Assembly (NCBI GenBank): GCA_965285935.1
Contig: OZ260661.1
Location: 20,646,001-20,710,000, forward strand
Direction of reading: 5' to 3'
DNA length: 64,000 nucleotides
Source of the DNA: Ophelia neglecta
Taxonomy: Eukaryota
The translations under genes were made by a program, and so were the position numbers. Positions within the stretch are counted from its first letter, which is position 1. Each line of letters starts with the position of its first letter. Below, piece by piece: positions 1 to 64,000 of this stretch. Under the pieces are notes generated by a model, which was given only the letters and a program-made list of their open reading frames with translations, was not told where the DNA came from and made no database searches.

Positions 1-1023
1 TTGAAACTTGTTCCAGTAATTCCAACTAAATCTATGTTTGCATTTAGCGAAAAGTCATATGAATAATGTTTCTTTACAATAAAAAAACAGAAAATCGATT
101 GTTATAAACATCCCAAATGGTAGCCATTAAACATGCATATATTTTTATGCCTTAGCATTGCATTTCTTGCGTGTCCCGCATACACACGTTTTCTAGATGT
201 TTTATTCGTTTATCCTTTTCCAGTTCGTCATTTAAGTACCTAAGTTTTTCCGTTCACGCACCAGGTTTCCAAGCAAGCAAAGAAAAGATTTAACTTCAAT
301 AGCCTACACTTTACCTCTAAAAATAAAGATAAGTGCCACCGTATACGAGGCGTTGTAAAAGGAAGCTTTGCCACCACCTTCAATGCGGAATATAAATCAA
401 ATACTCATATATTGATTTACATTGATGGTTCTTCCAAGCTGCTGACTAAAGTAATTCTTTTCCCACCTAGCGAGCCGGTGACACACTTTACTTGGGTAAA
501 ACAGGTGAGGATCGGTTTAAATCAACAAGTGAATCAACAACACGTGGGCGCATGTATGGGCAAGTGCAACAAGCTTATAGGTCAACTGCGCGTTTGGCCG
601 CACTATCTGATGATGCCAAACTTGGTAGTTTTGTCCATAGCTTATGCATTAATTGTTCTTGATGAGAAATATAGATTCCACAAACCTCAGTCAGCATACA
701 CTCACTTCACGCGCCTTTGATTATCCTACAAACAGTTTGTTTACTTGTCAGCTGGAAAGCAGCTGCCAAAGTTTTATATAAGCAGTATACAACATAGTTA
801 CAAATTCTGACCGCTTATAATGTTCACGATCTCAAGATTATTCTCGCAATAGTATAGTCGAGGTCAAGTAAGCGATGATTCCATTTCTCTTTCGGCAAGC
901 CTTTAGATTGGCTAGGACTTCACGAATAAATAATTGCCTAACTATGCAGCAACAATGCTACGCTGATTAAGGAATCATGCATGCACTAAGAACATAACCA
1001 TTTTAGGGACCCTCATTCGTGTA

Positions 1024-1112
1024 CCCGTGATTGATCAGTTGGTAGAGCGGGATACTGTAGTGGTAAACTGATTGATATCTCTAGGTCACTGGTTCGACTT
1101 CGGTTCGCGGGA
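1024..1112 (+). pseudogene. tRNA-Tyr(GTA), intron-containing, degenerate copy
   Basis: 89-nt match to the local tRNA-Tyr consensus. D-arm/A-box (TTGATC for TAGCTC), anticodon stem (GATAC for GAGAC) and T-stem are substituted. Followed by a T-run. Confidence 0.8.
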
Positions 1113-1183
1113 AAATTTTTTTTTGAAATATATATATGGATGAAGGTTCCAAAAACCTATCGACTGTTATGAATTTGTTTTGA

Positions 1184-1405
1184 TTTGGATTTTTGGGGCT
1201 TAACGACACATAGACACCATGTGGGTCATTTAGTGTCTTAAGTTGGGTATAGTTTATTGTTCATTGTACTGTCTATTTTTATTTACATGGGGATATTCGT
1301 AAGAAGTAAGAGGTTATTGAGCTCTATTTTATAAAAAAAAATCTTCTAGGTGGGTGGGTCAGATGTTTTTCTGACTAAAATGTGTTAAAGGAACATAAAA
1401 ATTTG
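1184..1405 (-). mobile_element. 5'-truncated LINE 3'UTR fragment (same family as 17727-18383 and 62601-63125)
   Basis: Reverse complement of the 3' UTR/tail of the 17.7-kb copy (…GTCGTTAAGCCCCAAAAATCCAAA). Flanked by the 13-bp direct repeat GAATTTGTTTTGA (1171-1183 and 1406-1418). Confidence 0.85.
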
Positions 1406-4400
1406 GAATTTGTTTTGAGGTTGACTTTCTGGATACACACCTCTGTCTGGCAAAGAAAATGCATCTCAAACAAGTACTCAGCCTGTTCGTCTGCTTTAGA
1501 TTTAGGCTTACTAGTTTTTACAAGTTCTTTGAAGTTGTGGTCGGTAAAGCATCATTTAATGTCATGAGGATACGAGCAAGCATGTATGATAATGTTGCAA
1601 GAAAGTATTTCCATTTTCTTTCGAAGACATTAATTAATTTAAGGTGTAATAGAAGTCATGAGTCAAAAACTAATTGAATCGTTATCTGTGAATTTCGGAA
1701 ACTTGAATCAGTTGTAAAACTACAATAGAATATGGCGAAAACTGTATATTTAAGTACTACTGCATGAATTATTTTGGTGACAGATTTGATTAATGTTCAT
1801 ACTGTGTGGAACATTAAAACAGAAAAGACTGGTGGCCCTCTAAATGTAATTCGCCTATGGTCTACTTTAATTACTATTATATTATAGATTAACAGATACA
1901 ACTGTATAATCAATCTAAACTTGGTCAGTCTGCTACCTGAATGGTCGTTTGCCAATAGACGAGATTTGCGCAACAGTCTCCCCCCCCCCCCCCTATACTT
2001 GTATTGCGATTGGTGATGCTAAATTCTGCCGGTAGACAACTTTGATGACATGAGCACAAATGATAACAGCCCCTTTTTATTATCTATAATATCAATAGTA
2101 TATGTTATTTATGTATTTTCATTACGTTACTGTTTGAAGCCGGTAATTGATCTGGAGATGGATATTTGTTTGCTGATGTCTTCAAACCGATTGAACAGAG
2201 TATTCGTGATCAATTATGTTGGTTTGTCTGTCGCGTTTGCACTCCCGACTAAATATTCTGATGATATAAAGAAAAAAATAGCAGTCCTTCATCTGGTGTT
2301 GCCTTCATGCCTGATTTAACTGGTTTCCCTATGCCCTGGGGAAACACCGAATTACACTAAAAGACCTGATCACACAATCCAAGTTTAAAGAATTTCAAAC
2401 AACGCTCGGTTGAACTTTTGTACAAACGCAAAAACTATACTGCACAAGAAACATTGATGTGATTTTAAAGAAACCCTTCAGAACAAATATGATTAAAAAA
2501 TATTCTTGGGTTAGAAATACTTAATATCACCAATTAAATCCTTCACCGCTATAAATGACCAATCAAACAACTACATAGGATTTTCCATAAATACATAAAA
2601 AAAACACATGCCATATAAAATTATTACAAATGCCCAAAATCTCTTATTGTTTAATATTGTTCGTCATATTTACTATGTAATGTTCACCGAGCTGATATAA
2701 AAAGATTAATGCTCTGTTTCTGTTCTTATTGTGTACGTCGAAGAAACTATGTCTCAAAGAGGCAGCCAGCAAAAACGGCAAATGGTATAGCTGGCATCCG
2801 AAATAAATATATATAATTCAATTCAAGGCAGCTCACAGTGTTTGGGAAATAAGGTACTCCCAAGCAGGATGATGACTTTGCATTGGAACAATTTTTTGTT
2901 AGCATTTGGCTTGTGTAAGTAAAGCATTTCAATTTTCAACCAGGGACAAATAGCTTGCCCGCATCAGATGCGTTTTCTCGAAATCTGCGTCACATATTAT
3001 CTATCAATTTATTGATTTTTCATGATTGTACCTAGCGAGAATTATTTTCAATAGCCCCTATTGTTTTAGCCAATGGATATTAACAGGACAAATACTTTAG
3101 TACTGTTGGTAACTTTAAACAGCTCAAACCAAGACTATTAATTCTTAGTATTAACATTTCACTCAAAGGTTAATAGTAGTCATGGGTGAAATCCCCATGT
3201 CATTGTGACATATTTAACCCTCAAGACGGGCGGTTCTATTTATAGGAAAGTTAGAGGAAATACGTATGAAATTTGTGCGAATATCACACAAAAGTTATTT
3301 TTTTAATATGAAAAAGAATTAATCAATTTTGTCTGGTAAAGAATGACCAGTTTTCAAACTAAAGAGTCCTTATGGGAAATTTAAGGGAAACTGATACTGT
3401 GTGCTGAATCATGACTTCTATTAAAATCCAGGGTATTCTTCTTTCAAGCAATTTGCAGTACTTTGCCCGGCGTGCCACAATAAAACTGGCTCCCTATACA
3501 CGTTACATGGAGAAGCTGTAGTCCGGTTTTATCGCTCTCAAGTCGCAGTTGAATCGAAATGAATATTTGTTGATTTCCTTCATAGGGCATACCCCTTTTT
3601 TTCTCTTCATTTACGTCCAAATGGGCCTTAACAGTTGATTTTCAAATTATTGTGGTTTAGAGCGAAAGTGATCTTAATTTGGTATTCTTTGTACACAAAG
3701 GTTTCAAGAAGGTTATTACCTATTGGATGATTAGCGGAGGTGCGCACGCTTGTATGTAATGTGGATTCCGGGAAGTAGATCCGTACTTTATCCTATATAT
3801 GGTATGAGATATCCTTGACAAAAAGACATTATTCATCTCATTTTCGTCCTCCTAGTTGTGAATTCAAGGATGCATAGAATATAAATTCCAAATAAAAGAG
3901 AGGAGGAAAGCTGCTTAACGGTATATATCCGCAAGGAAGACGGCCAATAAACTATATTTGAAGAAGAAGATATAACATTTCCTATATTACTATGAAAACA
4001 GATCGAAAATATGTGTGAAGCCAAACGAATATGACATTAAACATTGACTGCAAATAGCTCCATAAGGATAATACATAGCGTTTTTACTGAATCGTAGTGG
4101 ATTCGAGTACTGTGTAAACAATATAACTATGTCATGGCTGCTCAGCTCGCTGTCAGCTTGCTGTGTGTAGCCCGAAGCTAAAGCCCTGCTGCTGTCTAAC
4201 AACATCCGACTCATTCACCACGGGTTGGGCTTTTAACACCGGTTCTTGCTGAAACGCTGAAAGACGTGTGTGTTAGCTAGGGCCGAGGTTTATACCACGG
4301 GTCGAATGTAGGAATATTGGTTAGGTATATAAGTAAAAACAACTTACTTCTTCGGGATTACTGCCACTATGATTGATAACTGTCCCTTAGTATAGAATAC

Positions 4401-7400
4401 TGTTTATTAGTCGTTGCAAGTACAATGATTCAGTCAATTGAATGGCGTCACGTATGATGAGCATTTATACAAACTTCTCGTTTACACACTGTATAATATG
4501 ACATAGATTCATGTTACAATGACTGGTAGTGGACATTCAGAAATACATTTTGGACATAGATCATTTAATTTCGCGGTACATGTGTGTTCTTGTGCGATAT
4601 ACAGAATATATTTGTGCCATTGATTACAGATGTCGTTTTTTATTATGACAATGCCAAAATGGCGTTTTTGCCCTAAGCGAATGTGGTTCCAGGGTTCCAT
4701 TCTGTAAGTTTGATCAGACAAAAGCCTATGCATAATTAAAAGAATATCCATTACAAGATAAGTTTATCTGGTTGATGACGCACAAGACAATAACCATTAG
4801 AGATTCGTATGATAGCATTGAATATAATGTATCATTGTGTACTTTCCACAAATAATGTATTAGGTACAATGTTGCACCTAACAATGTATCTGAGTGACAG
4901 TAATGCTTGTTAATGTCGGAAAAAATGTTAATGTTTCAAATACCGATTGTTATTATAGTTGATCTGTTTAAATGCCATGACGGTTGAGAGTAGGAGGTTT
5001 GTAATTCCCTCATTAGGATACGTGTGTATTTACGATGACTTATCAAATGTCAGTGGATTTCCGGCCAACACTGTAAAATCCTTAATAGATATAGTCCATT
5101 AAATAAAGATACCGGGTTAATGGATGGCTCAAATCCTCTATATTCGCAGAGGGAGGGAGAAAAACGTCCAGCGCGCTCTCTCCCCCTTGATGAAATAAAA
5201 TTGGAGTCACTTTATCCAAGAATGTTTGTCAGTTGAAAATATGTTCAAATCTCGCAATAATCCCAAAAATTCGCAAAAAAACAAAAACCACTACTCTCGA
5301 GCCTTTTAAGGTTTAAAATATTTCCGGGTTTGTTATTATCAGTTGTAAGTTTGTTGACCCTTGACCCTTTATAATTGATCACCCATCTTCCGGTCCATCT
5401 TGTGGCCATTATTCCAGATGACCTTTAAGCATAGTGTTGCTTACGGCGCCATGTAGCTTTACCATTACAGAATACCTTAAATTACTGTCATCAGTGCGAA
5501 TGTCTTTCTGTTCCAAATACTGATATGTATCCGACGACACGATGCGCTGATTACGTATATCCTGATAAATTTGGACAGAATTAAAAGACCATGCGCGTTT
5601 AAAAGGATTTAACTATGTCTGCCGAGTATCCAATCCTGTTTATATTAGCCTAAGGTGAGTAGTATGGTTTATTTTCTCTCACCGATGGCCATTTTATTCA
5701 TTGTGCGAATAAGTCCATTCCTAGTCTTCTGCCTAAACGTGCTGATAATTGTGTCATAAAAAACACACACTCCCTATTACCCTAAGGTGGGTATGCCGCA
5801 GTATGGCTCATTTTCACTCACCGATAGCCATTTATTGCTAACGGTGTGCGAATAGGTCCTTTCCTTTACAATGCAACAGTCATGCATGGCTTGCCCATAC
5901 CAGCAGCAGATTTTACTTATGTCTATACCCTCAGAAGTGAGTATTACGGGGAAAACGGACTGCTGAGGCGTCTTTCCCTGTAATGCTGACTTCTTCGGGC
6001 ATTAAATATTACGTAGCGCGTTACTACTGTGTTTATTTGTGCCCGTAATTTGATTTTCAGCGCCTTTATTCAGGGTTAGTCGTACATTCTTCAAACAAGG
6101 GAGTATAAAAATGTACCGATATTTTGTTTTAATTTTTCGAAAACAAGCCACTCCTGCATCATTGAGAAGTGTCCATTCGGATATGAAATAGAGACCAACA
6201 AATTAAGTTTGCATAGTTGCATTCCAAATGATAATGCTGGGAGAAGACGGATAGAATTCTCCGTTTGAAATATCAAAATTGATAGCAGGCATTTTGATAC
6301 TGCTAATCCAGGTTGGCTTAAGCTTAGGGACGGACCCTTAGAAAACTTGGGGTGTTGGATGATTAGATCATTGCTGGGGGAGGGCATGTTTGTCGGCTAT
6401 CCCACATTCTGAGACAGTTATTGTGTGTTTCGCCCACATTAGTAGAAAGATATATCTGTTTAACATTATAAAATATTTGTCAAAAATAAAGGCCCGCTAA
6501 ACCCCGCTTTAAACCCCGCTTTAGATCTATTAACAGGAAGAAGGACACTGACTCTGATAATTAGATCTAATGGTCTGCACATGGACAAGACCAATACCTT
6601 ACAGCAAGGTCAAGATGACTACATTTGCACCTGCGATGAAAAATTGACGCGTATTAAGTATATCACTTTTGCAAAGAGAACAAAGCCTTCTTTATCATGG
6701 AGAAGAACCTGTATGTTTTCAATATAATACATACGTGAGCCACAATTATCTTCATTGGTTTTATGTCATGATTGCATTGCTTTGCACACGAGACCCTAGA
6801 GTCCTTTAGATAACATGCCGAAGCACCTTACTCAACCCTCAAAAGCCGTCTATGCCCGGAGGACATCGTAATGATCTGGGTAATGGTTGTACATTAAGAA
6901 GCTAGACCAATTACTGTACTCCCACGATGGCTTCCTTCTATTAGTAAATGGGTGTGATATAATTTACTTTGTTTGATTCGGGTTTGCAGTAATGTAGTTC
7001 TAGGGTTTCATATTAAATATGTGTCTGCTTCAGCAAAATCTGATGTAGCATTAATGTAATCTGGATAGATTTGGCATTGCTTCATTGATTTAAAAACCAT
7101 TAAAGGTATTTCTGATAGTTCTGGAAGTACTTATAAATAATAAAGCGTATAGGCATTAGTAAATGTCACTGCTGTTGGTCCCCTAAGTTATTTGCTGAAA
7201 TGATTATAACTGCTTAATTGGAATTATTGACTTGGCCAAAGTAAATATTTCAATATGCACCTATAATATATAATTCTCGGCTCCTTCATATACGAACTCT
7301 TTTAGCAAGTGAACTATAGCATTTAGGCTTAGAAGATATTCAGGAATTGTACATGGTGAAAACATATCAGATTTTTCTGTATTATTTGTCCATCAACAAG

Positions 7401-8005
7401 AACGAAAATTAGGCTGTCGATTACTTGAACACAATCAAAGGGCAGGTTAAATGCTATATCACTTTTGCTATGTTTTTCTCATACTATGTAAGTGACTATG
7501 TAAATGAAATTACAACTGACCTTCTACCATTAACCGGGGACAAAATATACAGAAAATATATTGTGCAATTTAAAGTAAACATCAAGCTGCGCGCGACAAT
7601 TTCGTGACTTATATGCTCCTTTGCCGTGGAAAATATCGCTACGTAGATAAATTAGGGTAAATTATAGTAAATTCCGCAAATGTGTTTCAGGAAATTTACG
7701 CCAGTAGGGTATTTACCTGATTAATGCAATATTCTCGAAAATTTATTCTGGCGAATAAATCCTGACTTACGTCATCGGATTTACTTAAAGTAATTTGAAG
7801 TCGAACTGTTGGTGGCATTGTCTGCATGGCTATTTATGACGCATTAGTTAATGACTGAAGATGGCCCCATTATCAATGTGCTAATTTGGTCTTATTGCAA
7901 CACTGGTAATGGAGCTCCTTAGGTCATTGACTTTCGTAAAATCTATTTACCGACCTTAAGTATTTAGTTGGAACAAGGTAGTGTATTAAAGGCTATTGAT
8001 TAAAC

Positions 8006-8200
8006 GCGGACGTGCGGAACCTATGCGGACGCGGGGTCATGGGTATTTCGGAGTGACAGGAAGCAAAAAGGCGTCAGCAAGGCTAGCGTAAGGGCTGAGG
8101 GTTAATTTCAGGGTTAAGGGTGGAGGGCAAGGGACAAGTTTAATAGGTCTAGCGTTCTGTTCTTATTCGGGATTTACATCCGCAAGGCTCCGCACTTCCG
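8006..8200. mobile_element. Small non-autonomous element with imperfect inverted ends
   Basis: GCGGACGTGCGGAACCTATGCGGACG at the left end versus CATCCGCAAGGCTCCGCACTTCCGC at the right end, with internal GGGTTA-like repeats. Confidence 0.4.
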
Positions 8201-10774
8201 CTATATATACTGAGCTCCATTGCAAATGTGTAAAATTTGGGGGTTTTGCACGAAGGAAATTTATTTAAAGTTAATAGGAATGGCTGTGACTATGACTGTA
8301 AGGACTGGCGAACGAGGCAACATGTCGTTTTTTGCTGAATGGTGAGTGGTTGAGGTGCTTTGCATCCACCCCCACTGTGTCGCGGCTGCTCACCGCTCTC
8401 TCAGTATATGTGGCGCTGAGTTAATAGCCAGCCCCTGCGGCTGGCTTAATACATTCTGACTCATTCACTGTTAGAATCAGGCTTCCAAACTGATAGTCAC
8501 TGACGGACGCTGTAGGGTTTGTCTCATAGACAACTGACTATCAATTACTACATGTGGATTCTATGTTTACGGTCGAAGGCACTGGGATTATATACGACAG
8601 GATTCTTGTCACATTCTAGATACCGGTTTTAGCTCGGGTATTGGTTGTTGAATGCTGAAACCGTAGAAATACATAACACAATCACCAGAATGTCGTCATA
8701 TATGGTAAGTACTCGTGCCACAGCTCGTCGATACATCTCACAACACAAACTATGACGTTCGTATTAATATGAATGGTTTTGACGACGATATTTTGTTCTG
8801 CAGTTTACACCTTAGTAAATACGCAATACATATTGTTATTGATTAAATAAAATATTATATAAACGTTAGCTCTTTCCTTATCTAAGGTAAATAAGTCCTA
8901 GATACTGAACTAAACCATCTTGCCGCTGATGAAAGTTGCAATTGGCGAAGTCAGTGTCACAGCCCATCAAAAACAGGCACAGCGATTGCCCGACCTTTAC
9001 ATACCCAGCTTGTGTGTGCGTTGTGACGAATAAACGACACATTATCTGCTACAAAAAGACCTCCATCATTAAGCGTCCGTAATCCGAGCCAAAAGGGACA
9101 GGCAATGTATTATAAGAGTATTATAAGACAGCTCTGGTGTCTTGCGGCATTCCAGTGTCCTCCTTTGAATTGAGTTATATGACCAGTCACACAACTTGAG
9201 GACCACAAAGAACACTGTGTTAATACCAATATAAAGGCGAGAGACTCGTTTAAGACCGAATAGGTACATTATCAAAGTGTAAAGGGTGATAATATAAACT
9301 TATTGCTAACATGAGAGGCCAACTGTTGCACGTGTTAAGTGCCGTTTCGCTCGTTAGGACGCACCAATTGATAGCTGTTGGGGGGAGGGGGGGGGGGGTG
9401 TCTGCGAAATTTCTTCTCAAATAACATTTCTTTGCAGCAACGGAGGACAGACAAACATTAGTTTGAAAATTGGAAAAAAATCAAATGTATAATTGTTTTG
9501 TTTTGACTGCCGGTGCAGGGCTTCCAGCGTGCTGCACAGAATAGGGCTCGCCCATTTCTTTGGATTCAGTGGTGTTCCGTGTGTGCATAAAAAAAGCGCT
9601 CAAACGTCGGAGCGGCAATTCGAAGAAGACATAAACACACCTTCACAAGCCTTTAGGTTTGTATTATGGCTACTGTGACCGACGGAAATGTATAGGTAAC
9701 CATGTATCAAGCAGGCACAAAATGATAATATTACGGAGCCTGGAACAATAGAGGCTAGGGGGGGGGGGGGGGTCCCAGCCCCAGTTTAAAATTAGGCAAA
9801 GCCCGAACCACCAAAATGGCTTTGTGTTGCTATTGGAATGAGCTTCTTCCCGCATTCCGATAAATTGAAATTCCCTAGCCATCGGCTGCTTATTTTTCCA
9901 TTTTTTCGAGCATAAATTAGTTCAAACTAATTTTTCCTTTCAGCTTCAAAACTAACTATTGTGTCCAAGCAATCTGAAAACAAACAATTCCCCCCCCCCT
10001 GTCGCAGATATTAAATGGTCCGTCCCTGAGATGGTGCTAAACTTCTTAAGGGAAGAGTCAAGCCTTAACAGGAGTCGACCACTGAAGGCATTATTCATTT
10101 CAGCGACATATTATAGCTTCATTCACCATAAACTTACAGGGATATCATTAACCTAAGCACCCAATTTTGTTCACATTCTGTTATTCTCCGGCCCTTCGAT
10201 GCATAAGTAAGGTATCTTAAATTGTAATTTTGTAGCTGGGATCTTCTCGTATGGCTGAATATTTGTCTTAACAAAAGGTCGCCTATGGCTGCCTGTCGTC
10301 TGCGATTCACCCGAAAAGTACACGTTTCTGCTCGTTTCTACAGTGAATGTTATTTTTTTTACGATCGAAATAACGTTTGACGGTATTTTAAAGTCTGTAA
10401 ATACTTGTAAGTCGCCGATATTTTGGCTTATGACTTTAGTAAGTTATTATGCTCCTCTGTAAATGTCAATGCACCTCAAGCGCCAACCAGCCATAGCCCA
10501 AGGCTCCCACTCCCAACTTCAATTTAGCCATAGAGCAACAAGTTGAAATGGTTTATTTATTATTTCTAATCAGTATATTCATTCAATTAGTTATGACCTC
10601 ATTTCCTCGAAAGTGGTTATGCGCCCTTTATCCTGTGTGATAAACATGGACAATCAGAAAAAATTTATCCTTAAAAGTAAACAATAATAATTCATGCTAT
10701 CGTTAGTGTACACCTAGGTATCATTTTGTATCAAATGAATCGCATTCCGATACCACAACCACCAGTTCGTAGAT

Positions 10775-11053
10775 GTTGTTGTTGTTCGGGGTTTTTACGT
10801 GGCTTTCAACACTAGGTCATATCGCCCCAGTGCCTTCTAGTGACAGTGGGCTTAGTGCCCTCTTTAGAGTGCTGCCTCACTGGAGTACCTGCCGTAGACA
10901 CCAGACAAAGAACGCCACCCAGTCACATTATACTGACACCGGGTTGACCAGTCCTGATACTACCCCCGAAATACCGGGCGACTGGCAGGGGAGCTATCAG
11001 TACCTATTTTTACGTCTTAGGTCTGACGCAATCGAGCTTCGAACCACGATCTC
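10775..11053 (-). mobile_element. SINE, 5'-truncated, MetaSINE-like central domain
   Basis: 13-bp TSD CCAGTTCGTAGAT (10762-10774 and 11054-11066), (CAA)n tail and B-box-like GGTTCGAAGC on the minus strand. Core GGACTGGTCAACCCGGTGTCAGTATAATGTGACTGGGTG. Second copy at 44319-44563. The Meta-domain assignment is from recall. Confidence 0.75.
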
Positions 11054-14000
11054 CCAGTTCGTAGATCCCTAGCAGACGACCAAACAATCATTAAAAATTA
11101 CCACATACTGTCATAGCAGCCAAAAATCAAACTACTCCAATTCAGAAGCTTCAATTATAGCAAAATTGAAATAAGTCGATGGCAATTTATTCTAAATAAG
11201 ATAACATGCAGTGAGACAATGGGGTGCATTGATGTTAGGGCTTAGATCTTAAGCGTGTTCAAAAAAGATTAAACAGTGAAGTTACTGTGGAGAGGGTATT
11301 GCTTCACCATTATTCCAATTATAGTAATCTGATCTCTTTTTCATTTCACGGGTTTCTGTTATACTAATGTACAATTCCCTACTTTTATTCAACACAACTA
11401 GATTTTGGTTTATTGTTTAACTTGGAGGATCAATGTGATATACTAGTAAAAACAATATTTTTTCTTCGAATTCTATCGTAAAGGAAATAGTTAAATTGTG
11501 TTTTGTTAGACACGGGTTCAATTAAATCCTTTTTTGTGATGAATCGTTTTTCTGGAAACTGACCTCCCATCAATTTGTTATACACAGTGCCAGTGGTTAA
11601 TGATTAAAAGCCTTCCCTTCTGACTCCTCCCAGACCACCTGCTTTTACTGTTTTCGCTATGTTTGCTTACCACTGGGTAGACAAATTTTAATCATTTGTT
11701 ATTGTTGTCATTTGCGGCGACAGAACTCAGTATTTGAAATCATGCTAGGGTGTACATTGTCTCCTGATACACGGGCGTCCGTGAGCTTCTCGTTCCATCT
11801 TTTACAGCAAATTTCCTAAACGTTTCCTTTCTCCAATCCATTTTGCTAGCTATCTTTGGATTTCTTTGTTCACAATTTCTATATCGGATACTGTGAACTA
11901 CTCTTCGTCTTAATGCCCTGGTCAAATATATCTGGTAAAATTAAATGACTGAATGAAATATCTTTTGTTTGCACTTTAGGCTGTGTATGACTTCATCACT
12001 AAGAAAATCTGTTGTAAATGGTGACTGATGCAGCAATTGTTTATGAGCTTGGATTCATTTTGTATGAACGTTCGGGGGGGGGGGGGGGGGGGGGGTAGTA
12101 GATTTCGCCTGAGAGTGCCCGATTGCGGCTGCTGAGTATAAATCTGTGGCTGAAACATCTGATGATGTCTCTCTCAATGTTCAACTGCGAAATAACCGCT
12201 TATATGCATGTTATGCATTAAGGCGGTATACGAATGTTTAATGGTTTGCTGTGCTCGCTTTGCAATTTCCAATAAATAAAGTCATTCCTCCCGAGGCTTT
12301 GGCGCTAACTCAATGTCGAATTACTAACATCAATGGTTTGTCAGCTCCCGGGCGTGAAGGAAAAAAGAACTCAGGTTGCCTCATGGCCACCTCAGGTGGT
12401 GGATTTGATTTACTTCAAATGTCGAAGTGTGATAGCAAAATACACAGGAGAAGCAAGGCCACCGATCATCGTATTAAAGCTCCCCTGTTAGACATCCTGA
12501 CGTTATAAATGTAAGCGATAAAAAACATTTTTGTTCACGTAATGAATAATATCGTGGTTACCATGACATGGTAAACAAAGCCGATGCAGCCCAGGGCACC
12601 ATGTTATTTGAAAACGCTGATCCCGGGGCATGCCTTAATAAAGTTTTAACTATGCACATAAAGGGTTGCCAATACAGTCCAAAAAGTTCATTAAATAATA
12701 TATATGGAGAAAAATTTGGGACCATGGGTATGACTAAGCGGGTCCTATTAAGTCATGAGAGAGTTTACACCGTCATATCCTCTATTGGGACATATTCCAT
12801 CTGTGTACTTCTTTGACCTGTGTCTTTTTGAAAAAAAATATGGGACTCCGAGAATGACTTAACGGGTTTCATATGGAGTTCACTTAAGTCTTGAGAGAGT
12901 TTACACCATCAGAGTCTTTCCTGGGAAATATTAGCCTCGTTGTCTTGGGACATATTCCATCTGTGACCTAGTTTGACCTCTGACTTTTTGAAAAAAATAT
13001 TGGACCCCGGGAATGACTAAGCGGGTTATATATGGAGTTCATTTAAGACTTGATGTCTTATGTCTTCCTACACTCAACCCCCCCCCCCATCAGCACCACG
13101 CCCTCCCCTCCCCCCCCCCACACACACCACTTACCCTCATATACGTCACCATATAGCAAGGTAATTGAAGTGCCACCCGTCCCCGCCCTGTCATCAAACA
13201 TCGAATGCCATCGATGCAGCAGGATTTCTTCAAAACCTCTTTTCATTTATATTCCACTTTGCCCTGAAGCGAGCAAAAGCTATTTGCATTCCATATATTA
13301 CTATATAAACCCTGGTCACGTAGCGTTGAGTGAGACATATCTCTTCTCAATACTTAAGATGTAGCTAAGATAGCTCTGGAGAACTTGCATGTTTAGCTAC
13401 TTCTATCATTCCACTGGCGTCATTCCTTTTCCTCATTTTACTGGCTGACTCTATGGCCAAGGTCTTCCAAATATGACCTTCTGGGTTAGTTGCTTGGTAA
13501 ATGTTGCTGGGTATTTTCGTATTATTTAGCAGTGAATTTTGTTCACATTTTGATTGATCACTGTCTTGAATTTACAAACTATACTACTTCTATGTCACGC
13601 AGCACGCAGAGATCTGACCTAGGGGCCAACTCTCACTCCAATACACAAAGAGTCAACCGAGATAAAACTTTATCAGAACATTTTGGTTTAGGCTGACTCC
13701 CAGCCGAAGAGCTTTTGTTATCTTTATTCTGCAACTTAATAATTTTGACACCCTTTTTCTCTTTAATATGCAATACCTTTTACGTCCTTCTCTTTGCTTG
13801 TGTTTATTGAAGAAAATCATTTTGTCTCTAAATTTTACAAAAAGCATAGACTACCATAGACCAAGGGCATATTTCACAGACTCGTTTGTTGTGAGTAACA
13901 GCCGGGTTGAAACAAGAGCATTTGCTGGCAATAACAAATGATAACAATATGGATTGTTTGCCATCACTGTCACCACTGAATTTAATGAACAATCCCGTTG

Positions 14001-14744
14001 ATCCGTTTCTATGTGCCAGCATACTGTCTGACCTTTACAATACCTTTCAGATCTCCACATATCACAGTATTGAATGCCACTGAAGCCAGGGGAAGCGGAT
14101 GTAACATTGTACGACAGATATATTAATACACATACCAGTAGTGCTGCATTGCATGGTATAGAACTCGGGACAACTGGATAATCAATATACACATTGTATC
14201 TATGGGGAAACTGCAGTAAGGACGTATGACACACAGTTCCTGTACAACATCTATCAAGGACATGGTAAGTGTACTTTATTATTTGACTTACAGTTAATGC
14301 CTAGGTTTTTTCCATCAACAGATAAAGGCCCAATTCGGGGAATTTCTCGCATCTTTTAATTCCGTAAGAAGAGAAGAACAATCTGTGCAGGTTCACTAAC
14401 TATTCTGAATAAAACGATAGGCGAAATTGGCTGTCTTTGTAATGTGCACGAAATAAGCCTACTTTAAGGGCAAACTAAGACTACATTGTGCGCGAAATTG
14501 AACCCTTCGCCAACTACGCCAAATTTGACCTAGTTCAAGATACCTTTCTGACAGGGACATATCGTGATGACATGAACTTAGTAGATGGTCACTTTGGCAA
14601 ATGTTATGTAGAATATGTTAATTAGCAAGAATTATCCTGATTAATAGTAGATAAAGTTATTACATTACGGAGAAATTTATGTATATTTGCATTAATGATA
14701 TCATAGAACGGTTGAATGTCGATGCATTGAAAATTTGTTGACTA

Positions 14745-14922
14745 CAGTGAAACCTGTAATGTAAGACCACTCAATGGACTGTTAAATACTGGTAGATTAT
14801 ACTGATGGTCTGTTTACTCAGGTTATTTGACATTTAAAGTGTATACTATGGCCTTCTTTTCAGTGGTCTGAATTTGGCGTGTGGTCTGAATATAGAGGTG
14901 GTCTTTAAGACAGGTATCACTG
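14745..14922. mobile_element. Tigger/pogo-type MITE
   Basis: TA|CAGTGAAACCTG…CAGGTATCACTG|TA with internal GACCAC/GTGGTC motifs, about 178 bp. Confidence 0.85.
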
Positions 14923-15639
14923 TATATCTCATAGCAGCTGTTGATTGCTTTTCTTTCTGAACCTGTTGACTTCTTCTCATGATAACTGCTGACTAATTCT
15001 CAATAACTGCTGACTAATTCTCACTAGAAATGTTGACTTATTTCTAATCATGTAGCCCTGGTGTCTAAGTTACTGATGCAGGAATGCTAATATAGATTCA
15101 AACAAGTATTTTCCAAATTCACATATAAATACTTTACAAGTTTATCAAAGAATGAAACACGCCTTGCGCATTTGGCGACTCAAATAATAGATTTTATCAT
15201 ATTAATTGATAGTCAATATACGATCGATGAATTTGTACTTCACATGTAGGTTCCAGTTCCCACTGTTTTAACACCTACGCAGCAAAAGACTGCAATAATA
15301 GTACTAGGAGTTTTTTTTTTCACCTGCGTCATACTGATATATTCAGTCCGTTTTTTCATGAAAAACAGCGATTTTTGTAGTATTTATTGGTAATAATCAT
15401 TCGATCATTAATATTACTATTAGGGCGTTATTATTAGGAAATGGAGATTTATTGATGCCATCATACACAATAATATATTGATAGTTAGATATTTTCCCCC
15501 TATGCCGGGACGCTATCATTAGCACAGGCCATTGTCGATAAACGCCCTATTGGTATAGGGGGAGCCATGGTCGCCGGAGTTCCTCCTACTCTTTAACGCG
15601 TTATTGTTATGGTTTACGTGACGTTTCTCAAAGATTAAG

Positions 15640-15790
15640 CGACGTTATTGCCAATATTTAACTGGCCTTATTGCCAATGTTTACACTGCATTATTGCCAA
15701 GGTATATATGACGTTATTGCCTAGGTTAAAACGGCGTTACTGCTAAGGTTTACACGGCGTTATTACCGTGTGTTATATGGCGTTATTACA
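15640..15790 (+). repeat. Degenerate ~22-bp tandem repeat (…ACGGCGTTATTGCCAAGGTTT…)
   Basis: Recurring (G)CGTTATTGCC/TTATTACC core, about 6-7 times. Confidence 0.55.
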
Positions 15791-17726
15791 AAGACTTACA
15801 TGGTTTTATTTCCTGACTTTAGCCATTTCCTCAAAACCGTCTAATTCAATCTAGAATCGAATGACTTTTGTCTGCTTTTGGTGTAAAACTAAATAAGATA
15901 AAATTGTTTTATCTCTTCGCTTCACATTTAAAGCTGGGTATAAGGAAATAAGATCGGAGGTCATTGGTTTGGGTTCCGCGGATGCATAAAATAGGTTATT
16001 GTATTATTAAAAGATAGGATCTCCTTGTCCTACACAGGGCTGATAAGGCGACCGTCGGCTATGCCCATGTCGCTCTCTGGATATAGAATCTAGAAAAGCA
16101 GCCTGACTATGAATTTTTCATTTGATAAAAAGCATTTCATGGCGGTGCCTCTGGTGTACGTCTTCTAGTTTATCATGTCGATCCCTGCGGCTGGAAGAAT
16201 GGTGTGTTCTCTGAATCAAACAAGTTCTACCTAGTGTAAAGAACATTTATCAATCGATTTTATCCTTTGTGTATTTTGCCCCTGGTTTCAAATCACATCA
16301 GAGAATAAGAGTACATTCCGGTCATTGCCCACACTTTCTTTCCAAAATAGAATGTCTTTCATCAAACAATCTGAGTTTTTATTGTAATAATATGTTGGGC
16401 CAGCATGGTAATATAAAGAAGTTTAATGTCTAAGCTTTGCAGATGGATATGTGACCATAAACTTTCCCTTCATAAATCTAAAGCTAAATCTTCATCTTCC
16501 GTGGACCAAGATATAAACCTAGGCCAGATCACAATGGAAAAGTATATATAAATCTGGTACTGAAATTGAATGTGGTATTTTAATTTCCTTGGTATTTGGT
16601 GTAATGAAGGTCTAATCTAGTTATACCGTGATCATAACCGTAGTAGTATTAGTATCCGCCATATTGGTGTTGTAATCAAACTTTGCACTAACTGTTTTTA
16701 CACCAAAAACTGCCACGATTTGCCTTGGCTTGGTAATTGGGTGTCACCGGGGCCAATACCGGGAAGGGTTGACTGTGGCTTAATTACTTTGCTTAAAGGA
16801 TTTTACATGAGTAAATGCACTCAATGCACTAATAATACGAGTTGTACTTATTGTTTTTGATCATTTACTGATACACGGTGTACCCAATCATTTGGTTCTC
16901 CTACAATAAGTATTGGCTTGTCATCTCCCCAGAGGGAGGCGCGGACGAAAACACTTTACGGCGGATGTTTGCCGCCTAAGACTACCATTAATAAGTGCAA
17001 ATTTTCAGGCCATATATATTTACCTAAATTGGCAGTATATCCATTAAAATTGAGGAAACAGGCTGTTTTGGAATTACTGGAGGACAATACATATTCAATT
17101 ATGATCTTTATTTCTGTATTAAAACCCACTTTTGGTTATTTCCGTAGTACATGGTGAACATGGTAGAAATGCCTAAATATACAGAGATTTCGAAAAATAA
17201 TGTAGCCTTATTCCAAGACAGCTCCGCCGGCAACCGATCCTTAATATCTATAGCAGATGTCCCCAAAGCTAAAACGCTAAAGCTATTGGCGGCACAGTGT
17301 GATCCGGAATATAATGACAGTACCCCCCCCCCCCCCTCCCTGATACTGCGGTCATCACATGCCATGTAGCCATATTCATATCATGTGAAGTCAAATTGAT
17401 GTATATTCATAGCATGATTTGACCTTCCATTGACACTTCATCCTTTACAACAAATACAATGTCTAAATCGTAGTCTCTCATTGACACAAACAACAATTTA
17501 TGGCACCGATTGAGAATAATTACTGATTGACCTCAACTTTGTAACCTTTGTGATTTGAACACCATGCTGGCGTTTCGTCATGTATGTATTATATAGAAAC
17601 AGCATGGTGTGTTTTTTTTTACGTGAATTGAAATAGCAAATTGTTATTTGAATTAGTGTATTAAACTACGTCTGAATGCTGATGTATATGTGGTTGTCAG
17701 AGCATTCCTGGCCGCCTTGCTATGGT

Positions 17727-18383
17727 TAAATGGCAAACCGCCTGGGACCAGGCCATAGAAAACGAACTGCACTCTATCCGCCCCACCATACCGAAATCAT
17801 TTCGACAGCCTCTTGCCTCCCGGATAGACGACTTGATCATGTCTCGTCTGCGCATCGGCCACTCACATTTTACACACACTCACCTTCTGAGAAGAGAGGA
17901 CCCACCTTTTTGTGAGGGCTGCCAATGCCAGATTACCATCCAACACATTCTCTTGGAATGTAGCGATTTCGCCGAGGCTAGATACCGTTTTTATAACGTT
18001 AACAGCCTCAAAACCTTATTCGACAAGGTCTGCCAACAGCAGATCCTTAATTTCTTAAAATCGATAGATCTCTACTACAAAATGTAGTAGATCTTAAACC
18101 AATTTTAATGTGCGAAAGTTTATGGAACTTTCTTTTATCTATTTATTGAACAACTAACCTTTTACCTTCCTTTACTAACACATTTTAGTCAGAAAAATAT
18201 CTGACCCATCCACCTAGAAGATTTTTTTTATAAAATAGAGCTCAATAACCGCTTACTTCTTACTATTATCCCCGTGTACATAAAAAAGGCAGTACAATAA
18301 ACGATTAACTATACCCAACTTAAGACACTAAATGACCCACATGGTGTCTATGTGTCGTTAAGCCCCAAAAATCCAAATCCAAA
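17727..18383 (+). mobile_element. 5'-truncated non-LTR retrotransposon (RNase H-bearing I/Nimb-like group): ORF2 C-terminus plus 3'UTR
   Basis: ORF 17722-18087 has the motifs WQ..W, SRLRIGHSHFTH and C..C….TIQHILLEC, typical of the ORF2 C-terminus. (CCAAAT)n tail. TSD of about 21 bp, TCCTGGCCGCCTTG(C/T)TATGGT (17706-17726 and 18384-18404). A paralogous empty site lies near 19903-19925. Confidence 0.88.
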
Positions 18384-18769
18384 TCCTGGCCGCCTTGTTA
18401 TGGTAAAGTCGGGTGAGTTAGCACATCGTTTAATAACGCTAAGTAAATAGCCTTAGTACGCACACATCATAAACTCTCGTTGGCACAAAATTGACGCCAT
18501 TGACCATTAAACCTGTTCACATGGAGGATGTAAAAGATCCTTGCATTATTAAGAGGAAACTATCATCGCATCTGCTGCCCATTGGATTCTTGCACCAACA
18601 ACAAAATTATTTCAGGTCCGGTTAAGTAAGGGCAGCACAAGTGCATTTCTTTCCGCAGAATGCCCTTGCTCTATAGGAGTGTAATATATTTTATTCTATT
18701 AAAACAATCCGGTTATATTTATAGTTTATTCATACGATCCTGTTTTAATTGTAATTTTGACATCGTGTA

Positions 18770-18864
18770 CCCGTGATAGCTCAGTTGGTAGAGCGGGAGA
18801 CTGTAGTGGTTGGTCAAATGACTGATATCTCTATAAATCACCGATTCGACTCCGGTTCGCGGGA
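18770..18864 (+). pseudogene. tRNA-Tyr(GTA) variant, 20-nt intron, altered variable loop/T-stem
   Basis: The 5' exon is perfect. The 3' exon reads ATCTCTATAAATCACCGATTCGA instead of ATCTCTAGGTCACTGGTTCGA. Confidence 0.75.
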
Positions 18865-19446
18865 CACATTCTTTTGCTTAGTAATGTCCAATTACCAACA
18901 TGCCGCCGACTCATCGCTGGCATCCGCACGGTGGCATCCGCACGGTGTAGCTGCCTTCATATATTCCTATTAAACCTCCAATTTTTACTTCATTGATTTA
19001 CAAACCTTCCGATATGCAGCTTATTGGCCCAGCCATGAATAAATCGGAGCATTTAATCATTTATTTTATTATCGCAGTCTCTTATGATGACCGCCATCAT
19101 TTTTCCCGTGTCTGACAATGGTCCATGCCGTCCAAGTGTCCCATTAAAATATTGCAAAATATGCACCAATTTTTGGATTTCAAAGCTGGATTGAATAGCT
19201 TTGCTGGAATTTCAAGATTTTGTTGTTGTTGCTGAAATTAACTATTGCCACGCAGTTATGTAAGTGTGCTTCCCTGAGTATTGTCGGCCAATCTTTAAGT
19301 CTGTATGGAGTTCTTCCCTCCATATACACTGATCAGCCAAAAAATATAATGAACATCTGATGTCGCCAGATGGGTCATTGATAAGAACAATACCTAGGGT
19401 TTTGTATGAAGTAGGGTTAAATTTTGTATGAACGAAAAAGGAAGTT

Positions 19447-19533
19447 TCCCGCGAACCGGAGTTGTACGTGACCTAGAGATATCAGTTATTTAACCACTAC
19501 AGTCTCCCGCTCTACCAACTGAGCTATCACGGG
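19447..19533 (-). pseudogene. tRNA-Tyr(GTA) with disrupted T-loop/B-box
   Basis: Reverse-strand copy. The GGTTCGA region is replaced (plus strand GTTGTACGTG). Confidence 0.8.
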
Positions 19534-19937
19534 TACATACACCACCCATAAATAAACACTATCAGTAAAGAACATTTCGATATGATTGATTAATCTTAAT
19601 CTTTCTTAGGCTTTCGCAGAAATGTACTCAGTAAATAACCTTAGTACGGGCACATCGTTGACACTCGTTGGCACAAATTTAGAACAATGACTCCATTGAC
19701 CATTTGACCTGTTCGTTGTAACCTCCTTTGTGATTTGAACATCATGCTGTGCTTTAAACTGTAACATTTGTATTTTATATAAATCCATATCTGATTAGTA
19801 TTCATCTTACTGGCATAGTATGTAATATTATTGGAAAAGATTCATCGTCATTTAGATTAGTGTATTAAGTTGTCAGAATGATGTTGATGCGGGTATCAGC
19901 ACATTCCTGTCCGCCGTACTCTGGCTAAGACTGGAAA

Positions 19938-20395
19938 GATGTAAAAGGTCCTTACAGTCTATCACATGTCTAATTAAGGATGTAAGACGTCCTTACAGTC
20001 TATCGCATGTATAATGAAGGATGGAAAAGGTCCTTACAGTCTATCACATGTCTAATGAAGGATGGAAAACGTCCTTACAGTCTATCACATGTCTAATGAA
20101 GGATGTAGAAGGTCCTTACAATCTATCACATGTCTAATGAAGGATGGAAAACGTCCTTACAGTCAATCACATGTCTAATGAAGGATGCAAAAGGTCCTTA
20201 CAGTCTATCACATGTCTAATGAAGGATGGAAAACGTCCTTACAGTCTATCACATGTCTAATGAAGGATGTAGAAGGTCCTTACAATCTATCACATGTATA
20301 ATGAAGAATGTACAACGTCCTTGCAGTCTATCACATGTCTAATTAAGGTTGTAAAACGAACTTATCACATGTCTAATGAAGGTTGTAGAAGGTCT
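19938..20395 (+). repeat. 41-bp minisatellite, about 11 copies
   Basis: Unit GATGTAAAAGGTCCTTACAGTCTATCACATGTCTAATGAAG; GTCC recurs at 19948, 19989, 20030 and onward. Confidence 0.9.
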
Positions 20396-20795
20396 TAAGG
20401 TCAATATTCAGAGGAAACTGTTATCGCATCTGTTGCACATCGGATTCTTGCTACCACAACAAAATGTTACTTCAGTTCAGGTTTAGTAAGGGCGGCTCAT
20501 ATTTCTTTCATCAGTATGACCTTGCTCTATAGGAGAGTAATATATTTTTCCTATTAACACTATCACGTTTTATTTGCTCTAGCATTAGGTTCCATTAACG
20601 CATTTGCCGCGGGCAAACACATGGTATTCGGTATCTGCCGTTAGCCCTGTACTGTAACTGTAATGCACTAAATATGTGTGAAAAACTCGCTTAATTGTCA
20701 CTCTAGCAGTCGACCTTGGTATTAAATGATCTGGTCATGTTGTCGCGCAGTTTGTTCATATTGTCCTGTTTTAATTGTGAAGTGCACGACGTGTA

Positions 20796-20888
20796 CCCGT
20801 GATAGCTCAGTTGGTAGAGCGGGAGACTGTAGTGGTTATTAAGCTGACTGATATCTCTAGGTCACTGGTTCGACTCCGGTTCGCGGGA
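20796..20888 (+). tRNA. tRNA-Tyr-GTA: tRNA-Tyr(GTA), 20-nt intron, intact exons
   Basis: CCCGTGA/TCGCGGG acceptor stem with C1:G72 and A73. A-box TAGCTCAGTTGG, anticodon loop CT-GTA-G, intron after nt 37, B-box GGTTCGACTCC, T7 terminator. Confidence 0.93.
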
Positions 20889-21549
20889 CAAATTTTTTTG
20901 CATAAAATTGTCCTTTTACCAGAAGGGCTACAACTTTGCTGGCATCCGAACGCTTGTTCTTTTGGGTATTTTCTAAATACATGCGGGATAACTCTTCGCC
21001 AAGGGAACTTTTTTTTTTTTGATGCAGAATACTTTCCATTCATTGTTCGTCATTTCCGCCCGGTGTAGCTGCCTTCTTATATTCTTATTAAGTATTCAAT
21101 TTTTACTTCATTGATTGACAAAACTGACGATATGCAGCAAATCGGACCAGCCGTGAACAAATCGGAGCTTTTCTTTAAATCTATTATATTATCGCCACCG
21201 ACACTAATGATGGCCCGTCATCATTTTTTCCGGTGTCTGACCATGGTCCATGCCATCCAAATGCCCTATTTAAAATGTTGCAAAAAATGCACCATTTGTT
21301 GAGGTTTCAAAGCAGGATTGAATTGATTTTTTGCTGAAATAAACTATTGCCAGTATTTAACTAAGTGTGCTTACCTCAGTTTTGAAGTCTAATCTATAAG
21401 TCTGTGTAGTGTTCTTCCCTCCAAAAACACTGTTCAAGCAAAATACACAATAAAAAACTAAATTCGCAAGATGGATAATTGATGATAAAAATACCTAGGA
21501 TTTTATATAAAGTTAAGGTTAAATATTTGTATGAACGAAAAAGAATGTG

Positions 21550-21638
21550 TCCTGCGAACCGGAGTCGAACCAGTGACCCAGAAATATCAGTTAGTTAACC
21601 ACTACAGTCTCCCGCTCTACCAACTGAGCTATCTCGGG
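21550..21638 (-). pseudogene. tRNA-Tyr(GTA) with several stem substitutions
   Basis: Full length, but the acceptor (CCCGAGA/TCGCAGG) and anticodon stems carry mismatches. Confidence 0.75.
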
Positions 21639-21744
21639 TACACGATGTGACCATCACAATTACATACCATTTTGTAAACCTTCTGTTGATGAAGCAAAAT
21701 GCAGAGAATGGGTTAGACTATGCAACAGGAAAAAATTGTGACAC

Positions 21745-22656
21745 TGTAAATTAATGCACTATACACTCCAAATGCTGTGGGACAAGTAGCCTTGGCTTTT
21801 TGTTAGGGATAGGCCATATGTTTTCATCTCTCTGTATTTGTGCTTTCCGTGCTTTCTTTGTCACCAACCTTGCCTTGGTATTCTCTGACATATCCATGGC
21901 AGGGAGTGGGTTTGGGAAGTCAGAATGGGGCTTGCCTGTGTCGTCCAACTTGATGAAATGTTTGGTGCAGATATATGTGTATACTGTGTCACCTCTTTCA
22001 CAGTAAAATGTTTCCTGTTGCATAGTCTAACCCATTCTCTGCATTTTGCTTCATCAACAGAAGTTTTACAGAATGGGATGAACTTTACTCCCACTATATC
22101 TGGTCTTGGTCTCTTCCCCTCTGGGCCATACCTGCTGTCACTGGTACATGTGCCATGAGCACATCGCTTGTTGCCCATTTCTGACGACTGTAAATAAATA
22201 AATCATATTATTTCGATACATTCAGAAGCGAGGTAAAGTGAAGTCATAGCCAATTATTCTTAAAATGAACAATACTGAACTTTGTAGCAAAGAAATCGCA
22301 TTTGCGGACACCGCCGGTTGATTACTAGGCGCGACGTAATGGAAATATACCATAATATCGCCCGCGCTACCTTCGAACGACTTCTATAAAATCCGCATGA
22401 AATCTCCGTTATTTAAGCCAAAACGGCTCTCAGGTCTAAGTTATGTCATGACTATAAGGTATCTGACCATATGATATCAAGAATAGTTTAATAAATGATA
22501 CCTGCTTGACTAAAAACTGTGTTTAATTCCGAACGATTTCAAGCCGCACCTGCATTGCATTCACGCTAGTCTGTTATGGCCGAAGCAAATGTTTGCACCG
22601 GCCGAGTGTCGCGTAGCAACAACGAGCGGTGTGAACCGCGTACATGAAAAAGGTCT
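21745..22656 (-). mobile_element. Truncated THAP-encoding DNA transposon end (ISL2EU-like)
   Basis: Frameshifted THAP domain (MGNKRCAHGTC…FIPF…EWVRLCNR… / ICTKHF…FPNP; ORFs 21861-22178 and 21751-22023). Terminus AT|AGACCTTTTTCATGTACGCGGTT on the minus strand abuts a tRNA fragment. The other end is missing. Confidence 0.7.
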
Positions 22657-22658
22657 AT

Positions 22659-22672
22659 TGAGCTATCACGGG
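22659..22672 (-). pseudogene. tRNA-Tyr 5' fragment (nt 1-14) interrupted by a transposon
   Basis: TGAGCTATCACGGG is followed by flank homologous to that of the 19447-19533 copy. Confidence 0.75.
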
Positions 22673-23079
22673 TACATGCATCACACTTAAATTAACACTA
22701 TAAGTAAAGAAAATTTCGATATAATTGATTAAGCTTAATCTTTCTTAAGCCTTCTCAGAAGTGTTCTCAGTAAGTAGTCTTAGTATGCGCACATCGGAAA
22801 CTCTCGTTGGTACGTTGGTACAAATTTAGAACAATGTCGCCATTGACCATTTGACCTGTTCGTTGTAACCTCCTTTGTGATTTGAACGTCATCCTGCGCT
22901 ATCCTTATTTGTATTTTATATAAAAACCATATCTGATTAGTATTCATTTTACTGGCATAGTATGTAATATTATGGGAAAAGATGCATCGTCATTTAGATT
23001 AGTGTATTAAGTTGTCAGAACGATGTTGAGACGGGTATCAGCACATTCCTGTCCGCCGTACTCTGGCTAAGACTGGAAA

Positions 23080-23300
23080 TATGTAAAAGGTCCTTACAGC
23101 CTATCACATGTCTAATTAAGGATGTAAGACGTCCTTACAGTCTATCGCATGTATAATGAAGCGTGTAAAACGTCCTTACAACCTATTACATGTCTAATGG
23201 AGGTTGTAAAAGGTCCTTACAGTCTATCACATGTTTCATGAAGATTGTAAAAGGTCCTTAAACCTATCACATGTCTAAAGGAGGATGCAGAAGGTCCTTG
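23080..23300 (+). repeat. 41-bp minisatellite, about 5-6 copies (paralog of 19938-20395)
   Basis: Same unit, inside the duplicated block 22675-23560, which resembles 19535-20670. Confidence 0.85.
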
Positions 23301-23891
23301 CAATATTAAGAGGAAACTGTTTTCGCATCTGATGCATATCGAAATTTTGCAACAACAAAAATTCCTTCAGGCCACGTTTAGTAAGGGCAGCTCATATTTC
23401 AGTATGACCTTGCTCTGTAGAAGAGTAATATATTTTTTCTATTAACACTGTCCCGCTATATGTGCTCTAACATTAGCGTCCATTATCACATTTGCCGCGG
23501 GCAAACACGTGGTATTCGGGATCTGCCGTTAGCCTAGCACTGTGACTATGATGCATTAGTATACGTTTCTATTGTCACAAGTCAAGATTCTTTTGGGGAA
23601 GGTGGAAGGCAACTGTCTACTACAACATTATCAATAATGTTCTAGAAGATTATTGATAATGTTCAGCAGACGGTTGTCTAGACACTGTCTGGCTTGACCG
23701 TATACTAAGTGCGCCCTGTCGCACTTTATTATGAATAACCCTGGAGCCTCGAACACTATCTCTCACTTAATATGTATGAAAAAGCTCGTTAAATTTCACT
23801 AGAGAAGTCGACCATGGTATAACTGCTTTGGTCATGTTGTCGCGTAGTTTGTTCATATGGTCCTGTTTTAATTGTAGGTTGACAACGTGTA

Positions 23892-23980
23892 GCCGTGATA
23901 GCTCAGTTGGTAGAGCGGGAGACTGTAGTGGTAAACTGACTGATATCTCTAGGTCACTGGTTCGACTCCGGTTCGCGGGA
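23892..23980 (+). tRNA. tRNA-Tyr-GTA: tRNA-Tyr(GTA), 16-nt intron, C1>G variant
   Basis: Consensus except the first base (GCCGTGA); T8 terminator. Confidence 0.8.
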
Positions 23981-26900
23981 CACATTTTTTTAACGAAATA
24001 ATGTCCAATTACCAACGCGGCAACGACAACTGAATACATGCGGGATAACGCTTCACCAAGGGTACAGTTGGCTGGATGCAGAATCATTTCGATGATTCCT
24101 TAATCTAGCAAGGTCTAGCTGTCACTAGTCATGAACAGATTATATTGCAACATTTAGCAACAATATTGAATACGCAAACACCGTATTCAAAAAAAAGCTG
24201 CAATTGCTGCCTAATGGTCATTTAAATCCAGGCTAAAGACTCATTTCTTTAGGCTCGCCTTTAATTGCTGATTGGCCGGTAATTAATGTGTGCCATTTCT
24301 TTCTTTAGTACTGTGTTTTAAATTCGTTTTGTATGTAACTTTTATTTGATTTCTATTGAGGTTTTATGTATACTTTTTAAGTGTTTTAGCGCTTTTGAGC
24401 TCATATACGAGGAAGGAAAAGAGCTCTCTATAAATGGAAATATTATTATAATTATAAAAGTTATGTGGCTATAGAGGGTCCCAAGAAAAGGGGAGCCTCC
24501 GCGTCTGGCTGGATAAGATACTACTCTCCTCGCAACGTCGGGCGGTATAGAGCTAACGATAATTTTTGAACGTTTTCTAAATGTATAACGTCGGACCTCA
24601 CGGTCACACTTCCGAACGTGTCGGGGCCTCGTTCAGGTGGTTATTACTCCGGTGGTATGCACAGCCAGACGATAATCCTTCGTGAATCTGTCCATTTGAC
24701 CGATTCGCCGCCCGGTCTCTTTTAAAACCGTTGTCGGCGGGGTGGAAATCTTTACTGTTGGGTGTTAACAGTAGAAAAGAACCCTCGCATTACAAGCCGA
24801 TTCTGAAACCCTTGAAGTTGACCCTCCTCTCCATGTGCCGCCTTTGGACACTGGCACTTTCTACGGGGAGGATGATTAGCGCCCTCCAATGAGACGAAGG
24901 GAAATATTGACGTGGGCAGCACCATCAAGAATGGTTCTAGTAGTGTCCTATTCATATGCACCCTTAGGCGACATTTCCAATACACTAAGTAAGCCTTAAC
25001 ATGAGAATGTCCAGGGGTACAATCGCCATGGGACTGGCTGGTTGTTGGCGTAATGAGGAGCACGATGAGGTTGGGTCCTATTATCCCTTCAGTAACGTCT
25101 ACCTCTATGGTTATGGCTGTTAGTAAATTGGTGTACTGTGGGGGATATCACAGATAATATACATTGAGTCTGTTGTCTATTACCCTGCTCACAGTGGCAG
25201 TACCTAAGATCGCTATGGCAAGTGATCTTCAGAGATAAATTGTTGCCCTTTGTGAGCAGAGCAGGGTAGATGTCTATAGGCCTATACAGTAGTGTTGGTG
25301 TCTTCTGACGAGGGGAAGCAGCCATGCCTCCTATATACCATATAACTCATCTGATATTTTTAGTTTTACCTTTAGCCTTGAACCGGAATATTACAGCACT
25401 TCTTTCTTAGTTGTCCCGAAGACTAGAACGTAAATATAGCCAAAAGGTCTAGGATAATTCCAGTATCCATTTGTTATTTCCAGCTAAAAACCGCTTCTGT
25501 TCTTATTTGCCTGCCAGCTGGCGAATCTAAGCAGCCAGCAGCACATTTTTCGCTGTTCCCGAGCAGTACACTGAACAGTTACATTAGGTCGGTGTAAGGG
25601 TGTGCACTACATGTATTGTACATGTAGTTCCGTACTGTCGTCTCCAGGAGAAGATCTGATGGCAGCCAGCCATGAAATTTTTGTATGGTGATCTGTTCTT
25701 ATGAGGATATTTTGCTAGTCAGCTGAAAGTAAAATCAGAACAGATCCTTGAGGACCCCGCGTCATTCTTGTAGGCTTATGAGACTATACATTGGTCAAAA
25801 GAGTAGGCGGGGGGGGGGGGGGGGCGGGGGGGGGGGGGGGGTTGAAGAAAAAAGTATGTTCGGCCTATTTGAAAAGGAAAAGGAGTTTGTTAACGTTCTA
25901 TGAGTCAATAAATATAAGGCAGACTAAAAAGAGCTTGTATTTCAAAAAAATTGTCGCGAACACATTTTTTAAAACAAATTTCCTATTACGAGCAAATTTT
26001 TAAAAAAATCTTAAAATTTTGCATTTCTCCTTTTGTGATTTGTTTTATCGCATGTCTGTTCGGTACATTAATCTGCCGACGGTCTGATCTCCTATAACCT
26101 TCGTACATTATACTTTATGACTGTTCTTGGTGGTGCTTCCCACTTCAAGGTTTAACTTTGCCTAGTCAGAGCAGATTTCGTATTATAATGTGATCCGGCC
26201 CTGTGCTGTGCATTCAGCCCTAAATGCATTCTCAACTACTTGAGGTGCTAAATGGCACAAGTGTATGAGGTTTTTTTTTCCTAGGGTGACGCAATTTTTT
26301 TTATTTTAAAGATAAAAGGCGATGGACTGGAATGGCATCGTTGGATTTGGCCTATGAACATTTCATAAAATATTTAACCCGCCCCCCAGGCCCTCCTTTG
26401 TTGGGACGTCCCGCTCGAAGGTCGCAATTTTTAGCAAAATACCCTCTAACTAGGGCTCTTATTTTGGCCGAAGTGTCCTTAAAACAGGTCTAGTGTCTCC
26501 ATCGGGACCTCCCTACACAAATATAAGAGAGTGCCCCCTCCTCCTCCCCCCCCCCCCTCCAACCGCCTCGGGTTATAATTACACCGCCCATCGTTCATAA
26601 CTCGTACATTTTTACGACCATACACTCGACCTCCTTACAGCGACCTTTATGAACGTTTTTGACGGCCTTTACATGACAAAGTGTCCTCTCTCACCCCTGA
26701 TTGGGCGTCTTGTATAATCACACCACACAGCCTGATCACTGGAACGTATGATTAAGCTAAACAGATGAGTGAGAAGGCTAGAGGTGAATACTTCCCCAGA
26801 AAATATACCCTTGTCGCGGACTTCCCCGGGACGATCCGATAATCGGAAACACAGTTTTGTGATTGCACACGCACCGGTGTTAATTGGGGTAAAGACAGAA

Positions 26901-27454
26901 GTGATTAATCACCCAGACATACTACTTATACAGTAGCTATTACCGGTACACCGAAAGTGGGTCATGTTTTTGATCAAGGACGCGAGAGGGGGCAGGAATA
27001 GGGGGGGGGGGGCACTTTAACTTATCGAAGTGTGTACTGCTGGAGGACAACCAACCCCGCCAATACACCTTTATAAATCAAAGTAGTATTTTGCTTAGGC
27101 GTCAAAGATCTTCAAACGCAATATTCTGTGCGCAGAAGTAATTAGCGTTGCCATAACACAGATTCAGCAGTGGTGCAGTGTGGTCCACGGACGGGATGGG
27201 TGTATGGAGAGGTCAAGGTGGGGGGGGGGGGGGGGTTGATGGGATGGGATCATTGGTAAGGCTGATAAGGAGAGATGAGGCTGGGGTAGGGGATTGGTTC
27301 GGCGAAAAATAACTTTCTTTCTTCTTTCTGTAAATAAAAATTTATTCGGCGATGCAAAAGTATTGTGGTTACAGTTTTAAAAGTAACGTTTATAATAGTT
27401 ATTGATATGCAACTGTTTAATTTATTTGTTTACCTTCGTTTGCAAAAGAACTAT

Positions 27455-27594
27455 TCCCGCGAATCGGAGTCGAACCAGTGACCTAGAGATATCAGTTAGT
27501 TAACCCATAGATATGTATAATCCATTTATATGTATTCTCTATATTTATGGTTAACCACTACAGTCTCCCGCTCTACCAACTGAGCTATCACGGG
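27455..27594 (-). tRNA. tRNA-Tyr-GTA: tRNA-Tyr(GTA) with intron expanded to 67 nt by an insertion
   Basis: Both exons are present with one T-stem mismatch. 140 nt = 89 + 51 inserted. Confidence 0.78.
27506..27549. mobile_element. 44-bp palindromic mini-element (CATAG…TTATG) with 7-bp TSD
   Basis: TSD GTTAACC at 27499-27505 and 27550-27556. Removing the element and one TSD restores the intron of the 21550 copy. Confidence 0.8.
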
Positions 27595-28117
27595 TACACA
27601 CACTATACTAAGGAAAATTTATATTTTTAATTAATAAATATGGTCAAACAATGCGCCCGTTTATTAGTTTAGGTGTCATTGTGTACATAATTGACTACCT
27701 CCACATATGCCCCTGGACTGTGGAAATACGTTAGCTCTATATGTCCTATCATAATATAATTTGGAGATGAATATATTAAGGTCACATTTTCCGATTTATC
27801 AGGCAGTATTGGTCCGCCGGGTATGTTTCTCCGGTGCAAGATAATAAATCTTCAAATGTAGATACCATGATAATTACAAGATGTTAGCAAGCAGTCCTTC
27901 AAATGTTATTAGCCAAATGGAATATACTAACCTTGGACTGATTAGCCCACACCAAAACTTATTAGCCATGGACAGAAGGGCAATTGTTAATTTCCATACT
28001 TGCAGACTACATCCCTGCATGTGTAAAGACACCCCGGCATGCCAACTTCAAATCATAGCCCTGTCGTCTGCAGACTGACCTTGAATTATCGACTACTTCG
28101 AAAACAAGGAATTAGTA

Positions 28118-28303
28118 TAGAATGGCGGACACCAAATAAAGAGCCAGAAAGGACCTCAAATTGCAAATGTGGTCCCAAAATGTGGTCCCGGATGAAGAGA
28201 ATGAGTTTACCAGTGGTATAAAGAGGATAAAAGGATCACATTTTGGGCCCACAATTGCCTTCTAAGGCCCCTTTCTTGTCATTTTTTGGTGCCCACCATT
28301 CTG
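28118..28303. mobile_element. MITE with long imperfect TIRs, TA-flanked (Tc1/mariner type)
   Basis: TA|TAGAATGGCGGACACCAAA…TTTGGTGCCCACCATTCTG|TA; inner TGTGGTCCCAAAATGTG versus CACATTTTGGGCCCCACA. Confidence 0.65.
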
Positions 28304-28772
28304 TATATGGTCCCAAATAAGTTCACTGACAGGATCTCTATAGTGAGCAATTAACACGTGACAAGGACGGATGCTGGTGGTACAGTCACGTGACTGCTAG
28401 AGCGCTGATCCATCGTCTTAAGGACACTTCGCAATTCATTATTCGTACTTCACTTCTTTGTCGACTTTAAAGCTATAGGCGGCTACTGAAAAGTAAAACC
28501 AAGCTGTACCAATATGTCTCTATCTCTTCCTTGAAATATAATATTCAATTCTGTCGAAGAATCTTCTCTTTGTAGTAGAGGTCGAGGGTTCTAAAGATCT
28601 GTTCTGATGAATATCTGTTCTCATGTCACTTTCAGCTGCCTGGCAAAATAACCTTATAGGAACAGATCAGCCAATAAACTTCTTGACTGGTTGGCATCCG
28701 ATTACTTGCTAAAGATCACTAAAATGAATCTGTATGTGGTGGACACCTTTGTACTGACCCAATGTAACTGTA

Positions 28773-28901
28773 TATTAGTCCGAGAATCTCTGACGTTATA
28801 TCGCTTTAAATATTTTTTGGGATATGCTCGATTGATGTGGGCCATTTAAACTATATTGGACTTACATATACCAATATAGTCAGAGATTTTCGGACTAACT
28901 G
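28773..28901. mobile_element. Small MITE
   Basis: TTAGTCCGAGAATCTCTGAC…GTCAGAGATTTTCGGACTAACTG with TA flanks. It is absent from the inverted paralogous arm near 25575. Confidence 0.65.
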
Positions 28902-30198
28902 TATATGTACTGTATGTGCTGTTCAATCAGGAGCAGCAAAGTAAGCTCTTAGATCTGCCAGCTGGCTGGCAAATAAGAACAGTCATAAATGTATTATCGA
29001 AGCTTTTCTTAGAAAAAAACAAATAAATAGATATTTTACTGTCCTTATACTTTTTGGCCATCTTTGACATTTTAGTCGTCGGGGACCTTTGAGAAGTGAG
29101 CCCACATGCACAGCTCTCTCGTATCAACATAGCTGAAACAAGCGGAACAAAAAATCTAGTCGGCCAAAGTATTCCTTTATATGTATAGAAGGCGACTCGT
29201 GTCTTTGACATTTTGCAATTCGAGCAATGTTATAATAGTGTAGCCCGTAGCCCAAATCACTCTTTTTTTCCCATTTGTATTTTTCAAGTCTCTTATGTAT
29301 TATCTCGTGAGGTAATATTGTGAACAAAGATGTGTTCGCGAACTATTACATTTAATGAAACATATTTCACTACGTATTTTCGAGATGAAAGTTTGTTGCT
29401 GAGCGTGTAACGAGCGGGGGCTAGGGGTAGTTCCAATTAGTCTCGGGATCGACATTTTTAATTGAGTATGATCCGGGAATTAAATTCAGGAGTTGACATA
29501 TTTTTTTCGCGAGTAGGAATCAAGGATTTTCATTTACTGTGATCTGTTTAATTATCAGTGACCAGATATTTACTATTTCAATTTAACGGGGTGCTCGATT
29601 CCCTAGGATTTGAAAAATTCGGATTTTAAATGCCCGTGATTGGGGATGTGCCTATTACAAAACAATAACCTACCCTCTAAAGAAAGAGGATATCTATAGA
29701 AAGTAGGTCCAGGTAGGGAAATGGCATACTTGGAATTTGGTGCTTCTGAAACTCTCATGATTTAGAGTCTGTACTTAGAAAAATCTCATTTCGGCCGACA
29801 GCTGAGAAAGCGCTCCAAAAAAAGCTATAAGCAAATGTCACACTAATTCAAATGTGTCAATGGCCGGTGTATAAACGAATATTGTGTACGTTTCTTGGCT
29901 GTCAAGTCCCTTCTGCTCAAAATATCCGGATAAGCAGAAGCAGCAGCTGATGAGAGAAGGCTTGCAGCTCAAAGAGAACTACAAGATAAGGATGCAGAGG
30001 AAAGAGAAAATCAACGTAGACATGAATTGGAGATGCGTAGACTGGAATTAAATGAAAGACGGGGCGATGGAGGGGCTGATGACCTTAATGCCCGAGCCAA
30101 AGCTCCTAAGTTGCCATCATTTGTGGATGGAAAAGATGATTTAGACCGTTACCTTCGCAGATTTGAAAGGTTTGCAGCTACCAGTCGTTGGCCAGAAG

Positions 30199-30391
30199 AC
30201 ACAATAGACAGGCACTCCTTTTCCATAGTGTGGTAACGCTTCTCTCGTTCAGAGAGTTTTTTGCTGGCAAAGCTAACTGGATGCAGCTCTCCATCATGAC
30301 TCTGAAGCAAAATAGCCCCGACACCTGTGTCACAAGCGTCGGTGCGCAGAACGAATGGCTTTCCAAGGTCGGGTAATTTCAACACAGGTTC
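30199..30391 (-). repeat. 193-bp inverted copy of 34055-34247
   Basis: Reverse-complement match, also visible as identical peptides in the ORF track. Flanked by the direct repeat AGAAGACACA (30194-30203 and 30394-30403). Confidence 0.92.
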
Positions 30392-30424
30392 AGAGAAGAC
30401 ACATGGGCAACACATTTAAGTGCT

Positions 30425-33400
30425 TTGTTGACAGGCAACGCCTTAACTGTGTATTCTCGCCTGGCCGAGGAAGAGTCAACAGATTATGAAGTATTAAAAC
30501 ATGCCCTGTTTCAGAGATATAATCTGACTGAGGAAGGATACCAAAAGAAATTCAGGGAGGCTAAGGCAGAAAAGGGAGAAAGTCCCTGGCAATTTATTAT
30601 ACGAATCAAGGAGTATTTGAATAAATGGATTGACCTGGCGGAAGCAAGAGACAATATAATAGACTTGCTCATAAGGGAACAGTTTATTGAAGTTTGTCCA
30701 AGGGACCTGGCTATTCATGTAAAAGAACAATCACCAAAATCATTGGTGGACTTAGCTTCTATTGCTGAGCGCTACCTCACAGCTCGACATAGGCAACTAC
30801 ATGTCAGTTCAAGCTACTATAATGCTCAGTCAAATGACAAGCAACATAGAGAGAGACAGGTGACTGACAGACCAAATCAAAACAGGCTGCAGTGCTATTT
30901 CTGTCGAGGCTACGGACATAAAGCAGCTGACTGCAAAGTACGGCTACAACAAAATTCAAGGTTAGGCATGCGAAGGCCTACAGAAGGTAGACAGGTAGCA
31001 CAGAAAGCAGCTAGTGCTGTTCAAGAAGCTCCAAAACAAATAACCGATGAAAAAGCGGACGTTGCTGAACCTAATAAAACAGAAGAGAAGGAAATCGTAG
31101 CAAGCAATGCGTGTATAATACCAATATCTTCAGAATCAATAACTGTCACGAGTGCTCTACAACCAAGGCGAGATAGATACTTACCTGTGATGAAGGGCCA
31201 GGTTGGTAATAGGATAGTAGACACACTGCGTGACACCGGATGTACTGGAGTGGTAGTAAAAGAAAAATTCGTACATGACAGTCAGTACACGGGTGAAAAG
31301 GGGAGAATGATACTGATTGATAAAACAATCAGAGAGTACCCGATAGCTAGAATACAGATAAATACACCATATTTTGAAGGAACAGTTTTGGCACAGTGTG
31401 TACCAGATGCAGTGTATGATTTAGTAATAGGCAATATCCATGGGGCAAGAGATGCTGATAAGCCAAACGAATACTGGCAGTACAGAACCAAAAATTGGCT
31501 AGAGCAATCTGAGCACAAGGAGACACTGCAGGAAGCCTTTAGGGAGGGAGTATGCGCTGTAACTACAAGAACGCAAGCACGCAAAGCAGCGGTGGTTACG
31601 GCACTCAAAACTCCAAATAATAAACAATCAGGAGGCCTGCCAAACATTAACAAAAACGAACTAGAAAAATTACAAAAAGAGGACAAAACTCTTCTGAAAT
31701 TCCGGGAAATGCCTGACACGAAGGTGACCGGAAATAGCAAAGTTTCCTATGGAATAAAAGATGGTGTATTGTTACGAAATTTTGAACATACAAAGCACAC
31801 CCAAGGATCTGCTATTCGACAGATATGTGTGCCAAATGGCCTGCGTGAGGGTATAATGGAGCAGGCACATGACTACGGAGGACACCTTGGGGTGAAAAAG
31901 ACCATGGACAGAATACTTACAAATTTTTATTGGCCAGGAATGAGACAGAGTATTGTAAAGTACAAAAACTCATGTGACATTTGTCAAAAAACAATCCAAA
32001 AGGGGAAAGTGAGAAAGGTTCTCTTAGAAAAAATGCCACTGATAGGTGAGCCTTTTTGCAGAGTTGCTGTTGACCTAGTAGGCCCTATCCACCCGCCTAG
32101 TGAACAGGGACATAGATATATACTAACACTAGTGGATTATGCAACAAGATACCCAGAGGCCGTCCCTCTCAAAAATATTGACACAATTACGGTAGCAGAA
32201 GCACTTCTGGACTTTTACAGTCGTTTAGGGTTCCCCCAGGAGATCTTGACCGATCAGGGAACTCAATTCATCTCTGAATGTATGGCAGAGGTGAACCGCC
32301 TCATAGGGGTAAAACAGTTAACTACTACTCCATACCATCCTATGTGTAACGGTCTGGTGGAAAAGTTTAATGGAACCCTGAAGATGATGCTCAAGAGATT
32401 GTGCAGTGAACAACCTAGAATGTGGCATAGGTACATAAACTGCCTTTTGTTCGCTTACAGGGAAGTGCCGCAGGAATCTACTGGTTTTTCACCATTTGAA
32501 CTTTTATATGGCAGAACGATCAGGGGCCCTATGAGAATGTTGAGGGAGCTTTGGAATGATGAGATAACCGATCCGATCATCAAAACGACATACCAATATG
32601 TGTTTGATCTGAGAGAGAAAATGGAAGATACTCTCTTAATAGCTCAGAAAGAACTTGAAAAGTCACAGGGGAAGTATAAGAAACATTTTGACAAGAAGGC
32701 AAAACCTAGAAAGTTCGATGCCGGTGACGAAGTACTTATCCTTCGTCCCACAGATTCGAACAAGCTTCTCATGCAGTGGAAAGGCCCCTACAAGATAGAA
32801 GAAGTACGTGGTTTTAGTGATTACAAAGTGAAAGAAGGAAAAAGGTCAACTGTTTATCACTGTAACATGTTGAGGAAATACGTTCGACGAGAAAACACAC
32901 ATGACAGTGCAAACAGCTGCATCTTACCTGTAAATGAACCGCTGGTATGGGACATTGCATGTGTGGGAGTGGTCGAATCGGCTGGTGAATATGATGATGA
33001 ATGTGTGGATGATGATGAACTGCTGGAAATTGGGACTAGTATTAAGAAAGAATCCCTACAAGATATCACTTTCGACAAAAACTTGAATAACGAACAATAC
33101 CATGAACTAAAGGCCTTAGTGAATGAGTTTGAGGACATTTTCACTGATGTACCAGGAACCACTTGTTTGATCGAACACCACATAAACTTGACAAGCGATG
33201 AACCAGTGCGGTCCAAACCGTATCCCCTACCCTTTAGTTTACGGGAGTCGCTCAGGGAAGACATTCAGGCTATGCTCAATACGGGAGTAATACGCGAGTC
33301 AACTTCCCCATATGCAGCCCCTGTGGTAATAGTGAAGAAGTCAGATGGCACCAACCGGGTCTGTTGTGATTACCGAAAGTTAAACAAATTAACAGTAGTT

Positions 33401-34456
33401 GATCCCGAGCCGATGACAACTGATAAAGAGATCTTTAGCAGCTTGAGTGGGGACAAATATTTCTCAAAAATTGACTTGAGCAAAGGATATTGGCAAGTTC
33501 CGGTAGCCGAGGAGGATATTCCAAAGACAGCATTTGTCACCCCGGATGGAACGTGGGAATTCGTAAAAATGCCATTCGGAATGGTTAACTCAGGAGCTAC
33601 ATTAGTACGTGCCATGCGGAAACTGCTGAAAGACCTAAAAGCAGTGGACAATATTATTGATGATGTTTTAACCCACACACCAGGATGGCCGGAACACTTG
33701 GCAACACTTAGAGAACTTTTCAAACGCATTCGAATTGCAGGGTTCACAGTTAGACCCTCTAAATGTGTTCTTGGTGCAGAGGGAGTCACTTTTGTGGGTC
33801 ATTACATTGGTCGTGGGAGTGTTAGTCTGCACGAAAACAACATTGATAAAATCAAAAGGGCTCCAAGGCCTACGACAAAGAAAGAAGTTCGTTCATTTCT
33901 GGGACTAACAGGGTACTACCAGGATGCGGTTCCAAATTACGCCGCCGTAGCAGTACCTCTCACTGATCTTCTCCGGAAGGGTCAACCAAACAAGATTGCG
34001 TGGGGCCACCCCCAAGAGAGGGCATATTCTACATTGAAGCAAGTATTAATCGCAGAACCTGTGTTGAAATTACCCGACCTTGGAAAGCCATTCGTTCTGC
34101 GCACCGACGCTTGTGACACAGGTGTCGGGGCTATTTTGCTTCAGAGTCATGATGGAGAGCTGCATCCAGTTAGCTTTGCCAGCAAAAAACTCTCTGAACG
34201 AGAGAAGCGTTACCACACTATGGAAAAGGAGTGCCTGTCTATTGTGTGGGCAGTTAAGAAATACATGATGTACTTGTACGGAGTGAAATTCACGCTCCAA
34301 ACTGATCATCAGCCATTAACATATCTGGGAAAGGCAAAATTCGCCAGTGATAGGATTATGCGATGGGCCATGTACCTACAGAACTATAACTTTGTAGTTG
34401 AAGCTATACCTGGTAAAGTGAACCACGGGGCAGACTTTTTGAGTAGAGTTAATTAA
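30425..34456 (+). CDS. Gag-Pol polyprotein (SCAN-like gag, CCHC knuckle, protease, integrase, reverse transcriptase, RNase H); true N-terminus lies upstream and is frameshifted
   Basis: Motifs in order: CYFCRGYGHKAADC; LRDTGC; AHDYGGHLG…CDIC; VDLVGP…TDQGTQF…NGLVEKFNG; KIDLSKGYWQV…MPFG…IIDD; TDACDTGVGA…EKECL. The upstream gag frame (…APKLPSF…RFERFA…WPEDT) resumes as WATHLSALLTG after a 200-bp insertion. Confidence 0.93.
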   Translation: MLTGNALTVYSRLAEEESTDYEVLKHALFQRYNLTEEGYQKKFREAKAEKGESPWQFIIRIKEYLNKWIDLAEARDNIIDLLIREQFIEVCPRDLAIHVKEQSPKSLVDLASIAERYLTARHRQLHVSSSYYNAQSNDKQHRERQVTDRPNQNRLQCYFCRGYGHKAADCKVRLQQNSRLGMRRPTEGRQVAQKAASAVQEAPKQITDEKADVAEPNKTEEKEIVASNACIIPISSESITVTSALQPRRDRYLPVMKGQVGNRIVDTLRDTGCTGVVVKEKFVHDSQYTGEKGRMILIDKTIREYPIARIQINTPYFEGTVLAQCVPDAVYDLVIGNIHGARDADKPNEYWQYRTKNWLEQSEHKETLQEAFREGVCAVTTRTQARKAAVVTALKTPNNKQSGGLPNINKNELEKLQKEDKTLLKFREMPDTKVTGNSKVSYGIKDGVLLRNFEHTKHTQGSAIRQICVPNGLREGIMEQAHDYGGHLGVKKTMDRILTNFYWPGMRQSIVKYKNSCDICQKTIQKGKVRKVLLEKMPLIGEPFCRVAVDLVGPIHPPSEQGHRYILTLVDYATRYPEAVPLKNIDTITVAEALLDFYSRLGFPQEILTDQGTQFISECMAEVNRLIGVKQLTTTPYHPMCNGLVEKFNGTLKMMLKRLCSEQPRMWHRYINCLLFAYREVPQESTGFSPFELLYGRTIRGPMRMLRELWNDEITDPIIKTTYQYVFDLREKMEDTLLIAQKELEKSQGKYKKHFDKKAKPRKFDAGDEVLILRPTDSNKLLMQWKGPYKIEEVRGFSDYKVKEGKRSTVYHCNMLRKYVRRENTHDSANSCILPVNEPLVWDIACVGVVESAGEYDDECVDDDELLEIGTSIKKESLQDITFDKNLNNEQYHELKALVNEFEDIFTDVPGTTCLIEHHINLTSDEPVRSKPYPLPFSLRESLREDIQAMLNTGVIRESTSPYAAPVVIVKKSDGTNRVCCDYRKLNKLTVVDPEPMTTDKEIFSSLSGDKYFSKIDLSKGYWQVPVAEEDIPKTAFVTPDGTWEFVKMPFGMVNSGATLVRAMRKLLKDLKAVDNIIDDVLTHTPGWPEHLATLRELFKRIRIAGFTVRPSKCVLGAEGVTFVGHYIGRGSVSLHENNIDKIKRAPRPTTKKEVRSFLGLTGYYQDAVPNYAAVAVPLTDLLRKGQPNKIAWGHPQERAYSTLKQVLIAEPVLKLPDLGKPFVLRTDACDTGVGAILLQSHDGELHPVSFASKKLSEREKRYHTMEKECLSIVWAVKKYMMYLYGVKFTLQTDHQPLTYLGKAKFASDRIMRWAMYLQNYNFVVEAIPGKVNHGADFLSRVN

Positions 34457-34682
34457 TAGTTTATAGAACCTTGGACTTAAAGAACATTTTAATTCCTGTC
34501 AAGAGATTTTATTATACAATTTGATGCAAAGTGTGCATACACCCTAACCTATTTTAATATAATTTTTGTTAAGCATATGGACATTAATTCCCATAACAGA
34601 CAAGTTATTGCATAAAATCATACTTTAGTTTTGTTATAGATAGATTTATAAAATTTGTAAAATTTTCTTAAGGAAGGAATGA

Positions 34683-34841
34683 TGTCACGGATCCGTTGAT
34701 TCTATAGGTCCGTGTTTCGGCAGAGATATAGGTAATAAGAGATTAGTAGTTGTAGTGGTGACGGGAACGGCAGAGAATAAAAGCTATAGAAGTAAAGTTG
34801 ACTGTGTGTTACTTTCTAAGACAATATACCGGCTCGTGACA
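34683..34841 (+). repeat. 3' LTR (159 bp)
   Basis: TGTCACG…CGTGACA inverted termini directly after the purine tract; AATAAA at 34776-34781. Confidence 0.8.
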
Positions 34842-36001
34842 ATAGGCCTAATACACGTGCATTAGACTCGCCCGGGGACTAAATAAATTAGAATTTCGAG
34901 AACTAACCCCTAATATAGGCCTACTAGAATATCTAGGCCGGCGGAGATAAAATATTATATATGTTTTAAACCCTAGTTCGGGATTCCCGGGTGGGGTATG
35001 GGTTGGTAAAGGAGTCCGGGGGTCCTTCCTACCCACGGACTCCCCTTACTTTATTGACACCGAGTAGTAACATGGTCAACTACAGAAAATCTTAAATGGT
35101 TAAAGCTATATGAAATCTTACCCAATGCTGTTGTTTATATTGATACCGAGTCTGAAGTACCCAACTTCAAGTAAAATCCGCCAGATATTGATATATAGTA
35201 TACAGATTTACTGCCATACAGGAATACTCTGCCGTTAAGACACTGTTTTTGAAGATAATCTGCTCCTTAAGACTCAATTTTTTAGCAAACCACTCTTGGC
35301 GTAGTCTCCGTTTGACCCGTATTTCAGCTATTATAAGGTGCGTTATACCTAAGAGAATAGCTACAAATGTCCAGGGGTAGTAGCCTATAATAGGCTTACA
35401 GTGGCGGATTTAGGGGGGGGGGGGGGGGCGCCAAAAGTGGGCCCAGACCAGGGCCTATTTTCGGACCTACGCAAGGTGCTTTCAGAGGGTTGGTACCGGG
35501 GACAATCCAGACATTGGCCTTGTCAACTTTGGAAAATTTGGACCCCCCACTTGCTTATAATAAGGCTCTTTCCCCTAGCACTAAAAATATATGGGCCTTT
35601 AAATGCTTGGACACGACACACCGGATAAAGGTCTTTTCCTAGGCTCGGGATAATATAGGACTCTATGTATGTCTCCGGTCTATTAAACAGTCTAACCACA
35701 GTGTGTTATTTACCCTAGTATCATGATTATACACCCAGGTTTAATACATGAAATGATGTTGCAGATATGTTGCACGCACAAGGGCTTGTGTCAACAGAGT
35801 TTTGTGTCATCATATGCAATGCTATAGTTCAATGATGACACTGGTCCCTTCGCTTTGTGCATAAAATTAACTTATAACTAAAGGTTCTCTAGATAAAACG
35901 GGCGATTGGTGTTCAAATTCGTCAAGTATTTAACGTTTATAATAGTTGTTGTTGTTCAAATATTTAATTTATTTGTTTAGTTCGTTTGCAAAAGAGGTAT
36001 G

Positions 36002-36090
36002 TCCCGCGAACCGGAGTCGAACCAGTGACCTAGAGATATCAGTCAGTTTACCACTACAGTCTCCCGCTCTACCAACTGAGCTATCACGGG
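36002..36090 (-). tRNA. tRNA-Tyr-GTA: tRNA-Tyr(GTA), 16-nt intron, intact
   Basis: Perfect consensus exons, with T4 downstream. Confidence 0.93.
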
Positions 36091-36826
36091 CTACACACTA
36101 CCAACAGTGTTAATATATCATCTGTCTACTTATACAAGGTGGACGTATATACGAGAATAGCGCGATTTCATAGTGTTGACCTCCATCGTGCACAAAAGTA
36201 AAATGTTCACAAATAAGGCGCACAATAAGGTCATATAGATAAGGTACCTAGATAAGGTTATATATATATAACTTCGCCTATACACACATAGGCCTAATTT
36301 CGCGCAGTATGTAAGCTTAGTGGACGTAGTTTGTGCGCAGAATCTTTCTCACCGTGTAGAAAATATATATACCGTAGGAGCTGTTATGACCTGATATTAC
36401 ATGACTTTACCTTAAGCCATAGGCCTAGAACCTCTATGGCGCAGCATACTCCTGGGCCTATGGTAAACAAAAAATTATCATGGGCGGGAGGGGGGAGGGG
36501 GGTACTTCAAGATAGGACTAGTGAGTAAATTCATCAGTATTCGCCGGGGGGGGGGGGGGGGGGGGCATATAGACAGTGATCTAGGGCGGGGGGGGGGGGG
36601 GATGAGCTCCTCGTTCTTTAAACCGTTTATGTAAATCAGCATACTTAACAAATTTGTGCCCATAGAGGTTATTAAAATGGCCACCTGGTAATTTTAGATA
36701 CATAAGTTTTCTAGGGCATTAACTTATATTAATTAATAAAACTTATACACCCCATGTTATGGTTTGCATGGACAATTTTAGTGAAATATGCAACAGTTAA
36801 AATAATAAATAATTTACTTACTTATA

Positions 36827-37003
36827 CAGTAAAACCTGGCCTAAAGGACACCTGACAATTAGGGACACACTGACTATTAAGGACATTGTTTTTAGTACAG
36901 TTGTAATACTTTACATGTAAAGTAACCTGTGAAATAAGGACAGCTGAGAAAAGAGGACAGATTTCCCAGTCCCTTGGCTGTCCCTAATTGTCAGGTTTCA
37001 CTG
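36827..37003. mobile_element. Tigger/pogo-type MITE (GGACA-motif subfamily)
   Basis: TA|CAGTAAAACCTG…CAGGTTTCACTG|TA. The empty paralogous site at about 46709-46730 (inverted) confirms the TA duplication. Confidence 0.88.
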
Positions 37004-37120
37004 TATAAGCATATTGAAAGTAATTGTCAAAAGGCGTAGGGGGGGGGGGGGCGGAGGGCGTTATTCCGTAATAAATTATTCCGATTTTCAGATATTTATT
37101 TAGACTATTAAAATGGTGTT

Positions 37121-37209
37121 TCCCGCGAACCGGAGTCGAACCAGTGACCTAGAGATATCAGACAGTTTACCACTACAGTCTCCCGCTCTACCAACTGAGC
37201 TATCACGGG
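37121..37209 (-). tRNA. tRNA-Tyr-GTA: tRNA-Tyr(GTA), 16-nt intron, intact
   Basis: Perfect consensus exons, with T4 downstream. Confidence 0.93.
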
Positions 37210-37686
37210 TACACGCTACTTGTCAGGAATATTTCATTAGTTAATAATTATTGTCAAGCAGCGCCACCACTGATCACCATTTAATAGTTCTGGTGAGCAG
37301 ATGTATATATATTTAACAACCTCCATGTGTGCCGCGGACCGGAGTTTATAGAAAGGGGGGGGGGGGGGGGGTAATTATTCGTGAACTGGAAATTTAATGA
37401 TTAATTTCTTGTGAATCGGGATTCGATAATTGTCCGTGATTCGGGATCAAGGATTTGAAATTTCATGGGACCCGGGAACGTTCTTTTTAAATCACTGTGA
37501 CTAGGGAATCACTATTTCAATTTATCTGGAAGCGGATAAAACCTTATCCCTAATGACATGAGAAATGCAGACTTCGAACATCCGTGATTCGGGATTTGCC
37601 CATTTTTCAAACAGGGTACTGGGAAATGAGGCCCCTTATCTCCCCTCTTCCAAGCGCGTTGAAGGTGATCACACGTGTGCGGATAG

Positions 37687-39356
37687 CAGAGGCAAGGGAA
37701 GGGAAATCAAAGTGTGTGTGTGGGGGGGGGGGGAACCAAATTTACATCAGCGGCATAAGGGACGAAATCAAGATTGGAGGGTGGGGGTCGGGAATGCTAA
37801 TTAAGGTTTAAGATATACTCCAATATAAAAACGATAATACACGAAATATTGAGGAAATCATGTGAAATAATTAACACATATTGTACTAAAGAACAATTTC
37901 TATTGGAAATACTTATACAATGGGTATTACAGACTTAGAAATCACTAATGCTTTGTACTGGAGAACATTATATTTGAGGGAAAAAAACATGAGCAAACAT
38001 GGGTATAGGTACCCCAGCCAGGACTAGATCTATACACAGAATATGAGTAATGTGTAATTACCAATGCTACACCAAAGACCATTACATAAAGTCATACTGT
38101 ATGAAGGATTATACTGGAAATCATATATATTGAGCTTAATAAAGAAAGTTATGTGAATCACTCAACAATTTACTGAAAAGTACATAAAGATTTTGTGAAC
38201 ACCATTAAAAATCAAACATTTAACATAAAAAAAATGACTTGCATACATTATATTGCAATGAAGAACCCTGTACTGAAAGTCACATGTATTAAAGTGAAGA
38301 AAAATGTCAATTACTCATACTATGGGACATACATGCTCGAATACCGCTCTGGCCATGAGAAAGTTGTGTGAAATAGGCCTACTTGTACTGTATAAAAGAA
38401 TTACTGTATCTAAGAATTTTTTTGCATCAGACTAAGAACTGTCCAAAGTACCTGAGCCGTTCATCTTAGCCACTAACAAACAACTGTCCACTCTCAAACA
38501 GACTTAACCTGTCGGTTCTCTCTTTCATAGCATGACAAATCAAAACATTGTATATTCTCTGTTGTGTCATGGTACTCCTCAAACAGTTCTTTATTCTTTT
38601 AAGTATTGAGTTTGTCCTTTCAGATGTTGCTGATGTTGCAGGCATAGTGAGATAAAGTTTAATCAGTGTGTCAACTTCATTGAGAAGTGTCTTGATTGGT
38701 GGGGTGCCTACAAGAACCTGACATATTGTTGATATGCTTGTGATTTGACCTTCTTTCATTTTTTCATCTTGTTTCATTGCATTAAGAAGCATTTTCAGTT
38801 GTAGTTCTAGAAGACTGAAGTCAAGATCATTCTTGTACAGATCTTTTAGGGAATCGGAGATCTGAACTTCCTCTCTGTTGGCTGATTTGAGCAGCAGTTG
38901 TTCAACTTCTTGTAAGATTGCCAAGGTTGGCTGATCAAACCGCCTTTGCAACTCGCCAATGAGCACATCAATGGCTTCAAAATACTGAACTTTGAAATAT
39001 TGCTTTGCTGTTTCAAAGCGAGATGGGTCTGCGCCATCATCAAATCTTTTTGGTGCTCTTTTATATCTTGGCAAAGCAGGTTCATCAGTTTTCTCCTTAG
39101 ATTCAGTATGGACTGTGTCATAAAATCTGTTAAAATCAGTATCTGTGTAAATAACCTGCCCATGCACGGTTAACTATGATTATGGTCAATCCAACTGAGG
39201 ACAGACGCTTCTGACCACTGCTGCATTACACCATTTTGAGAGGGCAAAAAGTGAGAGGGTCATCATTAAAAAGTGGAAGGGGGGGGGCAAAAAATATGAT
39301 GCCCCCCACTTAAAAAAGTGGGGGGGCATCATATTTTTTGGCTTCCTACGCCACTG
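37687..39356 (-). mobile_element. Internally deleted hAT transposon
   Basis: Clear TIR CAGTGGCGTAGGAAG at 39342-39356 (minus strand) and a degenerate CAGAGGCAAGGGAAG at 37687. The flanks join up in the paralogous empty site at about 40070-40105. Confidence 0.65.
38466..39167 (-). pseudogene. hAT transposase C-terminal fragment (ZMYM1-like, hAT dimerisation domain)
   Basis: YFEAID…LQRRF and LYLTMPATSATSERTNSILKRIKNCLRSTMTQQR motifs. The N-terminal catalytic region is absent. Confidence 0.85.
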
Positions 39357-39507
39357 AATAGCTCAACTGCTCTATAACGAAGGGGCCTATACAATTTTGT
39401 CATAGAATATTTCATTTGTCTAAATCCTATCGTAACAAATAATTACTAATTTGTTATACATATATTTACTTTTCATTCATTCGTTACGACTAAAAAAAAG
39501 TGGTGTT

Positions 39508-39596
39508 TCCCGCGAACCGGAGTCGAACCAGTGACCTAGAGATTTCAGACAGTTTACCACTACAGTCTCCCGCTCTACCAACTGAGCTATCACGGG
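39508..39596 (-). tRNA. tRNA-Tyr-GTA: tRNA-Tyr(GTA), 16-nt intron, intact
   Basis: Perfect consensus exons, with a long T-run downstream. Confidence 0.93.
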
Positions 39597-40226
39597 TACA
39601 CACTTCTTTTGCAGGAATATTTTATTACTGTATATCATTAACGACACCACTGATCATCATTTATTAGTTCAGGTGAGCAGATGTATGTACATTTGACCAC
39701 CTCCATTTGTGCAGCGGGCCGGCGTGTATAGACCTGTCTGTTGACATGCACGGTGGGGGTACGGAGGTGAGAGGTAGAGGGAGGCGGGGCCTTAGGTTCA
39801 ACATGCCCCCAGAGCCTCTCAGTTTGGGCACGGCAGGCTAATTGTTAGAAATCTGGAATAACATGAACGGGGAATCGAAATGAATCCCATTTAACCTCGC
39901 TCCCTCGCCGCTTGTCCCCGGCAGGCGTCTCATTTGTGATTATGTTAAAACAACATCACCATTGATCACCATTTAATAATACAGTTATCGGTGATTCGGG
40001 ATTTGCCCATTTTTTAAACAGGGTACTGAGAAGGGGGACACCCCTAACCTCCCAAGAGTCTTGAAGGCGATCACACGTTTGCGAATAGCTGAAATGCGCT
40101 ATAACGGATATACAATTTTTTCTCAGAATATTTCATTTGACTATATCCTATCGAAACACAACAGTACAAATTTCTTATACATATATTTACTTTCATTTAT
40201 TCGTTACGATTACGAAAAATGATGTT

Positions 40227-40315
40227 TCCAGCGAACCGGAGTCGAACTAGTGACCTAGAGATTCCAGACAGTTTACCACTACAGTCTCCCGCTCTACCAA
40301 CTGAGCTATCACGGG
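40227..40315 (-). tRNA. tRNA-Tyr-GTA: tRNA-Tyr(GTA) with acceptor- and T-stem mismatches (possible pseudogene)
   Basis: TCGCTGGA and ACTAGTTCGA variants. Confidence 0.7.
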
Positions 40316-41037
40316 TACACGTTACTGCTGGCGAATATTTCATTACTTTATATCATTAATAATTTTGTCAAACAACGCCACCACTGAACAGCGTTTAATA
40401 GTTCAGGTGAGCAGTTGTATATATATTTAACAACCTCCAGGTGTGCCGCGGGCCAGAGTTTATAGACCGCTTTGTTGACAGGCAGCGGGTAGGGACCAGG
40501 TTTTGTGGGGGCACGGAGGTGAGAAGTAGAGGGCGACGGGAGCTTTGTTTCAACATGCCCCCAGAGCCTCTCAGTTTGGGCACGGCAGGCTAATTGTATG
40601 AATCTGGGGTAACATGAACGGGGAATTATAATGAATAGATATTCATTATACGATTATAAACTAAATAATGATTTTTGAGAAATAATCAAATAATCAGATT
40701 TATTTTATCATCATCAGATTTTTTTGATTTAAATCAGATTTTTTGGGGGGTTTATGCAGGGTTTTAATATCAGATTAACAAAACCTACAAATCACTTTAA
40801 TATATAAATAAACATTTTGTTATCTTGCACCGGGTGTTACATAATTATTCTCAGTCTCCCTCCCGCCTTTGTAGTGTTAGCAATTAAGCAGGTGAGAAGA
40901 GTCAGACTTTGTCATAACCAGGATCTGTGGATCTATGTTTGTGTGTGTGTGTGTGGGGGGGGGGGGGGGTGTACCGTAATACCTTATCCGATTTTCAGAT
41001 ATTTATTTACCTTTATTCTGATTATAAAAAGGGTGTT

Positions 41038-41126
41038 TCCCGCGAACCGGAGTCGAACCAGTGACCTAGAGATATCAGTAAGTTTACCACTACAGTCTCC
41101 CGCTCTACCAACTGAGCTATCACGGG
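41038..41126 (-). tRNA. tRNA-Tyr-GTA: tRNA-Tyr(GTA), 16-nt intron, intact
   Basis: Perfect consensus exons, with T5 downstream. Confidence 0.93.
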
Positions 41127-41444
41127 TACACACTATGCAAGCAGGATATTCCATTCTCTATATAATCAATGTTTATTGTCGATCAACGGCCACTATTCAT
41201 TAGTTCAGGTGGGCAGTTGTATATATAATTAATTCACTACAGACACCTCCATGTGTGTTGGCGGTATATGTATGTATATATGTGGTGACAGGCAGCTACT
41301 TTTGGGTTGTTTTTATTTTACCAAACTATACATTCACTGACAACGGACGATTTGTGCGGAAGGGGGAGGCGGTTGTTACTTACATTGGCGTTTCCCTTTT
41401 CTTTAAATCAGCAATTGGTATATTCGTCGATTAAAAAAACTGTT

Positions 41445-41522
41445 TCCCGCCAACCAGTGACCTAGAGATATCAGCCAGTCTACCACAACAGTCTCGAGCC
41501 GTACCAACTGAGCTATCATGGG
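41445..41522 (-). pseudogene. tRNA-Tyr pseudogene (11-nt T-arm deletion, GTT anticodon)
   Basis: 78 nt; carries the same lesions as 44814-44891. Confidence 0.85.
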
Positions 41523-42369
41523 TACACACAAAACTAATAGGAATATTTCATTTTTCTATATACCTAACAATGTCGCCATTTATTAGTTTCAGGTTTACAT
41601 ACATGTAGTTGATCACCTGCATGTATGCTGCGGTGCAGTGAATATACAGCATCTGGTACATTTAGCGCCTGGGGAGTGCCTATTAGGACTCTGATGAACT
41701 ATTTCAGCTATTGTTAAACCTCAAAAGAGCTATAAGAATCATTATATCCGTCCGTCTACTGTTGGGAACATACGTTTCTCAAAATTAAATTTTATTTGAT
41801 TAGTATATATGTACACGGAATTGTCATGTTCTTTGGTCAGGTTTACAATGGGGCTCTACCAGGAGTAGTGAAAACATATTTCTCCCCCTTCCCCCACCGC
41901 CCTTCCCTGCCCCCCGGCCGCTTCCAAGCTGATGCCGGCCAGACCTCTCCCCCTGTACCGAAAGCAATTAGGCCTACTATCAGAGAGACAACCTCCCCCC
42001 CCCCCCCCGTCAAACCTTCTTTTGTCTATGTGCACAGTGACTCGTGTGTTTATTTTTTTTTGTTCTTTCTTATATTTCTTGCCTGCACAATAATTTTGTA
42101 ACATGCACTTCAGGGCGTCCAGAAACAACAGCTTCATCAGCTACCTCTGGCGTCCTTGGCAATGCAATCTATTTACAAAATCGTCTGTTATATGTACCAA
42201 GTGTTATGCCGAATAAAACGAATGAATGAATGAATGAAACCTTATGCAAAGTTTCCACAAGATTAAATCATCCATTGTCAATTGTCAATGGGCCACTTTG
42301 AGGACACCCATCACATAGGCCTAACCTCCAAGTAAGGCTCTCCGCCCCTCAGGAGGATTATGTTGGTGT

Positions 42370-42541
42370 AACCTGCCTTAAAGACCACCTCTATATTCAG
42401 ACCACCTACCAATTCAGACCACTTATATGAAGACCATAGTATACTCTATCACTGTTAAGTAACCTGTGTAAACAGACCACCTCTATAATCAGACTAGTTT
42501 ATGCCAGTCCCTGCAGTGGTCTTAATTCACAGGTTTCACTG
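42370..42541. mobile_element. Tigger/pogo-type MITE, left end damaged
   Basis: ACCTGCCTTAAAGACCACC…CAGGTTTCACTG|TA. Confidence 0.8.
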
Positions 42542-42626
42542 TAGTAAGAAAGCGGGCTTCCAACGCCCCTCCCCCTCCCTCCGCCATCATACCCACCTCA
42601 TGCAGCACTCGTCGTATTATTAAGTA

Positions 42627-42782
42627 CAGTGAAACCTGTGAATAAAGACCATCCAAAGGACTGGATAATACTGGTCTGATTATAGAGGTGGTCTATTTTC
42701 ACAGGTTATTTTACACTGAAGGTAATGTATTAGTTTCCAGGTGGTCGGATTATAGAGGTGGTCTTTAAGGCAGGTTTCACTG
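42627..42782. mobile_element. Tigger/pogo-type MITE
   Basis: TA|CAGTGAAACCTG…CAGGTTTCACTG|TA. Confidence 0.88.
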
Positions 42783-43468
42783 TATACGGTATAGACCTAG
42801 TCTATTTAGCCTAGCTTATATGGTAATGTTCCCTAGTGGGCGTTTCCCGCCAGCAGACTGCTCAGATCCTGCTCCGATACACGTTTTTAACTTTTTCTAA
42901 TACTGTTTCTGATTGGTTGACGCCCACAACATTCCGGTTTATATCCCTTTCCTCGTGTTAGGGGTTTATATATGGTGTTTTATGTCATTCAAGATGTATG
43001 GTTGAGTGTTACAGGAAGTGCAGGGAAATTTTTCAACATTTCATGACAAACAGGAGAAATGTACGGCTTTGAATATGGAGGTTACATAGAAGAAAATAGA
43101 ATATGCCCTAATGCCAGTTTTTCAAGCAAGGCGGGGTGTGTGTGTGTGGGGGGGGGGGGGGGGCACACTCAGTCTTCAGATAATAGGCACCCTATTGACT
43201 ATGTCCTACTTTTTATGCATTTTCAGCCAAAAACGGGGGGGAGGGGGTGTTGACATTTAGGGAAGGGAGGGGTTGACTGGCTACCCTCCCTCACGAACCC
43301 CCCCCCCCGGGGGGGGGGGAGGGAGTGGTGACATTTCGGGAGGGGAGGGGAGGGAGGTCTGGTATCTTAACCCCAAGAACAGCTCTATGTGCGGCGACAC
43401 CGACCCAGATGTAAGAGCGGACCACTCGCCCCATCTGGGAAATCGTAGATCCGCCCGTTACCGTTATA

Positions 43469-43646
43469 CAGTGAAACCTGCCTTAAAGACCACCTTTATA
43501 TCGAGACCACCTGTCAATTCAGACCACTAATATGAAGACTTTTATATACATTTTCAATGTAAAATACCCTGTGTAAACAGACCACCTTTATCATCAGACC
43601 AGTATTTTCCAGTCCCTTGTGTGGTCTTAATTCACAGGTTTCACTG
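43469..43646. mobile_element. Tigger/pogo-type MITE
   Basis: TA|CAGTGAAACCTG…CAGGTTTCACTG|TA, 178 bp. Confidence 0.9.
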
Positions 43647-44318
43647 TATATGGAGCTCGATATAATACCTAGTAATATCTACAGTTCTTGTCCTACAGAT
43701 AAAATTTGGCCGATGGACTGATTTGGAAATAGCTGTCATGGGCCTAGTATCAAGTTTTAGATGTTAAACAATAACACATGGGCGGTCTAGGGGGCCTGGT
43801 CCCCCCACCCCCCCCTACCAATTTGTTTTAAAACTCTGAACAAGCCCATCTATGTATACGTAACTTCTGTGGCCACCCCCACCCCCCCGCCGCCTTTCAA
43901 TTCCTCCACAAGGAGTGCCCCCCCCCCTGGAAATTCCTGGATCCGCCCCTGTAACATTCCCATGAACTAGCCTTCCCCACAGCAAACCGCCCACACTCGC
44001 CATTAATGCCATATTATATTTGCCCAGAGCTTCATAAGCGCTGCTGTAAAAATGAAAAGGACTTCCATTTGGGGGGAAACAAAGATCTCTAGAATCCTCT
44101 TAAAATGTTTCCCATTTTATCGTTATAGCCAAACTACGTTTATGTACGACGTGGTTAGACAGGACCCAACGAGGGTCTCCGGGGGAGGGGGGGAAGGGTC
44201 TTCCTTTTTATCGGTGGGGAGGTACCGAAGTAGAAAAAAGAAAACCCTATTTGGGGCAAGGACATTAAAATATATTAGGGCTATAGTTAGGGCCCTAGCA
44301 TTAAATTCCTAACCCTAG

Positions 44319-44563
44319 GTTGTTGTTTGGGGTTTTACGTAGCTTTCAACACTTGTCTGGTCATATCGCCACAGTGCCTACTTTAGACAGTGGGCTCAAT
44401 GCCCTCTTTAGAGTGCTGCCTCACTGGAGTACCTGCCGTAGACACCAGACAGGGAACCCCACCCAGTCACATTATACTGACACCGGGGTGACCAGTCCTG
44501 ATACCTACCCCCGAAATACCGGGCGCCTAGCAGGGGAGCTATCAGTATCTATTTTTACGTTTT
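44319..44563 (-). mobile_element. SINE fragment (same family as 10775-11053)
   Basis: High similarity over about 240 bp; 5'-truncated. Confidence 0.78.
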
Positions 44564-44813
44564 GGCTACACTTTTGAAAGATTTCATATCAATTATTTTT
44601 ACAGGAGAAATTCATTTTCATTTTACGCATGTGGTATATTTTATATGCCCGGGTATAAAACTTTCCATGTGCTTAATGTACTAGATGCTGTATATTCACT
44701 GCACCGCGGCATACATGCAGGGGTTCAACTGTCTGTATGTAAACCTGAACTAATAAATGGCGACATGGTTAGGTATATAGAAAAATGAAATATTCCAATT
44801 AGTTTTGTAGGTA

Positions 44814-44891
44814 CCCGTGGCAGCTCAGTTGGTACGGCTCGAGACTGTTGTGGTAAACTGGCTGATATCTCTAGGTCACTGGTTGGCGGGA
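44814..44891 (+). pseudogene. tRNA-Tyr pseudogene (11-nt T-arm deletion, GTT anticodon)
   Basis: Inverted twin of 41445-41522. Confidence 0.85.
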
Positions 44892-45164
44892 AACAGTTTT
44901 TTAATCCAATATACCAATTGCTGATTTAAAGAAATGGAAACGCCAATGTAAGTAACAACCGCCTCCCCCTTCCGCACAAATCGTCCGTTGTCAGTGAATG
45001 TCCAGTTTGGGAAAATAAAAAGACCCCAAGAGTAGCTGCCTCTCACCATATATATACATGTATATATACCGCCAACACACATGGTGGTGTCGGTGGTCAA
45101 TTAATTATAAATATATACATCAACCCATCGAAACTAATCAATAATATCCGGCATATAGCGTGTA

Positions 45165-45253
45165 CCCGTGAGAGCTCAGTTGGTAGAGCGGGAGACTGTA
45201 GTGGTAAACTGTCTGATATCTCTAGGTCACTGGTTCGACTCCGGTTCGCGGGA
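45165..45253 (+). tRNA. tRNA-Tyr-GTA: tRNA-Tyr(GTA), U8>G variant
   Basis: Consensus except CCCGTGAGAGC. Confidence 0.8.
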
Positions 45254-45781
45254 AACGCATATTTTATAGTCTGAACAAATGAAATAAAGGTGAATAATTT
45301 GTTTCAAAAACAACTAATAAAGTAATTTTTACATACAATCGAGACCTTATCAAGCCCTAGGTTAAAAAGTGTTTCAGTTAAGACGGCTGGGCGATGTAGA
45401 ATGGGTTTATCAGGAAAAATGACAATAGTATGTAAAAAGGAGTGACCTGTTGTAGTGTCCAAGCCGATGTATTTTAAGCTATTTAGTAGACAAAATGATT
45501 GCCAATGAACAAAATTAATCGAAAGTGCCCTAGTCGCCTTACAAACCATCATAGGTTGGTTATCGTTGACATAACCAAATAAAACTAGTCAATTATATGT
45601 TTCCAGGTTTCTACCTAAATAATGTTCGATTTATATAGGCTTGTTTTGCTTAGTGTTTCGTCTTGGTATACTGACCTAAAAGTGTGGTGAATAACCAAAT
45701 AAAGTAACATTCCCATGCAATGGTTCCATATATGGACTTTCTTACATGTACCAAGCCGGATAGGTTCCTTGCGGTAGGCAG

Positions 45782-45870
45782 CCCGTGATAGCTCAGTTGG
45801 TAGAGCGGGAGACTGTAGTGGTAAACTAACTGAAATCTCTAGGTCACTGGTTCGACTCCGGTTCGCGGGA
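45782..45870 (+). tRNA. tRNA-Tyr-GTA: tRNA-Tyr(GTA), 16-nt intron, intact
   Basis: Perfect consensus exons, with T4 downstream. Confidence 0.93.
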
Positions 45871-46030
45871 AGGCTATACTTTTGAAAGATTTCATATCAA
45901 TATTTTCTACAGGAGAAATTCATTTTCATATTACGCATGTGGTTCATTTTCTATGCCCCGGGTATAGGACTTTCTAGGTGCTTAATGCACTAGATGCTGT
46001 ATATTCACTACACCGCGGCATACATGCAGT

Positions 46031-46347
46031 GTTTCAACTGTCTGTATGTAAACCTGAACTGATTCGTAAAATTAGCCTGCATGCCGTGTTCAAACTGAGA
46101 GGCTCTGGGGGCATGTTGATACGAAGCCCCCGCCGCACTCTACCTCTCACCTCCGAGCCACCACCAAACCTGGTCTCTAGTTGCTGCAGGGTTTCAACTG
46201 TCTGTATGTAAACCTGAACTGATTCGTAAAATTAGCCTGCATGCCGTGTTCAAACTGAGAGGCTCTGGGGGCATGTTGATACGAAGCCCCCGCCGCACTC
46301 TACCTCTCACCTCCGAGCCACCACCAATCCTGGTCTCTAGTTGCTGC
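46031..46347 (+). repeat. 160-bp near-perfect tandem duplication
   Basis: GTTTCAACTGTCTGTATG… starts at both 46031 and 46191. Confidence 0.9.
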
Positions 46348-46505
46348 CTGTCAACAAAGCGGTCTATAAACTCCGGCCCGCGGCACACATGGAGGTTGTT
46401 AAATATACATACATCTGCTCACCTGAACTATTAAATGGTGATCAGTGGTGGCTCTGCTTGAAAATAATTATTAAATAATGAAATATTCCTAAACAGTAGC
46501 GTGTA

Positions 46506-46594
46506 CCCGTGATAGCTCAGTTGGTAGAGCGGGAGACTGTAGTGGTAAGCTGACTGATATCTCTAGGTCACTGGTTCGACTCCGGTTCGCGTGA
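46506..46594 (+). tRNA. tRNA-Tyr-GTA: tRNA-Tyr(GTA), acceptor-stem mismatch (G71>T)
   Basis: Ends TCGCGTGA; T-run downstream. Confidence 0.8.
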
Positions 46595-47524
46595 AACATT
46601 TTTTTTATAGTCTGAACAAATGAAATAAATTTAAATAAATATTTGAAAATCGGAATAATGTATTGCGGAATAACGCCCCACCCCATGCCTTCTGACAATT
46701 ACTTTCATGTGCTTATATAAGTAAGCAAATTATTTATTATTGTTACATTTGCATATTACAGTGATAATTCGGGAGGCTGTTGAACCTGACCTCCCCCCAT
46801 ACGAACCCCCACCGTCACAGTTCGTTGTCTGTCTCCACGTGCAGGCCCTTATATATACCTCCCACAGAACGCATTAAGGCGGTCAATTATATATACGTCT
46901 GCTCACCTGTATTATTAAATGGTGATCAATGGTGATGTTGTTTTAACATAAAATAAACGATAAAGTCAAATGAAATACAACATTACATTAGTGTTTACCC
47001 ATGATAACGCATCAATTTTCATATGAAACAGGTCAGATGATAAGCAAACTTAGTTTTGTAAATTTGATGCTGTCTCAGTTATTGTGTCAATAATTGCATA
47101 ATGGATATCTATTTGATAGGCTTCAAATTGTTTGAATGCATTAATTAAACAGTTTTATAGATAAATATACATTTAGACGCCTGCCGGAGTCCAGCGGGGA
47201 GGGAGCGAGGTTAGAGGGGGGTTCTTTCTAACTCCTCGTTCATGTTATTCCAGATTCGTACAATTAGCCTGCCGTGCCCAAGCTGAGAGGCTCTGGGGGC
47301 ATGTTGAACCTAAGCCCCCGCCTCCCTCTACCTCTCACCTCAGTACCCCCACCGTGCATGTCAACAGACAGGTATATAAACTCCGGCCTGCTGCACAAAT
47401 GGAGGTGGTCAAATATATATACATCTACTTACCTGAACTATTAAATGGTGGTCAGTGGTGGCGATGCTTGACCATAATCATTAATGATATAGATTTATAA
47501 AATATTCCTGAACAAAAGTGTGTA

Positions 47525-47613
47525 CCCGTGATAGCTCAGTTGGTAGAGCGGGAGACTGTAGTGGTAAAGTAACTGGAATCTCTAGGTCACTGGTTCGACT
47601 CCGGTTCGCGGGA
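47525..47613 (+). tRNA. tRNA-Tyr-GTA: tRNA-Tyr(GTA), 16-nt intron, intact
   Basis: Perfect consensus exons, with T4 downstream. Confidence 0.93.
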
Positions 47614-47801
47614 CACAATATTTTGTAGTCGTAACGAATAAATGGATGAATGTTAATATTTGTATAAGACATTAGTAATTATGTGTTACGGTGGGATATA
47701 GTCAAATGAAATATTCTATAAAAAAGTGTATATATCCCTTATAGCGCCGTGGAGCTTTAAGACAACTTGCGACCGCCTTCCAGACTGTTGGAAGGCATAT
47801 A

Positions 47802-47984
47802 CAGTGAAACCTGCCTTAAAGACCACCTCCATATTCAGACCACCTGCCAATTCAGACCACTAGTATGAAGACCATACTGCATACTTTCAATATAAATTAA
47901 CCTGTCTAAACAGACCACCTCTATAATCAGACCAGTATATTCCAGTCCCTTGGGTGGTCTCAATTCACAGGTTTCACGCTACTG
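47802..47984. mobile_element. Tigger/pogo-type MITE
   Basis: TA|CAGTGAAACCTG…CAGGTTTCAC(gctac)TG|TA. Confidence 0.85.
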
Positions 47985-48171
47985 TAGATATGTGACCGAG
48001 TTGTGGTAGGTTCTGGCCAATGGCCGCCACCCAAAGCTTCCATAAAGCGCCGCCGGCAAAAGAGAATCTTGACATTAGCAACAATGGAAAAATTACATAA
48101 TTATGAAAACTTACATTGTGGATAATTATTGCAATTGAATATCTCAAATAAAGTTTAAGCAAACTTCTATA

Positions 48172-48348
48172 CAGTGATACCTGCCTTAAAGGCCACCTCT
48201 ATAATCAGACCACCTGTCAATTCAGACCACTAATATGATGACCATGTTGTATACTTTCATTGCTGAATAACCTGTCTAAACAGACCCCCCCAAAATCAGA
48301 CCAGCATTTTCCATTCCCTTCGATGGTCTTAATTCACAGGTTTCACTG
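48172..48348. mobile_element. Tigger/pogo-type MITE
   Basis: TA|CAGTGATACCTG…CAGGTTTCACTG|TA. Confidence 0.87.
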
Positions 48349-48842
48349 TACTTTGTTATAGGGCAATTTATGTATCAACACATAGGTTTAAAAGATTTAA
48401 ACGTATGCATACTATAACATGTATGTTCACCCTATGATACAAACAAACTTACGTTGTACACTCTTATATGGCGAAAAGATATTTGAGGGCAGTGTTTTTA
48501 GCCACAGAAACTTTTCATAACTGTAATTTAACTGTAACTGTAATAATAACTAAGTAATTTACATAACTGCCAGGTAGTGTGAATGTTGAACTCGACTGGG
48601 ACAAAACATTTATTGTAAACCTGACAAAAACCAACAGGAAAATTTCGTATATATATACAAAAAAATCAAGTTTAATTTTGAGAAATGTGGAGGCGTATGT
48701 TGCCAACAGTAGACGGGTATAATGATTCTTATAGCTCTTCTGAAGTTTAACAATAGCTGAAATAGTATATCCAATTCCTAATAGGCCCTCCCCAGGTGCT
48801 ATGTGTACAAGGTGCTGTACATTCACTGCGCCACGGCATGCA

Positions 48843-48859
48843 CCCGTGATAGCTCAGTT
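48843..48859 (+). pseudogene. tRNA-Tyr 5' fragment (nt 1-17)
   Basis: CCCGTGATAGCTCAGTT is fused to sequence homologous to 51387-51493, which lies downstream of the 51164 tRNA. This is consistent with a deletion. Confidence 0.65.
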
Positions 48860-48979
48860 TTATCGTCGGACATTAGACACCTGGGCGATGTCTATCAAAT
48901 TATGGAAATTGTACCATGCAATGCTACATGCAGACCTTTGCTGGTTGGCAGGCGAATTGTCGGTTCGTCTTATATACAT

Positions 48980-61025: not shown

Positions 61026-61928
61026 ATCTTGTATTTGTTGATGAAAACATCACCCGCTCACGCGTTGAGGGAACAACTAGGCCGTTGTACATTTATCGCA
61101 AGACAGTGTTGCACTGACACGGGCATATGCATATACTATAAGGACTAGCTACGTTAAGGCCACGTCAAAGTGGTTTTTGTCTTACCTTTTTTTAGGCAAA
61201 TGAGTTGACTTTCGTTTGTTTACGACATCAAAGCGTCAAATTACCGATTTAACATATTTTTTTTACCGGCCGATCTCTTCATGGGAGGAGACCCCAAACC
61301 TAGAGGGGGGTCTGAAGTTAATGCCCCCAGAACCCCCTCTGGGATGGCATGACATCACCACACCCTTTTAGAAGGGGAGAGGGGGTGTCTGATGGCAAAA
61401 CCACCCCCTCCCCCTTTCAGACAAACAAGCCACTCGTTCCGAGTGAAAGCTCCCCTTTTTGATAGTCATGGACCCGCCCCTCTCCCGTCTCTTGCCCCGG
61501 CAGGGGGAGGGGGGGGGGGGGTGCACTCCGTCTGGAAATTGGTACATACGTGTATGTGCCACCCAGTCTTCAACCACAGGCGCAAACTCTGCAAAATTGC
61601 TGAAAACAGAGGTCAATATTCTACATTTAACCTAACTTTATGGATCGACGAATATCTTCATCAACTTTTAGCTAAAAACAGGGGGTCGAAATTCTACATA
61701 GGTCGAAAAGGGGGGTCGAACCGGCGGCACATATGTAATAACCTCAGTATACAGAGTGCCCTCCCCCCCCCCCCCCGGACCCTTGCCAGTCCTGCCCTGT
61801 CGTCTGCCCTACCTCACTTCTCTCCGTCAGACGTGAGAATCAATTCCGAGTTCCTCGCCTCAACGGATTAGGTCTAGCAGACCATGTGATCCATCGCAGA
61901 CGACATTATTTCTATCCAGCTTTGTGTG

Positions 61929-62028
61929 NNNNNNNNNNNNNNNNNNNNNNNNNNNNNNNNNNNNNNNNNNNNNNNNNNNNNNNNNNNNNNNNNNNNNNNN
62001 NNNNNNNNNNNNNNNNNNNNNNNNNNNN
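61929..62028. other. Assembly gap (100 N)
   Basis: Run of N. Confidence 0.99.
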
Positions 62029-62468
62029 CGAGGATTACTTTTCAATATACAAATGTATGATTATGCTATATCCAAACATGGTCCATTCTACAATGTATTT
62101 TGTTGTGCAAGTTGCTTTATTATGGTGTTTGCATGGGTCATCATTAAAGATCCCAAAGGAAGTGTTTTGAACAATTTCTTGGTAATTTTTTAAACGAGAT
62201 CTTTTGTAGTTGTAGTTGTATGACAAGAAGTGTAGAAATATTATGACTATAATATGTAGGTAGTACATGTGTAATCATAATTAACATTTCACTGAAGCCA
62301 TTGATCTAAATATAGTTTATAGTTACAGGATCTGTAATGATATTCCGACAGTAAAACATATGTATAGTGAAAGTGTAATCATAAAAAAACGTGTCAGTGA
62401 AGGCTGAGATCCAAAGATTGCGAGTTGCTTATAGTTACAAGAACTGTAGAAATGGGGCCTGCTCTATA

Positions 62469-62601
62469 GTCCTACAGCCCATTGGTCCTACGACCCATTG
62501 GTCCTACGGCCCATTAGTCCTACGGCCCATTGGTCCTATTATCTCGGGCCCGGGTCCTACGACCCATTGGGCATACAGCCCATTGGTCCTACGACCCATT
62601 G
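62469..62601 (+). repeat. 16-bp tandem repeat GGTCCTACGACCCATT
   Basis: About 7 copies in two runs, ending at the LINE tail. Confidence 0.8.
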
Positions 62602-63125
62602 GATTTGGATTTGGATTTTTGGGGCTTAACGACACATAGACACCATGTGGGTCATTTAGTGTCTTAAGTTTGGTGTTTATTGTTCATTGTACTGTCTATT
62701 TTTATTTACATGGGGATATTCGTAAGAAGTAAGAGGTTATTGAGCTCTATTTCATAAAAAATCTTCTAGGTAGGTGGGTCAGATGTTTTTCTGACTAAAA
62801 TGTGTTAGTAAAGGAACATAAAAGGTTAGTTGTTTAATAAATAGATAAAAGAAAGTTCCATAAACTTTCGCATTTTAAAAATGGTTTTCACGTTTAAGAT
62901 CTACTACATTTTGTAGTAGAGGTCTATAGACCTCAAGAAACCAAGGATCTGCTGTGGGCACACCTTGTCAAATAAGGTTTTGAGGCTGTTAACGTTATAA
63001 AAACGGTATCTAGCCTCGGCGAAATCGCTGCATAGCAACAGAATGTGTTGGATGGTTATCTGGCATTGGCAGCCCTCACAAAAAGGTGGGTCTTCTCTTC
63101 TCAGTAGGTGAGTATGTGTATAATG
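62601..63125 (-). mobile_element. 5'-truncated LINE 3' end (same family as 17727-18383)
   Basis: Encodes SHYTHTHLLRREDPPFCEGC…DLYYKM, followed by the 3'UTR and (CCAAAT)n tail. Confidence 0.88.
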
Positions 63126-63865
63126 TGAGTTTTTTGAGAAATTTGACAGGGTATCAATAGTGTACCAGTCCTGTGTTAAAAATGTATTCAATGATTGAGA
63201 TAATTGAATGCATAGTTTACTGACAAAAGTAAAGTTCAATAATAAGGACGTAGAATAAGACTTGCATATAATTACCACATAACCGGTAGTTAACTCAGAT
63301 TGGTATACATTCAAAGTGCAACATTCACTCCAACCAATACCACGTACAAAGAGAATTTTCAAAAGGTATTTTCTGCAGTTTGACACAACATATCTTGTGT
63401 CAAATTATATTCTTCATGCTTATAAGTTTATATATTGTAACCAAATCTCAAACCGTATCCCCTATTTGGTACACATGATAAGATATTTGCATGATATGAT
63501 GGTCTTAAAACAGCCTCTCTGAGAGAATATACCAAAATAGCTAAATTAATTATATTTTTAACTATTTTCTTCCAAAGATTATCTTAAGTTAATAAAATGA
63601 AGTAACTCTTAAATATAGTAAAGGATTTTGGTTAAACTATTCAGTCTTTTTTCTAGTACATACCATTCCTGATAAATCAGTAACATAATTTTGAGATATT
63701 TTTAAAGTTTACACTACATGTTTTGTTTTGTTGTTTTTTTGCACAACTAGACGCTATCAGAACAAGCTTAGGTTATAAATGAGTCATTGTCATCAATTGC
63801 CTTTCCTTTTGGTATCGTAATATGTACACATGACCATACAAGAATTATATTTTCCATTATTTCAG

Positions 63866-64000
63866 GCTGTGCGATGGACTCAAGAGGCTGGGAGTGCTTG
63901 ATTCACTCAGATCCCACCCAGATATTTGCAGGGAAGCCTTTATCTTTACTCCCAGATGTGTAACAGCTCGGTCAATAGTGGCCTTGTACAGCAATGTGAA
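63866..64000 (+). CDS. Probable exon of a G2E3-like HECT-domain protein (runs off the window)
   Basis: Pyrimidine-rich acceptor TTTCAG, then an open frame LCDGLKRLGVLDSLRSHPDICREAFIFTPRCVTARSIVALYSNV. This resembles the 'GL..LGVL..I..HP' segment of G2E3-type HECT domains. Confidence 0.55.

Follow-up and report, generated by a model that had tools for sequence, protein, structure and literature searches.

The window analysed here, a stretch of 64,000 nucleotides from Ophelia neglecta, contains clustered tRNA-Tyr(GTA) genes with 16 Rfam matches, nearly all of which have a 16-nt intron after position 37. One minus-strand copy, at 27455-27594 and matched by Rfam with 44.6 bits, has an intron of 67 nt (27491-27557), which is also placed after position 37 by the intron search of ARAGORN and in which the G at the third-last base is kept. 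Its 5′ exon (27558-27594, tRNA positions 1-37) is the same as in the majority copy. The 3′ exon (27455-27490, positions 38-73) carries the exchange G64A at window position 27464, which breaks the C50-G64 pair; the single-nucleotide difference that the original prediction had placed in the T stem is real. A run of four T on the same strand, 8 nt past the gene (27444-27447), would likely act as Pol III terminator.

The long intron is composed of the original 16 nt, a 44-nt insert (27506-27549) and a 7-nt duplicate. Read on the plus strand, the insert is flanked by GTTAACC on either side, the left copy of this target-site duplication being at 27499-27505 and the right copy at 27550-27556. If the insert and one duplicate are taken away, what is left is identical to the 16-nt intron of a paralogue at 21550-21638 (minus strand), which has the pre-insertion intron and, being a different locus, is a stand-in for the empty site. 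This confirms that the intron, once 16 nt long, was extended to 67 nt by the 44-bp insert and its exact duplication of 7 bp. The insert with its duplication is not a chance feature: when the window was scanned generically for any CA..TG insert of 20-70 bp flanked by an exact duplication of 7 bp, the 44-mer was the single case, and 20 mononucleotide shuffles of the window gave none.

The same cluster contains decayed tRNA-Tyr copies (1024-1112, 41452-41542, 44811-44884, 18770-18864 and 19447-19533). Elsewhere in the genome, 23 tRNA-Tyr genes are tandemly arrayed with a spacing of ~1.27-1.4 kb (G000:C2:39218568-39247167), and the read depth of contigs suggests that the assembly may under-count the tRNA-Tyr genes of such arrays. 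Mobile elements of other kinds are also found in the window. A 1359-aa open frame at 30199-34453 encodes a SCAN domain and an integrase, followed by reverse transcriptase and RNase H; the order is integrase first, and the 198-bp repeats on either side of the stretch are inverted and not direct, which is odd for an LTR retroelement. The products of three transposon-type open frames (48877-50589, 52884-53993 and 54879-56063) are a pogo/Tigger-like DDE_1 protein, a YqaJ nuclease and a DDE_Tnp_4 transposase, the frames of the last two facing each other.

The proposed transposon origin of the insert, with related ends elsewhere, is borne out by the rest of the genome. A DNA search of this genome gave 40 scored matches out of 76 candidates, and the 30 matches that were fetched have in common the outer 18-20 nt of each end and mostly a 7-bp duplication, with differing short AT-rich middles. 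The exact end patterns occur 324 times for the left and 324 times for the right end, the reversed-pattern control not once. At 84 left and 90 right ends the sequence runs on into that of a longer parent. This parent family, designated here by its CATAGAT ends, is non-coding, about 0.8-2 kb long and has the same ends as the 44-mer; its inverted repeats are imperfect, ~31 bp long and start with CATAG, and it has an internal tandem repeat of 213 bp. Among 46 duplication-bounded elements of >75 bp (a set with one locus counted twice, one doubtful pairing and loci partly selected for a missing partner end), 19 have both parent ends and measure 797-3720 bp at the fetched loci, 25 combine a long end with one of 15-29 nt, and two have neither. 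The 7-bp duplication is exact in 18 of the 19 elements with both ends, and the short side is of <=21 nt in 18 of the 25 one-sided elements. Family members of intermediate size cover 94-2000 bp. The 3.7-kb member (L131) holds an insertion without an open frame of 150 aa. At two loci (L155 and L138) copies of the family are paired in inverted orientation at distances of 2-6 kb, and one duplication sequence is shared in inverted form; these are possible traces of local hopping or inversion.

Compared with this parent, the 44-mer is made up of three parts: a left-end tail of 20 nt that is identical to the parent (27506-27525), a filler of 3 nt, TTA, that is absent from the parent at that place (27526-27528), and a right-end tail of 21 nt with one substitution at 27545 (27529-27549). 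The insert had been described as an imperfect palindrome, effectively two terminal inverted repeats without a spacer. The palindrome stands, since the arms are complementary at 16 of 22 positions each. The second part does not: the parental inverted repeat is ~31 bp long and the insert keeps only the outer 20 and 21 nt, separated by the filler, and therefore it does not consist of two whole repeats. An exact search found the junction once in the genome of 762 Mb. The target GTTAACC matches GTTWWAC, the preferred target of the family, at six of seven positions.

For a census of the short relatives, 140 anchored records were read, 70 by the left and 70 by the right end, taken from the first 100 listed places per search on two contigs with already paired long or fetched places omitted; dropping of 13 duplicates left 127. 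Of these, 90 are inserts that measure 21-71 bp and are flanked by a 7-bp duplication, which is exact in 64 and has one mismatch in 23 more. With boundaries set by the duplication (up to 2 mismatches; calls at L045, L058, L200 and L207 are doubtful) and one end per record fixed at 18 nt, 87 of the 90 retain <=21 nt of either parent end. Their target sites are diverse, and there are 62 distinct sequences among them. The classes that recur are those in which the two parent tails are joined through microhomology: 38 bp joined via AT is the commonest (18 of 90), followed by a 27-bp class that lacks most of one end (16), two types of 34 bp (seven and six) and 40 bp via TA (four). The remaining, non-recurrent ones mostly have short fillers. 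Two further arrangements were seen, a scar with the right end three times in tandem (L236, G000:C2:10864195-10864246) and two scars within a local duplication (L184). Four records (L032, L034, L189 and L191) have one 19-nt left tail plus flank fused to unrelated sequence, a junction that reads as a single event copied by a larger duplication or repeat.

These data argue that the 44-mer is very probably a non-mobile excision footprint of an element that was itself probably of P type. It is composed of the end tails of the parent plus a filler within a 7-bp duplication, its short relatives share a limit of 21 nt at either end, and their junction types are those seen in the repair of fly P elements. 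The original prediction of a mobile transposon made of ends only, which would have come in at the size it has now, has some appeal: the 7-bp duplication is clean, both termini are present, and hundreds of short relatives exist, some of them identical at unrelated sites. Identical recurrence, one 27-mer being present in 15 copies, would taken alone also fit amplification. However, the recurrent sequences among the 62 are microhomology joins of parent tails, many relatives are without most of one end, and the junction of the 44-mer is unique; near-identical copies of it at independent sites were not encountered, the relatives ranging over 21-71 bp. Furthermore, a long staggered cut would leave such a unit with a duplex of 2-10 bp, and P elements require internal transposase sites beyond the terminal repeat, as described in PMC7776569. 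The idea of a mobile unit of this size is therefore not upheld and we regard it as extremely unlikely. A variant of the right end with a G, present in 47 copies, points the same way: in 29 of 30 loci read it is shared among ten scar lengths, as expected if scars arose separately from one parent subfamily. Among the 30 loci read out of 47, none had a long parent with the G-variant end.

It might also be argued that the 44-mer is the end point of an ordinary internal deletion in which a transposase cut had no part, and the intermediate sizes of 94-2000 bp would be in line with this. But breakpoints heap at <=21 nt on both sides in the census and, likewise, on the short side of the one-sided derivatives, and a second family in the same genome has a ceiling of its own at 18 nt. 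Family-specific ceilings are not predicted by random deletion, which makes this explanation very improbable.

How an excision footprint could have come about is outlined as follows. The non-coding CATAGAT parent exists, with the same ends and 7-bp duplications. A copy of it, probably roughly 1-2 kb in size at departure and a relative of the fruit-fly P element, would have entered the near-consensus target in the tRNA-Tyr intron. A P-type transposase acting in trans may then have cut both ends with a long stagger, which would have left single-stranded 3′ tails of 19-21 nt on the chromosome. By fly precedent, these tails would have been end-joined via microhomology or a templated filler, here TTA. 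Today the copy has the G64A exchange as well as a single change in the right tail, and it most likely persists because of gene redundancy. The one-sided elements fit incomplete gap repair followed by end-joining, the course described in PMC2895639. In contigs of three runs from one sample, an allele with the full element at the site was not seen; joins that skip 51 bp were present, which are not distinguishable from empty paralogues.

Does the parent belong to the P superfamily? The proposal that 7-bp duplications and CA ends fit this superfamily holds, and membership is probable, as judged from the ends, the duplication size, the anatomy and the scar pattern. Terminal repeats of the P superfamily start with CA. 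The CATAGAT repeats are short and do so as well, as do the ends of two elements with a P-type transposase (L114 and L130), and the duplication, which is 7-8 bp in the superfamily, is 7 bp in parent and scars. The ceiling of 21 nt per end would indirectly point to donor cleavage with a long stagger. The genome has P-type transposase matches (20 to PF21788 and 24 to PF21787). The autonomous element with the ends of the 44-mer was sought around these matches and at loci of the family and was not found: no transposase lies between CATAGAT ends within about 5 kb of the 20 PF21788 matches, in five further regions around PF21787 matches or in some 60 stretches where a family end is long or lacks its partner. 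Long open frames at these places turned out to encode retroelement proteins, inserted within the elements or lying next to them.

Autonomous P-type elements are present all the same (L114, G000:C2:23628032-23634633; L115; L130; L125; L112/L113). They are young, pairs being 97-99% identical, and have a second open frame of 230-365 aa on the opposite strand without a Pfam match. In a possibly incomplete Pfam scan of their open frames no THAP domain was seen. They have no DNA similarity to the CATAGAT family. Like it, L114/L115, L125/L130 and L112/L113 have CA-starting ends; L114, L115 and L130 have the 7-bp duplication, and L112, L114 and L117 have internal tandem repeats of ~205-210 bp.

The pair L114/L115 was used as control family. 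Both have the P-type transposase domains PF21787 and PF21788 and ends that start with CA, together with a 210-bp internal repeat and 7-bp duplications that are exact; the end pattern has 68 matches in the genome. Of 30 loci of this family, 20 records (18 places) are short scars, and 16 of the 18 retain <=18 nt per end, the anchored end being set to 18 by the pattern. A family with known P-type domains thus leaves the same types of scar, with a different ceiling. The two ceilings in one genome, 21 and 18 nt, suggest that the 17-nt stagger of the fly is not fixed in the superfamily.

The exact depth of the cut in the CATAGAT family is best given as a range. In scars of the control family, CAGAGAC (L312-L341), the 18-nt tail is nearly always followed by T or TA where the parent has G, which reads as a fixed first step of templated filling. 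An AT-rich filler may therefore imitate positions 20-21 in the CATAGAT family. A microhomology model explains 51, 44, 26, 19 and 16 of the 90 scars for tails of 21, 20, 22, 17 and 19 nt, respectively, but it omitted blunt and 1-nt joins and so under-rates the 19-nt tail. With a 19-nt tail, blunt joining would be required for the most frequent class, and blunt tip-to-tip joins are absent from the 18 scars of the control family; this favours 20-21 nt. The tail most likely measures 19-21 nt, and for a cut at 20-21 nt, our best estimate from the scars, we hold the chances to be slightly better than even. With staggers of 19-21 nt, a duplex of 2-6 bp would by calculation be left in an excised 44-mer, a poor candidate for a mobile unit.

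Whether the gene that bears the footprint still works is a separate matter, since a working gene would be compatible with the footprint. The full parent has 12 runs of at least four T in the direction of the tRNA, so the gene would have been dead while occupied, and it is tempting to speculate that excision rescued a gene that is now transcribed by Pol III and whose 67-nt intron is spliced, perhaps even circularised. The intron sits at the canonical position 37/38, the putative anticodon-intron pair partner is there, and the precursor, whose longest T run is 2, has no internal terminator. The anticodon stem is predicted with a pair probability of 0.80 and the intron as a hairpin of -12.7 kcal/mol (z -2.4); the C32-G pair is absent from the ViennaRNA prediction, both in the precursor and in the empty-intron form. 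Eukaryotic tRNA introns of 6-133 nt are on record in PMC4090602, according to PMC10485636 the position of splice sites is gauged from the body of the tRNA, and structured aptamers in place of the tRNA-Tyr intron are spliced in the reporters of PMC6614914. Splicing of the 67-nt intron is hence plausible. On the other hand, the cloverleaf is not intact: the C50-A64 mismatch lowers its predicted stability (-19.7 compared with -24.7 kcal/mol) and T-arm pairing in the precursor falls to 0.03 from 0.71 without G64A, in a folding model that scores T arms low (intact mature ones also reach only 0.08). A 20-mer from the gene has 71 exact copies in the genome, which makes ~71 gene copies and a rescue irrelevant, and nine of the 16 copies in the window deviate from the majority sequence. 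On balance we consider a working gene rather doubtful, and redundancy is the most likely explanation for the survival of the scarred copy.

The intron had also been seen as a safe harbour. This finds no support, given the ~71 copies, the T-stem mismatch and the distribution of the family. A targeting of tRNA genes as harmless sites, as by Dada, would account for an insertion that is improbable under a uniform model (about 0.0004-0.0007, for a site picked after the fact and ignoring the six-of-seven target match). However, only one of 230 scanned loci, duplicates and control family counted, has a tRNA call, which is the place of the 44-mer itself, and there is thus no sign of tRNA targeting. 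The target sites of the family are diverse, and a genome search for further tRNA copies with an intron of 21-51 nt between the exact flanks found none in that length range. Dada resembles the present case as a DNA transposon in a multicopy tRNA gene with a 6-7-bp duplication, but is described in PMC3706591 as target-specific, with fixed sites, and without terminal inverted repeats; the CATAGAT family has neither property and does not classify as Dada. We consider such targeting so improbable as to be nearly negligible.

What was found at this locus is most likely a known phenomenon, the P-type excision scar; of note are the apparently deeper cut and the finding that families in one genome have ceilings of their own. 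To our knowledge, the fly P element, with 17 nt, is the only member of the superfamily whose cut depth was mapped biochemically. The most far-reaching combination, a P-type family cutting at 20-21 nt beside one cutting at 17-18 nt and, in addition, a scar that restored a transcribed, spliced tRNA releasing a transposon-end hairpin or circle, appears quite improbable as a whole. If true, scars would map cut depth family by family; they are a free record of enzyme chemistry, and cut depth becomes a testable number. Tiny CA..TG palindromes in 7-8-bp duplications mimic minimal transposons and yet are exit scars, which annotations could misfile. Unless the copy can be shown to splice, its place in a tRNA gene is mostly a curiosity. 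Judged by titles or abstract openings, a genome-wide survey of natural P excision footprints in invertebrates was not evident, nor was a report of a transposon in a tRNA intron among the best-ranked literature matches.

Should the intron be spliced, the 67-nt hairpin could be excised and circularised in the manner of the tRNA intronic circular RNAs treated in PMC6614914, but unlike in those systems the host copy, known here from its sequence, has a T-stem mismatch. With 1360/Hoppel and Galileo the CATAGAT family has the 7-bp target duplication in common (as given in PMC3698922); its repeats of ~31 bp are short, whereas those described for Galileo are long. The closest parallel is the P element of Drosophila. 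Its transposase makes a 17-nt staggered cut, according to PMC7776569, and the donor sites retain 17-nt 3′ tails after excision, most of them being repaired by incomplete synthesis and subsequent end-joining, as laid out in PMC2895639; Table 1 there lists 14 AT joins, five TA joins and filler joins such as tail-GTTA-tail. As in the CATAGAT scars, the duplication is kept along with both tails, the latter to a length that does not exceed a fixed ceiling; tip joins via AT or TA are common, and short AT-rich fillers and one-sided products of gap repair occur. The differences are in the numbers and in the setting: the duplication is 7 bp in the CATAGAT family and 8 bp in Drosophila P, the ceiling is 21 nt (with a tail of probably 19-21 nt) as compared with 17 nt, and the two CATAGAT ends differ from each other at five of the first 21 positions. 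Finally, the junctions in Drosophila were laboratory events, whereas the CATAGAT scars are natural and spread over the genome.
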